Below are positions 1 to 64,000 of a stretch of 64,000 nucleotides of DNA, piece by piece. This DNA comes from an uncultured Candidatus Saccharibacteria bacterium (lineage in GTDB: Bacteria; Patescibacteriota; Minisyncoccia; Phycocordibacterales; UBA9973). How positions within the stretch are numbered: position 1 is the stretch's first letter; every line of letters starts with the position of its first letter. The notes beneath the pieces are model-generated. The model saw only the letters and a list, made by a program, of their open reading frames with translations. It did no database searches and was not told the origin of the DNA. The position numbers and the translations under genes were made by a program. The stretch spans positions 12,435 through 76,434 of the forward strand of contig CAYIBP010000002.1 in assembly GCA_964361705.1 (NCBI GenBank). Direction: 5' to 3'.

Positions 1-2029
1 TTTTTTTCAAAATGTCGGTTGGGGTGGTAGTATTGTTCTTCCAGACTTTTGTGACTAGAGGATTCGCAGCCTGAGTAGTGAAAAAATCTAAAGAGCCGTC
101 ACCATTTATGTCAACTACGCTTGTATTGCCACTTTTTAAATATATTTCGCTAGAGGCAGAAAAATCCCAAGAAGAAGCAGACATCCATCCATTACCTGTA
201 TTGAGATGGACATGTCGCCCGATGGAGATTAAATTGTAATCTGGAACAAGGTCTGGCAAACCATCTCTGTTTATATCTAAAAACCTGACTCCCGAATCAA
301 TAATGTTGTCATTATTAACCAATTCCACAGGCGGATCCCAATTATTATCATCCACCCATGATCCATTGCCCTTGTTCATATATACCCACTTGTCATAATT
401 TTGGTTTGATTGATTCCATTCCATCCGTATAACATCTGGAAGATTGTCTCCATTGAGATCTATCATATACTGTTTGGGACCCAAAAGCTCAGGGGCTGGT
501 GAATCCCAACTAGAAGATTGTGAGGCGAATACTGATCCTGTATTCAATTGGGATCCGAAGTTCTGCCCTTGTTTTCTTATAATATCCATCAAACCATCCG
601 CATTCAGATCAATGAAATTCGCACCCCAATTATGGGTATTATCATCACTGCCGAAGGTAACAGTAGGTATCCAAGTACTGCTTTGCGACCAGGATGTCCG
701 GGTATTGAGATATGCATCATATCCCCCAGGATTTTGACTTAATGTCTCTTCCTCGCTCTTCAATATATCAGGTAGCAAATCGCCATTTATATCTCCCATT
801 CTCACCCCCTGATCCCACAGAAATCCGTAACTTCCACCCCTGATCTCATATTGCCGAAACAACATGGGCAGCTGAAAGCCGCTATTCTCGCTCCATGTAC
901 CATTGTTGTTGTTTATATATGTATGTTTTTGTTCAATCGGATCACCATTGTTTTTGTATGATTCTGCAATATCAGGCAGAGAATCTCCGTTGATATCAAT
1001 CATATTCTGTAAGCCCTCTTCAAAATGAGTTGGGGAAGCCCAGCTGGATGTATCAAGAGTCCATCCGGGAGTACTCGTATAATATGTAAAACTCGTCGCT
1101 AGCAGTGTCGTTACCACAGCGCTTTCATCTTGTCCAGATTCTGTAATACTGGAAAGCAGTGACCTTGATCCGTTGTCGCCATTAGTGTAAACAAGAGCAT
1201 ATTTTCTAACCCAAGAGCCATTTACTTTCACCTGAATCTCATTGATCCTGTAATTGTTTGTAATTAAAAAAGCTGTCGCATAAGATTTTGACACATCGCT
1301 TCTAGATTGTCTCAAAAATTCTATTTCAAATATTCCATCTGTTGTACCATTGCCGGTATATTTTATTTTATATGGATATATCTGTCCTGCGTCTTTATAA
1401 TATTCATATTTTATGTAATTATCATTTGTATCGCGCACCTCAGAAAGCATCCATTTGTAAACTTTAGAGTTGTCTGCGGAATCATCTTGTCTCTCGCTAG
1501 TGCTTGCGCCAAATTTATATACTGTGCCATTTTTAGCAGTAACGGTCCAAACATTTGAGGAAAGAGAGTATTTTAGAAAATCTCCGTTTTCTACTTTTGG
1601 TCCATAAGACGATCCTGAAATATTAACAAGTTCACCTGAAAGAGAAGAATTAAAATAATTGCTAGTATACAGTTTATCTGTGCCAGATTTGTTTAATCTA
1701 GTTATATACGGAATATCTGTACTCCAACCATAGCCGAAAATATTTGCTGTGTCACTGGTATTTTGATTGTTATAATTCAAATTCAGATTTGGTTCAACGC
1801 TATTCCTACCAAGAGGTGTCTTTATGTTGTAATTATATGTAAAAGCTCCTGAGTTTTCATCTACACTAAATATATTTTTGTTTGATTGAACCAATCCCGC
1901 AGTCAGATTCTCTGGAGTAAATATCGGTTCTTCCGCCCACACCGCATTCACCGGAGCGAGTAAAAAAGAAAGCGCCAGAAAAGCGCCGAGGGTTAGTTTA
2001 AAGAAACTATGTGTGGTGATGTTTTGCAT
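1..2029 (-). CDS. Secreted SpvB/TcB-N-terminal-like + FG-GAP (beta-propeller) repeat protein, toxin-like. Partial: start codon at 2029-2027, 3' end runs off the window start.
   Basis: Reverse-strand ORF with no stop down to position 1 (absent from the ORF track because it is open-ended). N-terminus MQNITTHSFFKLTLGAFLALSFLLAPVNAVWAEE looks like a signal peptide. It is followed by FGYGWSTDIPYITR and KVYKWMLSEVRDTNDNYIKYEYY, which resemble the SpvB/TcB N-terminal domain, then repeated DINGD(G/S)LPD FG-GAP-like motifs. Confidence 0.6.
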   Translation of the reverse strand, partial: MQNITTHSFFKLTLGAFLALSFLLAPVNAVWAEEPIFTPENLTAGLVQSNKNIFSVDENSGAFTYNYNIKTPLGRNSVEPNLNLNYNNQNTSDTANIFGYGWSTDIPYITRLNKSGTDKLYTSNYFNSSLSGELVNISGSSYGPKVENGDFLKYSLSSNVWTVTAKNGTVYKFGASTSERQDDSADNSKVYKWMLSEVRDTNDNYIKYEYYKDAGQIYPYKIKYTGNGTTDGIFEIEFLRQSRSDVSKSYATAFLITNNYRINEIQVKVNGSWVRKYALVYTNGDNGSRSLLSSITESGQDESAVVTTLLATSFTYYTSTPGWTLDTSSWASPTHFEEGLQNMIDINGDSLPDIAESYKNNGDPIEQKHTYINNNNGTWSENSGFQLPMLFRQYEIRGGSYGFLWDQGVRMGDINGDLLPDILKSEEETLSQNPGGYDAYLNTRTSWSQSSTWIPTVTFGSDDNTHNWGANFIDLNADGLMDIIRKQGQNFGSQLNTGSVFASQSSSWDSPAPELLGPKQYMIDLNGDNLPDVIRMEWNQSNQNYDKWVYMNKGNGSWVDDNNWDPPVELVNNDNIIDSGVRFLDINRDGLPDLVPDYNLISIGRHVHLNTGNGWMSASSWDFSASSEIYLKSGNTSVVDINGDGSLDFFTTQAANPLVTKVWKNNTTTPTDILKK

Positions 2030-2037
2030 TGAGATTG

Positions 2038-2307
2038 TTAAGAAAAAACTTTGTTTTCTAAAAGTTCAATTCTTTTATCGAAATTTGTATCATTGTCAAT
2101 AAGGTCGTCAACCTTTTCATTCAATTCGGCAAAATTATCCCGTGTCTCCATTTTAAAACTTTTTAAATCAACTCTAAGATCATTTATTTCTGATTTTACT
2201 TCGTATATATCCATTTTGGTTGCCATAACTTCAAGAATCCTTGCCGTGGTTTTGGCAATTACTTCGACAGACTTGGCTAGTTTTTTAAAATCAGCATCGT
2301 TTGACAT
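2038..2307 (-). CDS. Hypothetical small coiled-coil protein, immediately upstream of and co-oriented with the toxin-like gene.
   Basis: 89-aa ORF rich in K/E/D/L heptads. Its stop is 9 nt before the 2029 start codon. Confidence 0.4.
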   Translation of the reverse strand: MSNDADFKKLAKSVEVIAKTTARILEVMATKMDIYEVKSEINDLRVDLKSFKMETRDNFAELNEKVDDLIDNDTNFDKRIELLENKVFS

Positions 2308-2354
2308 AGTAGAAGTGTAGCAAATAATATTTTTTTGGCAATCACCAGTATTTT

Positions 2355-2377
2355 CCGTGAAGGACTGTCCTTCACGG
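2355..2377. other. Perfect 10-bp stem / 3-nt loop hairpin (ccgtgaagga-ctg-tccttcacgg) in the intergenic region. No clear U-tract.
   Basis: Palindrome read directly from the sequence. Confidence 0.35.
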
Positions 2378-2395
2378 AAATGGGAGAGGTGAGGT

Positions 2396-3055
2396 TTAGC
2401 TTTTTGACTCTGCGCTAGGTTCTGTGGCAGTACCTTCTTCCTCTTTCTTGCCTTTCTTTTCTACTTCAATAGCAGAGAGGTCTACAGGAGCTGCGACTTC
2501 TTCTTTTTCTTCAACTTGCGCCACGACAGAAGCTACGACTTCTCCAAGACCTGTGATCATAGAAACACCAGAAGGTAGAGAAATATCTGAAACCAAAAGA
2601 TTGTCTTGTAAGGTAGCTAATTTGGAAATATCAGCAGACAAACTGTGAGGCAAATCTTTAGGCAACGCTTCGACTTCGACTTCTTGAAGGACTTTGACGA
2701 GATTGCCCAAGCCACCTTTGACTAGAGGAGAAACACCCACGAATTCAACAGGGACTTTAACTTTTATTTTCTTATTCATATCGATAGCCAAGAAATCCAC
2801 ATGTAGAGGAGCTTCGGTTACAGGATGAAGTTGAACCTCGTGAATAAGCACATCTATATCTTTGCCATCCACATTTAGCTTGACGGCAGAAGATTCCCCC
2901 GCGTCTCGCCAGACTTTTTTGAAATCTGCCATGGATACTGAAACAGGAGTGCTGGACTGACCGGCTCCATAAAAAACAGCGGGCATTTCGCCTACTTTTC
3001 TGAGAGAATCCAAAGATTCATCTTCGCTTCTCTTTTTAGCTTTAATTGCAAACAT
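2396..3055 (-). CDS. rplY: 50S ribosomal protein L25 / general stress protein Ctc
   Basis: MFAIKAKKRSE...VGEMPAVFYGAG...LHVDFL is L25/Ctc-like, with an acidic C-terminal tail. Confidence 0.85.
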   Translation of the reverse strand: MFAIKAKKRSEDESLDSLRKVGEMPAVFYGAGQSSTPVSVSMADFKKVWRDAGESSAVKLNVDGKDIDVLIHEVQLHPVTEAPLHVDFLAIDMNKKIKVKVPVEFVGVSPLVKGGLGNLVKVLQEVEVEALPKDLPHSLSADISKLATLQDNLLVSDISLPSGVSMITGLGEVVASVVAQVEEKEEVAAPVDLSAIEVEKKGKKEEEGTATEPSAESKS

Positions 3056-3078
3056 AAAAGCATTATATACAAAATAAT

Positions 3079-4761
3079 TTAAAAAGCAATGTGTGAAAGC
3101 ATGTATTCTTTGGTACCGGACCCGTCTGTGCCCTCCACCTTTTTACCGGGATTGAATATTCCCTGCGGATCAAAGATATTTTTTATCTGTCTAAATATGC
3201 CTAGCATTTGATGATCATACATCTTTTTTAAATAAGGCGTGCGAATTAGTCCGTCATTATGCTCTGCTGTTATAGAACCATGATATCTATGCACCAGATC
3301 ATATACTTCTTCACTTAGATCGCTCACTATTTGCGCAATTTTTTGTTTTTTAGAATCTATCAGAGGAATGATATGGAAATTGCCATCGCCTGCGTGTCCA
3401 GCCATGGTATATACTAGTTTGTATTTACTCAAGGTGCGGTCAAGCTCTGGAAGAAATTTCGGCAGGAATTCCGGTCTGACAATAATATCGTCGATAAAGG
3501 GCGCAGTGCGAAGACCTTTTGCGTGCTTGCGAAGCAGGGAAAAACTTTCGCGTCTTACACTCCAATACTTCTCGGATTCAGATTCTCCTTTTGTCACATG
3601 GACTTTTACTTTGAAATTTTTTAATCTTTCCTTCAACTTTTGGCATTGCTTATCTGCATCTTTTTCATTCTCACCAGCAAACTCTGCAAGTAAAATCAAT
3701 TTTGGAAATCCTCCAGTAATCATCATTTTCAGTTCTGGCAAAAAACTCCATAAGAACTTTATGGATTCCAAGAACCCGCGATTTTTTAAGAAATCAGGGA
3801 AAAATCGCACAGCCAAACGCATAGTCTTGTCATCATAAGTCTCAAGTGTTTCCGGATTCGTCAACAATATCTCGTCCACCAGACTTCCTAAAGACGCCAC
3901 ATCTTTCATAAATATCGCAACTAATTTTGAATATTTTGGATTTGGCACTAATTTAAAAGTAATCTCAGTAGCAATGCAAAGTGTAGCCTGCGAACCAACC
4001 AATAATTTATTTAAGTCAAAATGAGATTCGCCTACGACATTCCATATATAGTAACCAGCGGAATTTTTGTGCACATTTGGTTTTGCTTTTTTTATTTCAT
4101 CTTTGTTTTTATTTATCAATTCATAAATATTTCCGTAAATCTCCCCCTCTAGATTCTTTTCTCTTATCTTTTTGGACAATTCATCTTGAGAAAGCGACCT
4201 TATTGTATATTCGTTGCCGTCTGAAAAGATGACCTTACTCTTGGTAACATATTTTTCTGTTTGTCCGTATTTTAAAGTTTTTTCTCCAGCAGAATTATTG
4301 CCAAACATTCCACCCATCGCATTTAGGCTCTTTGAAGCCGTATAACAAGGCAGTATCAAATCTTTTTCTAAAGTGATTTTTTCAAAATCTCTATAAAACA
4401 TTCCGGGCTGTACTGTGATCTCATCACCTTCGAATTTTACAAGCTTATTCATGTGTCTTGTAAAATCCAAAATCAAAGATTCACCTATAGCTCCGCCTGA
4501 CATATCTGTACCGGCGCATCTGGCAGTGATGGAAAGATTTTTCCAATCTTTATTTAGTTCCGTATCATGATATTTATTTTTATGAAGAGAAACAAACTTC
4601 ACCAGATTCTTTATATCTTCAGAATCTTTCGGGAAAAGAACAAGACGCGGACGCACTTCAAAAATACTCGCATCGCGAGAATACTTTGTGAGAGTTTCTT
4701 CATCGTCTTCGATTTCCCCTTTGAAGAATTTCAGTAGTTGTTCTTTTAAATCCGAAAGCAT
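3079..4761 (-). CDS. FAD-linked oxidase (GlcD / D-lactate dehydrogenase-like, FAD_binding_4 family)
   Basis: ARCAGTDMSGGAIGESLILDF FAD-binding PCMH motif. 560 aa. Confidence 0.7.
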   Translation of the reverse strand: MLSDLKEQLLKFFKGEIEDDEETLTKYSRDASIFEVRPRLVLFPKDSEDIKNLVKFVSLHKNKYHDTELNKDWKNLSITARCAGTDMSGGAIGESLILDFTRHMNKLVKFEGDEITVQPGMFYRDFEKITLEKDLILPCYTASKSLNAMGGMFGNNSAGEKTLKYGQTEKYVTKSKVIFSDGNEYTIRSLSQDELSKKIREKNLEGEIYGNIYELINKNKDEIKKAKPNVHKNSAGYYIWNVVGESHFDLNKLLVGSQATLCIATEITFKLVPNPKYSKLVAIFMKDVASLGSLVDEILLTNPETLETYDDKTMRLAVRFFPDFLKNRGFLESIKFLWSFLPELKMMITGGFPKLILLAEFAGENEKDADKQCQKLKERLKNFKVKVHVTKGESESEKYWSVRRESFSLLRKHAKGLRTAPFIDDIIVRPEFLPKFLPELDRTLSKYKLVYTMAGHAGDGNFHIIPLIDSKKQKIAQIVSDLSEEVYDLVHRYHGSITAEHNDGLIRTPYLKKMYDHQMLGIFRQIKNIFDPQGIFNPGKKVEGTDGSGTKEYMLSHIAF

Positions 4762-4905
4762 TTACAAAATTATAACATATCTCTCTGAAAACACTCGGTG
4801 CAATAAGGCCGATATCCGTCCTCAATTCTATAAGAAGAATCCATAATATGTCTCAAAATCATAAGTCACCCAAGGCATCACTTTTTGGAGTTTTGCTTTC
4901 TGGCA

Positions 4906-5787
4906 TTACAAGTTATTGAAAAGTTTCAATCTCGCCTCTGCTACTTTTTTTACAGCTTCTACTGCAGGAGCTAAAATTTTATAAGTCGTTATCTCGTTTG
5001 GATTTTCTTTCAAGAATTTCTCTAGAGCTTCTTTGTAGGCCAGACGGATTTCAGTACTAATATGAATGACAGATATTCCAGAAGATATTGCTGATGTAAA
5101 ATCTTCATCACGCAAACCAGACCCACCATGTAGTACTAGTGGCACACCTGCTGACTCTCGGATCTTTTTTACCAAAATTCCATCTATATGTGGTTCACCA
5201 CCCTTGACTATACCGTGAATGCTACCTACAGAAGGCGCTAATAAATCTATATCTGTCATCTGTACAAAATTTTTCGCGTCTTCTGGATCAGTCAGCGTAC
5301 CAGCGCCTTCTGGAATAGAATCTTTTATATTTGAACCCGATCCGATATAACCAATCTCCGCTTCCACTAATACATCTCGGTCGGTCGCATCTCTCAATGT
5401 CTTCACGTACCCTACACATTCTTTTGTTACTGCAACATTCTCCTCTAAAGAAAGCTTTGCCCCATCTATAATGACGGCATCAAATCCCGCATTTATACTC
5501 TGCTTTGTTCTTTCGAAACTATAATGATGATCTGCATTCAAAAAAATAGGATAATCATCCCTCTCACGTATTTCTTTAACCAACACCACCGCTTCTTCGC
5601 TACCAACAAAATCTTCTTCACCTTCAGACAAACCGATAATGACCGGTACTTTTTCACCAACCAACACGCTGACGGATTTTGCTGCTTCATAAACACCATG
5701 CAAGCCTTCTAAATTGGAAATATTAAAATGCCCAATCGCTACCTTCTTCTCCTCCGCTTCTTTTATGTATTCGCGTAATGTTTTCAT
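4906..5787 (-). CDS. fba: Class II fructose-bisphosphate aldolase
   Basis: HFNISNLEG, NADHH, AVIIDGAK and LVLHGGSG motifs of ketose-bisphosphate aldolase class II. Confidence 0.8.
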   Translation of the reverse strand: MKTLREYIKEAEEKKVAIGHFNISNLEGLHGVYEAAKSVSVLVGEKVPVIIGLSEGEEDFVGSEEAVVLVKEIRERDDYPIFLNADHHYSFERTKQSINAGFDAVIIDGAKLSLEENVAVTKECVGYVKTLRDATDRDVLVEAEIGYIGSGSNIKDSIPEGAGTLTDPEDAKNFVQMTDIDLLAPSVGSIHGIVKGGEPHIDGILVKKIRESAGVPLVLHGGSGLRDEDFTSAISSGISVIHISTEIRLAYKEALEKFLKENPNEITTYKILAPAVEAVKKVAEARLKLFNNL

Positions 5788-5801
5788 ATTCTTTAAAGAA
5801 T

Positions 5802-7274
5802 TTAACTTAGCACTTTCTTCAACATCTCTATCACCATTTTTGGATTCGCGCTGCCGTTGGATTCTTTGATAATTTTACCCACCAATGACATTATCGCATT
5901 TTCTTTGCCACTTTTATACACCGCCACAACATCAGGATTTTCGGTTATTGCTTTTTCAACCAAAATTTTAATAGAACTTTCATCTGAATTTTGAATAAGA
6001 TTTTCTTTTTCTAAAACTTCTTTTATATCTATCCTATCGTACACTAATCTTGGTATTAAATCTTTAGCAACTCTTGAAGAAATTTTACCATCTACAAACA
6101 TACGAACTAATATTGCAAAATCTGTCGCAAGAGGAAGCGAATGATTAGGTTCTTTTTTTAAAATTGCTTGCAAATCTGATAAAACAAAGTTCGCTATAGC
6201 TATCGCATATTTTGGGTTATAAGAATTTTCTTTTTTATCAAATAATTCATCAAAACATGACAGAGTTGCTTCAAATTCAAGGCATAACTTATCGTCTGCA
6301 ATCAAAACTTCAATATCTTCCTTTTTTATACCATAATTAAAAAAGCGTTCTCGTCTTTGGAAGGGCAATTCAGGCAATTCGCCTTTCATTTTTTCTAAAT
6401 CAAAAGCCTCGTGAAGCTTCATTTTAGGCAGGTCTGGCTCTGGAAAATATCTGTAATCTGCACTTCCTTCTTTTTTTCTCTGTGAGAAAGTTTTCTGCTT
6501 ACTTTCATCCCAACCTCTGGTTTCCTGTACTATTTCTGTGCCTTTGCCCTCTTCTAAGAGTTCACGCATTCTGTCTAGCTCGTACTTTATAGCTTTCTCT
6601 ACGCTCTTGAAAGAATTTAGATTTTTCACCTCAACTTTTGTGCCGAATTTTTTTGGATCATCTGTTATAGAAATATTCGCTTCCACTCGCATTTCACCTT
6701 TTTCCATATTGGCTTCTGATACCCCCAAATACCACAGTACGAACTGAAATTCTTTTGCAAATGCTGAAGTATTTTTCGAAGCATCCTCTGCACTGTCAAA
6801 GACACGCGCTTCTGTCACGAGCTCCATCAAAGGTACACCCGAGCGGTTGAAATCTATCAATGAATATCCTTCAGCGCCTTCGCCAAAATGTTTGTTGTTT
6901 GCCGTGTCTTCTTCTAAATGCACTCGAGTAATATCAAAACCCGCAAGATGTCCGCCGGAAACTATCGGATATTTGTATTGTGAAGTCTGGAAACCTTTTG
7001 GGATATCCGGATAAAAATAATTCTTGCGATCAAATTCTGTGAAGTCGGCAATAGTACCACCCACAGCTAGACCAACTTTGATCACATTTTCTACTGCCTT
7101 TTTGTTTATCACGGGCAAAGCGCCCGGATGCGCCATACACACAGGGCAAATATTTACGTTTGGATTTTCCTCGTCTGGATCATTCTTGCAAGAACAAAAC
7201 ATTTTGGTATTTGTCTTTAATTCAGCATGTATTTCAAGTCCTATGACGGGATAGTATTTTTTGTATTTTTCCAT
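5802..7274 (-). CDS. gatB: Asp/Glu-tRNA amidotransferase subunit B
   Basis: YYPVIGLEIHAELKT...MFCSC N-terminus and a GatB/YqeY C-terminal domain. Confidence 0.9.
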   Translation of the reverse strand: MEKYKKYYPVIGLEIHAELKTNTKMFCSCKNDPDEENPNVNICPVCMAHPGALPVINKKAVENVIKVGLAVGGTIADFTEFDRKNYFYPDIPKGFQTSQYKYPIVSGGHLAGFDITRVHLEEDTANNKHFGEGAEGYSLIDFNRSGVPLMELVTEARVFDSAEDASKNTSAFAKEFQFVLWYLGVSEANMEKGEMRVEANISITDDPKKFGTKVEVKNLNSFKSVEKAIKYELDRMRELLEEGKGTEIVQETRGWDESKQKTFSQRKKEGSADYRYFPEPDLPKMKLHEAFDLEKMKGELPELPFQRRERFFNYGIKKEDIEVLIADDKLCLEFEATLSCFDELFDKKENSYNPKYAIAIANFVLSDLQAILKKEPNHSLPLATDFAILVRMFVDGKISSRVAKDLIPRLVYDRIDIKEVLEKENLIQNSDESSIKILVEKAITENPDVVAVYKSGKENAIMSLVGKIIKESNGSANPKMVIEMLKKVLS

Positions 7275-7281
7275 AAAAAAA

Positions 7282-8301
7282 TTATTTATTTTTCTTTTCT
7301 AAAATCTTTATTAATCCGTCTCGCAAGGCTTTGACTGAAGCATCGTCAAACAGCGACAGGACAAAAACTTTTGGAGAAAGTTTCTCAAATGCTTTTTTTT
7401 GTTTTTCTATTATTTTTTTATCATCTACAAAGTCTGTTTTGGTTAAAACTATTATCTCTTCTTTAGAAGCTAAGCCTTCGCCTTTTGGTAAACCCAAATT
7501 TTTGTCGTATTTCTCTAATTCTTTTCTTATCTCTTTGTACGCTTTTGTCATGCCAGTAGAGCCTTTTGATAGATTTTCAAAAGACACCAAATGTGCGAGC
7601 ATTTTTGTGCGTTTGATATGTTTTAAAAATTTTATACCAAGACCTTTGCCTTCGTTTGCGCCTTCGATCAATCCCGGAATATCTGCCAGCGTATATCCAT
7701 AAAAATCTCCGAGGTTTGGATCAAGAGTGGTAAAAGCATAATCGCCCACTTTTGCATCTGCATTAGTAATTGAATTTAAAAGTGAAGACTTGCCTGCATT
7801 TGGTAGACCGATAAGACCAATATCAGCAAAAAGCTCAAGCTCTATCTTGAAATTCGCATGCTCGCCGTCTTTACCTGGATTTGATTCTATTGGAGTAGTG
7901 TTAATGGAACTCTTAAAATGTTCGTTACCATAACCACCATATCCACCTCGCAAGAGCATAATCTTTTCGCCTTCCTCTTTTAATTCATATTTCTCCTCTG
8001 TGTCTAAATTAGTAATAATAGAGCCAACTGGTAATTTTAAAACCATATCGTCACCGTTTTTACCATGAAGACTCTTTTTAGAACCATCTTCACCCCTCTC
8101 TGCAAAAAATTCTTTTTTGGCTTTGTATTTCGAAAGGATGTGAATGTCGCGCACAGCTTCTACATAAAAGTCGCCTCCCCTGCCACCATCACCCCCAGCA
8201 GGTCCGCCCTTGGGTACGAATTTTTCTTGTCGCCATCGCACCACGCCATCACCCCCGCGACCCGCCTCTCCATATATTGTTATTTCGTCTACGAATGCCA
8301 T
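7282..8301 (-). CDS. obg: GTPase Obg
   Basis: N-terminal glycine-rich Obg fold (GGDGGRGGD), plus G-domain GLPNAGKSSLL and DIPGLIEGA. Confidence 0.9.
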   Translation of the reverse strand: MAFVDEITIYGEAGRGGDGVVRWRQEKFVPKGGPAGGDGGRGGDFYVEAVRDIHILSKYKAKKEFFAERGEDGSKKSLHGKNGDDMVLKLPVGSIITNLDTEEKYELKEEGEKIMLLRGGYGGYGNEHFKSSINTTPIESNPGKDGEHANFKIELELFADIGLIGLPNAGKSSLLNSITNADAKVGDYAFTTLDPNLGDFYGYTLADIPGLIEGANEGKGLGIKFLKHIKRTKMLAHLVSFENLSKGSTGMTKAYKEIRKELEKYDKNLGLPKGEGLASKEEIIVLTKTDFVDDKKIIEKQKKAFEKLSPKVFVLSLFDDASVKALRDGLIKILEKKNK

Positions 8302-8336
8302 AAATTTTTATCTTATATCAGGATTGAACCTTAATA

Positions 8337-9260
8337 TTAACCTATATTTTTTAAAGCTATCTCTGCTAATTTTAACGCTCCTTCTTTTGATTTTGTTACT
8401 GCCAAGAAAAGACTCTTGTGGCAAAATACAGCGTCTGATACACCTGTGATGTTTTGCAATTCTTCATCGTGGAGTCCTCCCCAGTCTGCAGGAAAATCTT
8501 TTCTATTTTTAAAAGTATGCTTGTCTTTTTGTATAGCCCTCACTCCCCAGAGTTTATCTGCCTTCCTTTGGCTTATCACAAAAAGTGGTTCAGGGTAAGC
8601 TCTGAGAGTGTCTTGACATGGATAGTGATTATCCAGAATTATTATTCTTTTATCTTGTGCATTTCTATAAGATTCTAGAACTTTGTCTTCGGCAAGAACT
8701 GAGCCTTGTGCGTACACTATTTCTCGCGTTAAAAAAAGCTTGGCCATCTCTAGGCATTTAAAAAATGCTTCGTCTTCCCCGCCTTCATCTTCCTGCCAAG
8801 TCGGACGCAGTGAAGCAAAAGCACTCTCTATGGAGTAAGGCTCAATATCGTATTTAAGATCAGATAAAGCAAAACCATTGTCAATTGCATCTATCGGAGC
8901 GACTAGTTTTTTGTCTATGATACTGGCTTCCTTCTCTCCGCCTGCAAGTTCTGCGCCAAATTTCTTCCACACTAAACCAAAAGATGCGTATTCAATAGGA
9001 ACAAATTTTTCATTTGTGTTTACAAGTGGCGCTGAACGAAATCCTGCCCCGCTTGTCTGATGATGGTCAAATTTATTTTTCTCTGCATCATATACGCCAC
9101 CCACATCGTACGCATAGTCTGCTGTGGCTATTATATCTGCATCACGCGTGCGAACAACTTCAAAACTCTCACCACTTTTGTCTAAAAAGAGCGTAAGTGT
9201 CGCCGTAGCAAAAATATCATCGCAGTGAAAGACGCCGTTATGTGTTACTAATTTTTTCAT
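8337..9260 (-). CDS. MYG1/UPF0160 family metal-dependent hydrolase
   Basis: N-terminus VTHNGVFHCDDIFA and a DHHQ motif. Confidence 0.65.
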   Translation of the reverse strand: MKKLVTHNGVFHCDDIFATATLTLFLDKSGESFEVVRTRDADIIATADYAYDVGGVYDAEKNKFDHHQTSGAGFRSAPLVNTNEKFVPIEYASFGLVWKKFGAELAGGEKEASIIDKKLVAPIDAIDNGFALSDLKYDIEPYSIESAFASLRPTWQEDEGGEDEAFFKCLEMAKLFLTREIVYAQGSVLAEDKVLESYRNAQDKRIIILDNHYPCQDTLRAYPEPLFVISQRKADKLWGVRAIQKDKHTFKNRKDFPADWGGLHDEELQNITGVSDAVFCHKSLFLAVTKSKEGALKLAEIALKNIG

Positions 9261-9261
9261 T

Positions 9262-9711
9262 TTAAAAAATACTATCTACCACTTCTTTTACGACCGCGCC
9301 GTCTGCTTTGCCTTTCAATTCTGGCATTATGGCTTTCATCAACATTCCTTTTTGAGATGCGTCATTGATGCCAAGTTCTGCTTTCTTTGTTTTAACTATT
9401 TTTTCTACTTCACTCCTGTCCATCATCTTTGGTAAGTATGTCTCAAGTATTTTGAGCTGGGATTCTTCTTCGGCTACCAAGTCTTCTCTGCCTCCTTTTC
9501 TATACTGATCTATAGAGTCTTTTCTTTGTTTGGCTAAACGAGTGATAACAGCTAGGGCTTCTTCATCAGAAAGTATTTCATTTGGCTTTCTGCCTTTTGC
9601 TACAGATTCATTCATCATAGCGGCAGACATCATGCGCAAAGTCTCGAGCAATACTGTGTTCTTTGCCAACATCGCAGATTTGATCCCATTTTTAATATCT
9701 TCGTGTATCAT
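9262..9711 (-). CDS. GatB/YqeY domain protein
   Basis: YqeY-like sequence from MIHEDIKNGIKSAML onward. Start trimmed to the internal Met at 9711, because the longer ORF N-terminus is low-complexity and would overlap the divergent exonuclease gene. Confidence 0.65.
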   Translation of the reverse strand: MIHEDIKNGIKSAMLAKNTVLLETLRMMSAAMMNESVAKGRKPNEILSDEEALAVITRLAKQRKDSIDQYRKGGREDLVAEEESQLKILETYLPKMMDRSEVEKIVKTKKAELGINDASQKGMLMKAIMPELKGKADGAVVKEVVDSIF

Positions 9712-9749
9712 ACAAACCAGTATATCAAAATTCGTGTTAAAATAACAGT

Positions 9750-10466
9750 ATGAAAAACATAATATTCTTTGACACCGAAACCACCGGCAACACCGAAAAA
9801 GACCTTCTGTGCCAGATAGCTTATAAAAACAAAGACGAAGATTTTGTCGCTCTTTATAATCCGAACCTAAAAATCCCTCCCGAGGCATCTGCGGTGCATC
9901 ACATCACAAACAAAATGGTAGCAGACAAACCTGTTTTCAAAGAAAGCGCAGAATATGAAAAAATAAAAAATCTTTTTGAAGATGAAAACACCGTTCTCGT
10001 CGCGCACAACGCAGTTTTTGATTTGATGATTATAAAAAAAGAAAGCATAGAGCCCAAGAATTTTATCTGCACACTGCGAGTAGCAAGATACTTGGATCCA
10101 GAAGAAAAGATAGAAAGATACAACCTGCAATATTTGCGCTACCTATTGGAGATAGAAGTAGACGCCACAGCGCACGACGCAATGGGTGATGTATTTGTTT
10201 TGGAAAAACTATATGAGAGATTGAAAAAGAAAATAATAGAGATAGAGAATCTGGATGAAGAAAAAGCGATAGAAAGAATGCAAGAAATATCTTCTCATCC
10301 GTCGCTCCTGCGATCCTTTGGCTTCGGCAAGTACATAGGTAAAAAAATAGAAGAAGTAGCAAGAACCGATCGCGGATACCTCGAATGGCTCCTAAAACAA
10401 AAACAAGAAAGTAATCAAAATGAAGAAGATTGGATATATACTTTGAAACATTATCTAGGGAAATGA
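9750..10466 (+). CDS. DEDDh 3'-5' exonuclease (DnaQ-like) with a C-terminal DUF3820-like extension
   Basis: FFDTETTG (Exo I), VAHNAVFD (Exo II) and HDAMGD (Exo III). C-terminal GFGKYIGKKIEE...GYLEWLL. Confidence 0.75.
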   Translation: MKNIIFFDTETTGNTEKDLLCQIAYKNKDEDFVALYNPNLKIPPEASAVHHITNKMVADKPVFKESAEYEKIKNLFEDENTVLVAHNAVFDLMIIKKESIEPKNFICTLRVARYLDPEEKIERYNLQYLRYLLEIEVDATAHDAMGDVFVLEKLYERLKKKIIEIENLDEEKAIERMQEISSHPSLLRSFGFGKYIGKKIEEVARTDRGYLEWLLKQKQESNQNEEDWIYTLKHYLGK

Positions 10467-10481
10467 TGTTAAAATAAACTT

Positions 10482-11579
10482 ATGCAAAATGTGACTTATG
10501 TAGTATTGGGAATATTGGTCGGGTTCGTTTTTGGCGCGGTGGTCTTTATACTTCGCAAACAAAAAAGCAAAAACGAAAAAGAAGATTCTGCGAAAGATCA
10601 ATCTTTCCTTTTGCTCCAACAACAAATGTCTGAACTTGCTCGAACACTTGATTCGAAACTCACTGAATCAAGGCGAGATATGCAAGATGTCGTCAGCGTA
10701 CAATTTCGAGAATCACAAAAACTTCTCAAAGACATAAATGAGCAAATGAGCAAGAGCTTGATAGATGTGGCGCGTGAACAGACTAAAACCAATGAAGCAA
10801 CTAGACAATTCGTGACTATAGCAGAGAAACTCGGCGACCTTGAGAAAACTTTAAAACATCAAAAGCAACGAGGCAACTGGGGCGAAGCCTCTTTGGAACT
10901 CATCCTTTCAAATACTCTTGCCCCTGGCCAATACAAAATGCAGTATGAATTTAAAAATAAAGAAGTTGTGGACGCGGTTATCGTAACCAAAGAAGGAATA
11001 ATACCAATAGACGCAAAATTCTCGCTCGACAATTACGATCGCGTAGTGCATGCGGTAGATGACAAACAACGCGAAGAATTGGAAAAAGAATTTAAAAATG
11101 ATCTCAAGCGTCGTATAGATGAGACAGCAAAATATGTCAGACCCGAAGAAGGCACATTACCTTTTGCATTTATGTACATACCCGCAGAGGCGATATATTA
11201 TGACTTGCTCGTAAACGAAGTCGGTTCTATAAAAGTAAACACTCGCAATCTCATAGACTACGCATACAACGACAAAAAAGTAATCGTTATTTCCCCTACT
11301 ACATTCATGGCATATTTGCAGTCGGTACTTTACGGATTCAAAGCTTTTCGAATAGAAGAGTCCGCCAAAGAAATAATCAAAAAAGTCGAAGACCTTGGTA
11401 AACATTTAAAATCTTTTGACGAATATCACGGCAAACTCGGCAACGCACTCTCTACCGTAGTAAACCACTACAACGCCTCCGGCAAAGAATTGAAAAAAAT
11501 AGATAAAGATGTGCTCCGCATCACCGGCACTTCACCAGAGCTTGCAACACTTTCAATAGAGAAACCAAAGGAAGAATAA
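10482..11579 (+). CDS. rmuC: DNA recombination protein RmuC
   Basis: N-terminal TM helix, long coiled-coil and conserved RmuC C-terminus (FMYIPAEAIYYD...VISPTTFMAYLQ). Confidence 0.8.
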   Translation: MQNVTYVVLGILVGFVFGAVVFILRKQKSKNEKEDSAKDQSFLLLQQQMSELARTLDSKLTESRRDMQDVVSVQFRESQKLLKDINEQMSKSLIDVAREQTKTNEATRQFVTIAEKLGDLEKTLKHQKQRGNWGEASLELILSNTLAPGQYKMQYEFKNKEVVDAVIVTKEGIIPIDAKFSLDNYDRVVHAVDDKQREELEKEFKNDLKRRIDETAKYVRPEEGTLPFAFMYIPAEAIYYDLLVNEVGSIKVNTRNLIDYAYNDKKVIVISPTTFMAYLQSVLYGFKAFRIEESAKEIIKKVEDLGKHLKSFDEYHGKLGNALSTVVNHYNASGKELKKIDKDVLRITGTSPELATLSIEKPKEE

Positions 11580-12384
11580 ATGGAAAATATTCCAAACTAT
11601 TTTAACAAAGAAACAACCTCTCATAGACTCATGTTGACACTTGAGACTGCAATAAGATTACAAGTAAAAGATATTGAGGTAATAGGAATAGAAAATCTAG
11701 AAAAAATTCCTACTGGTAGTAAAATAATAATAGCTACTACACATCTCACTGATCTGGATGTCCCACTTGCTACTTATGCACTAGGCAATAAATTAAATTT
11801 GATTATTACAAATCAATCCACACAACACAAGCTAACAGAAGACCCTCTTGAAAATATAAGCATGCATATTGCAGGAAAATCAAATTTTCTACCCATTGAT
11901 TATAAAAAAAAGAGGAAAATTAAAAATCCCAAGCAAATTCAACCCAGCCAATTTCATCCCTATGCGTAAAGCCCTCGAGGAAGGTAAAAGTATAATTATG
12001 GCATCACACAATCCGTGTCTGAAGGCAACAAACAGTTTAGATGGCATCAAAGGTGGCTATGGAGCAATCTACCTAGCAAATATCTCAGACGCTTTTATCT
12101 TGCCAGTAGCGGTAGAAATAATTGGAATAAAGGAAGCGGGTATGTCTGAAACAAAAATCAAAACATTCCTGCACAAACCTAATGCCATAATCCATATTGG
12201 TCCCCCTATAAAACTGGAAAAAATAAAAGGAATAGAAGATCTGGAAGAACTTGCAAAAAATGAAATCAACGTAGATTTAAAAAAGACGACCTATTTATCA
12301 GTATTAAAAAAACTAGAGAGCTCCCTAAAAACTCAATCCCAATTCCTGATGAGCCAGCTGGCAATGCTAATGCCAAAAAAATAA
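11580..12384 (+). pseudogene. PlsC/LPLAT-family acyltransferase interrupted by a frameshift in an A8 run (11904-11911). The two overlapping ORFs are 11580-11969 and 11869-12384.
   Basis: The HX4D motif (THLTDLD) and GKSNFLPID are in frame 0. The continuation, FIPMRKALEEGKSIIMASHNP, is in the other frame. Deleting one A restores a single ORF. Confidence 0.55.
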
Positions 12385-12467
12385 GCTAGCATTTTACCAG
12401 AACTCGCGACGCTATCTTTGGAGAAGCCAAAAAAGAGAAATAAACTACCGAATTACTACACTTCACC

Positions 12468-12812
12468 TCACAAATCTCTTTTCATCTTTCTCATTTTTAC
12501 CAGACAAAGACAGATCTCATTCATAGTAAGATTGGCTTTTGTTAAGGTTGTAACAATATTATTGTAATCTTTAGCAAAACTATAAAAAATTTGGTTTATC
12601 TCTTGGGTTGTTCTGCCTGTGTAAGCCTCTAGAGTTTGTAAATCGGAAGCTACATCTCTTGCCTCTTCTAGATTTTCTGAATCGATACAGGCAAAAACAG
12701 AGGTAAATTGATTAAATGCATCATCTAATAATTCTTTAAAGGAATCAAATCCCCTATCGGATTGCATGCCCTGTCCTTTAATTTTATCACCTGGAGTTGC
12801 AAGACTTTCCAT
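12468..12812 (-). CDS. Hypothetical protein
   Basis: 114-aa ORF with no recognisable motifs. Confidence 0.3.
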   Translation of the reverse strand: MESLATPGDKIKGQGMQSDRGFDSFKELLDDAFNQFTSVFACIDSENLEEARDVASDLQTLEAYTGRTTQEINQIFYSFAKDYNNIVTTLTKANLTMNEICLCLVKMRKMKRDL

Positions 12813-12876
12813 AATAGATTCTATTGTATCAGAGTCTTACATTTTTTTCAAAAAAATGATATATTCTTTTTTATCA

Positions 12877-12951
12877 GGCCTTATCGTCTAATAGTTAGGA
12901 CGGAAGCTTCTCAAGCTTCAAATCTGGGTGCGATTCCCAGTAAGGTCACCA
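12877..12951 (+). tRNA. tRNA-Glu (anticodon CUC), CCA encoded
   Basis: Cloverleaf folded by hand: acceptor GGCCTTA/TAAGGTC, anticodon loop TTCTCAA, T-stem CTGGG/CCCAG, then ACCA. Confidence 0.8.
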
Positions 12952-14671
12952 ACTGGTTTTCATCAGGCGTAAATCCTGAAGAAAGCTTGAACACATAGGA
13001 CAATTTAGGTGTTCCATTAACTACTTCTTTATAAGTAGGCATTTTTTCGAATACAAGACCGAACAGATCTCTTTGTACTCTTGGATTGCTTGGGTTTAGT
13101 AGTATTTCTGCTGGGTGTTCCATTATTTTCTTCGCATCTCGCATAAATGCCTTGATATCATCTCGAGATATCTGTATTTTATGGCGCTGGTTGCCTGCAG
13201 CTTTAATCTTTACTTCTAAGTCTTCAATTTCTTTTTCAAGCTTTTCTCGTATAACCTGACTTTTTGTTACTTCAAATGCTTCAAGCTTTGATACTTGTTG
13301 TATCTCTAGGTCTGCGATATTTTGGTGAATGTCGCCAGATGCCCTAACAATTTCCTTTTCTCGTTTCCTATATTTGTTTAAGAATGTTGCTTCTAGCCCA
13401 TTAAGTACTTCAGGGACAAACTTCAAACTTTTGATGTATTTCTCTACGTTATGGTCAAAATCTTTCTTGTTTACAGCGAACCTCTCATGATTTCGAGCAC
13501 AATGATAAGATGGAAATCCTTCACCCGACTTGCCTTTAGATACACTTCCCAAAAATGGCTTAGGGCAAAGTGGGCATAATATAAATTTATATGGGAATAA
13601 CGGGTTGAATTTCATTCTTTCTTTACCTGATCTCCCAAAAGGATATCCTTGTACTAGTTCTAGACTACCGTCGACATTTTTCATTATAGCCAACTTACCC
13701 TTATTCGCTTGATTAAAGAGCTCTATTGAAACAAGACCATCATATTGGGCCTTCACGGGTTTGTAGAATGTCCATTTTTCACAAAGTACACCAGCATAGA
13801 TTGTATTTACAATAATACGTTGAAGTTGTTTGACGGTAAGAGGAATTCCTCCTGTTTGGCCAATTATTTTTTTATGGTCTTTGCTGTATCTATCTTGAAA
13901 TGGGGAGCGATAGCCCATAGCATTTACTCTGTCCACAATCTCAGGATCGCTTAACCCTTGAGCTCTTAGTGTAAACATTGCAATATAAAATTTTGCTCGC
14001 TCGGGGTGTGGCAATTGAATGGTTTTCTTTTTTCCATCAACGAATACTTTTTTATTGGTGAATCCATCTGCTGGCCGACGAGCACGATAACCTTGTTGTG
14101 TGAGTCGAATCTCTTGTCCAATCATACGAGTGAGGATGCTAGTGACTTCTTGATTCGCAACAGTTGCTAAAACATTCTCTGTAATTTCACTAGGATGATA
14201 CTTACTCCAATCATATTCCATTCCAAGATTTTCAAGTGTGTTTATAGAAGGTTGTATAACGCCGTTAGTATCTATCATCGCAACTCCATATTTAGCGAGT
14301 TCTCTTTTCATTCTAGAATATTCTTCGCTTCCTGCACGTGTCGCTCGATCAATAGATTTGAAAACGTAATAATCAACCAATCTAGGATGAGCTTTTATGT
14401 ATACAAGTATATCCTCAAAATCTTCTCTATCTGTTTTTCTACCTGAAATGGCCGTAGACCAAACTTTTCCATTGGGCACAATATGCCAATCTCTATCAGA
14501 TATAAATTTACGAATATCACTTTCTTGTCGTTCTAAACTTTCACCGTCCTGTTGTTTCAGAGAGCTTACTCTACACTGAACGACACAATTTTTCTCTTTT
14601 TTATCGTTGATTTTCATAATAATTACTACTATCACATTATGCGCTATTTTTTTCACGAAGCCAATTGTCAA
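12911..14671 (-). CDS. Large serine recombinase (integrase). Its 3' end runs 41 nt into the 3' half of tRNA-Glu.
   Basis: Resolvase catalytic domain VVQCRVSSLKQQDGESLERQ...YVFKSIDRATR, a zinc-ribbon CPLCPKP...HCARNH and a coiled-coil. 586 aa. Confidence 0.85.
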   Translation of the reverse strand: MTIGFVKKIAHNVIVVIIMKINDKKEKNCVVQCRVSSLKQQDGESLERQESDIRKFISDRDWHIVPNGKVWSTAISGRKTDREDFEDILVYIKAHPRLVDYYVFKSIDRATRAGSEEYSRMKRELAKYGVAMIDTNGVIQPSINTLENLGMEYDWSKYHPSEITENVLATVANQEVTSILTRMIGQEIRLTQQGYRARRPADGFTNKKVFVDGKKKTIQLPHPERAKFYIAMFTLRAQGLSDPEIVDRVNAMGYRSPFQDRYSKDHKKIIGQTGGIPLTVKQLQRIIVNTIYAGVLCEKWTFYKPVKAQYDGLVSIELFNQANKGKLAIMKNVDGSLELVQGYPFGRSGKERMKFNPLFPYKFILCPLCPKPFLGSVSKGKSGEGFPSYHCARNHERFAVNKKDFDHNVEKYIKSLKFVPEVLNGLEATFLNKYRKREKEIVRASGDIHQNIADLEIQQVSKLEAFEVTKSQVIREKLEKEIEDLEVKIKAAGNQRHKIQISRDDIKAFMRDAKKIMEHPAEILLNPSNPRVQRDLFGLVFEKMPTYKEVVNGTPKLSYVFKLSSGFTPDENQLVTLLGIAPRFEA

Positions 14672-14870
14672 AAAATAGGTCTGCTATTCTGTCGCAGGTA
14701 ATTCGCATTTGCTCAATTTGTTCATCAGTATATTTACTACTTTCAGGACCTAGTGATTTTTTGAATTCTTCAAAAGATAATTCTGTGGAATTTGAAAATT
14801 CACCCGATCCATTATTCTCAGGAGTTACCTTGTGTTCATTTTTGGTGAATTTTTTGGGTTCGTATTTCAC
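14637..14870 (-). CDS. Hypothetical small acidic protein
   Basis: 77-aa ORF directly upstream of the recombinase gene. Confidence 0.3.
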   Translation of the reverse strand: MKYEPKKFTKNEHKVTPENNGSGEFSNSTELSFEEFKKSLGPESSKYTDEQIEQMRITCDRIADLFFDNWLREKNSA

Positions 14871-14990
14871 CCTTTATTTATATAAAAAAGAGTGCTACGA
14901 AATACATACATCGTAGCTACGATTCGTCAAATATAAGGCGTTAAATTTAATGACTATTTAATTTGCTATCAACAGTGACTGTATCGCACT

Positions 14991-15677
14991 TCATTCTTTT
15001 TTGATTTTTATTTTTTTATTGAGTTTGTAACCTTCACCTTGATTACTTTCAATAAATTCTTGTTCATTTAATCCAAATTCCTTTTCAGCTTTAATTCTCA
15101 ATTTTGCAATTTCTGTGCCGAGTGTCCTTGTGGTTGTATTTATCTTCTTAGCAAGTATATCGCTTTTTGTAAATTCTTCATTTTCAGAAAACCACTCAAG
15201 TATACGATATCGCACACCGTTAGGTTTAAATTTTAATGAACGTTCTTTACCTGAAATATTAGAATGCAAATCACGAGGTGTTAACCAGAAAACCCTTGAA
15301 GCAATCCTTGCATCTTGACTAATTGTCTTTTCAGAATATTTAATTTCCCAATATAAATTTGTTACATCTAAAGGTCTACCATTTTCTCCCATTATACCAA
15401 CTCTTGCGCCAAGTACATTTTGATCAGTAACCGTGGATGGTTTTATGGCTCTAATTTTAAAGCGTCCCGATGATTCTTTCTCAACAACAGAAATCGCCAA
15501 CAGTACATCATTCAGTTTTGATGATCTGAAAATATCAGAGTAATTTTTCACCAAATCGTCCCAAAAGTATAGCTTTAGGGTAATACCATCTCTAAGCTCA
15601 CCGACTACACTCAAATCATCAATTTTGCGCTCTAGGACTTCTAAGATAGCTCTTTGCCTTAGTATTGGGTCAACCAT
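14991..15677 (-). CDS. DNA-binding protein with a C-terminal OmpR/PhoB-type winged helix (Trans_reg_C-like). N-terminal domain unknown.
   Basis: C-terminus YRILEWFSENEEFTKSDILAKKI...TLGTEIAKLRIK...GEGYKL. Confidence 0.45.
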   Translation of the reverse strand: MVDPILRQRAILEVLERKIDDLSVVGELRDGITLKLYFWDDLVKNYSDIFRSSKLNDVLLAISVVEKESSGRFKIRAIKPSTVTDQNVLGARVGIMGENGRPLDVTNLYWEIKYSEKTISQDARIASRVFWLTPRDLHSNISGKERSLKFKPNGVRYRILEWFSENEEFTKSDILAKKINTTTRTLGTEIAKLRIKAEKEFGLNEQEFIESNQGEGYKLNKKIKIKKE

Positions 15678-15920
15678 TTCATTATTATTACACAGTTTTG
15701 TGTCTTTATGCTATTATTAAGCTTACAAATAAATAAGCGACCTAACCCCTTAAGATTTCTTGAGGATATGGTCAAAAGACCCATAGAAGATACTGAACCC
15801 TACGTTCAGCAACTCTTCTATGGGCTATACAGGGAAACTTGTATAGGGTCGTAAGACCTAGCTGGCGTGGGGTTCTGTGCTTCTCACTGCTAGCCATTAT
15901 CAGCTAGCTTTTTATTTTCT

Positions 15921-16781
15921 ATGAAAAACAAATTGAACATAATTTTGAGTATTTTAGTCGCATTTATTTTAATACCTCAAATAGCTCTTGCTTCTTGGTG
16001 GAATCCATTCACTTGGTTTAATAAAAATACTAAACCTGCTGTAGAACAAACTGTTCAGGTACAGCAAAATAATGTTTTAGTTGAAGATAAAAAATTAACT
16101 GAGAAAAAAGTTTCAGAAAATAAAACTCTTACTAAAAAAGTAAACAATACTGACAAAAAATCTAAAAAAGAACCCAACACTCCTAACATACCACAAGTGG
16201 TAATCACTTCAACTCCAACAGTTATTGATGTGTGTAAAAACATCAATGGAATTCAAACAAATGTTTCTAGTGATGTGCGCATAATAGATGACAGCATTTG
16301 CTTACCTATCCCCGATTTATGTAAAAATGTTGAAGGAGCTCAATCATCTTATATTCCTAAAGGAATGTACCGCGAAAAAGATGGCAACTGTTATCCAAAA
16401 CCCATAGAAATTTACCTTCCCGAACCACAACAAACCACACAAAACACAAACCCAGTATCTACGCCAGTCGTTTCACCAGTTGATACAACACCGAAAGAAA
16501 TAACTCAGGAAGAAATGATGAGTGGTTTTATATATCAGTGGACAAATAATGATGTTCATACGTTGTGGATTGCAACAGACGGAGCACAGAAAGGTGACAT
16601 TGTAACTTTATCTTTTAATAATCTTACTGAAACTAAGACTGTGAAAGATGTCTCAAGCAAAAATTCGATTTGGTCGGGATGGACTTTTGATAACCTCGAT
16701 TTCAGTAAAGAATATCCAGTGTTCATAAAAATAGAACGTGGAAATAAATTTACAGTCTTTAATGGTATTGTTAAAAATTAA
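15921..16781 (+). CDS. Secreted hypothetical protein with repeated CKN(I/V)xG(I/A)Q Cys motifs
   Basis: Signal peptide MKNKLNIILSILVAFILIPQIALA, followed by an S/T/P/Q-rich linker. Confidence 0.45.
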   Translation: MKNKLNIILSILVAFILIPQIALASWWNPFTWFNKNTKPAVEQTVQVQQNNVLVEDKKLTEKKVSENKTLTKKVNNTDKKSKKEPNTPNIPQVVITSTPTVIDVCKNINGIQTNVSSDVRIIDDSICLPIPDLCKNVEGAQSSYIPKGMYREKDGNCYPKPIEIYLPEPQQTTQNTNPVSTPVVSPVDTTPKEITQEEMMSGFIYQWTNNDVHTLWIATDGAQKGDIVTLSFNNLTETKTVKDVSSKNSIWSGWTFDNLDFSKEYPVFIKIERGNKFTVFNGIVKN

Positions 16782-16853
16782 ATTTATACTAGGATTTCTA
16801 TATGCAATCAATAAAAATGATATTATTGATTTACCCACGACAACTTAAATATA

Positions 16854-17366
16854 ATGAAAAAATTCTTTAGCGATAAAAATAAAATAGTACTGTCTCTTAT
16901 TGTTGTTATAGCTTTCTTATCCCTTAATTTATCTTTAACAGCTATATTTATTTCTAATACATCTCATGAAATCGAGCAAGAAACCGAGATTGAATCTATT
17001 GCAATAAAAAATCCCTGCATGGCAGATGGTAAATCCAACCTTGAGTGGATCGCCTGCGAAAAAGATTTTTTAGTGATGATTAAGAAAGAAAAGGAAAGAT
17101 ACTTTGATAAGTTGATGAACTTGTTTACGAATAATTCAGAAAAGATGTTGGCCAACGATTCAGAACTGCTAAAAGAATTTACTGATTGGTATGAAAATTC
17201 CAATAACGCTAACCATACAAGGTGTCTGGCCGAAATGTATTACACTCGCGCCGGTTCTGCTTACGAAGGTAATATGACACGTTGCCAGTCTAGTGAAGCA
17301 CAACGAGACATTGAATTACTTAATAAAAATTTTGATTTTCTTTTCGATTCATACGATTATGAATAA
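16854..17366 (+). CDS. Secreted or membrane-anchored protein, possibly DUF1311/LprI-like
   Basis: N-terminal TM/signal sequence. Paired Cys with W/Y/R pattern (WIACEKD...DWYEN...TRC...EGNMTRC). Confidence 0.35.
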   Translation: MKKFFSDKNKIVLSLIVVIAFLSLNLSLTAIFISNTSHEIEQETEIESIAIKNPCMADGKSNLEWIACEKDFLVMIKKEKERYFDKLMNLFTNNSEKMLANDSELLKEFTDWYENSNNANHTRCLAEMYYTRAGSAYEGNMTRCQSSEAQRDIELLNKNFDFLFDSYDYE

Positions 17367-17598
17367 TAAATTAATCTAAAAACTAGACATGGGAATACTT
17401 AGCGTTTTATTGGTAATAGTTTGGATAGTTCTTCGCTCTATGGGGTTAATCCACATGCCTTGGGATAAATAAATTAGACAAAGTGTAATAATAATGGCAC
17501 CAAACTCGTGACCTTGTGTAACCTCGGGGATTACGGCTCATAAATGGGGTAAGGTGGCACTTGCTTACAAATCTCACCACCCCTCGGTAAATTGCCGT

Positions 17599-18201
17599 TT
17601 ATCGTTTGACGAGGATTCTTTTCTGCATATTTTTGTATATCTTATCTTCGTACTCATCAAGTAGGGCCTGATCTTCCTTGTCGATTTCCTCGTCTTGAAT
17701 ATTTTCAACAACAAGGCGAGTCTTATTCATTTCTTTTTCCATATGTTCAAGATATCGCCAAGAGTCGGGGATATTTTTATTATTTTGAATAGATTCTGCT
17801 ATATTTCGCCTAGCCCATAATTTTAAATTGCTTTCTCGGGTATTTTCTACTTCTTCAGCAAATTCAAGATCACTCTCCATGATATCGTCATACTCTTTTT
17901 CGGTCAGTTTATTGGCATGCAAGCGTTGCTCGTTAACGGGAGCTCCAATTAGTGCAGCTTCCTTAATTTTCGTTCTTCTAAAATCGGTCAATAATTGGGC
18001 TAATTCGTCCCGTAGTTCAGGAGTTTCTTGTAACCATCTGTAGTAGGTCGTGGCACCAATTCCTGCATATTCATATTGCTTTTTTGGTCTTTCGCCTCGG
18101 CCAGCCATGTCTTTCAACTTCGGAACACTCACGCAACGCTCTTCTCGCATGGATTCAGAGATTTTTTTGTTTATTTTTGATCGTTTTGTGGGCCTAGGCA
18201 T
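17599..18201 (-). CDS. HTH DNA-binding protein with a phage terminase small-subunit-like N-terminus
   Basis: MPRPTKRSKI...YAGIGATTYYRWLQETPELRDEL resembles small-terminase/HTH N-termini, followed by an acidic C-terminal half. It is the last gene of the methyltransferase-GHKL operon. Confidence 0.45.
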   Translation of the reverse strand: MPRPTKRSKINKKISESMREERCVSVPKLKDMAGRGERPKKQYEYAGIGATTYYRWLQETPELRDELAQLLTDFRRTKIKEAALIGAPVNEQRLHANKLTEKEYDDIMESDLEFAEEVENTRESNLKLWARRNIAESIQNNKNIPDSWRYLEHMEKEMNKTRLVVENIQDEEIDKEDQALLDEYEDKIYKNMQKRILVKR

Positions 18202-18222
18202 CTAAGTAAAATAAAAAACAGA

Positions 18223-20211
18223 TTAAATTTCCGAGTCGTCCTCAATATCTTTTACGAGTGTCATTAATTTACCAACCTCTCTATCTTGATCAAGAAAAGC
18301 AGAATATTGCTTATAGGCATTATTTATAAGTTCTTGATATAGAACAACTCGAATTTTTGCAGCCTTGAGTATCTCTATGGATTGGTTTGTGTCTTTTTCA
18401 TCATTCCATTCCTGAAGCTTTTCTCCAACAATACAAATACATTCAATTGGCTCATTTCCACTTCCAATTTTATCCAGTAACTTCTGTAGAGCGGACTGGT
18501 ATTTTTGTAGTTGATCCACTATTTCAGTAGTTCGAAGGATTCGATTTGATCTCTTGAGCTCAATAATGATATGTTTGCCTGCAGAATTTTTATATTTAAT
18601 ATCAATTCGTCCCTTCTTTTCCTCATCTGTTAATTTTGCATCGATTTTACCAAATGCACTTTTGACTGTTTTCTCCATTACAGGTGTCTCGGTTGCTCTG
18701 TCCCACGCAGAATCAAGAAGCCATAAATTTTCGTATAAATGTTTTTGAACCAATTTCTCCAGAGCATTTGAAGTTACTTTATCTTCAAGCTTCTTTATAA
18801 TTTCAATTCGAGCCCTAACGATTTGGTGATACAAAGTAGCCTCAATATCATTATGTTCAGCAAAGAGTTCACTAAATAAGGCTATGTTTTCGGGAGTGAT
18901 ACGATCAAGTGCTTCAAGATTTTCCTTATATCTAAGGCTTTCAAAGGCCAGTACAGCATGTTTAAATAATGTCTTTTTTTCACTTTCTTCAATAGTAAAC
19001 TGATTGATTTTCCCAAACAAATCTTCGGCGCGCTTTTTAGTTGGTTTCTTCAACGTATCAAACCAACTCTTAATAGCTTTATTTTTAAGAGCTTCTTTGA
19101 CCCCAATTTCTTTTCTATTTTCAGTCCATTGTTTTTGGATATGTTTTAACTCTTTTTGTACAAAAACTTGAAGTGCTTTATAACGGTCAGCATCTTTATT
19201 TATTTCTTGTCTATTTGTTGTTGCAATATCTTCCTCATTATCAAGGTCAAGAAAATCAGCATGAATTTCTCCTATTAAATATTTAGTATATACGCCACCT
19301 TCTGAAAAATCTTCAATAATATCTTCTTGTGCAAGTTTGCCGCGAACCATAACTACAATTTTATTTATATTTTCATCTTCATCCTTTAAATCACCTGAAC
19401 CAGTTACTGTACCTATCCAACCACTAACTTTGTATTTTTTACCAGAAACAATGATTTCATTTGACCGTTTTTCTTTCTTAAGTAGTTTTGTTTTGTCGCA
19501 AAGATCTGAATATTTTTTACTATCGTCACCGAAATACCAAATGTACTGAATTTTATGAAAATAATCACGATCAGTAACCTTCACTTCTCCGCCATCAATT
19601 TTTACAGAAAAATTATACTCCTTACCTAATACACTGAACCTTCTTGCAATTCTTTTCTTTAGAGCTGGTACAGTTGCTTTTGTAATGCTTTTTTTTAGTT
19701 GAACTAGGGTAATTTTTGTTCCACTGCTTGTTAATGTAATTTTATTATCTTCCACAGGGTCAGGATTGTATTCCTTTTCAGCAGTTTTACCGTCAAGAAG
19801 TTCCATGATTTTTTCATGAGATAGGATCAAGCCGTTTTTTTCTTTACCATTGTTAGTTTCAATAGTTGCCTTATTTGCAATTGAAAATAGAGATAATTTC
19901 CCGATACCTTTTCTACCCATAACACTTCTTTTGTATCTTGGAGTTTTACTAACTTCTTTCCTTTTTTCGTAACCAACAAAAAGATATCTCTTATTAATAT
20001 CTGCCAAAGACATCCCTTGTCCATTATCTTCAAGAACAATTGAATCCTTCTCAATATTTATGCTTACTTCACTCGCATCGGCATCCCATGAATTTGCGAT
20101 TATCTCTGATAAAACCGAAGGGATGTTGCTGTAAAGCTTGATACCGAGTTGGTTCAAGACGTTCAATCCGATGGTCATTTTATATTTTGGATCAATGGGT
20201 ATTTTAGTCAT
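18223..20211 (-). CDS. GHKL (HATPase_c, MORC/MutL-like) ATPase with a C-terminal PD-(D/E)xK-like nuclease domain. Putative restriction component.
   Basis: Bergerat-fold motifs EIIANSWDA (N-box), DNGQGM (G1) and GRKGIGKLSLF (G2). C-terminus DIKYKNSAGKHIIIELKRS. Confidence 0.7.
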   Translation of the reverse strand: MTKIPIDPKYKMTIGLNVLNQLGIKLYSNIPSVLSEIIANSWDADASEVSINIEKDSIVLEDNGQGMSLADINKRYLFVGYEKRKEVSKTPRYKRSVMGRKGIGKLSLFSIANKATIETNNGKEKNGLILSHEKIMELLDGKTAEKEYNPDPVEDNKITLTSSGTKITLVQLKKSITKATVPALKKRIARRFSVLGKEYNFSVKIDGGEVKVTDRDYFHKIQYIWYFGDDSKKYSDLCDKTKLLKKEKRSNEIIVSGKKYKVSGWIGTVTGSGDLKDEDENINKIVVMVRGKLAQEDIIEDFSEGGVYTKYLIGEIHADFLDLDNEEDIATTNRQEINKDADRYKALQVFVQKELKHIQKQWTENRKEIGVKEALKNKAIKSWFDTLKKPTKKRAEDLFGKINQFTIEESEKKTLFKHAVLAFESLRYKENLEALDRITPENIALFSELFAEHNDIEATLYHQIVRARIEIIKKLEDKVTSNALEKLVQKHLYENLWLLDSAWDRATETPVMEKTVKSAFGKIDAKLTDEEKKGRIDIKYKNSAGKHIIIELKRSNRILRTTEIVDQLQKYQSALQKLLDKIGSGNEPIECICIVGEKLQEWNDEKDTNQSIEILKAAKIRVVLYQELINNAYKQYSAFLDQDREVGKLMTLVKDIEDDSEI

Positions 20212-21277
20212 AGATGTTTACGTGCTCCTTTATACTTCTTCCAATAATAGACCCGAGTCTTACTGGCACAGCATTGCCGATAAATTTAGCAACCTTGCCT
20301 ATTTGAATTGGTTTTGTTGGATCTGAAAATTGATATTTTTGAGGAAATGTTTGAAATATAGCTGCTTCTCTCAAGCTTATTGCTCTATCTTGTGTTGGAT
20401 GCCCATATCTGCCATTTCCAAGACCCACACATTGTGTTGTCATGGTTGGCGAAGGTTCGTCCCAGCGCATACGACCGTAAACAGAACCGCGATAAGTTTT
20501 TCCTGATTTTTTTTTATGACATTCTAGTATTAATTCTTCGCTCCAGCTTTCTGAATTACCTCCATCGTGAGGAGTAGCTTTTATTCTTTTTAGATTAATA
20601 GGAGCAAGTTTTCTTGATCGATGCAATGGGTCTCTTTTACTAATTTCTCCATTTTTAATAGGCTCTAAGTGTGTAATGACATCACGAACAGTTACCCGCT
20701 TGTTTTTATGTGTTCTTTTAATTAATTGAATTTCACCAAATTTAGAAGCAAGTAATACAAGTCTTCTCCTTTTTTGTGGTACTCCAAATTCAGACACATC
20801 AACAATTTCGTATTTGTAATTATAATTGTTCTTATCAAGAACTCTCAAAAAGTTTGCAAACGCGGGGTATTTATTCTTAACAGCGAGATCACTGACATTT
20901 TCCATTGAAACAATATCTGGTTGGGTTTCAGAGATTAGCTGTGCAAATTTTCCTAATGGTTCAAGCTGTTTTTTTGTAATAGAATTAAGATTTAGTCTTG
21001 AGAATGGTTGACAAGGTGCACATCCTGCGAGCACTCGTATTGTTTCTTTTTTATCTCCAAATAACCTATCTATTTTTTCTGCTGTAACATTTAGAATATC
21101 TTCATCAATAAATTGTGTTTTATTATTGTATTCATACCCGAATTTACAGCTCGAATCATTATCAATTCCAGCCACTACATCAAGACCTTCTTTTATGAGT
21201 CCATGAGTTAGTCCTCCTATTCCACAAAATAAATCAATAACCTTTATTTTTGAAGATTGTAATTTCATTTGCATCAT
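20204..21277 (-). CDS. dcm: DNA (cytosine-5)-methyltransferase
   Basis: Motif I DLFCGIGG, motif IV PCQPFS and ENV. Overlaps the GHKL gene by 8 nt. Confidence 0.85.
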   Translation of the reverse strand: MMQMKLQSSKIKVIDLFCGIGGLTHGLIKEGLDVVAGIDNDSSCKFGYEYNNKTQFIDEDILNVTAEKIDRLFGDKKETIRVLAGCAPCQPFSRLNLNSITKKQLEPLGKFAQLISETQPDIVSMENVSDLAVKNKYPAFANFLRVLDKNNYNYKYEIVDVSEFGVPQKRRRLVLLASKFGEIQLIKRTHKNKRVTVRDVITHLEPIKNGEISKRDPLHRSRKLAPINLKRIKATPHDGGNSESWSEELILECHKKKSGKTYRGSVYGRMRWDEPSPTMTTQCVGLGNGRYGHPTQDRAISLREAAIFQTFPQKYQFSDPTKPIQIGKVAKFIGNAVPVRLGSIIGRSIKEHVNIYD

Positions 21278-21448
21278 AATTATATCATTTATATCTCTTA
21301 ATAAAAAGGGTATCTTTAGTAGACGGGGACCCTCAAACTTCCTAATTCTACTATGTTATTTTGGCCTTAATAGCTCTTTTGTTAGTTCAGGGATTCAATC
21401 AAGAGAAACCGAAAATGATTTGGGGGGTTAAAATTTTACTTGACTAAT

Positions 21449-21468
21449 AATAGGTGTTAAACACCTAT
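21449..21468. promoter_or_regulatory. Perfect 20-bp palindrome AATAGGTGTT|AACACCTATT, adjacent to a TTGACT hexamer, in the 525-bp ORF-free region upstream of dcm. Candidate operator.
   Basis: Read directly from the sequence. Lies 172 nt upstream of the dcm start, on the divergent side of the 21803 gene. Confidence 0.3.
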
Positions 21469-21802
21469 TAGGGTAATATTGAAAATGTCTTTTATTCCCT
21501 TTATTATTGCGTTATAGGGGCAAATGGCGTGTTAAGGTAGCTTGGGTCTATCATACGAAACACGGTTTTCCAGTTTAGAATCATACTTTCAATGGTGTTC
21601 CATTTGAGGTACAATGGGCTCACCAAATGAAACTTGGTAGTTGAAAAGAAACAGGACTATCTTTTCGGCTTCAGTCTGTTTTGTTTAAGCCTCCAATGCT
21701 ATAATCTCTCTAATGGAAATTATGCTAAAAAATTTAGGACTCATCGGAAACAATAGCACTTCTCACGACCACAATATTGGCAATAATTTATAAGAAAAAG
21801 AT

Positions 21803-22243
21803 ATGACACTTTCAACGCATTTTTTACTTGGTGCCATTATAGGAAAAGTGACAGGAAACTACGCAGTAGGCATTGCGTCTTCAGTACTTGTTGATATTGA
21901 CCATCTACAGTCTTATTTTACCCATGGACTTCTCTTGAAACCGAAGAAATTATGGAAAGCCCTTACCGACCAAGTAGACCCCTATAAAGACCAGAGAGGA
22001 ATACTACACAATGTGTTATTTTTTGGAGTTGTTGCTGCGGTTCTCATATTTCTTTTTCATAAAATAGGAATCATTATTGCTATAGGATGGTTTGGCCATT
22101 TATGTCTCGATGCCTTTGATAACTCTGATTATTATCCGCTCTACCCAAATATGTCAATTAACATTCGAGGTCCTATTAAATACGGAACATTACAAGAACT
22201 TATATTCTTCCTGGTTCTTGTAGTTGTTTATTTTGTTATTTAA
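21803..22243 (+). CDS. Membrane-bound metal-dependent hydrolase (DUF457/YdjM-like)
   Basis: LLGAIIG...VDIDHL...GHLCLD His/Asp-rich TM segments. Confidence 0.55.
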   Translation: MTLSTHFLLGAIIGKVTGNYAVGIASSVLVDIDHLQSYFTHGLLLKPKKLWKALTDQVDPYKDQRGILHNVLFFGVVAAVLIFLFHKIGIIIAIGWFGHLCLDAFDNSDYYPLYPNMSINIRGPIKYGTLQELIFFLVLVVVYFVI

Positions 22244-22274
22244 GTTGTGATAATTAACAGTGTCCTATAACTAA

Positions 22275-22718
22275 TTGAGTAAATACTATTTCTTTGTTAT
22301 TCATTTAGACAAGGTTTACTACCCAAATCCATTTAGCTGGAAACATATAGAAAACCGAGATGAATGGAAACAGAAAGTCCGAGAGTTGGTGTCTAGTGAC
22401 AGATGGATTATTGATGGTCATTACAATAGTACTTTGAATATTCGAGTACCTCGAGCAAATACTATTATTTTCTTTAATTTTAATAAAATTTTGTGTCTCT
22501 ATAGAGTATGCAAAAGAGCGATGAATAAAACCCAACCATTTGATAAAGCAGAGGGCAATTTTAATCGTCTATCTTGGAATCTTATAAAAAAGATAATAAT
22601 CTTTTCTCAAAAGAAAGTTTGGGGGCATTTGGAACCTCACAAAGATACAAAGAAAATATATGTGGTACATAACAGCAAAGAGACAGAAAAGCTACTGCTC
22701 GAGTTGATTGAAAATTAG
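22275..22718 (+). pseudogene. 5'-truncated FlaR-like (topology-modulation / AAA P-loop kinase-like) gene lacking the Walker A region
   Basis: FVIHLDKVYYPNPFSW...DRWIIDGHYNSTLNIRVPRANTIIFFNFNKILCLYRVCKR matches the distal part of the FlaR family. The in-frame stop TAA at 22272-22274 and a TTG start leave no room for the P-loop. Confidence 0.5.
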
Positions 22719-23212
22719 AGAATCTTTTCTAAAAATATCCTATGTTCTTTTACCGTATTCTCCGGTATTTCTTTAAAGAATCTTAAATCTCGTGCGTTTT
22801 CGTCTTTTCTTAATTCTCCGCCCAAAATGCTGGTTTCAAGCACTATGCTGATAGTGTGGACTTCGCCTCTTATGCTTGGATCTTTTTTTGCGTTTCGTGC
22901 TTCGTGAGGAAACTCCATATAGCCGAGGCATTTTTCAAATTTCACATCGAGACCTGCCTCTGCCTTTGCTACACGAACAACTGCATCACTTATCAGTTCT
23001 TCTTTGTATACAGTGCCACCTATTAGATTCCACTCATTGAGACAAGGTTCTTCATTTCTTAGAGCAAACAAAATACCATCATCTGATTTTATAACCAAAT
23101 CAACATTGAGACGTGGTACTCTGGTATAAATCTGGAAAAATTCTTCGTCGCTTAGATAATTTTTATGCATACAGGATTTTAGCACAAAACATTTATGCTT
23201 TGCAAAATTCAT
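22715..23212 (-). CDS. NUDIX hydrolase
   Basis: Nudix box GGTVYKEELISDAVVRVAKAEAGL. Confidence 0.75.
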   Translation of the reverse strand: MNFAKHKCFVLKSCMHKNYLSDEEFFQIYTRVPRLNVDLVIKSDDGILFALRNEEPCLNEWNLIGGTVYKEELISDAVVRVAKAEAGLDVKFEKCLGYMEFPHEARNAKKDPSIRGEVHTISIVLETSILGGELRKDENARDLRFFKEIPENTVKEHRIFLEKIL

Positions 23213-23343
23213 ACTGCTATGATTATGGCGCGGTCGTGTGTTAATAATAGTAATAGTAATTGAATTTAGTAATTTAATTTATCTAGTAAAAATTACTTCA
23301 GATAGCTATCAAACCAAATAGCGTGGTATCGGTAAAGTTAATT

Positions 23344-23832
23344 TCATTCTAAATAACTACTAAACCATATAGCATGACAAGTATACCCACCCGGATTCTT
23401 TTGTAAATAATCCTGATGATAATCTTCGGCCTCGTAAAATCTAGTAAAGGGTTCGAGTGTGGTCACTACAGGGTTTGACCAGCGTTTGCTATCATTGACT
23501 ATTTTTATAAAATCTTCGGCTTCTTTTCTTTCTTGTTCGTTTGCGTAAAATACCGCCGAACGATATGAAGTACCACGGTCATTACCTTGTTGATTTAGCG
23601 TAGTAGGGTTGTGTATTTGAAAAAAGAAATCTAAAAGTTTCTTGTATGAAGTTTTCGTATCGTCATACGATATCTCTACCGCTTCTGCATGACCTTCGTG
23701 ATTTTCATAAGTCGGATTTTCAATACTACCACCTGTATATCCTACGCGCGTTTTTACAACACCATACTGACTCCTGATCAAATCTTGTAAACCCCAAAAA
23801 CATCCTCCTGCAAATATTGCTTTTTTTAACAT
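23344..23832 (-). CDS. msrA: Peptide methionine sulfoxide reductase MsrA
   Basis: [10 protein letters not shown] active-site motif. Confidence 0.9.
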
Positions 23833-23884
23833 AATTTTATATCTATAATCTCTGAATTACAAAATTTCAAAAAATTTAGAAAAT

Positions 23885-23957
23885 ATGCCCATAGGATTCT
23901 TCGCTACGACCACAGAGCACTTGCCCTTCCAGGACTTGTGAGAACGACAGTGGGCAT
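23885..23957 (-). other. Conserved ~73-nt structured intergenic element, copy A (between murF and msrA). Family member with 57626-57699.
   Basis: Shares the cores TTCGCTAC, ACTTGCCCTTCCAGGAC and GAACGAC with copy B. The outer 7-bp stem ATGCCCA/TGGGCAT covaries with ATTCTC/GAGAAT in copy B. U-rich flanks. Confidence 0.4.
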
Positions 23958-24072
23958 GTTTTTAAATTTTTTGGGGTTTTGTAATTCAGAGTATAATATG
24001 TTATCTTTTAATTCGGAATTAACGTGAACATCAAAGAGTAGTTGATCGCATAGTGTGAAAACTACTCTTTTT

Positions 24073-25374
24073 TTATTTCTTTTTCAACCACTCTTCATCC
24101 TGACGCACTAGAAGCTTGGATTTGTTTTTTTTGTTTGTTGGTGAAAGTATTGCTTCTACGGCGCGTTCCATGCGGACGCCTTGCGAACCTTTAATCAAAA
24201 CAAAATCCCCTTCTGATACGAAGGTCTTTAAAAACTTTCCAGCTTCAGTTGAATTTAAAAATTCAAAAATATTCTTATTCTTCATACCCCTATCCAGTGC
24301 GCCTTCTTTTATCTTCTGCGCCCTAGGTCCCACAACCACGAGAATATTCACATTTTCTTTTGCAACCTTGCCCATATCTCTATGCGACTCTTCTGTGTGC
24401 TTGCCGAGTTCAAGCATATCTCCGAGTACTGCTATCTTGCGACCTGTAGTTTTGATCTCGCCTAAAGTTCTAAGCGCTGATTCACAAGCAAAAGGAGAAG
24501 AATTATAGGTATCATCTATTATAAAAGATTTATTGATTCCTTTTAAAAGTCTCATCCTTCCAACTGGAACACTATAGTCTTTGAGCCTATCAACAGCATC
24601 AACGATATTCCATTTTAAAGCATGAGCAAGAGCAAGCGCTCCAAAAGATGCATAAATATGGTTCCTGCCAAAAACCCCTTCTACTATCACAGGCAAACTA
24701 CTGCCATTTTGATCAATTCTAAAAACTATCCCTTCAGGTACTCCTTTTTTATTATAAAAAATATTTTCCTCGGAACCTCTAATATCAGAATCCTCTTTGA
24801 ATCCAAAAGTGACTATCCTGTTTTTTGTTTTTGAACTCATCTCTCTTACCGCTTCATCGTCATTGTTTAAAATTAAAACACCATCGCTCTTCAAAGTTTT
24901 TATAAGAGTACTTTTTTCTTCTATCAAATGTTTGCGGGAATCAAAAAATTCTATATGCGCTGGAGTAGAACCGATAGTAGTAATAATCACAACATCTGTT
25001 TTAAGCCATAACGCTGTAGCTTTCATGTCTCCGGGTTTACCCACTCCGACTTCAAGCACAAGCCATTTTGGATATTTATGTGGCCAAAGAAAAAGCCATA
25101 GACCTTTAAAAATATTTGATATCCAAACTAAAGGATTATTCCAACCATTCGGACATCCAAGTATCGTAAGAGGCAATCCTATCTGGCTGTTGTAACTCTT
25201 TTCACTTTTACGCACATAAGATACTCCACTGACCACGGCATACACAGCGTCTTTGGTAGAAGTCTTGCCTACTGATCCGGTAATAGCCACGATTTTTGGT
25301 TTGTATTTGGCAAGCACAAGCTCACACTCCAAACGCAATATATACGCTACTATTTTTCTAAAAAGCGTTTTCAT
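24073..25374 (-). CDS. murF: UDP-MurNAc-tripeptide--D-Ala-D-Ala ligase
   Basis: AITGSVGKTSTKD P-loop, Mur ligase middle and C-terminal domains. Confidence 0.85.
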   Translation of the reverse strand: MKTLFRKIVAYILRLECELVLAKYKPKIVAITGSVGKTSTKDAVYAVVSGVSYVRKSEKSYNSQIGLPLTILGCPNGWNNPLVWISNIFKGLWLFLWPHKYPKWLVLEVGVGKPGDMKATALWLKTDVVIITTIGSTPAHIEFFDSRKHLIEEKSTLIKTLKSDGVLILNNDDEAVREMSSKTKNRIVTFGFKEDSDIRGSEENIFYNKKGVPEGIVFRIDQNGSSLPVIVEGVFGRNHIYASFGALALAHALKWNIVDAVDRLKDYSVPVGRMRLLKGINKSFIIDDTYNSSPFACESALRTLGEIKTTGRKIAVLGDMLELGKHTEESHRDMGKVAKENVNILVVVGPRAQKIKEGALDRGMKNKNIFEFLNSTEAGKFLKTFVSEGDFVLIKGSQGVRMERAVEAILSPTNKKNKSKLLVRQDEEWLKKK

Positions 25375-25384
25375 ATTTCAAGAT

Positions 25385-27106
25385 TTATCTATCTGGAATA
25401 ACTTGATAATAACTAATAAGGAATTTAGAAAGACTAAGGAATGGATCTGTCCAAGTCTCTGCGGCGTAAAGCACACCTTTGGGATTCACTGCATAAAGCA
25501 AAATTATAAACTTGGGATCATAAGCTGGAAAATATCCAAAAAACGAATGCATGTGCCTGTCCTCATAATAACCTCCCCCATTCGGATTCGCAATCTGCGC
25601 TGTGCCTGTTTTTACTGCTATGCTGTAATTTTCTAGATTTGCCTTTTTGTTTTGCACGAGTTTGTCCATCACATTCACAAGCATTCTGGTAGTTTCCATG
25701 GCGGTAGCCGAAGATATTTTAGTTGGAGTATTTAAATAATCCAACTTTTTTTCTAAACCGCTTTCTAATTTGATTTTACTTGCTATATGAGGAGTAACCA
25801 AAAGACCTCCATTTGCAAGAGTCGCAAGCGCGCGTATTGTAGAGAAAGGAGACAAAGCTATACCTTGTCCGAATGCGGCATTCGCATATTCGAGATCACG
25901 AGGACTGTTTAAAATATTGGAAATAAGTCCCTTGGTATCGTTGGGCAGATCTATGCCTGATTTTTCATTTATACCAAAAGAAAGCATATAATCCCGCATT
26001 TTATCTTTGCCTAATTTTTTATACACAAAAACCATACCTGTATTTAGGGATTGGGTGAGCACTTCTTGCATATTTACAACTCCTCTGCCTTTTTTGTCAA
26101 AGTTATATATTTCTTTATCTTCAACTATCACGAAACCTTTGTCATCGTATTTAGTCTCGGAAGTTACTACTCCGGCATCAATAGCAGAAGCCATCACCAA
26201 GGGTTTGATCACAGAGCCGAACTCATATACATTTTCTGCCAGAGGATTTGCGAAAACATAAACATCTTTTTCTTTTGAGAAATTATTTACATCAAAATCT
26301 GGCTTAACAGAAAGCGCGTACATTGAACCATCTTTTGGATTCATTATGATTCCACCTAAAGTGTCAATTTTACGCTTTTCTTTTACATCATTTAACATTT
26401 TTTCTAAAAACCCCTGCACTTCTGGTTCTATGGTGGTTATCAGATCGCCTTCTTTAACTTCTTTATCAAAAAAAGTATCATTGATATTTGAAAAAACTTC
26501 AGCGAAGAAATTAATATATGGATCGTCTTTACCCCTTGCCAAGGTTTTGTCGTATTGCCTTTCGAGTCCGTATCTGCCGGCAAGTTCGTTTTCTTTATAT
26601 GCCACAAATCCCAAGGACTGCGAAGCTAAGTTTTCTCCCGGATAGAATCGCCATTTCTCTTTAAAAATAGACACACCTGAAATTTTCAAAGAAGAAATCT
26701 GGTCAGCTTGTGTTTTGGTCAAACGAGTAGCGATCTCTTCATACGGATCACCTGCCTTGTTTGCTTTGGCAAAAAAATCGTCTTTGTTTAAAGAAATTAC
26801 CTGTGAAAGCTTTTCATAAGATAAATCTTTATTTAAAATTTTACCTGGATTAATGGCGACTTTATACCCCGTGGATTGAGTGGCGGCATAAACTAGCTGA
26901 CCGTCTTTACTAGAAAAATAAATAGTGCCCCTTTCAAACAAAGAAGAAGAAGGAGTTGAATATTGTCTGTCAGCGCGCTCTTTGTATGACTCGTTGTGCA
27001 CTATCTGAACTAAAAAAAGCTTGCTAAGCAAAGCAAAGGCAAACAATACAAACAAACAAAACACGATTCTACTTCTTAAAAGAAAACTATAATTCATTTT
27101 GGGCAA
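25385..27106 (-). CDS. ftsI: Penicillin-binding protein 2 / FtsI transpeptidase
   Basis: N-terminal TM. Motifs SVIKP (SxxK), SLN (SxN) and KTGTA (KTG). Confidence 0.85.
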   Translation of the reverse strand: MPKMNYSFLLRSRIVFCLFVLFAFALLSKLFLVQIVHNESYKERADRQYSTPSSSLFERGTIYFSSKDGQLVYAATQSTGYKVAINPGKILNKDLSYEKLSQVISLNKDDFFAKANKAGDPYEEIATRLTKTQADQISSLKISGVSIFKEKWRFYPGENLASQSLGFVAYKENELAGRYGLERQYDKTLARGKDDPYINFFAEVFSNINDTFFDKEVKEGDLITTIEPEVQGFLEKMLNDVKEKRKIDTLGGIIMNPKDGSMYALSVKPDFDVNNFSKEKDVYVFANPLAENVYEFGSVIKPLVMASAIDAGVVTSETKYDDKGFVIVEDKEIYNFDKKGRGVVNMQEVLTQSLNTGMVFVYKKLGKDKMRDYMLSFGINEKSGIDLPNDTKGLISNILNSPRDLEYANAAFGQGIALSPFSTIRALATLANGGLLVTPHIASKIKLESGLEKKLDYLNTPTKISSATAMETTRMLVNVMDKLVQNKKANLENYSIAVKTGTAQIANPNGGGYYEDRHMHSFFGYFPAYDPKFIILLYAVNPKGVLYAAETWTDPFLSLSKFLISYYQVIPDR

Positions 27107-27440
27107 TTTTTATACTGCCAAGAGATTTGCGAGTCATATAGGTAATTTCTGTTTCTCTAAAACCAAGAGCATGAGCAAACTCTAGGTCAACCTTTTTAGA
27201 TAAAGACAGATATTCAAGTTCAAGATCTGCGACTTCATTTGCTATCCTATGAATGCCAGACTCTGAAGTCTTCCTCTCTACGATATCAAAAATCATATTA
27301 CCCAAGAATAAAACATACAACAAAGACAAAATAGCAAGGGTGTAGAGCATGAAATAAAAAATATGTGTCTGCAGATTACCATTATCTATGATATTTACAT
27401 TATCCGTGTAGCTTTTTAATTTTAATGTTATTTGTTTCAT
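27087..27440 (-). CDS. FtsL-like small bitopic cell-division protein
   Basis: Single TM plus coiled-coil, positioned between rsmH and ftsI as in dcw clusters. Confidence 0.45.
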   Translation of the reverse strand: MKQITLKLKSYTDNVNIIDNGNLQTHIFYFMLYTLAILSLLYVLFLGNMIFDIVERKTSESGIHRIANEVADLELEYLSLSKKVDLEFAHALGFRETEITYMTRKSLGSIKIAQNEL

Positions 27441-27447
27441 TTTATTT

Positions 27448-28377
27448 TTAAATCAACTTTTCCAAAATCCTCAATTTCGCGCTTCGTGATCTCCTGTTTT
27501 CGTTTAATTCTTCTTCCTTCGGTATAATTGGTTTTTTATTTATTAATCTTACTTCTCCTTCTTTTTCTTTTTCTCTAAAAAACTTCTTTACTATTCTGTC
27601 TTCTAAACTATGAAATGAAATCACTGACATCCTGCCTCCTTTTTTCAAAATATTGAAACCTTTGCGTATACCCGCTTCGAGGGCGCCTAATTCGTCATTG
27701 ACTGTTATCCGAAGAGCTTGAAAAGTTTTCGTAGCTGGATTGATCTTCCCTCTTTTATATGAACTCGGTACACTGCTCTCTATAATCTTCGCTAAATCCA
27801 TCGTGGTTTGTATTTTTTTCTTTTTTCTTGCTTCCACTATGGCGCTCGCTATCTTTCTTGAAAACCTTTCTTCACCGTAACCGTAAATGATGTCTGCTAG
27901 ACTTTTTTCTCCCCAATCATTCACGATCTCAAGCGCAGTCAAGTCTTCTGGGCGAGGATTTTCTTTCATGGTCATTAAAAGCGGTTCGTCTTTCATAAAA
28001 GAAAACCCTCTACCGGAATTCTCTAATTGATCTCTACTCAAACCTAAATCAAATATGATACCGTCCACCTTGTCTTCTCCTTCTTTTTTCACAGCTTCGT
28101 CTATGTCTCTAAAATTTATATTGACGAAAGTGATTCTTTTTTTCGTGTTTTTGAATTTGTCTTTAGCCTTATTGAAAGCTCCTTTATCTTGGTCAAGTGC
28201 GATTATTCTCACTTCAGGATATTTTTCCAGAATATTTTTTGAATGCCCTCCTCCTCCAAATGTCGCGTCCACAATCACACCACCTTTCTTGTTGTTTCGA
28301 TCTAGATTCAAACCCTCTATTGTTTCATTTAAAAGAACTGTCGTGTGCACACTCCCATTTTTCGCTTCTTCTTTCAT
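27448..28377 (-). CDS. rsmH: 16S rRNA (cytosine1402-N4)-methyltransferase
   Basis: IVDATFGGGGHS SAM motif and MraW family features. Confidence 0.9.
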   Translation of the reverse strand: MKEEAKNGSVHTTVLLNETIEGLNLDRNNKKGGVIVDATFGGGGHSKNILEKYPEVRIIALDQDKGAFNKAKDKFKNTKKRITFVNINFRDIDEAVKKEGEDKVDGIIFDLGLSRDQLENSGRGFSFMKDEPLLMTMKENPRPEDLTALEIVNDWGEKSLADIIYGYGEERFSRKIASAIVEARKKKKIQTTMDLAKIIESSVPSSYKRGKINPATKTFQALRITVNDELGALEAGIRKGFNILKKGGRMSVISFHSLEDRIVKKFFREKEKEGEVRLINKKPIIPKEEELNENRRSRSAKLRILEKLI

Positions 28378-28378
28378 G

Positions 28379-28822
28379 TTAATTTCCTTTTTCTGCCAAT
28401 TTTTCTGCTAATTGATTCGCTTCTTTCTCAACCATTTCTTTATTTTGTTGCCATACTGTATCGTTCCATATTTCAACTCTATCTTTCACTCCAATTATCG
28501 CCGCATTGTTTTTCAAACCAATCCTTTCTCGTAAAAAGTCCGGAACCAGTATTCTGCCGATGCTATCTATCTCTATCTCTGCCGCGCGACCAAACATATA
28601 TCTGTTGAAACTACGCTGGTCTGCTTTCAAAAAAGATAAATCATTTTCAGAATCAGAAAGTTTTTTTGAAACTTTTTCCCACTCTTTTGTTGTGAAAACG
28701 AACAAACATTTGTCGAGTCCAGGTGTGATGACTATCTTCTTGCCCAGCTCTTTGCGGAACTTTACAGGCAATGAAACCCTATTTTTCTCATCTACTGTGT
28801 GTATGTATTCTCCGATAAGCAT
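28379..28822 (-). CDS. mraZ: Transcriptional regulator MraZ
   Basis: Two DxxxR-containing SpoVT/AbrB-like repeats: EKNRVSLP and SIGRILVP. Confidence 0.9.
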   Translation of the reverse strand: MLIGEYIHTVDEKNRVSLPVKFRKELGKKIVITPGLDKCLFVFTTKEWEKVSKKLSDSENDLSFLKADQRSFNRYMFGRAAEIEIDSIGRILVPDFLRERIGLKNNAAIIGVKDRVEIWNDTVWQQNKEMVEKEANQLAEKLAEKGN

Positions 28823-28842
28823 AAATGTTCATTTCTTAATTT

Positions 28843-28888
28843 CCCACCTTTTCCCACTTGATATATATTTTATCCCACCCTGCCCCAC
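28843..28888 (-). promoter_or_regulatory. Four direct GTGGG repeats (sense of mraZ) with about 10-bp periodicity, flanking a TATATAT element. Putative MraZ operator and mraZ promoter.
   Basis: CCCAC on the + strand at 28843, 28853, 28874 and 28884. MraZ is known to bind GTGG-type direct repeats upstream of its own gene. Confidence 0.5.
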
Positions 28889-29395
28889 CACGCAAGCCAA
28901 AACAGCCCACAAATGTGGATAACTATAGATCTATTTCAGACAAAACAAAACCCTAGTCCGTTTTACAACTTCTTGGGGTTTGGTGAGGGTCTGATGGAGG
29001 CTAGAGCAGATTGCCCGTACAGCAACCGCAACTCTCTCCTTTCGATGCGTCGCAATTGCACCAGCAAATCATCTTCGCAAATGATGATTGCCCCAGCTTT
29101 TCTCGCAGGAAATGAGAAAGGCGACACAGAATGCAATACTTTTTGCTAAATTTCTTCAGCAAGATTAGTGCCCACATAGATTTCTCCTTTGCCCTATACG
29201 GGCGGTTTAAGTGAGTGAAAGAACAAAACCAGCTTCTGATGATTTAGAGAGCTGGTTTTTATTTTGTAAATTTAATAAGTTTTTATTTTTACAACGCAAA
29301 GATCAGCCCTCTAAAAGGATTCTGAGAATGAGAATAGCAATGAGATTTGAAGTTGAAATTGATGTATGTTGCATTTTTGTATTTAAAAATCAAAA

Positions 29396-29420
29396 ACCCC
29401 TCTTTTGGAGGGGTTTTTTT
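29396..29420. terminator. Bidirectional intrinsic terminator-like hairpin (acccctc-ttttg-gaggggt) with an A-run before and a T-run after
   Basis: Read directly from the sequence. Sits about 180 nt downstream of the small ORF ending at 29595. Confidence 0.5.
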
Positions 29421-29594
29421 AATTTCAATTTAAATTAGTATGAAATCAAAAAACCTCTCCTTTGTGTATGACGAGAGTAATAATTCCGAGGTTTTTTGTT
29501 GTAATAATTTTTCGACTCATTCGATGTTATTATCAATAATAACTTTATTAAAAAATAAAGCAAGCGGGGTTGAGAACATATATTATTACTGTGA

Positions 29595-29792
29595 CTATAA
29601 CAAGTGAGCTTTCTCTCTTAACCTACGAATGTATTCTTTTACATCATCTGGAACGAAAAAACCTTCCTCAGCCTTTGTTTTGGGAACATTATGACCTGTC
29701 TTTTCTGCAAGTTTTAGCGCAAAACTAGCGGCCTCTACGCGAGAATTCGCTCCTGTAAATGTATATGTTTTTTTATCTGTTACCTGTTCCAT
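29595..29792 (-). CDS. Hypothetical small protein co-oriented downstream of lysS
   Basis: 65-aa ORF, 45 nt after lysS. Confidence 0.3.
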   Translation of the reverse strand: MEQVTDKKTYTFTGANSRVEAASFALKLAEKTGHNVPKTKAEEGFFVPDDVKEYIRRLREKAHLL

Positions 29793-29836
29793 AGAGTTTA
29801 TTCTATACCCTTCGGCCCGCCTGCAAAAGCTATGCT

Positions 29837-31300
29837 TTACGCATTGCGGGCAGGTCTCATTAATGGGAACATCTGCGTCTCGCGGATGGGTTTGTCAGCT
29901 AGGAATGCAAAGAGCATTTCGCCAAAGCCGAAACCACAAGTGGGTGGCATAGCGTATTCGAGCATTTCTACGAATTCACTGTCCGGCATCATGGCTTCTT
30001 TGTCGCCCGCCTTGATCAGTTCTTGTTGCGCTTCAAAACGCTCTGCTTGATCTATCGGGTCGTTAAGCTCTGAAAAACCGTTGCCGACTTCAGCGCCAGC
30101 GATGATGATCTGAAATCTTTCTGTAAGTTCTGTATTCTTCGGCATTGATTTTGATAAAGGTGAGACAAGCTTTGGGTGACCGGTCAAAAACACAGGTCCA
30201 GAGATTTGCTTTCGGCAATATTTCCACAAAGTGTCCACCAAGCGCTCCATAGTGTCCCCCACATAATCAACTTTTAATTTCTCGAGAGTTTTTTTAACTT
30301 CCTCGTATGTAGTATCTAGCACATCGATGCCTGTCATTTTTTTGACAGTGTCCCTGTAATCAATGCGTTCCCATTTGCCACCAAGATCAAACTTGTGTCC
30401 ACGAGTTTCAAAATCTGTTTTACTAAAAACATCTTGCGCTATTTTTTTGTAAAGTTCTTCGGTCAGCTTCATACCGTCTTCATAGTTTGCATAAGCCCAG
30501 TAAAATTCCATATTTGTAAATTCTTGTAAATGATTTTGATCCGAGCCTTCATTTCTATAAACTCTGCCTATTTCAAAAGTTTTATCGAAACCGGCCGACA
30601 TAAGCCTTTTCTGCCAAAGCTCTCCCACCGATATTCGCAAATACAGAGGCAATTTGAAATCTTCATTGTATGTTTTGAAAGGCGTTGCTTCCGCGCCACC
30701 CGTTGTGATCTCGAGCGTCGGAGTTTCTACTTCGAGGAAACCGCGCTCCTTCATAAAATTGCGAGTGGTTTCCCAGAATTTTGTTTTCTTCACCAAAAGT
30801 TCTTTTGCTTCCGGATTCATCAAAATATCCAAATATCTTTTTCTGAATCTTTCTTCTATGTCCTGCAACCCATGCCATTTTTCAGGCAAAGGAAGTAAAC
30901 TCTTTGAGAGCATCGTCCAATCTTTCGCCTCCAAAGTTTTTTCACCTCTTTTTGTCGTGAAAAATATTCCGTGCAATTCTATAAAATCACCTATATCTGC
31001 AACTTGATTGAAGAAATCCAGTTTATCATCGCCCAAGACATCTTTTTTTAAAAGTCCTTGAAAACTCGCCGTGCCATCATAAAGTGTGACGAAGACTATC
31101 GCGCCCTGTCCCCGCACAGACATGACTCTACCGGCAATCCATTTAGGTTCACCATTTTTTTCCAAACTTTCAAAATCTTGAATTGCTTGATAAAGAGAAA
31201 GTTCACGCTTTGAATCCGCAGGATATGGATTGATCCCTTTTTCTTTTAAGATTTTTAACTTGCCTAAACGCGCATCGCGTATTTCATCTATGGATGACAT
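29837..31300 (-). CDS. lysS: Lysine--tRNA ligase (class II)
   Basis: N-terminal OB anticodon-binding domain. Class II motifs FLEVETP and FEIGRVYRNEG. Confidence 0.9.
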   Translation of the reverse strand: MSSIDEIRDARLGKLKILKEKGINPYPADSKRELSLYQAIQDFESLEKNGEPKWIAGRVMSVRGQGAIVFVTLYDGTASFQGLLKKDVLGDDKLDFFNQVADIGDFIELHGIFFTTKRGEKTLEAKDWTMLSKSLLPLPEKWHGLQDIEERFRKRYLDILMNPEAKELLVKKTKFWETTRNFMKERGFLEVETPTLEITTGGAEATPFKTYNEDFKLPLYLRISVGELWQKRLMSAGFDKTFEIGRVYRNEGSDQNHLQEFTNMEFYWAYANYEDGMKLTEELYKKIAQDVFSKTDFETRGHKFDLGGKWERIDYRDTVKKMTGIDVLDTTYEEVKKTLEKLKVDYVGDTMERLVDTLWKYCRKQISGPVFLTGHPKLVSPLSKSMPKNTELTERFQIIIAGAEVGNGFSELNDPIDQAERFEAQQELIKAGDKEAMMPDSEFVEMLEYAMPPTCGFGFGEMLFAFLADKPIRETQMFPLMRPARNA

Positions 31301-31338
31301 ATAGAGATGATTCTATCATTTTTTTCTATCAAACAAAA

Positions 31339-31812
31339 CTAGAACACTTTCACGATCTCGTATTTTACTGTGCCGTTTGGCGTAGAAACTGATACAGTGT
31401 CGCCTTTTTTCTTGCCAAAGAGAGCTTGTCCAAAAGGAGACCTATTAGATATCTTGCCTTGCGACATATCCGCTTCTTCAGAACCCACCACCTGATAAGT
31501 CTTTTCTTCTTTTTCTCCACCTTTTAATACTGTGACTTTTGAACCTATCTCTATGGTATCTCCACCACCACCAGATACGACTTGGGAAGATTGCAAGATT
31601 TGTTCAACTTTAGCTATACGCTCTTCAAGCTTGCCTTGATCTTCGCGTACTTGATGATATTCTGCATTTTCCGACAAATCACCTAAAGATTTCGCATACG
31701 CCAAAGCCTCAAGAATTTCTTTTCTCTTTTGTCCCTTAAGTTCAATGAGTTCAAGCTCAAGCGCTTTCCTTTTTTCTTCTGTTATATAATTCCCACTCTT
31801 TTTCATATTCAT
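31339..31812 (-). CDS. greA: Transcription elongation factor GreA
   Basis: Coiled-coil N-terminus (LSENAEYH) and an FKBP-like C-terminus. Confidence 0.9.
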   Translation of the reverse strand: MNMKKSGNYITEEKRKALELELIELKGQKRKEILEALAYAKSLGDLSENAEYHQVREDQGKLEERIAKVEQILQSSQVVSGGGGDTIEIGSKVTVLKGGEKEEKTYQVVGSEEADMSQGKISNRSPFGQALFGKKKGDTVSVSTPNGTVKYEIVKVF

Positions 31813-31909
31813 GAGTCTAATATTGTAGCTCCTATTTGTAAAAAAGTAAAGTAGAAAACTCCACTTATCTGACTTGCCATAAATATTTTATATGATATTG
31901 TATATATCA

Positions 31910-32137
31910 ATGGCAAAAACAATAATAGAGGTTAATAAAAACCCCAACGAAAACAACGCAAGCGTACTGCGCCGTTTTTCTCGCAAAGTACAAGAATCCT
32001 ATGTAATCCAAAAAGTGAAAGGATCTCGTTATAACAAGAGAAAAGACTCTAAACTCAAAGTAAAATACGCTACTTTAAAGCGTCTAGCTCGAAGAAAAGA
32101 GACTGAGAAACTACGCAAATTAGGCAAGATAAAGTAG
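31910..32137 (+). CDS. rpsU: 30S ribosomal protein S21
   Basis: MAKTIIEVNKN...LRRFSRKVQESYVIQKVK, with a basic C-terminus. Start moved to the internal Met. Confidence 0.8.
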   Translation: MAKTIIEVNKNPNENNASVLRRFSRKVQESYVIQKVKGSRYNKRKDSKLKVKYATLKRLARRKETEKLRKLGKIK

Positions 32138-32166
32138 TCCTTGCTATCTTTGAATCCATTTTAAAT

Positions 32167-32628
32167 ATGGAAGACATCCTATCTATAATAAACAAAACAA
32201 AGACAAAGAGCCGTTTGTTGCCTTTTTCTCTTTTATCAAAAATCAAAGACAATATTCTAACCAAAAAGTATTCACTTTCAATCGCTTATATAAACGAGAG
32301 TGAAATGCAAAAAATAAATAAAATTCACAGAAACAAAAACAAACCCACAAATGTTTTGTCTTTTTCTTTAACCAAAAATTCAGGTGAGTTACTTCTTTGT
32401 CTGGATACTATAAAGAAAGAAACAGAGAAATTTGAGAGAAATTTTACGGAACTTCTTGGATTTTTAGTTATCCACGGTATGCTTCATTTGAAAGGATACA
32501 AACATAGTAGTAGAATGGAAGTATTAGAATGCAAATATGATCAGAAATATTTCCGTGGGAATAGACATCGGGTCCGCTATGACGCGAGTCGTAGTCGGAG
32601 AATTTTTAAAGGGAGAAAAAACTCCTAA
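32167..32628 (+). CDS. ybeY: rRNA maturation endoribonuclease YbeY
   Basis: HGMLHLKGYKH zinc-binding H..H.....H motif. The 3' end overlaps ftsA by 92 nt. Confidence 0.7.
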   Translation: MEDILSIINKTKTKSRLLPFSLLSKIKDNILTKKYSLSIAYINESEMQKINKIHRNKNKPTNVLSFSLTKNSGELLLCLDTIKKETEKFERNFTELLGFLVIHGMLHLKGYKHSSRMEVLECKYDQKYFRGNRHRVRYDASRSRRIFKGRKNS

Positions 32629-33700
32629 GATTATCGGCGTGGGTGAAAGTGAAACAAAAGGCATGCGACATGGATATGTGACGGACATCGCTTCTTGCGT
32701 TCAATCTCTAAAAGACGCAGTTGCTCTAGCGGAAAAAAGTTCAAACATCCGCATAAGGCGAGCATTCATAGGTATAGGTGGAGTTACTCTACGCGGAGAT
32801 ATGTCCACCGGTATCGGTATCATTACCAAAGCTGATGGAGAAGTCACAAATCTAGACATAACTAAAGCGCTTGAAGATTCCGAAAACAACCTTAACCTCA
32901 ACAATAAAAAAGTTATAAAAGTATTTCCCTTAGCCTTTAAATTAGACGGTAAAGAAATCCTAGGCAGACCCGAAGGTATGCGAGGCACCAAGCTTGAAGT
33001 CAAAAGTCTTTTTGTCACATGTTCGCTTTCACACTTTGAAGACTTAATAGAAGTCGTCAGCAAAGCGGGAATTGAACCTATTGATATAGTAGCAACGCCC
33101 ATCGCAGGAAGTCTGATGGCTATGTCTTCAAAACAAAAAGTAGTCGGTGGAGCATTGGTGGATATAGGTTCAGAAACAGTCTCTCTGGCAGTATTTGAAA
33201 ATAGTATTTTGGTATACCTACATACTTTCCCTATAGGAGGCAATGACATCACGAACGATATCGCCCTAGGTATGAAAATCTCTCTTGAAGAAGCTGATCA
33301 ATTCAAACTAGGAAATATAAAAGAAGGATATGCCAAGAAAAAACTCGATGAGATTATAGAGGCGCGACTCTTTGATGTTTTTGAGTTAATAGAAAATCAT
33401 TTGAAAAAAATAAAAAGAAATGAACTCCTCCCAGCAGGCGTAATTTTTATAGGAGGATCTGCAAACATTCCTTTAATTTTGGAATATTCAAAATCCGCTC
33501 TCAAACTTCCTTCATCAGTCGGTTCAACAAATATGTTCGGCAACATAAAAACAAAACTTCGAGATCCTGCGTGGTTCACAGCACTCGGACTGATCACTCC
33601 TTCCGAAGAAGAAGGTAGTTATCATCAAGATTCTTTACATAATATTTTTCAAAACTTAAAAAGTATTCTTAAATCAAATATCAAGCAACTGATGCCCTAA
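32537..33700 (+). CDS. ftsA: Cell division protein FtsA
   Basis: Actin-like ATPase: VGIDIGSAMTRVVVGE and GIGGVTLRGD. Confidence 0.85.
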   Translation: MIRNISVGIDIGSAMTRVVVGEFLKGEKTPKIIGVGESETKGMRHGYVTDIASCVQSLKDAVALAEKSSNIRIRRAFIGIGGVTLRGDMSTGIGIITKADGEVTNLDITKALEDSENNLNLNNKKVIKVFPLAFKLDGKEILGRPEGMRGTKLEVKSLFVTCSLSHFEDLIEVVSKAGIEPIDIVATPIAGSLMAMSSKQKVVGGALVDIGSETVSLAVFENSILVYLHTFPIGGNDITNDIALGMKISLEEADQFKLGNIKEGYAKKKLDEIIEARLFDVFELIENHLKKIKRNELLPAGVIFIGGSANIPLILEYSKSALKLPSSVGSTNMFGNIKTKLRDPAWFTALGLITPSEEEGSYHQDSLHNIFQNLKSILKSNIKQLMP

Positions 33701-33822
33701 ATTACTGAAATTTATTCCAAAATCATGTTTTACCAATCATGCTTTGCTTTTTTTTGTTTTCTGTTATTATAGACGTTGTAATAGATAAATAATCTTTTTA
33801 TAATTAAAATAGTCAATAAAAT

Positions 33823-35040
33823 ATGCCTAAAATAAACCCTGAGATAGAAAGTTTCGCCAGAATCATGGTCATCGGAATAGGAGGATCCGGTAAGAACGCA
33901 GTGAACCACATGATAAATTCCAAAGTCAAAGGCGTCTCGTTTATATGCATGAACACAGACACTCAAGACTTGCATCACTCCTTAGCTGAGAAAAAAATAC
34001 ACATAGGCAAAAACCTTACCAAGGGTCTCGGCGCCGGCATGAATCCAGAAGTAGGAAAAAAGGCCGCAGAGGAAACCAAAGTTGAAATTCAAGATGTGAT
34101 CAAGGGCGCAGACATGATATTCGTAGCCTGTGGCATGGGTGGAGGCACTGGTACTGGCGCGGCTCCTATCATTGCTCGCGTAGCCAAAGAACAAGGCATA
34201 CTCACAGTGGCTGTAGTCACCAAACCATTCTTCTTTGAAGGAAATCACAGAATGAAAATCGCAGAAAAAGGCATAGAAGAACTTGCCAAAGAAGTAGATG
34301 CGATTATCATAATTCCAAATGACAAATTGATTCAGCTCGCTGACAAGAACACAAATTTCCGAGACGCCTTTGCAAGCTGTGACAATGTCTTACGTCAAGC
34401 AGTAGAAGGAATTTCTGATCTTATTACTATGCCCGGTATTATCAATGTGGACTTTGCAGACATCAGATCTGTGATGACAGACGCGGGTAGCGCTCTGATG
34501 GGTATAGGAATCGCTTCAGGGGAAAACAGGGCTTCAAATGCAGCATTACAGGCTATTAATTCCCCTCTTCTAGAGGTTTCTATAAATGGAGCAAAGGGCG
34601 TACTCTTTGCCATATCAGGCGGAGATGATCTTACTATTCATGAAATACAAGAAGCGGCAAAAATAATAACTGAATCCATAGATAAAGACGCAAGAGTGAT
34701 CTTTGGTACTATTAGAGATGAAAAACTTAAGAAAGGCGAACTAAAAGTCACAGTTATCGCCACAAACTTCACAAACAATGAAGTGCTTCCAAGAAAGAAT
34801 CTTTTCACTGGCACAAACGCTATGAATCAAGCGGTACTCAAAGAAGACAACGCAGTAAAAGCAGTAAAAGAAATTCACAGTACTATACAAACATCTCAAG
34901 GAGCAAGCAACAATATTGTAAATAATGACTTCCTAAAGAAGATAGATAAAAAAGAAACTGCTCCCGAAGAAGTCATCATTGATGACGACGGCGAAGATTG
35001 GAGCGCTGTGCCTGCTTTTCTAAGAAGAAAGAAGAATTAG
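33823..35040 (+). CDS. ftsZ: Cell division GTPase FtsZ
   Basis: Tubulin signature GGGTGTG and an N-terminal GIGGSG. Confidence 0.95.
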   Translation: MPKINPEIESFARIMVIGIGGSGKNAVNHMINSKVKGVSFICMNTDTQDLHHSLAEKKIHIGKNLTKGLGAGMNPEVGKKAAEETKVEIQDVIKGADMIFVACGMGGGTGTGAAPIIARVAKEQGILTVAVVTKPFFFEGNHRMKIAEKGIEELAKEVDAIIIIPNDKLIQLADKNTNFRDAFASCDNVLRQAVEGISDLITMPGIINVDFADIRSVMTDAGSALMGIGIASGENRASNAALQAINSPLLEVSINGAKGVLFAISGGDDLTIHEIQEAAKIITESIDKDARVIFGTIRDEKLKKGELKVTVIATNFTNNEVLPRKNLFTGTNAMNQAVLKEDNAVKAVKEIHSTIQTSQGASNNIVNNDFLKKIDKKETAPEEVIIDDDGEDWSAVPAFLRRKKN

Positions 35041-35066
35041 AAATCTCTTTTCACCCCACCCCCCAG

Positions 35067-35087
35067 CCCCTCCCCAAAAGGGAGGGG
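35067..35087 (+). terminator. GC-rich hairpin (cccctccc-caaaa-gggagggg) after ftsZ with a weak T tract
   Basis: Read directly from the sequence. Confidence 0.35.
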
Positions 35088-35116
35088 TGAACTAATTTTA
35101 TGATATAATAATACGC

Positions 35117-36043
35117 ATGATTTACGATTTGATAATTATCGGGGGTGGGCCTGCAGGCACGGCGGCGTCCGTGTATGCCGCTCGCAAGAGACTCAAAACA
35201 CTATTCATCACCAAGGAATGGGGTGGCCAATCTGTCGTATCAGAACAGATTTACAACTGGATAGGCACACCCACCATATCAGGGGCTGAGCTTGCATCTA
35301 GTTTCAAAAAACACGTCATGGCAAATGTCGGCGAATCTTTGCAAGTCAAAGAAGGAATAAAAGTAGAGATGATTTCTAAAGATTCTGATACTTTCAATAT
35401 AAGATTAGAAAATAAAGAAGAATTCAAAACCAAAACAGTACTGGTCTGTACAGGCAGTGATAGACGCAGACTCGAAGCCAAAAACGCCGATGCTCTAGAA
35501 CACAAAGGCCTCACCTACTGCGCATCTTGCGATGGACCTATTTTTGCAGATATGGATGTGGTGGTAGTCGGCGGAGGCAACGCTGGTTTTGAATCCGCAG
35601 CGCAACTCCTCGCCTACTGCAAATCCGTCACACTACTACACCGCAGTGAAAATTTCCGCGCAGATGAAGTGACCGTAGAGAAAGTTTTAGCAAATCCAAA
35701 AATGAAAGCTTTTAAAAATGTGGAAATACTAGAAATCAAAGGTGAGAAATTTGTAGAAGGAATAATATATAAAGACAAAAATACAGGAGAAATCACAGAT
35801 CTACCCATCGCTGGAATATTCGTAGAAATAGGTCAAATCCCAAACACAAGCTTTATAAAAGACATTGTACCATTGGATGAGTATGGCAGAGTAAAAATAG
35901 ACCCACTAACACAAAAAACAGAAGCCGCAGGCATCTGGGCAGCGGGAGACTGCACCAATATTCTCTACCATCAAAACAACATAGCCGCTGGCGACGCCGT
36001 TCGCGCATTGGAAGACATTTACCTCTACATTCACGCAAGATGA
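35117..36043 (+). CDS. trxB: Thioredoxin-disulfide reductase
   Basis: FAD site IIGGGPAGTAA, redox CASCDG and NADPH site VVGGGNAG. Confidence 0.9.
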   Translation: MIYDLIIIGGGPAGTAASVYAARKRLKTLFITKEWGGQSVVSEQIYNWIGTPTISGAELASSFKKHVMANVGESLQVKEGIKVEMISKDSDTFNIRLENKEEFKTKTVLVCTGSDRRRLEAKNADALEHKGLTYCASCDGPIFADMDVVVVGGGNAGFESAAQLLAYCKSVTLLHRSENFRADEVTVEKVLANPKMKAFKNVEILEIKGEKFVEGIIYKDKNTGEITDLPIAGIFVEIGQIPNTSFIKDIVPLDEYGRVKIDPLTQKTEAAGIWAAGDCTNILYHQNNIAAGDAVRALEDIYLYIHAR

Positions 36044-36071
36044 GTTTTAAATAAATAGCCCAAAAAACAAC

Positions 36072-36106
36072 CAGCCGTAACATTTCCCCCGGAAATGTTA
36101 CGGCTG
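36072..36106. terminator. Perfect 16-bp stem / 3-nt loop hairpin. It is followed by a T-run on the minus strand (gttgtttttt), so it is terminator-like for minus-strand transcripts and only weakly so for trxB.
   Basis: cagccgtaacatttcc-ccc-ggaaatgttacggctg. Confidence 0.5.
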
Positions 36107-36358
36107 TAAATCAAAGCGATTGTGCACGGAAACGCTCCCTCTCCTTGCGCTTTTCCTTTCTTGTTTGCTTGTTTCCCGAAGCAAGACGCGGCTGAGCGAA
36201 AATCGGCGTCGGCCTTTTTTTCCTCCCCGTCAAAACAACTTTTGTTTTTTTTGGCGTTTGCCTTTTTTCTTTTTTTCCCCTCTTCTCCCTTCTTTTTTTG
36301 CCCAGCCACAGGCAAGAAAAATATAAGGCAAGAAATGGGGAGACAAGAATAAAAACCA
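36107..36358. repeat. 250-bp strand-skewed low-complexity tract: polypyrimidine on +, purine-rich on -. GC content is higher than the surrounding sequence.
   Basis: Overlapping K/R-rich ORFs in several frames on both strands, typical of compositional bias. One minus-strand frame (from ATG 36427) has a strong SD, AAAGGAGGGAAAAATG. Confidence 0.5.
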
Positions 36359-36396
36359 CTAGGAGGCATCGCTGCTATGACAGCGATGCCTCCTAG
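36359..36396 (-). terminator. Perfect 16-bp stem / 6-nt loop hairpin followed on the minus strand by TGGTTTTTATT. Intrinsic terminator for the 36511-36771 gene.
   Basis: ctaggaggcatcgctg-ctatga-cagcgatgcctcctag. Confidence 0.5.
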
Positions 36397-36510
36397 TATT
36401 AACATGAACAAAATTTCTTTTTTCATTTTTCCCTCCTTTGGGGAAAAGTGAACAACCAAAAAAAACGGATTTATTTCACATTAACACATATAGAATATAT
36501 ATCAAATTTC

Positions 36511-36771
36511 TTATTTTTTTGCTTCTCTTGCTCTCTTTAAATCTTCTTCCATCTTTTTTATTCTTTCATCTTCTTGCTGTTTTCTCCTTTTTTCTTCCTC
36601 TTCGGCTCTAGTAAGCTCTCTCTTAAAATCATCTAGTTTACGCTGATTATTTTGTATCTCCAATTCTTTGTCATGAACCTCTCGCTTCTTGTTTTCTAAA
36701 TCTCTCTTATTGATCTCAATTTCTTTCGTGTACCACTCTACCTCTCTTTTCAGTTGATTTATATCTGCCAT
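36511..36771 (-). CDS. Hypothetical coiled-coil protein (E/K/R-rich)
   Basis: 86-aa ORF. Confidence 0.35.
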   Translation of the reverse strand: MADINQLKREVEWYTKEIEINKRDLENKKREVHDKELEIQNNQRKLDDFKRELTRAEEEEKRRKQQEDERIKKMEEDLKRAREAKK

Positions 36772-36889
36772 ATATTTTATAAGTTAATTAATAACACCTA
36801 CATTATAAAACAATAAGTATGTTTTGCAAAATGATAACACGGTTGTCACCGCAAACTAAAAAAGCCCAGCAGTGGGCTTGTTTTAGTTG

Positions 36890-36964
36890 TGGTGACCCTA
36901 CTGGGAATCGCACCCAGATTACCAGCTTGAAAAGCTGATGTCCTAACTATTAGACGATAGGGCC
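36890..36964 (-). tRNA. tRNA-Glu (anticodon UUC), CCA encoded
   Basis: Reverse complement gives GGCCCTA...anticodon loop TTTTCAA...T-arm CTGGG TGCGATT CCCAG...TAGGGTC ACCA. A terminator-like hairpin (agccca-gcag-tgggct) lies 3' of it, at 36863-36878. Confidence 0.8.
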
Positions 36965-37163
36965 ATATTGAATCAAAAACATTATAAATCTATCATTTTT
37001 TTGAAAAAATGGCAAAAGATGATAGATTACAAGGCAAGGAGGCGTGGCTATGAAATATGAACTGCTTCATATTTCATCTGGTTCTGCTGAAAGCAGAAAT
37101 ACTCAATGCTTTATGCGAGAGTATAGGGATGTACGAAGCCACGCTATGAATTGCAATAAATAC

Positions 37164-37250
37164 GGAGGCGTGGCTGAGTGGTTGAAGGCACCGGTTTCGA
37201 AAACCGGCATTGGGGAAACCTAATCGTGAGTTCAAATCTCACCGCCTCCG
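37164..37250 (+). tRNA. tRNA-Ser (anticodon CGA), long variable arm, CCA not encoded
   Basis: Acceptor GGAGGCG/CGCCTCC, anticodon loop TTCGAAA, variable arm ATTGGGGAAACCTAAT, T-arm GTGAG TTCAAAT CTCAC. Confidence 0.8.
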
Positions 37251-37467
37251 CAGTTTGAAACGCAGTGAGAACTGCGGAGGCGAGCAAGCAAACTGCTTTG
37301 CTTGCTTGTGAGGTTTGAACGACGGAATGTCATTTTTTCAACAGAAAAAATGCATGAGTCGGTGGCTAGACCAAAAATTTCTGACGAGAAATTTTTGAGT
37401 CAAAGCCAAATCTTACCACCTCCGCAGAAAAACGAATTTTCAATTTTTAGAATACACCCCATAAATT

Positions 37468-38157
37468 TCATAATATTTCATACAACCCTCGCCTTTTCTT
37501 GTCAGATTGTTGCACATAAAAATACTTTGCCATATCTTTGAAACCGTATTTTTGGAGGCTGTTCATTATCTTTTCATAAACAGTATCATACACTTCCACA
37601 CCCAACCTCTTTTCTTTAAAAACACTTTTTATCATCCTAATTCCATCATCTTTAAACCAGAAAAACTGTCCTTCAAATTTATCTACACAATGTACAAATT
37701 GAGCTTCTTTTGTTTTTTGACCTTCTAACTCTTTATATAATTTCTTTATTTCTTTTTGTATGAAACGCGGTGATTTTTCGGCAACGGTATCTACCATTTG
37801 CATATCTTTGTCTCTATCTTTCTGAGTCTTTTGAGGATTTATGATTTCGCCATTTTCAATCTCGGGCATATCGTGCATCAAAATCATCCTGATCACCTTC
37901 TCAAAATCCATCTTGTGTTCTCTATCTTCCAAATCTCTGAAATAATGCGCCAGAAAAATAGTATTTGTCAGATGCTCTGCCACGGACTGCGTCTCAAACT
38001 TTTCAACCCTCTTTTTGCCAAACCTTATAACCCTGTTTAGATTGTAAACATACAAAAGCTTCTGTATTTCTTTCAGAATGTTTCCTCTTTCTTTAGAGCT
38101 TACCTTGATGGGCTGTGTCATAGATATAATACTAACGCTTAATTTGAGAAAAATCAA
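37468..38157 (-). CDS. HD-domain phosphohydrolase (YfbR-like 5'-deoxynucleotidase family)
   Basis: H...HD...D pattern (AEHL...MHDMPE). Confidence 0.65.
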   Translation of the reverse strand: MIFLKLSVSIISMTQPIKVSSKERGNILKEIQKLLYVYNLNRVIRFGKKRVEKFETQSVAEHLTNTIFLAHYFRDLEDREHKMDFEKVIRMILMHDMPEIENGEIINPQKTQKDRDKDMQMVDTVAEKSPRFIQKEIKKLYKELEGQKTKEAQFVHCVDKFEGQFFWFKDDGIRMIKSVFKEKRLGVEVYDTVYEKIMNSLQKYGFKDMAKYFYVQQSDKKRRGLYEIL

Positions 38158-38182
38158 AATATAGTATAATCTTCAATATAAC

Positions 38183-38803
38183 ATGTCACAAAAAGATAAG
38201 TCCGAAAAATTAAAATCAATTCATCAAAAATGGTTTGAGCAATGTGAATGTGAGCTAAGAAAAACTGCCACGCAGCCTGTACCGGGTGATGGCTCAGCGA
38301 ATGCGGAGATTGTTTTTATAGGCGAAGCGCCGGGCAAATCCGAAGATGAGCAAGGCGTGCCTTTTATTGGTCGCGCGGGTAAATTTTTATCTGAAATGCT
38401 CGCACTCATAAATCTAAAACGCGAAGACATATACATTACAAACATCGTAAAATACCGCCCGCCAAACAATCGCGATCCAAGCCCAGAAGAGAAATCCGCT
38501 TGTCGAGAATGGCTCCTCCAAGAAATCAAACTCATCTCGCCTCGCCTAATAATTTTTTTAGGCAGGCACGCGATGAATAATTTCTTCCCCGAACTTCAGA
38601 TATCAAAAGCTCACGGAAAAATGCTAGTGAAAAAGTTTACGGGAATGAATACAAAATATTTCTTCCCTCTTTATCATCCAGCCGCAGCGCTGTACGACGG
38701 CTCGATGCGAGAGGTTTTGATAGCCGATTTTAAAAAGATCCCAAAAGTATTAAAAGAGATTGAAAAAAAAGAAAAAACCCACAATATCAAGGTAGAACAT
38801 TGA
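38183..38803 (+). CDS. Uracil-DNA glycosylase, family 4
   Basis: GEAPG motif in IVFIGEAPGKSED, and HPAAALY. Confidence 0.8.
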   Translation: MSQKDKSEKLKSIHQKWFEQCECELRKTATQPVPGDGSANAEIVFIGEAPGKSEDEQGVPFIGRAGKFLSEMLALINLKREDIYITNIVKYRPPNNRDPSPEEKSACREWLLQEIKLISPRLIIFLGRHAMNNFFPELQISKAHGKMLVKKFTGMNTKYFFPLYHPAAALYDGSMREVLIADFKKIPKVLKEIEKKEKTHNIKVEH

Positions 38804-38877
38804 CATCCCACTTCAGCTTTATGATTTTTTAAAAAAATGTTAATATATTTCCAAGCCCTAAAACAGGGCTTATATTT

Positions 38878-39636
38878 ATGGAAAATAAAGCAAAAGTAAA
38901 AATAATAATACTAGCAGCCGGCAAAGGTACCAGGATGGAATCAGACTTGCCGAAAGTATTGGTATCCTTAAATGGTAAACCTATGATTCAACATCTCTTG
39001 GAGAGTATACGGCTTTCTGGTTTAGACCCACACCCTGTCGTAGTCGTAGGATACAAAAAAGAACTAGTTATAAAAGAACTGGGCAATAAATACATATATG
39101 TTGATCAAAAAGAAATGCTCGGTACAGGACACGCCGTACATATGACAGAAGAAATTTTAAGAGACAAAACAGATAATGTCATTGTACTTTACGGAGACAT
39201 ACCTTTTATAGATCATCAAACAATACAAAATATATTCGCCGAACATTTTTCTTCAAAGAGTAAGATGACTATGGGTACAGTAAAATTAAAAGATTTTAAA
39301 GATTGGCGTGCTTGTTTCGAGCATTATTCCAGAGTCATCAGAGACGAAAGTGGAAAAATTATTAGGACAGTAGAAAAAAAAGACGCAACAGAAGAAGAAT
39401 TGAAAATAACAGAAATAAACCCCTGCTTTTTTTGTTTTGATGCAAAATGGCTCTGGGAAGAAATAAAAAATATAAAAAACGAAAACTCTCAAAAAGAATT
39501 TTATCTACCCGATCTCATCGCTTTGGCAGTAAAAGAAAACTCACTAGAGTCTATAGAAATAGAACCTCACGAGGCTTTAGGAGCAAATACAAAAGAGGAA
39601 CTTCAAACACTTGAAAGAATGCGAGAGAAGATGTAA
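38878..39636 (+). CDS. Sugar-1-phosphate nucleotidyltransferase (GlmU N-terminal domain-like)
   Basis: LAAGKGTRM, YGDIPF and EFYLPDLI. Confidence 0.7.
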   Translation: MENKAKVKIIILAAGKGTRMESDLPKVLVSLNGKPMIQHLLESIRLSGLDPHPVVVVGYKKELVIKELGNKYIYVDQKEMLGTGHAVHMTEEILRDKTDNVIVLYGDIPFIDHQTIQNIFAEHFSSKSKMTMGTVKLKDFKDWRACFEHYSRVIRDESGKIIRTVEKKDATEEELKITEINPCFFCFDAKWLWEEIKNIKNENSQKEFYLPDLIALAVKENSLESIEIEPHEALGANTKEELQTLERMREKM

Positions 39637-39726
39637 TATCCAACTTGGATCAAAAAGGAGACATGTATGCAAAAAACACTTTTTTGCAATGATGTCTTGG
39701 ACGGAAATGTATAGGCCTCTGCAAAG

Positions 39727-40215
39727 ATGATGCAGAGGGCCTTAGAGTTTGGGAGGATTGCTGGAAAGCTAGGAGAGGCTCCAGTGGGGGCTGTCGCAGC
39801 AATCGGGGAAAATTTCCTGTGTGGAGCAGGAAATCAAATTAATCATTTTCCCCACGACCCATCGGCACATGCCGAAATGGTCGTAACAAGGGAGGTGGCA
39901 AAGATCTTAAGAACGAGATTTTTGCATGAAGTCACATTGTACACAATAGCACCACCGTGTGCGATGTGTCTAGGGATGATGATGTCTTCTTACGTCGGGA
40001 AGATTGTGTACGGCCCGACAATAGAAGATGCTTTCTCCATCCACCCCGGGTGGAGATCCTTCCGAATTTCCGTGCAAGAGATGTTGAAACTATGGCAGGG
40101 AGATAATATTCTTCCTATCATAGTAAACAATTTCATGCGCAAAGAGTGCATGGAATTGTTGAAATCTTTTCGGGTGCGAACAGATCCATCTTTGCCCCCC
40201 AAACACCTCGGCTGA
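39727..40215 (+). CDS. CDA-fold nucleotide/tRNA deaminase (TadA/dCMP deaminase-like). Locally GC-rich.
   Basis: Zinc-binding HAE and PCAMC motifs. Confidence 0.65.
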   Translation: MMQRALEFGRIAGKLGEAPVGAVAAIGENFLCGAGNQINHFPHDPSAHAEMVVTREVAKILRTRFLHEVTLYTIAPPCAMCLGMMMSSYVGKIVYGPTIEDAFSIHPGWRSFRISVQEMLKLWQGDNILPIIVNNFMRKECMELLKSFRVRTDPSLPPKHLG

Positions 40216-40360
40216 GTTTTTGTCCTCCAAAAACAAAGACTCAGCCATAATTACAAAAAAAAATGTTAAAATAAAATATTCGCGCGGTTAGCCATCCAAA
40301 CGACTTAATTCAAGTTAGAGTTTAATTGTTTATTCGTACCATAGATGATATCATACAGAT

Positions 40361-41053
40361 ATGATATCAAAGTGGTTTAGTTTAAAAAATAAATCCATTG
40401 CCTTAAGGAAAAAAGGTATTTCTATAAGAAGTATAGAAAAATATTTAAAAATACCCCGCTCTACCTTGAGCGGTTGGTTTAAAAATGTAAAACTAACAAA
40501 AACTCAAATGAAGGTTTTAGAAATAAAACATAAAAACGCTCTCATAAAAGGTAGAAAGAAAGCTATGCTATGGCACAATCAACAGAAATCAAAAAGAATC
40601 TTAAATGCGGAAAATGAAGCAAATAAAATTTTATCCAAATTGGATAACAATTCAAAAACAATAGAGCTCGGCTTGGCTATGTTATATCTGGGAGAAGGCT
40701 TTAAGAAATCGCCCAGAACGGGTATGGGTAACTCCGATCCCCTTTTACTTAGATTTTTTTTGAAAATATTAATCAATGTATATAAAGTAAAAAAGGAAAA
40801 AATCAGATTTGAATTACATATCAGAGCAGATCAAAATCCTGTTACAATAAAAAAATATTGGGCAAAAGAATTAAAAATATCTATAAATGATTTTCGTTCT
40901 GTATCTGTCGATAAGAGAACAATAGGAAAACCAACATACAAGGACTACAAGGGTGTATGTGTAATAGACTGCGGAAATATTGCTATACAAAGAAAATTAA
41001 TATATATTGGTAGGAAGTTTTGTGAAAGGTCAATAGAAACTCTGGGCGGTTAG
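40361..41053 (+). CDS. HTH + LAGLIDADG-like (homing-endonuclease-like) protein. Its last 10 nt overlap the tRNA-Val 5' end.
   Basis: N-terminal HTH (IRSIEKYLKIPRSTLSGWF). LAGLIDADG-like element LGLAMLYLGEGFK. Confidence 0.4.
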   Translation: MISKWFSLKNKSIALRKKGISIRSIEKYLKIPRSTLSGWFKNVKLTKTQMKVLEIKHKNALIKGRKKAMLWHNQQKSKRILNAENEANKILSKLDNNSKTIELGLAMLYLGEGFKKSPRTGMGNSDPLLLRFFLKILINVYKVKKEKIRFELHIRADQNPVTIKKYWAKELKISINDFRSVSVDKRTIGKPTYKDYKGVCVIDCGNIAIQRKLIYIGRKFCERSIETLGG

Positions 41054-41119
41054 CTCATTTGGCTAGAGCGCGTCGTTGACGTCGACGAGGCAACAAGTTC
41101 GAGTCTTGTACCGCCCACC
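41043..41119 (+). tRNA. tRNA-Val (anticodon GAC), CCA encoded
   Basis: Acceptor GGGCGGT/ACCGCCC, anticodon loop TTGACGT, T-arm ACAAG TTCGAGT CTTGT, ACCA. Followed by a T-run. Confidence 0.8.
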
Positions 41120-41186
41120 ATTTTTTTTATAATCCTGTATCGCGCACAAAAAATAAAATTCAAAAAAACCTGTATAAAATAAAATA

Positions 41187-41219
41187 AGCCGAGTCAACGC
41201 TACGCTGACTCGGCTTTTC
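41187..41219 (+). terminator. Intrinsic terminator (agccgagtca-acgctacgc-tgactcggct + TTTT) downstream of tRNA-Val
   Basis: Read directly from the sequence. Confidence 0.6.
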
Positions 41220-41317
41220 TATGATTCCAACTTGGCCAAAGCTGGACACCCATTGTAGCATATTATACGGATAAGTCAATATCTTAAATAAAGTATATTT
41301 TATGCTATCATTCCCCT

Positions 41318-43513
41318 ATGGACGAAAAGCTATTAAAACCTTATGACCCAAAGGAAACCGAGGCAAAGATACTGAAGAGATGGGACGAAAGCGGATATTT
41401 CAATCCTGATGTTTGTATAGATAAAGGAATTGCAAAAGCCGACGCTCCTCACTTTTCTATCGTACTCCCTCCTCCAAATGTTACAGGCAGTCTGCACACA
41501 GGCCACGCGCTGATGCTCATTATTGAAGATATAGTCGTGCGTTACAAAAGAATGCAAGGCTTTCGTACACTCTGGCTCCCTGGGACAGACCATGCGGCTA
41601 TCGCCACTCAATCAAAGGTAGAAAAAATAATAGAAAAAGAAGGTTTACGCAGGGGCGAGATGGGCCGCGAAGCATTTTTAGCCCGGGTAGAAAAGTACGC
41701 TTCAGAATCACATGACACCATTGTAAACCAAGCCAAAAAGATGGGCGCGTCTATGGACTGGTCGCGTGAGGCTTTTACTCTGGACGAAAAGAGAAACACC
41801 GCTGTCAGAACTGCTTTTAAAAAAATGTACAGTGATGGTTTGATATACAGAGGTAACCGCATAGTAAACTGGGACCCAAAAGGACAAACAGTGATTTCAG
41901 ATGATGAATTAATCTACGAAGAAAGAAAAGCCAATTTTTACACTTTCAAATACGGTCCTTTTGAGATAGGTACAGCAAGACCCGAGACAAAATTCGGCGA
42001 CAAATATGTGGTGATGCATCCAGACGATACGCGTTATCAGAAATGGAAACATGGCGACAAACTCACAGTAGAATGGATAAACGGCCAGATAGAAGCCACT
42101 GTGATCAAAGACGAGATGATAGACATGGAGTTCGGCACAGGAGTCATGACCATCACCCCTTGGCACTCTCATGAAGACTTTGCATTGGCGGAAAAATATA
42201 AAATCGACAAAGAACAGATCATAGACAAATATGGCAAGCTCCTCCCTATCGCTGGAGAATTTGCTGGAATGAAGATAGTTGATGCACGTGAAAAGATTGT
42301 TGAAAAATTAAAAGCTAAAGGGTTGCTCGTTTCAGCAGACGAAAATTATGTTCACAGAGTAGCCACAGCAGAGCGAACAGGATGTGTGATAGAACCACAA
42401 ATAATGCTCCAGTGGTTTATAGATGTGAATAAAAAAATAAAAGAACGAGGCAACAAATCCCTCAAAGAGTTAATGCTCGAACCGATAAAGAACAAAGAGA
42501 TAAGCATACTCCCCGACCGATTTGAAAAGGTTTATTACAACTGGGTAGAGAATCTGCGTGACTGGTGCATCTCCCGCCAAATCTGGTACGGACACAGGAT
42601 ACCTGTATGGTATCGTTCGACTCCCCTCACGACAAGCAAAGAAGAAATATTTTGCGATACAGAAGCACCGACAGAACCAGGTTGGGTTCAAGATGAAGAC
42701 ACCCTAGATACTTGGTTCTCTTCTGGACTTTGGACTTTCTCTACTCTAGGCTGGCCCGAACAAACAGCAGATTTGAAAAATTATCATCCTACGAGCTTAA
42801 TAGAAACAGGTCACGATATTATATTCTTTTGGGTAGCCAGAATGATCTTGATGTCGCAATACCTCCTAGGCGAGGTACCCTTCAAAGATATTTATTTCCA
42901 TGGCATAGTGCGCGCAGCAGACGGCAAGAAAATGTCTAAATCTTTGGGTGATAAAGCTATTGATCCCCTCACCATAATAGACAATTATGGCAACGATGCC
43001 CTGCGTATGGCTATGATCGTGGGCAATACCCCTGGTAACGATTTGAAACTAAATGAAAATGACATAAAAGGTTACAAGAAATTTGCAAACAAAATATGGA
43101 ACGCTTCTCGTTTTGTACTTGAAAACACACAAGACTTAAATAAAGAAAAAATTTCTCTTGAAGTTTTAGACGAAGAAGACAAAAAAAGTCACGAGGAGTT
43201 GAACACTTTGCTGACTGAAGTTACAAAAGAAATGAACGAATACAGATTTTCTATCGTCGCTGAAAAACTATACCATTATTTCTGGCACACTTTTGCTGAT
43301 ATTTTGATAGAAAAATCAAAAAAGAAAATCTCTGAAGGAAAAAATTCAGATTCTGCAAAAGCCTTACTCTACACACACTTGGACACTCTCCTTCGCGCAA
43401 TGCATCCCTTTATACCTTTTGTTACTGAAGAAATCTGGTCCTTAATGAAAAAAAGAAACAAAGATGATTTAATAATGATAGCCAAGTGGCCCTTATCAAA
43501 AAATGACCAGTGA
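41318..43513 (+). CDS. valS: Valine--tRNA ligase (short form without a C-terminal coiled-coil)
   Basis: HIGH region PPPNVTGSLHTGHAL, KMSKS and the CP1 editing domain. Confidence 0.9.
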   Translation: MDEKLLKPYDPKETEAKILKRWDESGYFNPDVCIDKGIAKADAPHFSIVLPPPNVTGSLHTGHALMLIIEDIVVRYKRMQGFRTLWLPGTDHAAIATQSKVEKIIEKEGLRRGEMGREAFLARVEKYASESHDTIVNQAKKMGASMDWSREAFTLDEKRNTAVRTAFKKMYSDGLIYRGNRIVNWDPKGQTVISDDELIYEERKANFYTFKYGPFEIGTARPETKFGDKYVVMHPDDTRYQKWKHGDKLTVEWINGQIEATVIKDEMIDMEFGTGVMTITPWHSHEDFALAEKYKIDKEQIIDKYGKLLPIAGEFAGMKIVDAREKIVEKLKAKGLLVSADENYVHRVATAERTGCVIEPQIMLQWFIDVNKKIKERGNKSLKELMLEPIKNKEISILPDRFEKVYYNWVENLRDWCISRQIWYGHRIPVWYRSTPLTTSKEEIFCDTEAPTEPGWVQDEDTLDTWFSSGLWTFSTLGWPEQTADLKNYHPTSLIETGHDIIFFWVARMILMSQYLLGEVPFKDIYFHGIVRAADGKKMSKSLGDKAIDPLTIIDNYGNDALRMAMIVGNTPGNDLKLNENDIKGYKKFANKIWNASRFVLENTQDLNKEKISLEVLDEEDKKSHEELNTLLTEVTKEMNEYRFSIVAEKLYHYFWHTFADILIEKSKKKISEGKNSDSAKALLYTHLDTLLRAMHPFIPFVTEEIWSLMKKRNKDDLIMIAKWPLSKNDQ

Positions 43514-44192
43514 TCCAAAAATACTAGTACTAGCGCTCCTAGGTGGCATTATACCAGCCCTGTTGTGGCTTGCGTTTTGGCTTAGAGAAGACAATAAGCG
43601 CCCAGAGCCTAAAGGTCTGCTTGCCGTCGTCTTCTTCTTTGGAATGCTTTCTATCGCGGTAGTTATACCTCTGCAACAATTCATAAGAGACAATATCGCA
43701 TCTTATGATTGGCAAATAGTAAGCTGGGCCGCCGCAGAAGAACTTGTAAAATACTTGGCTGTTATAATACTTTTAATAAACAACAGAAACATAGATGAAC
43801 CGCTGGATTGGCCAATATACCTCATCACAGCAGCTCTGGGATTCGCTGCCATAGAAAATTCTCTGTACTTGCTCAAACCTCTCATGTTAGGACAGAACAC
43901 TGTCGGACTTTTTACTGGACAGATCAGATTTTTAGGAGCAACACTTTTACATGCCGTATCAAGCGGTATCTTAGGTATAAGTCTGGGTCTTGCCTTCTTT
44001 ATGAATGGATTTACAAAGAAAATGTATCTAATAGTCGGACTTGCTCTGGCTACTATCTTGCATAGTATATTTAATTTCTTTATAATAGAGAACAACGGAA
44101 GTAATCCTCTGAAAGCTCTGGGTTTTCTATGGGTGGTGACAGTGATAGTAATGCTACTTTTTGAAAAATTACGAAGAATGAGTATTAAATAA
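43503..44192 (+). CDS. PrsW-family intramembrane metalloprotease
   Basis: EELVKY (EExxK), GFAAIEN and HSIFNF motifs across multiple TM helices. Confidence 0.65.
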   Translation: MTSDPKILVLALLGGIIPALLWLAFWLREDNKRPEPKGLLAVVFFFGMLSIAVVIPLQQFIRDNIASYDWQIVSWAAAEELVKYLAVIILLINNRNIDEPLDWPIYLITAALGFAAIENSLYLLKPLMLGQNTVGLFTGQIRFLGATLLHAVSSGILGISLGLAFFMNGFTKKMYLIVGLALATILHSIFNFFIIENNGSNPLKALGFLWVVTVIVMLLFEKLRRMSIK

Positions 44193-44216
44193 TTTATTAA
44201 GTTTCCATATAAAATT

Positions 44217-44687
44217 ATGCACAATAAAAAAAGAAGTTTTTTCCAAAGATTAATGGGCGGATTTAATCCAGAAGATGAAGACACTACAGAGAGCGATGCG
44301 TCACCATCAAAAAAAGACAAGAAAGACACACATAACTGGATGGAAGAAGAAAACGAAGAGCTTGAGCTGACCGTAGATGTGTATCAGACCCCCACTGAAA
44401 TAGTCTTGCAAACGATGGTAGCAGGAGTAAAGCCCGACAACCTAGACCTTACAATAGCTCGTGATATGATCACTATCAAAGGCAAGCGCGAAGAAAACAG
44501 GAATATAGATGACGAAAACTATTTCGTCAAAGAACTCTACTGGGGTAAATTCTCACGTGTAATACTCCTCCCTCAAGAAGTAGAACCCGAAGAAGTAGAT
44601 GCCACCGAAAAGCACGGACTACTCACTATCAGACTCAGAAAAGTAGATAAAGAAAAAAGAAATAGTGTAAAAGTTAAATCTCTATAA
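44217..44687 (+). CDS. Hsp20/alpha-crystallin small heat-shock protein
   Basis: ACD domain with GLLTIRL near the C-terminus. Confidence 0.85.
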   Translation: MHNKKRSFFQRLMGGFNPEDEDTTESDASPSKKDKKDTHNWMEEENEELELTVDVYQTPTEIVLQTMVAGVKPDNLDLTIARDMITIKGKREENRNIDDENYFVKELYWGKFSRVILLPQEVEPEEVDATEKHGLLTIRLRKVDKEKRNSVKVKSL

Positions 44688-44700
44688 AGTTAAATCTTTG

Positions 44701-44773
44701 TGCCGAGGACCAGAATTGAACTGGTGACCTATCCCTCTTCAGGGGAGCGCTCTACCAACTGAGCTACCTCGGC
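44701..44773 (-). tRNA. tRNA-Phe (anticodon GAA)
   Basis: Reverse complement gives GCCGAGGTAGCTCAGTTGGTAGAGC...loop CTGAAGA...T-arm ACCAG TTCAATT CTGGT...CCTCGGCA. Confidence 0.75.
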
Positions 44774-44783
44774 TTTTTGGTTT

Positions 44784-45050
44784 TTAAAACTTCTTCAATA
44801 AATCCTGAATACTGCTGCTGTTCATTTTCTTCTCTATACCCGTTATAGAGCTATAAATGTCTATCATTTTGTTTAAATATGGCTCTATGTAATAAAACGA
44901 ACCCAAAGCTATGCCTACCACTATTATGATCTTTAAAGTACTCCAGATGGCTTCCCTTTTTTGAACGCCACGCACCTTTTTAAGCATCTTGTTATTTTCT
45001 TCAGTAAGAGCAAAGGTCTCTTTTAATAACTTTTTATCATCTGAATCCAT
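44784..45050 (-). CDS. Hypothetical small membrane protein
   Basis: 88 aa with one TM helix. Confidence 0.3.
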   Translation of the reverse strand: MDSDDKKLLKETFALTEENNKMLKKVRGVQKREAIWSTLKIIIVVGIALGSFYYIEPYLNKMIDIYSSITGIEKKMNSSSIQDLLKKF

Positions 45051-45137
45051 GGAAATATGTTAGCACAATTCTATAAAAAATCCAATTGTTAAAATTGGAT
45101 TTTTTGTGCTAAATTATATAGTGTTTACTAGACAGAT

Positions 45138-45209
45138 GTCCTCGTAGTTAAATGGATATAACAACTCCGTCCTAAGGAGTAGTTGCCGGTTCGATTCCTG
45201 CCGAGGACA
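45138..45209 (+). tRNA. tRNA-Arg (anticodon CCU), with one T-stem mismatch
   Basis: Acceptor GTCCTCG/CGAGGAC, anticodon loop GTCCTAA and T-loop TTCGATT. Confidence 0.6.
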
Positions 45210-45217
45210 CACCCATT

Positions 45218-45457
45218 TTATGCTTCTAATCCGAGCAATTCTGCGATTTTTGGCTTGTTGAAGCCTACAACCATATCATCACCTATTATTATCACAGGTA
45301 CCCCCATTTGACCGCTTTTATCTATCAACTCTTTTCTTCTTTCGGTATCATTAGCCACATTGTATTCCGTATATACAACACCATTTTCTTTAAAATAATC
45401 TTTCGCCATATGACAGAAATGGCAGGAAGGGGTTGAATAAATCGTTACGTGTTTCAT
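45218..45457 (-). CDS. Glutaredoxin/NrdH-like redoxin
   Basis: CHFC active site in a thioredoxin fold. 79 aa. Confidence 0.8.
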   Translation of the reverse strand: MKHVTIYSTPSCHFCHMAKDYFKENGVVYTEYNVANDTERRKELIDKSGQMGVPVIIIGDDMVVGFNKPKIAELLGLEA

Positions 45458-45541
45458 TTTTTAAATAATTTTAATACTAATACTTGTATCTTATCATGCT
45501 TGTTCAAAATCAACAAAGATAGTAATATCTTATTGGTAAAA

Positions 45542-45612
45542 GCGGGATTAGTTTAGTGGTAGAATGAGTCCTTCCCAAGGATTAGACGGGGTTTCGATTA
45601 CCCCATCCCGCA
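45542..45612 (+). tRNA. tRNA-Gly (anticodon CCC)
   Basis: Acceptor GCGGGAT/ATCCCGC, anticodon loop TTCCCAA, T-arm GGGGT TTCGATT ACCCC. Confidence 0.75.
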
Positions 45613-45621
45613 CAGATAGAA

Positions 45622-46632
45622 TTATTTAACCAAGTTAATAACCTGACCAGAGGCAAAGCTTTTTATGTTTTCGGCAGTGGTTTTCATAATATTAAAAACA
45701 GCTTCTTTTGTATTAAAAGCAATGTGCGGGGTCACGATAACATTTTCCATATCTAAAAGCATCTTGTCTTTTAATAAAATCGAATAACTTGCCAGTTCTT
45801 TATTTACAGATTCACCCGTCAATATTCCCGGCTCTTCTTTTAATTCTTTTTCATCTTCCAACACATCTAGGCCAGCACCAGCAACCATGCCGTTTTTTAG
45901 AGCCATTACTAGAGCATCAGTATCTATCAATTCCCCTCGCGCAGTATTGATAATGTAAGCGTCTTTTTTTAGAAGAGAGATATTTTTTTCATTTATGAGA
46001 TGGTGATTTTCCTTGGTATATGGAGTATGCAGTGTCAATATGTCAGCTTCACTCATGACTTGATCTAAATTCTTGTATTCAAAAGCATGTTCTTTGGCAT
46101 ATGGCATATCTGGATACAAATCGTAAGCAACCACATTCATACCAAAACCTTTTGCGATTTTAACCACATTTTTGCCAATCTTGCCGGTACCTACCACTCC
46201 CAATGTCTTGCCACATAATTCAAATCCTTTAAGATGTTCAACATTGAAATATCCTTTGGTCCTCAAATGATTCGCGGAGTCATTTATTTTTCTTGATAAA
46301 CCTAAAATGAGAGCAAAGGTAAACTCTGCCACAGTATTGGAACCGTACGCTGGCACATTGGAAACTTTTATTCCCTTGGTCTTCGCATAATCACAATCGA
46401 TGTGATCAAATCCAGTCGAGCGAGTAGCAATAAACTTCAAACTTGGCAGACTGTCTATGACTGTTTTATCTACAGAAGAATTCACGAAAACTGAAACAAT
46501 CTCTGCTCCATCAGCTTTTGTGATATTTTTTTCATCTATATAGTCCTCAATGAAAACAAGTTCGTCTTTTGGCAAAAGTTCCTTAAAAGTTTCCTGTTCT
46601 AATTTTGTAGCTTCAAAAAAGGCTATTTTCAT
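45622..46632 (-). CDS. D-isomer-specific 2-hydroxyacid dehydrogenase
   Basis: NAD-binding motif GVVGTGKIGK and catalytic R/E/H positions. Confidence 0.8.
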   Translation of the reverse strand: MKIAFFEATKLEQETFKELLPKDELVFIEDYIDEKNITKADGAEIVSVFVNSSVDKTVIDSLPSLKFIATRSTGFDHIDCDYAKTKGIKVSNVPAYGSNTVAEFTFALILGLSRKINDSANHLRTKGYFNVEHLKGFELCGKTLGVVGTGKIGKNVVKIAKGFGMNVVAYDLYPDMPYAKEHAFEYKNLDQVMSEADILTLHTPYTKENHHLINEKNISLLKKDAYIINTARGELIDTDALVMALKNGMVAGAGLDVLEDEKELKEEPGILTGESVNKELASYSILLKDKMLLDMENVIVTPHIAFNTKEAVFNIMKTTAENIKSFASGQVINLVK

Positions 46633-46691
46633 ATTTTATTCAAATGTTATATATACAATATAATTATATCACAATGCAAATCCTGAGCTTC

Positions 46692-47069
46692 TTATTTAAA
46701 CCATTTACTAAAAAAGTAAAGAAATGAATTTTGGTGTTCTTTTTCTTCGGTATTATTTGGCTTTTCTTCTTCTACTATCAGTATCATACCCTCGCCTTCT
46801 TTGGCCAAACCAAACTTTTCTCTAATGCGCGCTTCCACTCCGCCTTCTGTATTCAACTTTGCTATATCAGCATTTAGTTTCTCTTTGGACTTTTCAAGGG
46901 AAGTAAGTTTTTCTTTCACGATCTGTTTATTTTTCTCAGTTTCTTTCATTTTGTTTACAAAACCAAATATATTGTAAGAAAAAAATACTATAATTACTCC
47001 CAAAAAAACAAGAAAAACCTTGGAATGCAGTGTTCTTTTTAAGCTTTTATTTTTTTGAAAATCGCGCAT
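46692..47069 (-). CDS. FtsB/DivIC-like septum formation initiator
   Basis: TM plus coiled-coil, and EARIREKFGLAKEGE. Confidence 0.5.
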   Translation of the reverse strand: MRDFQKNKSLKRTLHSKVFLVFLGVIIVFFSYNIFGFVNKMKETEKNKQIVKEKLTSLEKSKEKLNADIAKLNTEGGVEARIREKFGLAKEGEGMILIVEEEKPNNTEEKEHQNSFLYFFSKWFK

Positions 47070-47315
47070 GATATGCTACAATGATAGCATGTTTTTCAAC
47101 AAAAAATACCAGAAGAAATTGCAGTTTGTCTGGGCAGTTATTTGCGTCATTATCATCATAAGTATGATATTGCTCTATTCGCCTATATTTAGCCTGTAAA
47201 AATATCAAAGCTCAATCCTTAAGTTTTGATTTTTGCGAAAGAAAAATAAATCTTGCCAGAGCATTATCCTTATGACCTAACAGAGCAAGATTTGATTTTT
47301 CTGTAGCAAAAATTG

Positions 47316-49148
47316 CTATTTATCTCCCTGTCGCATCATTTTCAAGAAGACATCTTGAGTGATGTTTATTTTTGCGTTTTCTTTCATTTTTGCCTTACCC
47401 CTCTTTTGCTTTTCCAAGAGTTTTTTCTTTCTGCTAACGTCACCCCCGCCCACCACCTTGCTACCATGCATTAACACATCTTTACGAAAAGAAGACACAG
47501 ATTCCGAAGCGATAATCCTGCCGAGAGCCTGACCTTGTATCTTGAAAGCAAACTGTTGTCTTGGGATTATATTTTTCAACTTTTCTACTTGAGAACGCGC
47601 TTCTTCTTCGATTCTGCGTCTAGAAACAATTCTACAAAAAGCAACCATAGGCTCATCTGCTACTAATATATCCAGCCTCACCACATCAGCTTTTCTGTAT
47701 TCAGATATTTCATAAGAAAAAGAGGCATATCCAGATGTAATGCTTTTCAGATCATCAAAGAAATTGCGCATTAATTCACGCAGTGGCATTGCTAGTTTTA
47801 TCATCGATCTATTATCTCCAAATGTTTCCGTAGTTTCAACAATAGCTTCGTGATCAAATAAAAAAGGCATCAAGATACTTGTATATATTTGCGGAGTTAT
47901 AATCTTTACAGAAATCCAAGGTTCGTAAACTTCAGACACATTTCCGTCTTCTGGAAAAAAATGTGGAGAATATATTATCTGTTCTTTGTGATTTTTGAGG
48001 ATTACTTTATAGGTAATTGATGGCATAGTAACCACAAGATTTAAGTTGAATTCCCTTTTTAAACGCTCTGTAATTATCTCAAGATGGAGCATTCCTAAAA
48101 ATCCGCAACGAAAACCTTTACCTAAGGTACCAGACGATTCTTCTTCATAGGAAAAAGCCGAGTCAGAAAGTTTAAGTCTAGAAAGAGCAAGTTTAAGATC
48201 GGGGAAATTATCAGCGTCTTCTGGATAAACAGATGCCCAGACCACCGGCTTTGGATTCATATATCCAGGCAGAGATGGCATAGGTTTTTTACTAGATGTT
48301 ATCGTATCTCCGACAGACGCTATCCCCGGCTTTTTTATACCAGTGACTATGTATCCTATCTCTCCGGTACTTATAGAATCCTTCGGATTTTCTTCGGGAG
48401 AAAATATACCAACTTCTAAAGCCGAGAATTTTTCGTTTGAAACAGCAAAAATCAAGGAATCACCTTTTTTTATTGACCCCTTGAAAAGTCTAACATATAC
48501 TATTACTCCTCTGTGATTATCATATTTAAAATCAAACACTAACGCCTGCGAGCTGTCTCTAATATCTTCTGTCGACACCGGAGCTGGTACTTTTTTTATA
48601 ACTTCTTCAAGCAAGTTTGCCACGCCATACCCAGTCTTGCCAGAAACTTCGAGAATACTGTCAGGATCAACATCTAAAAGCACAGCGACTTCCATCTTTA
48701 CTTCATCGATGCGCGCAAGAGGTGAATCTATTTTTGATAAAACAGGTATAATAGTAAGTCCGCTTTCCTTTGCCATCTCTAGCGTCGTAAAAGTCTGCGC
48801 TTGTACGCCTTGTGTGCTGTCTATAAGTAATATTGATCCTTCTACTGCTTTCAAGGCGCGAGAAACTTCATAAGAGAAATCTATGTGCCCAGGAGTGTCT
48901 ATGAGATTTAAAATATAATCTTGACCCTCGCTATTCTCGGGACTGTTCGCACTATAAACCATACGGACAGGTTGCATCTTTATAGTGATACCGCGTTCAC
49001 GCTCGAGCTCCATAGAGTCTAATACCTGATCCCGCATCTTCCTCTCGGGAATAGTGTGCGTGATCTCAAGCATTCTATCCGCCAAGGTACTCTTGCCATG
49101 ATCTATATGCGCTATTATTGAAAAATTTCTAATATTTTTTAAATCCAT
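47316..49148 (-). CDS. lepA: Elongation factor 4
   Basis: G-domain AHIDHGKSTLADR and the LepA C-terminal domain. Confidence 0.95.
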   Translation of the reverse strand: MDLKNIRNFSIIAHIDHGKSTLADRMLEITHTIPERKMRDQVLDSMELERERGITIKMQPVRMVYSANSPENSEGQDYILNLIDTPGHIDFSYEVSRALKAVEGSILLIDSTQGVQAQTFTTLEMAKESGLTIIPVLSKIDSPLARIDEVKMEVAVLLDVDPDSILEVSGKTGYGVANLLEEVIKKVPAPVSTEDIRDSSQALVFDFKYDNHRGVIVYVRLFKGSIKKGDSLIFAVSNEKFSALEVGIFSPEENPKDSISTGEIGYIVTGIKKPGIASVGDTITSSKKPMPSLPGYMNPKPVVWASVYPEDADNFPDLKLALSRLKLSDSAFSYEEESSGTLGKGFRCGFLGMLHLEIITERLKREFNLNLVVTMPSITYKVILKNHKEQIIYSPHFFPEDGNVSEVYEPWISVKIITPQIYTSILMPFLFDHEAIVETTETFGDNRSMIKLAMPLRELMRNFFDDLKSITSGYASFSYEISEYRKADVVRLDILVADEPMVAFCRIVSRRRIEEEARSQVEKLKNIIPRQQFAFKIQGQALGRIIASESVSSFRKDVLMHGSKVVGGGDVSRKKKLLEKQKRGKAKMKENAKINITQDVFLKMMRQGDK

Positions 49149-49163
49149 GGATATATAAATTCC

Positions 49164-50924
49164 CTACTCCAAAAACCCGCAAGTCTGATGTTGCCACAAG
49201 CTCGCGTATGTCTTGCCTCTCTTCCTCAATTCTTCGTGAGTGCCTTCTTCTATTATCCTACCATTATCAAGGACGATAATCCTATCCATCTTTTGAATAG
49301 TAGAGAGTCTGTGCGCTATGACCAAAGTAGTTTTACCCTTCATTAATTCGCTTAAAGCTTCTTGAATATATGACTCGCTTATACTATCCAACGAACTAGT
49401 AGCCTCATCTAGCACAAGTATCGGAGCGTTTTTCAGCATTGCTCGCGCTATGGCGACTCTTTGTCTTTCACCACCAGAGAGCTTCACACCTCTTTCACCA
49501 ACCAGAGTGTCGTAACCATTGGATAATCCTGAAATAAATTCATGGGCATGGGCTTTTTTAGCCACAGAGATAATCTCTTCCTCTGTGGCATCTGGTTTTG
49601 AGTAGCTGATATTTTCTTTGATTGTTCTATGGAAAAGTATTGATTCTTGAGGTACATAAGAAATAACACTTCGCAAGTCGTCTTGGGATATTTTTGAAAT
49701 ATCCTGTCCATCGATCAAGATTTGACCACTGTTTACATCCATAAATCGCAATAACATTTTAGTGAGAGTGGTTTTCCCTCCGCCAGAATGACCCACCACG
49801 CCTACTCGTTCTCCTTTGTTTATTTTCAAATTAAAATCCTTAAACACAACTTTATCTTCTATGTATCCAAAAGAAACATCACTAAATTCCACAGTACCTT
49901 CTTTTACCCTAAGGCTCTCTGGATTCGTAACATCTTTTATGTCGATTTCTGTTTCAAAAATATCAACAACTTCTTTTACATCAGCCATAGATTTCATAAA
50001 CTTTGTAATACCTTCTGACAGATCCCAAATACGATCAAAAATAGATGAAAGATAAGCGTAAACCAGCACAAAAATACCTAGAGTTATTTTATCCTGCATC
50101 CAAAGATTGATCATGGTATAAAGTATAAATATTTCGAATGATACTATAAAAGCAGCTTGAAAAGCTCCTCGAATAAAACCAAACCTTGAGGCATTGTAAG
50201 TACTGTCTTTGAGTAAAGTACTCCATCTTCCTAGATAAGAATACTCTCTATTAAAAGAAGAGAACATTTTTACATTGAGTATGTTTGTAATAGAATCAGC
50301 CAATACTCCAGTTATAGAGGAATCAGCCTCAGCTTCTTTCATATCCAGTTTAATCTTCTGCCGCACAAACAATAGGACCAGAAATGAATACACAGAAACC
50401 CAAATCAGCAAATATAATGTCAGTATCTTGGAATTGAAATAAATACTTATTATTGAACCTATCACCATCGTAATGATAGGCAAAAATACATTTGTAATCT
50501 GATTTTCGATCACTGTCGTTGCCCCAACCAAGCGTTTCACTTTGGCAACCAAACTACCTGCAAAATTATTTGCGTAAAATTTATATGAATGCTTTGCAAG
50601 CTTAGAAAAAGAGAAATCATATATATCTTTAATTACTCTGCTCCTGAACCTCAGAACGATAAAATCTCGATAACGCGCGCAAAAAACAGCTAAAACATAT
50701 CCGGTGACGATGACAAGAAGAGAAGCCAAAGCGATGTCTAATCTACTTGCCTTATCTACGCCCATCAGGCTCAATGCATCTATTATACCCTTGTAACCGT
50801 AAGGTATTATAATAAAATAAAAAATCGTTCTGAAAACAACAACAAAAGATAAAGCAGAAAAGGCGACCTTATATGGTCTGACAAAGATCCACAAATATTT
50901 AAATATCTTCTTAAACGAAAACAT
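49164..50924 (-). CDS. ABC exporter (fused permease-ATPase, MsbA-like)
   Basis: Six TM helices. Walker A GHSGGGKTT, signature LSGGERQR and Walker B ILVLDEATS. Confidence 0.85.
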   Translation of the reverse strand: MFSFKKIFKYLWIFVRPYKVAFSALSFVVVFRTIFYFIIIPYGYKGIIDALSLMGVDKASRLDIALASLLVIVTGYVLAVFCARYRDFIVLRFRSRVIKDIYDFSFSKLAKHSYKFYANNFAGSLVAKVKRLVGATTVIENQITNVFLPIITMVIGSIISIYFNSKILTLYLLIWVSVYSFLVLLFVRQKIKLDMKEAEADSSITGVLADSITNILNVKMFSSFNREYSYLGRWSTLLKDSTYNASRFGFIRGAFQAAFIVSFEIFILYTMINLWMQDKITLGIFVLVYAYLSSIFDRIWDLSEGITKFMKSMADVKEVVDIFETEIDIKDVTNPESLRVKEGTVEFSDVSFGYIEDKVVFKDFNLKINKGERVGVVGHSGGGKTTLTKMLLRFMDVNSGQILIDGQDISKISQDDLRSVISYVPQESILFHRTIKENISYSKPDATEEEIISVAKKAHAHEFISGLSNGYDTLVGERGVKLSGGERQRVAIARAMLKNAPILVLDEATSSLDSISESYIQEALSELMKGKTTLVIAHRLSTIQKMDRIIVLDNGRIIEEGTHEELRKRGKTYASLWQHQTCGFLE

Positions 50925-50954
50925 CTTGTGATTCTAGCAGAAAAAGCCTTTATT

Positions 50955-52634
50955 TCAAAGCTCTTCTTGCGGTGAAGCGAGTACTTTGGTGCGCCAGAAT
51001 TTGGTTTTGAGGGTTTCTGTAAGGTCTTTTAGTTCTTCATTTTTCAATACATGCAAGACAAAAATGCCGGCGCATATGCCAAGAATCCCAGAAATAAATC
51101 CCTGTAAGAATATTCCAACAAAAGTATCTATGTCAAACACGTGTGAAAATACATTGAGACTTAAATAAGACACAAGACCTAGTACAAAAGAGGCGCCGAG
51201 ACTTTGAAAAAATGTTTTAAATATCAAAGACTCATTGTTCATCAAGTCTCTTTTTACAAAGATCAGATGTAGAATAAAATTTAATATAACCCCCACAGAA
51301 TACGCAAGAGGAAGCATTAAAACTTCTGTGCCTTTTATATCTGTTACTTTCAAAAGCGATTCTATAAAATATCTGAAAAAGGGAACATCATGAAAAACTT
51401 TCAGAAAAATATAAGACAATGCAACAATCACAATCGAAGAAAATAAGTTGATATAAAGAGGTCTTTTAGTGTTATTCATAGCATAATACGCACGAGAAAG
51501 CAGAGCCACCATACCCTGTGCCAAAACAGAAATAGAAAAAATAGCCAGAGACGCGGCGACAAGTTTGGTATTATCCCAAGTAAAATTGCTAGAACCCAAT
51601 ATCACGCGCACTATTTGCGCGCGAAGCACTATAAAAAGAAAAACAATGGGTAAAGACCAAAAAACTATTTGTCTCGCAGTGGATTTTAGATGGTTTTTAA
51701 ACTCGCTATCTTTTTGTCCTGAAAAGGATTTCACTAGAGTAGGAAATGCCGCTACAGCATAAGAGATACCTATGATATTAAGTGGCACAGATTGCAAACT
51801 AAAAGAAAGATTAAAAATAGAAATAGATCCTTCTGAAAGATATGAAGCAAAAGCTATGATGGCAATGAGGGTGATATTATTAAAAGAAAGTCCCAAAGTG
51901 CGAGGCAATGAAGTTAAAGCAATCTTTTTTATTTCCGTAAAATCAATATTTGAAGTAAATTTCATAGAAAAACCGCATCCAGAAGAAGCAAAAAGTTGAA
52001 TCAAAAAATGCATCAATGCACCTAAAACTACTCCAAAAACAAGCCCTTTCACTCCAAACAATGGCGAAAGAAATACAACACCTATTATTATGCCTAAGTT
52101 ATAAAATATAGGACTCAAAGAATATAAAAAGAACTTTTTAAAAAGTTGAGTGATGGTACCGAAAAGATTTGATAGTCCTAAAAGTATCGGAGAAAGAAGC
52201 ATGATTCTTGAAAACAAAATTACTTTCTCCTGCATATCATCAGTAAAACCAGGAGCAACAAACGAAATTATAAAAGGCATAAATAAAAAAACCAATACAG
52301 AAACAAACACTATAGCGAAAAAAAACACCGTAAACACTTCATTCAAAAGCTTGCGCGCATTGTCTGTCACTTTATCTCCATCCATTTTATTTACAATAAA
52401 AGGTATAAGCACCATGATAGAGGCAAGAGATGCTATGGATATAAATATCAGATCTGGCACACGAAAAGCCGTATAATAAGCGTCCAGTGACGCAGACGGT
52501 CCTATAAAATGAGCTATAAATCTATCACGAAAGAGCGCTAGTATTTGAGACAGGAATGTAAAACACCCCAAAAGCAGAGCAGCCTGGTTTATATTTCCAT
52601 ATTCTCTGCTAAAAATCTTCAATATTTTCTGCAT
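50955..52634 (-). CDS. murJ: Lipid II flippase MurJ
   Basis: MviN/MurJ N-terminus and 14 TM helices. Confidence 0.85.
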   Translation of the reverse strand: MQKILKIFSREYGNINQAALLLGCFTFLSQILALFRDRFIAHFIGPSASLDAYYTAFRVPDLIFISIASLASIMVLIPFIVNKMDGDKVTDNARKLLNEVFTVFFFAIVFVSVLVFLFMPFIISFVAPGFTDDMQEKVILFSRIMLLSPILLGLSNLFGTITQLFKKFFLYSLSPIFYNLGIIIGVVFLSPLFGVKGLVFGVVLGALMHFLIQLFASSGCGFSMKFTSNIDFTEIKKIALTSLPRTLGLSFNNITLIAIIAFASYLSEGSISIFNLSFSLQSVPLNIIGISYAVAAFPTLVKSFSGQKDSEFKNHLKSTARQIVFWSLPIVFLFIVLRAQIVRVILGSSNFTWDNTKLVAASLAIFSISVLAQGMVALLSRAYYAMNNTKRPLYINLFSSIVIVALSYIFLKVFHDVPFFRYFIESLLKVTDIKGTEVLMLPLAYSVGVILNFILHLIFVKRDLMNNESLIFKTFFQSLGASFVLGLVSYLSLNVFSHVFDIDTFVGIFLQGFISGILGICAGIFVLHVLKNEELKDLTETLKTKFWRTKVLASPQEEL

Positions 52635-52650
52635 CTTTATCTATCTGATA

Positions 52651-54702
52651 TTATTTTAAAGAATTCACATATTGGGCCAATTCTTTATTATCTGGAGCCA
52701 GAGAAAGTGCCTGCTCTGCATAAGAAAGCGCAAGATTTCCATTACCATCCTTTTTTTCTATTTGGGAAGATGTTATTAACGCCTCCAAATAATCTGGCTT
52801 AAGAGCTAAAGCTTCTTTGGCATATTTCCTTGATTCTCCTATATTCCCTTCCGCAAAGAATATTCTGGCAATGGAAAGCTTTATTCCTGGATTCAAAGGG
52901 TTAAGAGAAATTGCTTTTTTGAAAGATTCTACAGCCTTTGGATAGACATCTTTTACTCCGAGCAAGCCTAAAGTGTGATACACAACTCCTAAGGTACTAT
53001 AATTCAAATAATTTCCATTATTATATTCTATAGCCATTTCAGCGCTCTTGACTGCTTTATCAAAACTAACTTGAAGATCAGCTTTGTCTTTTTCGGATAA
53101 AGATGATCCTTTGCCAACCAAAGTATCTATCTTTGTCAGATGTACCTGGGTATAAGTGCGCAAATATAGATCATTTGTATGTAGAGAAATTGCCTTTTCT
53201 ATAGCACTTTCTGCTATTTGTATATCAGAGGCTGTTAAGACTTTTCTGAAATAAGAAACAGAAACTAATCTTTCCACAAATTTAAATGCGGCAGCTACGG
53301 AGAAAATCATCAAAACAACCAAAAAGACGATCGAGAAGAAACTTTTTCGTGGATCATCTAAAAATGAAATTGAAATTTTCTTGTCCTCTCTGTCTGAAAC
53401 AGACAATCCGACAAAAATACCAGTAAAAGCAAAAGCGAGTAACAAAACAACACTTCCAGTAGAATAAAAGAAGGCCGCAACAAAAAGATAAACTGATGCT
53501 ATAAAGAAAGCTGATGCCTCCCAATTTATATTTTTTCTGATACTTAAAAATAGTGATCGTAATCCCATAAATATCAATATCACAAAAAATATCAACCAAG
53601 CAACAATACCGAGAATTCCGTTTGTCGCAAAAAATGTAGGTAAGATACCAGAAGCAACGCTAAATTGGGTATCCCAAAAACCGGTTAGATTTATAGAGCC
53701 TGGTTTGTAAAGTCCCCAAACATCTGCAAATTTATTTGGACCAACTCCCAAAATAGGGTCCTTTGCTATAACATTCCCAGTGATAGACGTAGTCACCTGA
53801 AATGTGGGCCTTATTTCAGTGGATGAAAGACCTAGACGATCTGGCAGTATACGCCCTATGGATTGTCCGGACATCAAGAAGAACAAAGACAGCATAACAA
53901 CGATGAAAGAAAACAATGGGAAGCGTCTCTTTTCTCCTTCTATTTGTTTCAAACTAAAAGAAAAAAGCACTTTATAAACAAAAATAACAAGAGCGAAAAC
54001 TCCCACAATAGCCCATACAAGAGAGAAATTCACAACTGCTGTCATGGCTATTGATAAACAAATCAGAATTACAAGCAAGAACTTGCTCATTTTTTTCGTA
54101 GAGAAAAACTCTATCATGAACAAAAACATAGTGGTGAAAAATCCAGCAAACAATCCAAAAGTATTCCATGAACCCAAAATATTGTCCGTCTTGCTGACAA
54201 GAGAGCCAAACGAGAGGACATCCGGAACAAAAAGACGCAACGCTTGGAATATGAATAGAATCACTGAAAAAATCGCAATCCCCACAAAAACTTTTTTCGC
54301 TTTTTTAGCATTACCAAAAAGTATTGAAGAAAACAACATCAACAAAAAAGCTACAAGCATAAAATATACTGTTCCAATATCGAGTATGACTCCAAAAAAA
54401 GAAGCGCCTATAGTAGAAGAAAACAATCCTGAAAGAAAAACGGAAAGCAAAATACCCAATCCAGATACTAAAATCCAAGACTTTGGCATAAGAATCTTTC
54501 CATCTTTAAACCTGGCAACTACCCAAAATGTTATAGAAATAGTGAGTCCTAACACCACCAACAACCCCTTTGAGGCTTCAACCGGGATATTGGTAAATGG
54601 TAAGAAGAAAACTGGTAAAAGTATTATTACTAAAAATAACGATAAGAAAGAAATTCTATCTAAAATATTTGATAACATATTACTATATAATACTACACGC
54701 AA
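52651..54702 (-). CDS. Polytopic membrane protein (O-antigen ligase/Wzy-like) with a C-terminal TPR domain
   Basis: About 12 TM segments followed by TPR repeats (ALKPDYLEAL...). Confidence 0.55.
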   Translation of the reverse strand: MRVVLYSNMLSNILDRISFLSLFLVIILLPVFFLPFTNIPVEASKGLLVVLGLTISITFWVVARFKDGKILMPKSWILVSGLGILLSVFLSGLFSSTIGASFFGVILDIGTVYFMLVAFLLMLFSSILFGNAKKAKKVFVGIAIFSVILFIFQALRLFVPDVLSFGSLVSKTDNILGSWNTFGLFAGFFTTMFLFMIEFFSTKKMSKFLLVILICLSIAMTAVVNFSLVWAIVGVFALVIFVYKVLFSFSLKQIEGEKRRFPLFSFIVVMLSLFFLMSGQSIGRILPDRLGLSSTEIRPTFQVTTSITGNVIAKDPILGVGPNKFADVWGLYKPGSINLTGFWDTQFSVASGILPTFFATNGILGIVAWLIFFVILIFMGLRSLFLSIRKNINWEASAFFIASVYLFVAAFFYSTGSVVLLLAFAFTGIFVGLSVSDREDKKISISFLDDPRKSFFSIVFLVVLMIFSVAAAFKFVERLVSVSYFRKVLTASDIQIAESAIEKAISLHTNDLYLRTYTQVHLTKIDTLVGKGSSLSEKDKADLQVSFDKAVKSAEMAIEYNNGNYLNYSTLGVVYHTLGLLGVKDVYPKAVESFKKAISLNPLNPGIKLSIARIFFAEGNIGESRKYAKEALALKPDYLEALITSSQIEKKDGNGNLALSYAEQALSLAPDNKELAQYVNSLK

Positions 54703-54724
54703 ACGTTATTTAACAATAACAACT

Positions 54725-57598
54725 TTAATACAAAATGTTGATAACTCTATTCTTTACATAAATTATCTTTTTCGGATTCGAACCTCCTAAATACTTTAAG
54801 ACAGCAGCATTCATCAAAGCTTTCTTTTTTACATCATCTTCACTATCATCAGCAGAAATAACCAACTCACCGCGAGCTTTGCCATTCATTTGTATTGCAA
54901 TCTTAATTTCATCGTCTTTTATTAAACTCTCTTCCCATTTTGGCCAACCGGAAAGATGAATACTTTTCTTTTCACCAAGATTAAGCCATACATACTCTGC
55001 GATATGCGGAGCAAATGGCGCAAGTATCTGCATGAATTTTTTCAAATCTTCTCTATTCACGCTGTGGCCTTTGATAAAAGAAGACTCCATCTCTGTCGCC
55101 AGAATCATCATCGCGGAAATAGCCGTATTAAAACGCATATTTTCGATATCTTCTGAAACTTTTTTTATAGTTTTATGCAGAATTTTTGTAAGAGTACTTG
55201 GCGAAGGATTTTTATCTTCATTACCCTTTTGGCTGATTCTCCAAACCTTTTCTATAAACCTCCTTGATCCGATGATACTATCCATACTCCAAGCCACTGC
55301 ATCTTCGAACGGACCCATAAACATCTCGTATACGCGCAAAGTATCTGCACCGTAAGTTTTTACAATACTGTCAGGATTCACCACATTGCCTATGGATTTA
55401 GACATCTTTATTCCGCCTTCGCCCAATATCATACCGTGCGAAGTACGCTTTGCATAAGGTTCGGCTTGTGGTACGAGTTTTAAATCATATAAAAATTTAT
55501 GCCAAAAACGAGAATACAAAAGGTGTAAAGTCGTGTGTTCCATACCGCCGTTGTACCAATTTACCCCGCCGTGGCGTGGGTCGCTTCCAAGCCAGTATTT
55601 TAGATTTTTCTTGCTTGCAAATTCTTTACTATTTTTTGGATCAGTGTAACGCAAATAGTACCAAGAACTTCCCGCCCAGTTTGGCATAGTGTCTGTTTCC
55701 CTTTTGGCCTTGCCTTTGCATTTTGGACATTTTACATTTACCCACTTTGCAATACTTGCCAATGGCGACTCCCCTGTGTCTGTAGGTTTGTAACTTTTCA
55801 CATCTGGCAACTTTACCGGTAGATCTTTTTCTGGCACTGGCACGAGCCCGCATTTTTCACAATTCACGAGCGGTATCGGCTCACCCCAGTATCTCTGTCT
55901 GGAAAATATCCAGTCACGAAGTTTGAATTTTGTAACAATCTTGCCGCCCACAAATTTTGTGATTTCCTTTTTGGCTTGCTCACTAGTTAATCCATCAAAC
56001 TTTCCGGAATTTATTAATACACCTTCTTGAGTGATGCAGTGTGTTTTATTTTTAAACAACTTCCACAACTCTTGACCTTCACCATGATCTAAAAAACTAT
56101 CCAGCTCACTTTCTGTAAGCCACACCACCTCGTGTTTCATTTTTTCTTCGTTAGATACGCCAACATTTTCATTGTTTTCTAATTTGAAATGCAAACCTTG
56201 AAAATGAGCAAATCTGTTTTCATTTTTATGGGGTGCCCAAAATTTAGCATGCATTTTACCACCTATATATTTTATAAATTTAACATTCTTAAAACCAGTC
56301 TCTTCGAGAATTTCTCGCATTCCTGCGGTGACATAATCTTGCCCATCTGTGCCACCAACAACAAAACTACGCCAACTCTGTTTTTTCCATTTTAAACCAA
56401 TATATTTTTTTTCTTTCCAATGTTCCACGATACACATAGAAACATCTCTTTCTATAAATGGCTCATCTTCGTGTATCTTGTCCGGACCACTTGTATCTAC
56501 CCATACAGGTTCTATGACATCCCTTATTTCAATATTATATTTTTTTGCAAATGCACCATCTCGATCATCATGCGCGGGCACGGCCATTATCGCGCCGGTG
56601 CCGTATTCTGCCAATACATAGTCGGCTATGAACACAGGTATCTCTTCCTGACTTGCAGGATTTATGGCTTTGATACCTTTCAATTCCACACCCGTTTTTT
56701 CTTTTTCATCTGAAGTACGTTCGACTTCTGATTTCTTTTTTGTTTTTACTATATATTCATCTACCTCTTTTTTATTTTTTATTTTATCTCCAAGAGTTTC
56801 AACCAAGGGATGCTCTGGTGCCAAAACCATATATGTCGAACCAAAAATAGTATCAGCACGGGTAGTAAAAACTCTTATTTTCTTGTCTGAGTTTTTTAAA
56901 GAAAATTCAATTTCTGAACCTTCGGACCTCCCTATCCAATTCCTCTGCTGTATTTTTACCCGTTCTGGATAATCCACTGTGTCCAGATCTTTATCTAGTC
57001 TATCTGCGTATTTTGTGATGGCTAGTATCCATTGTTCTTTTTCTCTTTTTTCTGTCTGCCCGCCACAACGCTCGCACACTCCACCTATGGCTTCTTCATT
57101 TGCCAAACCAATCTTGCAAGAAGGACACCAATTAATAAAAGATTTTGCTTTGTACGCCAAACCCTTTTTGAAAAATTGTAAGAATATCCACTGTGTCCAT
57201 TTGTAATATTTTGGATCGGTAGTATTTATCTCGCGAGACCAGTCAAAAGAAAAACCCACAGACTTCAACTGTCTTCTAAAAGTATCTGTATTTTGTTTCG
57301 TCACCAAAGCTGGCTTTTTGCCTGTCTTTATAGCATAGTTTTCTGTCGGCAATCCGAAAGCGTCCCAACCTATAGGATACAAGACATTGCATCCTTCCAT
57401 GCGACGCTTTCTGGATATAATATCCATCGCTGCATAACTGCGAATATGTCCAGTATGTAGCCCTGCACCTGAAGGATAAGGAAACTCTACCAAAGGAAAG
57501 AATTTCTTACCCTTGCCATCAAGAGCTTTGTATAAATTTTTCTTCTCCCAATCTTTCTGCAATTTGCCTTCTATTTTCTTGTGATCGTAGTTTTTCAT
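54725..57598 (-). CDS. leuS: Leucine--tRNA ligase
   Basis: HIGH region HTGHIRSY, KMSKS and the CP1 editing domain. 957 aa. Confidence 0.95.
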   Translation of the reverse strand: MKNYDHKKIEGKLQKDWEKKNLYKALDGKGKKFFPLVEFPYPSGAGLHTGHIRSYAAMDIISRKRRMEGCNVLYPIGWDAFGLPTENYAIKTGKKPALVTKQNTDTFRRQLKSVGFSFDWSREINTTDPKYYKWTQWIFLQFFKKGLAYKAKSFINWCPSCKIGLANEEAIGGVCERCGGQTEKREKEQWILAITKYADRLDKDLDTVDYPERVKIQQRNWIGRSEGSEIEFSLKNSDKKIRVFTTRADTIFGSTYMVLAPEHPLVETLGDKIKNKKEVDEYIVKTKKKSEVERTSDEKEKTGVELKGIKAINPASQEEIPVFIADYVLAEYGTGAIMAVPAHDDRDGAFAKKYNIEIRDVIEPVWVDTSGPDKIHEDEPFIERDVSMCIVEHWKEKKYIGLKWKKQSWRSFVVGGTDGQDYVTAGMREILEETGFKNVKFIKYIGGKMHAKFWAPHKNENRFAHFQGLHFKLENNENVGVSNEEKMKHEVVWLTESELDSFLDHGEGQELWKLFKNKTHCITQEGVLINSGKFDGLTSEQAKKEITKFVGGKIVTKFKLRDWIFSRQRYWGEPIPLVNCEKCGLVPVPEKDLPVKLPDVKSYKPTDTGESPLASIAKWVNVKCPKCKGKAKRETDTMPNWAGSSWYYLRYTDPKNSKEFASKKNLKYWLGSDPRHGGVNWYNGGMEHTTLHLLYSRFWHKFLYDLKLVPQAEPYAKRTSHGMILGEGGIKMSKSIGNVVNPDSIVKTYGADTLRVYEMFMGPFEDAVAWSMDSIIGSRRFIEKVWRISQKGNEDKNPSPSTLTKILHKTIKKVSEDIENMRFNTAISAMMILATEMESSFIKGHSVNREDLKKFMQILAPFAPHIAEYVWLNLGEKKSIHLSGWPKWEESLIKDDEIKIAIQMNGKARGELVISADDSEDDVKKKALMNAAVLKYLGGSNPKKIIYVKNRVINILY

Positions 57599-57625
57599 AA
57601 ATTAGTATTTTTTAAGAATCAAAAT

Positions 57626-57699
57626 ATTCTCGTAGGAGTATTCGCTACTGACAGATAGGACTTGCCCTTCCAAGACAGAGTGCGAACGACGGAGAGAAT
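57626..57699 (-). other. Conserved ~74-nt structured element, copy B, in the leuS 5' region. Family member with 23885-23957.
   Basis: Shares the ACTTGCCCTTCCAAGAC, TTCGCTAC and GAACGAC cores with copy A. Terminal stem ATTCTC/GAGAAT. Confidence 0.4.
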
Positions 57700-57710
57700 G
57701 ATTTTAATTT

Positions 57711-58274
57711 TTATTGCTTTCCAAATTTCTTCACAGCAAGCCAGATGAGCGCCACGAGGGCAAGAGCGAGAATTATAACTTTTACCAAATTATCAGCAGA
57801 TGACCAATATCTGACAGAAGCAATAATGAGAGATAGCACACCACCCCAAGAAAGCCCTAATGTTAGTATTTCATTTGTTAAAAATGATCCAATAGCCAAA
57901 GACAAAACACCGAGCACTACAAGCATGATGAATATATTTCTTTCATAACTCTGTCTTGCTTTGTCGTATTCCTGTCTCTTTGTAAAATCTCTGTCACAGT
58001 AATCTCCTGGCTGAGGAACTTCTTGCCCATCTATAAGTTTGTAATATCTGGTATTCTCTACCCACTGTCCGCCGACATCGAGACATTCAGATTTGGTTTT
58101 TATCTCTTCCACTACTTGCTGTTGCGGAAAATAGCCATCATAACTAGGAGCTTTGTAAAAAAGCGAAATTGTGTAATTAAAGAAAAGATTAAGCACAACC
58201 ACCATACCTATAATAAGAGCCCATTTGAGAACCTTTGGTTTATTTGTTTCCATATTGGAGAGATTATAGCACAT
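57711..58274 (-). CDS. Hypothetical membrane protein (N- and C-terminal TM helices)
   Basis: 187-aa ORF. Confidence 0.4.
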   Translation of the reverse strand: MCYNLSNMETNKPKVLKWALIIGMVVVLNLFFNYTISLFYKAPSYDGYFPQQQVVEEIKTKSECLDVGGQWVENTRYYKLIDGQEVPQPGDYCDRDFTKRQEYDKARQSYERNIFIMLVVLGVLSLAIGSFLTNEILTLGLSWGGVLSLIIASVRYWSSADNLVKVIILALALVALIWLAVKKFGKQ

Positions 58275-58349
58275 TTAGAGCAAATCGGTATATAGGCTAA
58301 AAATACAAATCCCTCAGCTGGCGAGCCGAGGGGAGGTGATGAGAAATTT

Positions 58350-58541
58350 TTACCGTCTTTCTCGGGACGTTTTTTTTGCGCGTTCCGGCCATTCCGCAAA
58401 AGCGGCGCCCAACAAACAAAGCAAAGCAAAGCTGCCCGTGAACTTTGAAAATATCGCTACTGAAATTTCAAAGCATGCAGCAGTTGGCAAAATGATAGCC
58501 GCGATCAACAAAGCTATCAGAGGTGTCGTCTCTTTAGACAT
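58350..58541 (-). CDS. Candidate small two-TM membrane protein (63 aa) with a strong SD (AGGAGAA-N7-ATG)
   Basis: MSKETTPLIALLIAAIILP...FALLCLLGAAF. Start chosen at the internal Met, which is preceded by the RBS. Confidence 0.3.
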   Translation of the reverse strand: MSKETTPLIALLIAAIILPTAACFEISVAIFSKFTGSFALLCLLGAAFAEWPERAKKTSRERR

Positions 58542-58650
58542 ATCAGTTCTCCTGAAAAATGTTTCCGTGTTTCCCCTCACGGCGCGGGTGTGGGCTTGAG
58601 CAGCCCATGTGATTTGTACGACTACCAGTATATTATAGCACAATATATAC

Positions 58651-59568
58651 TTACTTGTCAAACCAAATGGCCGTATTTGAGAGAGACATGGCACGGGAGG
58701 TTGATTTTTCAAGTATGCACAGCTCGCCTTGTTTTATTTCCCCTTTCAGTCCATCCATCGCATCTGCGAGCGCGTAGCCTAAAGATAGCGCCGAAGAATC
58801 TATGGCATAAGAGTTTAAAATTACAAAAAGAGGATCATCACTCAGTATTTTCCGCACTTGTGCTAAAAGTTTCGGCAAATCGCGTTCTATTTTCCATTCT
58901 TCGCCTTTAGGTCCACGGCCGAATTTTGGCGGATCCATTATTACTGCATCATATTTCATTCCCCTTTTTTCTTCTCGCGCTAAAAATTTCAAAGCATCAT
59001 CTAAAATAATTCGCATTGGCATTTTTTCCAGTCCAGCAACTTTCTGGTTTTCTTTCACCCATTCCAAAGTTTGTTTAGAAGCGTCCACATGTGTCACTTC
59101 CGCGCCAGCGCGCAGAGCAAACAAGCTCGCCACGCCGGTGTAGCCAAAGAGATTTAGGAATTTGGGCTTGCGAAGGTCAATCTTTCGTAAATTTATTTTT
59201 TCCTCTATAAAATCCCAATGTACCGCCTGCTCTGGGAAAAATCCAAGATGCCTAAAAGGCGTCGGCGAAGCCAAGAATTTCACACCTTTGTATCCCATAG
59301 ACCATTTTTTATCTATCTTGTTTTTAAACTTCCACCCAGCCTTCGCGCCTGTCTTTGCGCTCCAAAATTTTCCATCTGCATTCTCCCATTCTTTTTTTCC
59401 TAAAGTCTTTTTCCAAACGGCATCTTCATACGGACGCACAAAAACATACTGACCAAAACGCTCCAATTTTTCACCCTCACCCGTATCGAGCAGTTCGTAA
59501 TCAGTTTTATCCTGAGTACCTCCGAAGGACCAATCTTTGCTAAAAAATATTTCTAGTTTGTTTTGCAT
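58651..59568 (-). CDS. Class I SAM-dependent rRNA methyltransferase (RlmI/RlmK-like)
   Basis: LNLFGYTGVASLFA and the DPPKF motif. Confidence 0.75.
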   Translation of the reverse strand: MQNKLEIFFSKDWSFGGTQDKTDYELLDTGEGEKLERFGQYVFVRPYEDAVWKKTLGKKEWENADGKFWSAKTGAKAGWKFKNKIDKKWSMGYKGVKFLASPTPFRHLGFFPEQAVHWDFIEEKINLRKIDLRKPKFLNLFGYTGVASLFALRAGAEVTHVDASKQTLEWVKENQKVAGLEKMPMRIILDDALKFLAREEKRGMKYDAVIMDPPKFGRGPKGEEWKIERDLPKLLAQVRKILSDDPLFVILNSYAIDSSALSLGYALADAMDGLKGEIKQGELCILEKSTSRAMSLSNTAIWFDK

Positions 59569-59605
59569 AAAATTTTAAAAAAGATATAATTTTCATAATT
59601 ATTTT

Positions 59606-60595
59606 TTAAATCAAAAATTCTATTACATCTCCATCTTTTACCACATATTCTTTCCCTTCTGTGCGCACTAAGCCCTTTGCGCGAGCGTTGGCGTATGATC
59701 CAGAGTCCAGCAAATCTTTCCAATTTATAACTTCAGCTCTGATGAATTTTTCTTTAAAATCATTGTGTATAGCGCGACCCGCCTCCGGCGCGGTAGAGTG
59801 TTTTTTTATAGTCCAAGCACGTGTTTCATCTTCACCTGTTGTGAAAAATGTTTCTAGCCCTAGAAGTTCATAACTCTTTTTTATCAAATCATCAAATCCT
59901 TTTTCAAAAACAGGATCTATTTTGACAGATAAACCCGGTAGGTCTATGTCTTTATTTTCATTTGCTTCTGACACATTTAGCACATAAAGCATGGGTTTAA
60001 AGGTGAGTAAATTCAGAGATTTTATTTTTGCTTTTTCTTCGAGAGATAATTCTGATTCACTTGCCATTTTTCCTGCTTCAAGACTTTTCATTACTTTTTG
60101 TAAAACAAGATCTTCTGCTACTGCTTCTTTATCACCCTTTTTTACATCACGTACCAGACCAGCCAATCTCTTTGAAACGACTTCCATATCAGCCAAAATA
60201 AGTTCAAGATTTATAACACCGACATCTTGCAGGGGGTCAACTTTATTTGCCACATGTATCACAGAATTATCTTCAAAAGTTCGCACCATATGCGCTATAG
60301 CATCCACTTCTCGAATATTAGTCAAAAATTTATTACCCAAACCTTCGCCTTTTGAAGCCCCAGCTACGAGTCCGGCTATATCCACAAATTCTATTACTGC
60401 TGGTATAGTTTTTGCTGATTTTGAAAATTCTGAAAGTTTATTTACCCGCTCGTCTGGCACAGGCACGATACCCACAGATGGATCAATGGTACAAAAAGGA
60501 TAGTTCTCTGCTGGAACGCTCTTTTTCGTTAGGGCATTAAAAAGCGTGGATTTACCCACGTTTGGTAGACCTACTATTCCGATACTTAAAGACAT
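59606..60595 (-). CDS. ychF: Ribosome-binding ATPase YchF
   Basis: GIVGLPNVGKSTLFNALT, plus TGS domain. Start set at the MSLSIG Met. Confidence 0.9.
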   Translation of the reverse strand: MSLSIGIVGLPNVGKSTLFNALTKKSVPAENYPFCTIDPSVGIVPVPDERVNKLSEFSKSAKTIPAVIEFVDIAGLVAGASKGEGLGNKFLTNIREVDAIAHMVRTFEDNSVIHVANKVDPLQDVGVINLELILADMEVVSKRLAGLVRDVKKGDKEAVAEDLVLQKVMKSLEAGKMASESELSLEEKAKIKSLNLLTFKPMLYVLNVSEANENKDIDLPGLSVKIDPVFEKGFDDLIKKSYELLGLETFFTTGEDETRAWTIKKHSTAPEAGRAIHNDFKEKFIRAEVINWKDLLDSGSYANARAKGLVRTEGKEYVVKDGDVIEFLI

Positions 60596-60637
60596 GGGAA
60601 TAATATAGCAAAACAATATAAAAAAGTCATCTTGACT

Positions 60638-62002
60638 TTACTTTAACGCTGTTAATTTTGAAGCCAAACCTATATAATTCTCGGGTGTTATATTTTTCAA
60701 TTCTTTTTTTACCTTCTCTGAAACTTCAAGAGAATCTACAAATTTATAAATATCTTCTAGTGTGAGTTTTCTGCCACGAGACAATTCTTTCAATTTTTCA
60801 TAAGGCATTTCCGCACCTTCTCGTCGCAATATGGTCTGGATGGCTTCGGTTATGACTTCTGGACGTGATGTTAAGTATTCTTTTATCTTTATTTCATTCA
60901 CGGAAATCTTGCCCAAACCTTTTAATATAGAAACATATGCAAGAAAAGCGTGTCCAAATGCCATGCCAAATGTACGCTCTACCGTAGAATCAGAGAGATC
61001 GCGTTGAAGTCGCGACACCGGAAGCTTACGAGCAAAAAATTCAAATAAGGCGTTTGCGATACCTAGATTGCCTTCGCTATTTTCAAAATCAATCGGATTT
61101 ATTTTATGTGGCATTGTAGAAGATCCAACCTCGCCTTGTTTTGGTTTTTGGATTACCCAATCATCAGAAATATATCTCCACATATCTTGATCGAAATCGA
61201 GCAGTATGTTATTTGTGCGTTTCATCGAATCGAAGATTCTGACATAACTATCATGGCATTCTATCTGGGTAGTGACAAGATTTATTTCTAGTTTCTGTAT
61301 TCTGTCTTTATTTAAAGTTTCAATAAATCTTTTACTAAAATCAACCCAGTTTACTTTTGGATAAGCTACACTGTGTGCGTTGTAGTTGCCCGTGGCTCCG
61401 TTTAACTTTGATTTTATTTTAATACTTTTTAGATTTGCGAGCTCGTCTTCCAAACGTACAGCAAAAACTTTCATTTCCTTGCCAAACGTAGTGGGTGATG
61501 CGGGTTGTCCGTGTGTTCTAGCAAGCATTGGCAAATCTTTATATTTTTTGACCAAAATATTTAGTTCAGAAATTATTTTTTTTATTTCTGGAATCATGAC
61601 TTCTTCTAAGGAAGATGAGAGCATCAGAGCGTAAGCAATATTGTTTGTATCCTCAGAAGTCAGAGCAAAATGCGCCCATTCAACAACATCTTTCAAAGAG
61701 GTTTTACCTAGTTTTTCTTTTATGAAATATTCTACTGACTTTACATCGTGATTCGTGGTCGCCTCAAAGTTTTTTATGGCAGTGTATGAATTATCATTAA
61801 ACTTTTCATACAAATCAAAAAGCATTTGCTCTTCTTTTTTGGTAAATTTTCTAAGATTTATTTTAGGTTCTTTTGATAATGCCACAAGATACGCGCACTC
61901 CATCATCACTCTGTATCTCATCAACGCTTGTTCGGAAAAATACTCGGCTAAAACCTTTGTCTTTTCCCTATATCTCCCATCCAAAGGACTTATAGCTTGC
62001 AT
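60638..62002 (-). CDS. purB: Adenylosuccinate lyase
   Basis: Fumarate-lyase signature GSSTMPHKINP. Confidence 0.9.
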   Translation of the reverse strand: MQAISPLDGRYREKTKVLAEYFSEQALMRYRVMMECAYLVALSKEPKINLRKFTKKEEQMLFDLYEKFNDNSYTAIKNFEATTNHDVKSVEYFIKEKLGKTSLKDVVEWAHFALTSEDTNNIAYALMLSSSLEEVMIPEIKKIISELNILVKKYKDLPMLARTHGQPASPTTFGKEMKVFAVRLEDELANLKSIKIKSKLNGATGNYNAHSVAYPKVNWVDFSKRFIETLNKDRIQKLEINLVTTQIECHDSYVRIFDSMKRTNNILLDFDQDMWRYISDDWVIQKPKQGEVGSSTMPHKINPIDFENSEGNLGIANALFEFFARKLPVSRLQRDLSDSTVERTFGMAFGHAFLAYVSILKGLGKISVNEIKIKEYLTSRPEVITEAIQTILRREGAEMPYEKLKELSRGRKLTLEDIYKFVDSLEVSEKVKKELKNITPENYIGLASKLTALK

Positions 62003-62961
62003 TATATTTTTGCTAAATTATTTTTAATACGCTCTGCTGTACTTTGCGAAAAATCATGCTCAAACTTTTTTCCTGTAATCGTCTCATAAATCTCTATATA
62101 CCGACGAGAAAGCTCGGCTACTAAATCAACTGGCGCTTTAGGTAAGACTTCGTCTTTATAAGGATCACAATGTTCTTTGAACCATAGACGCAAAAATTCT
62201 TTATCAAAATATTCTGGCTCTTCTCCGCGAGAAAAACGTTCCTCGTAAGTATCAGCTTTCCAGTACCGCGAAGAATCCGGTGTATGGATCTCGTCTATTA
62301 GCGTAAGTTTGTTTTCTTCATCTAACCCGAATTCATATTTAGTATCTACTAGTATGAGTCCTCGTTCTTTTGCAATCTCTTGCCCCTTTTTAAACAATGC
62401 CTTAGCAACTCTCTCCAACTCTAAAGCCATTTCTTCTGGGAGTATTTTTTCTTCTACGATTCCCTTGGGTGTTATCGGTCTATCATGTTCATCTGATTTA
62501 GTGGTAGGAGTAAAGACGGGTTCTAAGAGTTTTTGATTTTTCTTCATATCATCTGGAAGTATAAAATTGCCAAAATCACGTTTTCCTTCTTTGTAATGTG
62601 TCCAAAGCGATGTAGAAGTAACTCCAGTGATGTATCCCCTCATCACACACTCGATAGGTATGGGCTTACATTTTTTGGCAACGAGTACATTTGGATCAGG
62701 GGAACTTAAAACATGATTTTTGACGATGTCTTTTGTTTTGTCAAACCAAAACAAACTGATTTGGTTTAATATCTCTCCCTTAAAAGGTACATTGGCAATG
62801 TTTCTATCAAATGAAGAGTGCCTGTCTGTTGAGATCAAAGTTATATGATCCGGTGCTGTATACACATCGCGAACCTTGCCCACTTTTTTCTCGCCAAGAT
62901 TTGGAAAATCCGTTTCTATAACTACATCATTTATATGTTCTTTTATTTTTTCTATGTTCAT
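62002..62961 (-). CDS. purC: SAICAR synthetase
   Basis: Long-form PurC sequence: GKVRDVY...ECVMRGYITG. Confidence 0.9.
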   Translation of the reverse strand: MNIEKIKEHINDVVIETDFPNLGEKKVGKVRDVYTAPDHITLISTDRHSSFDRNIANVPFKGEILNQISLFWFDKTKDIVKNHVLSSPDPNVLVAKKCKPIPIECVMRGYITGVTSTSLWTHYKEGKRDFGNFILPDDMKKNQKLLEPVFTPTTKSDEHDRPITPKGIVEEKILPEEMALELERVAKALFKKGQEIAKERGLILVDTKYEFGLDEENKLTLIDEIHTPDSSRYWKADTYEERFSRGEEPEYFDKEFLRLWFKEHCDPYKDEVLPKAPVDLVAELSRRYIEIYETITGKKFEHDFSQSTAERIKNNLAKI

Positions 62962-62967
62962 ATAATT

Positions 62968-64000
62968 TTATTTTAAAATTACTTTTTTATTACCATTTAC
63001 TACTTGACCTATTTCAAAAACTTTGTATTCTAGATATTTGTTTAAAACTTGAAACACTTTTTCTTTTTCGCTTGTTGGGAGAATCAAAATCAATCCTATG
63101 CCCATATTGAAAACGCGAAACATCTCCTTTTCTCCAACATTACCAAGTTTTTGCAAATAAGAAAACAGAGGTAACACAGGCCAAGTGCCTGTATTGATAA
63201 TCGCATCTAAGTTGCCAGGCAAAACTCTGGGAATGTTCTCAATCAAACCACCACCTGTAATATGAACTATGCCACGAATATCTATACCACCATCTAGCAT
63301 TTCCAAAACTGGTTTAGAATAATTTATATGTACTTTCAAAAGAGCCTCTCCAACAGTCATACCTAAATCAAAAACATTTGTATCTACTTTGTGTCCTGCT
63401 ACTTCAAACAGCAATTTCCTAGCCAAAGAAAAACCATTCGTGTGTAATCCGCTAGAAGCGAAACCTAAAACCACATCGCCTTCCTTTATCTTTTCTCCCG
63501 TGATTATTTTTTCTCTTTCAACTACACCAGTAATAGAGCCGGCAATGTCATGTTCGCCTTCTCTATAAACTCCGGGCATTTCGGCGGTCTCTCCACCGAC
63601 GAGGGCGATGTTGTTTTCTCGGCAAGCTTTTGACATACCGTAAACCATAGCTTGCATAACCTCGGGCACGAGCTTGTCGTGAGCTACATAATCCAAGAAA
63701 GTTAGTGACCTCGCTCCCATTGACAAAAGATCATTTGCGCAGTGATTCACTATATCTTCTCCGACAGTGTCATATTTATTCATCATCTTTGCCACAGAGA
63801 GTTTAGTGCCAACACCATCTATACTCTGCACTAAGACAGGATTTTTGTAGTTCTTTAATGCTTCACCTATATCATACAAACCTCCAAAACTGCCAATACC
63901 TGTGAGCACAAAAGAATTGTGAGTACTCGCAACATCAGATTTGATTCGGTCCACAGATTCATTGCCAGCATCTATGTCCACACCAGATTGTTTGTATAAA
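62968..64000 (-). CDS. purM: AIR synthetase (phosphoribosylformylglycinamidine cyclo-ligase). 5' end lies beyond the window.
   Basis: The frame is open to position 64000 (LYKQSGVDIDAGN matches the PurM N-terminal YKDAGVDIDAGN). AIRS C-terminal domain also present. Confidence 0.85.
   Translation of the reverse strand, partial: LYKQSGVDIDAGNESVDRIKSDVASTHNSFVLTGIGSFGGLYDIGEALKNYKNPVLVQSIDGVGTKLSVAKMMNKYDTVGEDIVNHCANDLLSMGARSLTFLDYVAHDKLVPEVMQAMVYGMSKACRENNIALVGGETAEMPGVYREGEHDIAGSITGVVEREKIITGEKIKEGDVVLGFASSGLHTNGFSLARKLLFEVAGHKVDTNVFDLGMTVGEALLKVHINYSKPVLEMLDGGIDIRGIVHITGGGLIENIPRVLPGNLDAIINTGTWPVLPLFSYLQKLGNVGEKEMFRVFNMGIGLILILPTSEKEKVFQVLNKYLEYKVFEIGQVVNGNKKVILK

Follow-up and report, generated by a model that had tools for sequence, protein, structure and literature searches.

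A putative small membrane-protein gene with conflicting reading frames between trxB and a coiled-coil gene of a groundwater Patescibacterium

The gap between trxB and the coiled-coil gene cc86 of a Nomurabacteria-like Patescibacterium originating from Hainich groundwater is best explained, with an even chance of this explanation being correct as judged from the sequence, as a clade-restricted minus-strand unit. It would encode an orphan protein with a transmembrane (TM) segment and a polybasic tail, and the copy analysed here would be frameshifted and either silenced or tightly gated, or else dependent on slippage. The anatomy of the locus comprises two long hairpins around a skewed tract, its ends and its architecture are conserved in one related locus (henceforth called L096), and its start codon and its conserved stop codon lie in different frames. 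Owing to this frame conflict and to the hairpin inside the ORF (hairpin 2), the copy is read as frameshifted, switched off or very tightly gated. Most likely, the gene is small, fast-evolving and limited to a narrow group of groundwater bacteria; the locus is a curiosity, not a new kind of system.

For this unit, we infer transcription, termination, translation and any membrane activity as follows. Downstream of a promoter directly after cc86 would come a leader (about 45 nt) and an ORF for a protein anchored in the membrane by its N-terminus and ending in a long, disordered polybasic tail, and hairpin 1 with its U-tract would end the unit as a Rho-independent terminator. The skewed tract would be the part coding for the polybasic tail, and since K, R, E and G have purine-rich codons, all of its frames would be open and it would pair with the U-rich, TM-coding part. 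Hairpin 2 should stop most transcripts, including those derived from cc86, unless a closely trailing ribosome melts it. The copy would then either be decaying or need slippage in an A-run to yield a 104-aa product.

Setting and composition of the locus

The window, i.e., the whole 64-kb stretch of DNA that was analysed, contains 38 gaps between genes with a median length of 115 bp, and the trxB-to-cc86 gap (467 bp) is within the top five by length. Positions 36000-36800 were 100% identical, homopolymers included, in 15 independently assembled contigs from several Hainich samples, which rules out an assembly artefact for the locus sequence. These 15 assemblies are consensus sequences only, and no length heterogeneity was found among them. 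Exact-protein look-ups with TrxB, cc86 and FtsZ gave only 100% identical contigs of the same Hainich population, i.e., no micro-variation. The GC content of the tract (44%; L096 tail, 50%) exceeds that of coding (37%) and intergenic (34%) sequence in the window, so that the tract is not a neutral, AT-drifting spacer. The coordinates of all features are given in Table 1.

Table 1. Features of the trxB-cc86 gap (positions within the window)
Feature	Position	Strand	Details
Promoter-like element	36478..36505	-	-35 TTGATA 36505-36500; 16-nt spacer ending TGT; -10 TAATGT 36483-36478
Predicted 5' UTR	36427..36470	-	U8 run; MFE folds and inverted repeat I7
Frame A ORF, 131 aa (NCBI hypothetical protein AAB873_01845)	36031..36426	-	Hydrophobic N-terminus (residues 5-42), K-rich tail
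Hairpin 2	36358-36397 (36357..36398 as RNA)	-	17-bp perfect stem, 6-nt loop
Frame B ORF, 82 aa	36111..36359	-	GTG start at foot of hairpin 2; TM residues 1-21, polybasic tail
Internal imperfect hairpin	36262..36349	-	Inverted repeat I6 and folds
Purine-rich core	36215..36299	-	Five A6-A8 runs, from 36299, 36276, 36268, 36252 and 36221
Hairpin 1	36072-36106 (with U-tract 36058..36106)	-	16-bp perfect stem, 3-nt loop

On the minus strand, positions 36107-36356 are 59% purine and 44% GC. The skew ascribed to a 250-bp tract in the preliminary description is real, but it is less uniform than described, as strong skew is confined to a core at about 36200-36300 (AT skew -0.70, GC skew -0.44, plus strand about 80% pyrimidine). 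Similarly, the peptides rich in K, R, E and G that had been claimed for every frame were found in all three minus-strand frames, whereas those of the plus-strand frames are rich in F, L, S and P and not in K. In the internal imperfect hairpin, the U-rich part with the codons of the second hydrophobic stretch is base-paired to an A/G-rich part holding those of the polybasic stretch; such pairing is expected where codons for hydrophobic residues are followed by Lys, Glu or Arg codons. The mRNA fold is highly structured (z = -7.4 in the window, -4.1 in L096). For the inner tract alone (minus strand), the fold z is only -2.0, and no conserved internal RNA structure was definable between the window and L096.

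The significance of ORFs was assessed with 60-nt block shuffles, which replaced whole-gap dinucleotide shuffles because the latter mix the AT-rich flanks with the tract and thereby overstate significance. Several frames of the window locus are open, on both strands, and none of this is significant given the local composition. Coding potential of the tail was about zero or negative in all frames and in both lineages, and neither codon usage nor 3-periodic Markov scores discriminated between its frames; for the N-terminal 25-30 codons, a coding score in the frame of the ORF was obtained in the window as well as in L096.

Conserved ends and architecture

Among 160 related loci fetched via TrxB, only L096 (TrxB 87% identical) is syntenic downstream of trxB, with the order trxB, hairpin, a 107-aa ORF (p107), promoter-like site, and cc83. 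The p107 protein combines an N-terminal TM segment with a polybasic tail (net charge +25, pI 11.8), its ORF stops 5 nt before the L096 hairpin, and the probability of its being open by chance was 0.009 in local-composition shuffles. Significant alignment between the window and L096 was obtained for the terminator segment (z = 7.9) and for the promoter/5' UTR segment (z = 5.1). With this one comparator genome, the tail was not alignable (z = 1.2), which together with the alignable ends fits a tail constrained in composition only. Nor did p107 align significantly with the window DNA when frameshifts were allowed for (score 42 versus 32.8 +/- 5.3 for shuffles). Six-frame scans of 1.07 Mb, with architecture criteria picked after the data had been seen, ranked the frame B ORF and p107 as the top two of 2540 ORFs for an N-terminal TM segment plus a basic tail. 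About 155 other Nomurabacteria/Paceibacteria loci lack the module, and so does locus L018, where the coiled-coil gene abuts trxB with a 38-nt spacer, and the tract matched none of the fetched loci by tblastn, blastn or tblastx. A decayed C-terminus of cc86 was ruled out as the source of the tract, as cc86, cc83 and cc140 have mutually corresponding C-termini.

Database searches gave no relatives. In Pfam, frame A matched no family and frame B only UPF0542 below threshold (14 bits versus a cut-off of 27), and Rfam searches with the locus, the whole window and L096 returned only sub-threshold chance matches to miRNA and U7. A word-indexed protein search with frame A found only frame A itself, and nothing with p107 or cc86; HMMER with frame B against 1.84 billion representative proteins gave one spurious tandem-repeat match and no homologue. 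Ribosomal protein bS21, a small, basic protein whose gene bears a Shine-Dalgarno sequence (SD) in some SD-poor lineages, was rejected as an identity (no similarity; TM segment incompatible).

Hairpin 1 is followed on the minus strand by GTTGTTTTTT (T6, 36067-36062). Relative to the L096 hairpin, five of its 16 pairs are changed on both sides (compensatory) and 97% of cells are still paired, compared with 34-56% in a control in which the partners were slid. The stop codon of the conserved frame is located 4-5 nt upstream of the hairpin in the window and in L096. Stem-loop, U-tract, position at the 3' end of the unit and conserved structure are thus all present in the sequence as in intrinsic terminators, and as the L096 ORF stops just before the matching, covarying hairpin, hairpin 1 is predicted to act as the conserved Rho-independent terminator for a small gene on the minus strand. 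The convergent trxB probably has no hairpin other than this one at its disposal, though a U-tract is absent on the plus-strand side of hairpin 1. The two perfect hairpins with minus-strand T-runs reported previously were recovered, with stems of 16 bp (hairpin 1) and 17 bp (hairpin 2); they are the two longest perfect hairpins within the window, for which mononucleotide shuffles gave a chance expectation of 0.8 stems of >=10 bp, and the arms of neither have a second copy elsewhere in the window.

At the other end, the promoter-like element begins 5 nt downstream of the cc86 stop codon and aligns with TTGACT-16-(TG)TATTTT of L096, from which we infer its promoter function. The L096 site was called as a promoter in the scan; the window's own site was uncalled, its -10 matching at 3/6 positions only. 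In MFE folds of the leader, the SD AAAGGAGGG and the start region have CUUUUCCCC as their predicted pairing partner. The SD is located at 36439-36431 and followed by a 5-nt spacer and the ATG (36426-36424), with AAAGGAGG being the sequence of the SD region that an anti-SD (16S rRNA 3' end) would pair with. The strong SD and the start codon noted before are therefore present, the ATG being one base off the 36427 given there. GGAGG was found at 0/49 long ORFs and any 4-nt SD core at 3/49, which is the random rate. By this measure the genome uses essentially no SD sequences and the SD at this ATG is exceptional; hence, an excellent SD is weaker evidence here than it appears.

Start and stop in different frames

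Frame A starts at the SD-ATG, spans both hairpins and overlaps the 3' end of trxB by 13 nt. Its coding potential is gene-like over 36425-36380 only, and its peptides include ANAKKNKSCFDGEEK, ADADFR and the C-terminal GYLFKTHLA. The earlier observation that the N-terminal TM segment is partly encoded by a palindrome proved correct, as hairpin 2 codes for residues 10-24 of this frame.

Hairpin 2 lies 28 nt into the frame A ORF. It folds as RNA with 19 pairs and a 4-nt loop (-36 kcal/mol, z = -8.5), its arms include GGAGG and CCUCC, and it is followed on the minus strand by GGTTTTTATT (T5, 36355-36351). In these models it looks like an internal intrinsic terminator. At the corresponding position L096 has only a weak AU-rich hairpin (-18.9 kcal/mol) with a paired U-run; hairpin 2 is thus specific to the window lineage and not conserved in L096, and no further copies were found in the window, the related loci or viral contigs.

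The conserved stop belongs to frame B. Its TGA (36113-36111) is located 4 nt before hairpin 1 and aligns with the stop of p107, and its predicted product, with the peptides VVLTGR and PTPIFAQPR, has a p107-like tail (net charge +22, pI 11.7). No recognisable initiation signal accompanies the GTG of frame B, and stop-start coupling at TAGTG into frame B was rejected, as a start codon is missing from the frame C stretch upstream. From the SD-ATG to the conserved stop the window measures 316 nt (3n+1) versus 324 nt in L096, i.e., the frame of the start differs from that of the stop by one base too many. Removal of one A from any of the five A-runs joins frame A to frame B and gives a 104-aa protein of p107 type ending at the conserved stop; a hypothetical variant with one additional A would yield a 65-aa peptide.

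This arrangement shares features with homopolymer frame restoration, as in A-run slippage in AT-rich reduced genomes, dnaX or contingency genes: the start frame is separated from the frame of the conserved stop by five A6-A8 runs, and a single-A change gives a protein of the size of the orthologue. Runs known to slip efficiently have 9 or more residues, and those of the window are shorter. In contrast to slippage and contingency genes, L096 codes its protein in one frame, and the 15 consensus assemblies show no length heterogeneity. Three A_AAA_AAG heptamers, the type of site found in dnaX, are in phase in frame A. However, a -1 shift there leads into frame C (65 aa) and not to the conserved stop, which requires a +1 shift (loss of one A), and no stimulatory element for -1 frameshifting was identified.

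Competing explanations and related systems

Of the three possibilities put forward in the preliminary description, a small basic membrane-anchored protein is the best supported, given the 107-aa ORF of L096 and the shared promoter-like block and terminator; the SD-ATG frame of 131 aa is a doubtful form of it, as its stop lies past the T-run. We consider it unlikely that this annotated frame A is the intact functional product, with two hydrophobic segments and a K-rich tail read from the SD-ATG through both hairpins. An ATG with an SD is found in no other frame, frame A is open over its full length, its codon-usage score of 0.23 per codon is inside the gene range (0.29 +/- 0.07), and three gene callers and NCBI call it. 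However, its stop (36033-36031) is at least 25 nt beyond the T-run of the conserved terminator, so that terminated transcripts would have no stop codon, the codons of its final 35 residues run antisense to the terminator and to the end of trxB, and it contains the -36 kcal/mol terminator hairpin. Its openness is not significant given the local composition (P = 0.11), its SD stands in a genome without SD usage, and it is frame B that holds the tail resembling p107 as well as the conserved stop. A non-coding element appears rather improbable, be it a structured or purine-rich small RNA between terminators or a long 3' region in which hairpin 2 would end cc86 and hairpin 1 would end trxB and cc86 read-through, with ORFs as by-products of composition. 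A purine-rich RNA between two terminators, as proposed before, gained no positive support, with no Rfam match in either lineage and an interior unconserved in sequence or structure (inner tract z = -2.0, minus strand); no promoter at standard spacing was found between hairpin 2 and the tract. Both versions leave unexplained that an ORF with TM segment and polybasic tail recurs just before the terminator in the window and in L096 but at no other place in 1.07 Mb, as well as the open frame of L096 (P = 0.009), even though conserved ends around an unconserved interior, a tail lacking coding signal in any frame, open frames on both strands as expected from composition, and the high structure of the region all accord with a non-coding element.

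The least probable origin, to which we give very little credence, is an insertion or recombination scar or a hairpin-bracketed remnant of a non-autonomous mobile element (MITE- or PATE-like). The two hairpins are unrelated in sequence, each is single-copy, and both are absent from viral contigs, which led to rejection of a mobile element bracketed by them; hairpin 1 is a covarying terminator conserved with L096, and neither terminal inverted repeats and target duplications nor a transposase nearby were found. The GC content is atypical, the module is missing in L018 and all other related loci, and nearby tRNA genes are rearranged compared with L096, which would suit a scar. As the module is common to the window and L096, the scar suggested earlier is unlikely as a recent event, yet the module is limited to a small clade.

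A further reading, which by analogy to known systems we regard as doubtful, is a type I toxin-antitoxin-like module, in which a toxic membrane peptide would be silenced by SD sequestration, an internal terminator and an antisense RNA; the latter could be trxB read-through, as hairpin 1 has no plus-strand U-tract. Type I membrane toxins are generally <60 aa with one predicted TM helix and a cationic C-terminus (PMC8309996), and no SDs in B. subtilis are stronger than those of the YonT and TxpA genes (PMC3531473). Like YonT (58 aa) and TxpA (59 aa), the locus combines a hydrophobic TM N-terminus, a highly basic, K/R-rich C-terminus and an SD strong for its genome (here, one essentially without SDs) with a structured mRNA (z = -7.4; L096 -4.1) whose leader is predicted to hold the SD and the start in base-paired form, a putative promoter of its own and a strong terminator. 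It is likewise an orphan cassette restricted to its lineage and without detectable homologues, GC-atypical and adjoining tRNA genes, with read-through of a convergent neighbour as a possible antisense RNA. A TM segment is present (Kyte-Doolittle 2.2-2.8), the tail is cationic (net charge +13 to +22; L096 +25), and the variant with one additional A would have a YonT-like size (65 aa). At 82, 104 or 131 aa, the products are nevertheless larger than the membrane type I toxins described so far, and the window and L096 yielded neither an antitoxin RNA nor a plus-strand promoter conserved between them. L096 has neither a strong SD nor hairpin 2, and no toxin family is similar in sequence. The likeness to YonT and TxpA is one of possible working mode rather than of established family membership.

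Quite improbable is an extended version, i.e., a toxin-like membrane peptide gene under a double lock (SD paired in the leader; terminator inside the ORF) whose C-terminus is set by A-run slippage. In a genome with otherwise leaderless, SD-free initiation, the terminator would be overridden only by a ribosome close behind the polymerase, and slippage would give 65 aa, 104 aa at the conserved stop, or 131 aa without a stop, the last being tmRNA-tagged and destroyed. If true, the Candidate Phyla Radiation would thereby gain its first described type-I-toxin-like module that depends on slippage. The preferred reading of a clade-restricted gene for a TM protein with a polybasic tail would, if true, mean that very reduced Patescibacteria genomes retain fast-evolving orphan genes for small membrane proteins, which escape homology searches and are given the wrong frame by gene callers, and it would provide a concrete case of an annotated ORF (131 aa) that is probably not the product. 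The locus would also serve as a compact natural test of how an ORF-internal intrinsic terminator and an uncommon strong SD behave in an organism whose translation otherwise starts without SD. A merely decaying copy would represent ordinary genome turnover.

tRNA genes are located near the locus, and their arrangement is changed relative to L096. Both hairpins resemble intrinsic terminators or attenuators, with a perfect stem containing G+C followed by a minus-strand U-run. In contrast to usual intrinsic terminators, hairpin 2 lies within an ORF and not after it, and hairpin 1 has no U-tract for trxB; at 16-19 bp, their stems are also much longer than the 7-13 bp of the remaining terminator-like hairpins of the window.

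Structure and composition of the trxB-cc86 gap

The 467-bp region under study lies on the minus-strand side between cc86, a coiled-coil gene, and the convergent trxB. On sequence evidence, it is best supported as a clade-restricted orphan gene for a small membrane protein with a conserved terminator, of which the window carries a copy that appears to be frameshifted and to contain an internal terminator-like palindrome. The source is a Nomurabacteria/Paceibacteria-like Patescibacterium assembled repeatedly from the Hainich groundwater wells H51 and H52. Across 36000-36800, 15 independent contigs were identical, so assembly noise does not account for the homopolymers. Two independent assemblies ended at window positions 36085 (L087, inside hairpin 1) and 36373 (L004, inside hairpin 2); assemblers typically break contigs at long perfect palindromes.

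Coordinates of features in the window and in the related loci L096 and L018
Sequence	Feature	Position	Strand	Remarks
Window	ftsA		plus	upstream of ftsZ
Window	ftsZ	33823-35040	plus
Window	trxB	35117-36043	plus
Window	frame A	36031-36426	minus	annotated, 131 aa
Window	hairpin 1	36072-36106	minus	16 bp perfect, 3-nt loop, T6 run
Window	frame B	36111-36359	minus	82 aa
Window	hairpin 2	36358-36397	minus	17 bp perfect, 6-nt loop, T5 run
Window	cc86	36771-36511	minus	86 aa, coiled coil; converges on trxB
Window	tRNA-Glu	36890-36964	minus	converges on trxB
L096	hairpin	3966-3998	minus (T-run)	15 bp, next after trxB
L096	p107 ORF	4327-4004	minus	107 aa
L096	promoter-like site	4401-4374	minus	TTGACT-16-(TG)TATTTT
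L096	cc83	4405-4656	minus	83 aa, cc86 homologue, beyond promoter-like site
L018	coiled-coil gene	4979-5401	minus	140 aa

The preliminary description, which had reported two perfect hairpins with minus-strand T-runs, a skewed tract between them, and a Shine-Dalgarno (SD) sequence with ATG, was confirmed as a whole. Both hairpins scored as minus-strand terminators and are the two longest perfect hairpins of the 64-kb window (shuffled sequence yielded 0.8 stems that reached 10 bp or more); as RNA, hairpin 2 was predicted to form 19 bp (-36 kcal/mol, z = -8.5). Membership in a repeat family was rejected, as neither hairpin has a second copy within the window. The skew was real but concentrated in a core rather than uniform: the minus strand at 36107-36356 is 59% purine and 44% GC, and the plus strand reaches about 80% pyrimidine only in roughly 36200-36300. 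The two halves of the pyrimidine core at 36269-36296 (+), TTTTTTTCCCCTCT and TCTCCCTTCTTTTT, mirror each other at 12 of 14 positions, and near mirror repeats of this kind can adopt intramolecular triplex DNA. Hydrophobic residues are encoded by U-rich codons, and these are complementary to the A/G-rich ones of Lys, Glu, and Arg, which explains the strong RNA structure of the region and, together with the few T available for stop codons in the minus-strand tail, why every frame is open on both strands.

Comparison with related loci

Related loci were fetched via TrxB (80 genome and 80 metagenome loci). The ftsZ-trxB synteny was kept across them, the content downstream of trxB was entirely variable, and nothing like the tract was found there in any of these loci, the corresponding slot of L096 sharing its character only. 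In L096 (Ga0247727_10001452), the sole syntenic relative, TrxB is 87% identical to that of the window and the arrangement is kept. The ORF p107 in this slot encodes MAMNLVFEDG, a 24-residue hydrophobic segment, and a 73-residue tail (37% K+R, 3% D+E), has a net charge of +25 and a pI of 11.8, and stops 5 nt short of the L096 hairpin. Between this hairpin and hairpin 1, compensatory changes were found at 5 of 16 pairs, and 97% of cells stay paired vs 34-56% with partners slid.

The window was aligned to L096 segment by segment and a z-score was calculated for each, giving 7.9 for stop and terminator, 5.1 for promoter and 5' UTR, 2.8 for start and N-terminus, and 1.2 for the tail. Judged by these scores, the minus-strand unit is conserved at its ends, with an interior that retains character only. 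The tails could not be aligned even with frameshifts permitted.

The adjoining coiled-coil gene is fast-evolving and variable in length (42% identity between window and L096), with no Pfam family and no homologues in the databases searched; in L018, a related locus without the module, it abuts trxB across a 38-nt spacer without a hairpin. The tRNA-Glu/tRNA-Ser block is inverted between window (36890-37251) and L096 (4701-4942), which indicates a local rearrangement.

Reading frames and coding evidence

From the SD-ATG, frame A is open to 36031; its stop lies at least 25 nt past the terminator T-run and 13 nt into trxB, so that a transcript terminated at hairpin 1 would not include it. Frame B, +1 relative to frame A, ends at a TGA (36113-36111) 4 nt before hairpin 1, aligned with the p107 stop, and carries the p107-like tail (net charge +22, pI 11.7); its sole possible start, a GTG where hairpin 2 has its foot, lacks a recognisable signal. 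The distance between the ATG and the conserved TGA is 316 nt (3n+1) in the window and 324 nt in L096, and five A6-A8 runs lie in this interval of the window. One A lost from any of the five gives 104 aa with a transmembrane segment, a polybasic tail, and the conserved stop; one A gained gives a 65-aa form. The simplest account is a 1-nt frameshift in a homopolymer, which, from the sequence alone, may be fixed, phase-variable, or made good by slippage. Of the possibilities raised previously, a small basic membrane-anchored protein is the best supported, but the annotated frame A is unlikely to be functional.

In favour of coding, the p107 frame is open where 4.4 stops are expected (P = 0.009, 60-nt block shuffles), and codons 1 to 25-30 gave coding scores in the frame of the ORF, in window and L096 alike. 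Against coding, the open frames of the window are unremarkable given its composition (P = 0.11), the tails could not be aligned, and the tail scored about zero or lower in all frames of both lineages. A six-frame scan of 1.07 Mb (all loci and the window) for ORFs that combine a hydrophobic N-terminal segment with a strongly basic tail, with criteria set after data inspection, retrieved only p107 and frame B; with relaxed thresholds, they still ranked as the two best of 2540, and the remaining matches were mis-started bS21 and YbeY fragments. A neutral spacer is argued against by GC content in these AT-biased, compact genomes (tract 44%, L096 tail 50%, intergenic 34%, coding 37%). On balance, with L096 as the one comparator genome, a protein-coding unit with a tail constrained in composition only is the best reading.

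No homologues were found for frame A (NCBI hypothetical protein AAB873_01845) among 5.8 billion proteins, nor for frame B among 1.84 billion representatives, bar one spurious tandem-repeat match; no Pfam family matched either frame, and no Rfam family matched the region in window or L096. Elsewhere in the window, LOOT RNA (RF03000) matched at full length at 15739-15859 (+) with 82.4 bits (gathering score 46.4).

Initiation, hairpin 2, and likeness to type I toxins

The SD (AAAGGAGGG, 36439-36431) and the ATG at 36426 are present, and the palindrome encodes residues 10-24 of this frame, as had been noted for part of the N-terminal segment. A 4-nt SD core precedes only 3 of 49 long ORFs in the window, which is the random rate (7.8% at random positions), and 19 of 49 have a -10-like hexamer whose end falls 4-12 nt upstream of the start codon (6% at random), implying leaderless or short-leader mRNAs. 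The genome is thus essentially SD-free and largely leaderless; of 60 GGAGG sites, none stands before a long gene except that of the SD-ATG ORF, and given these counts its SD is exceptional and not an ordinary mark of genes. Folding predicts that this SD pairs with CUUUUCCCC of the leader, and at its position L096 shows no more than a degenerate run of purines.

Hairpin 2 occurs in the window lineage only, its L096 counterpart being a weak AU-rich hairpin (-18.9 kcal/mol) with a paired U-run. Starting 28 nt past the ATG and with a U5 run behind it, hairpin 2 would be expected to end transcripts from both the small-gene promoter and cc86 unless a translating ribosome were already in its 5' arm. 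This would fit either a tight expression gate or a terminator recruited for cc86 during decay of the small gene. The main value of the locus lies in an annotation caveat and, possibly, in its use as a natural setting in which to study how genes are controlled where SDs are lacking.

The closest analogy for its possible working is with type I membrane toxins whose tails are polybasic, such as YonT and TxpA. Their N-terminus is hydrophobic and their C-terminus hydrophilic (75% K/R in the last 20 residues of YonT), and their genes have the strongest SDs of B. subtilis (PMC3531473; for general features of the class, PMC8309996). Toxins of this class are generally shorter than 60 aa, whereas the products here have 82-131 aa; the locus was therefore not filed as a type I system, the likeness being by analogy only.

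On either strand, GGAGG and CCTCC are found in the arms of hairpin 2, so that the stem resembles a paired SD and anti-SD. Two GGAGG (one being the SD, 36436-36432) and one CCTCC lie within 80 nt of the minus strand; the genome has about one GGAGG per 2 kb of strand. A second GGAGG site (37034-37077, +), in the tRNA-Glu/tRNA-Ser spacer, is followed by a 7-nt spacer, an ATG, and directly by a 12-bp perfect hairpin (37050-37077), and its 57-codon frame enters tRNA-Ser.
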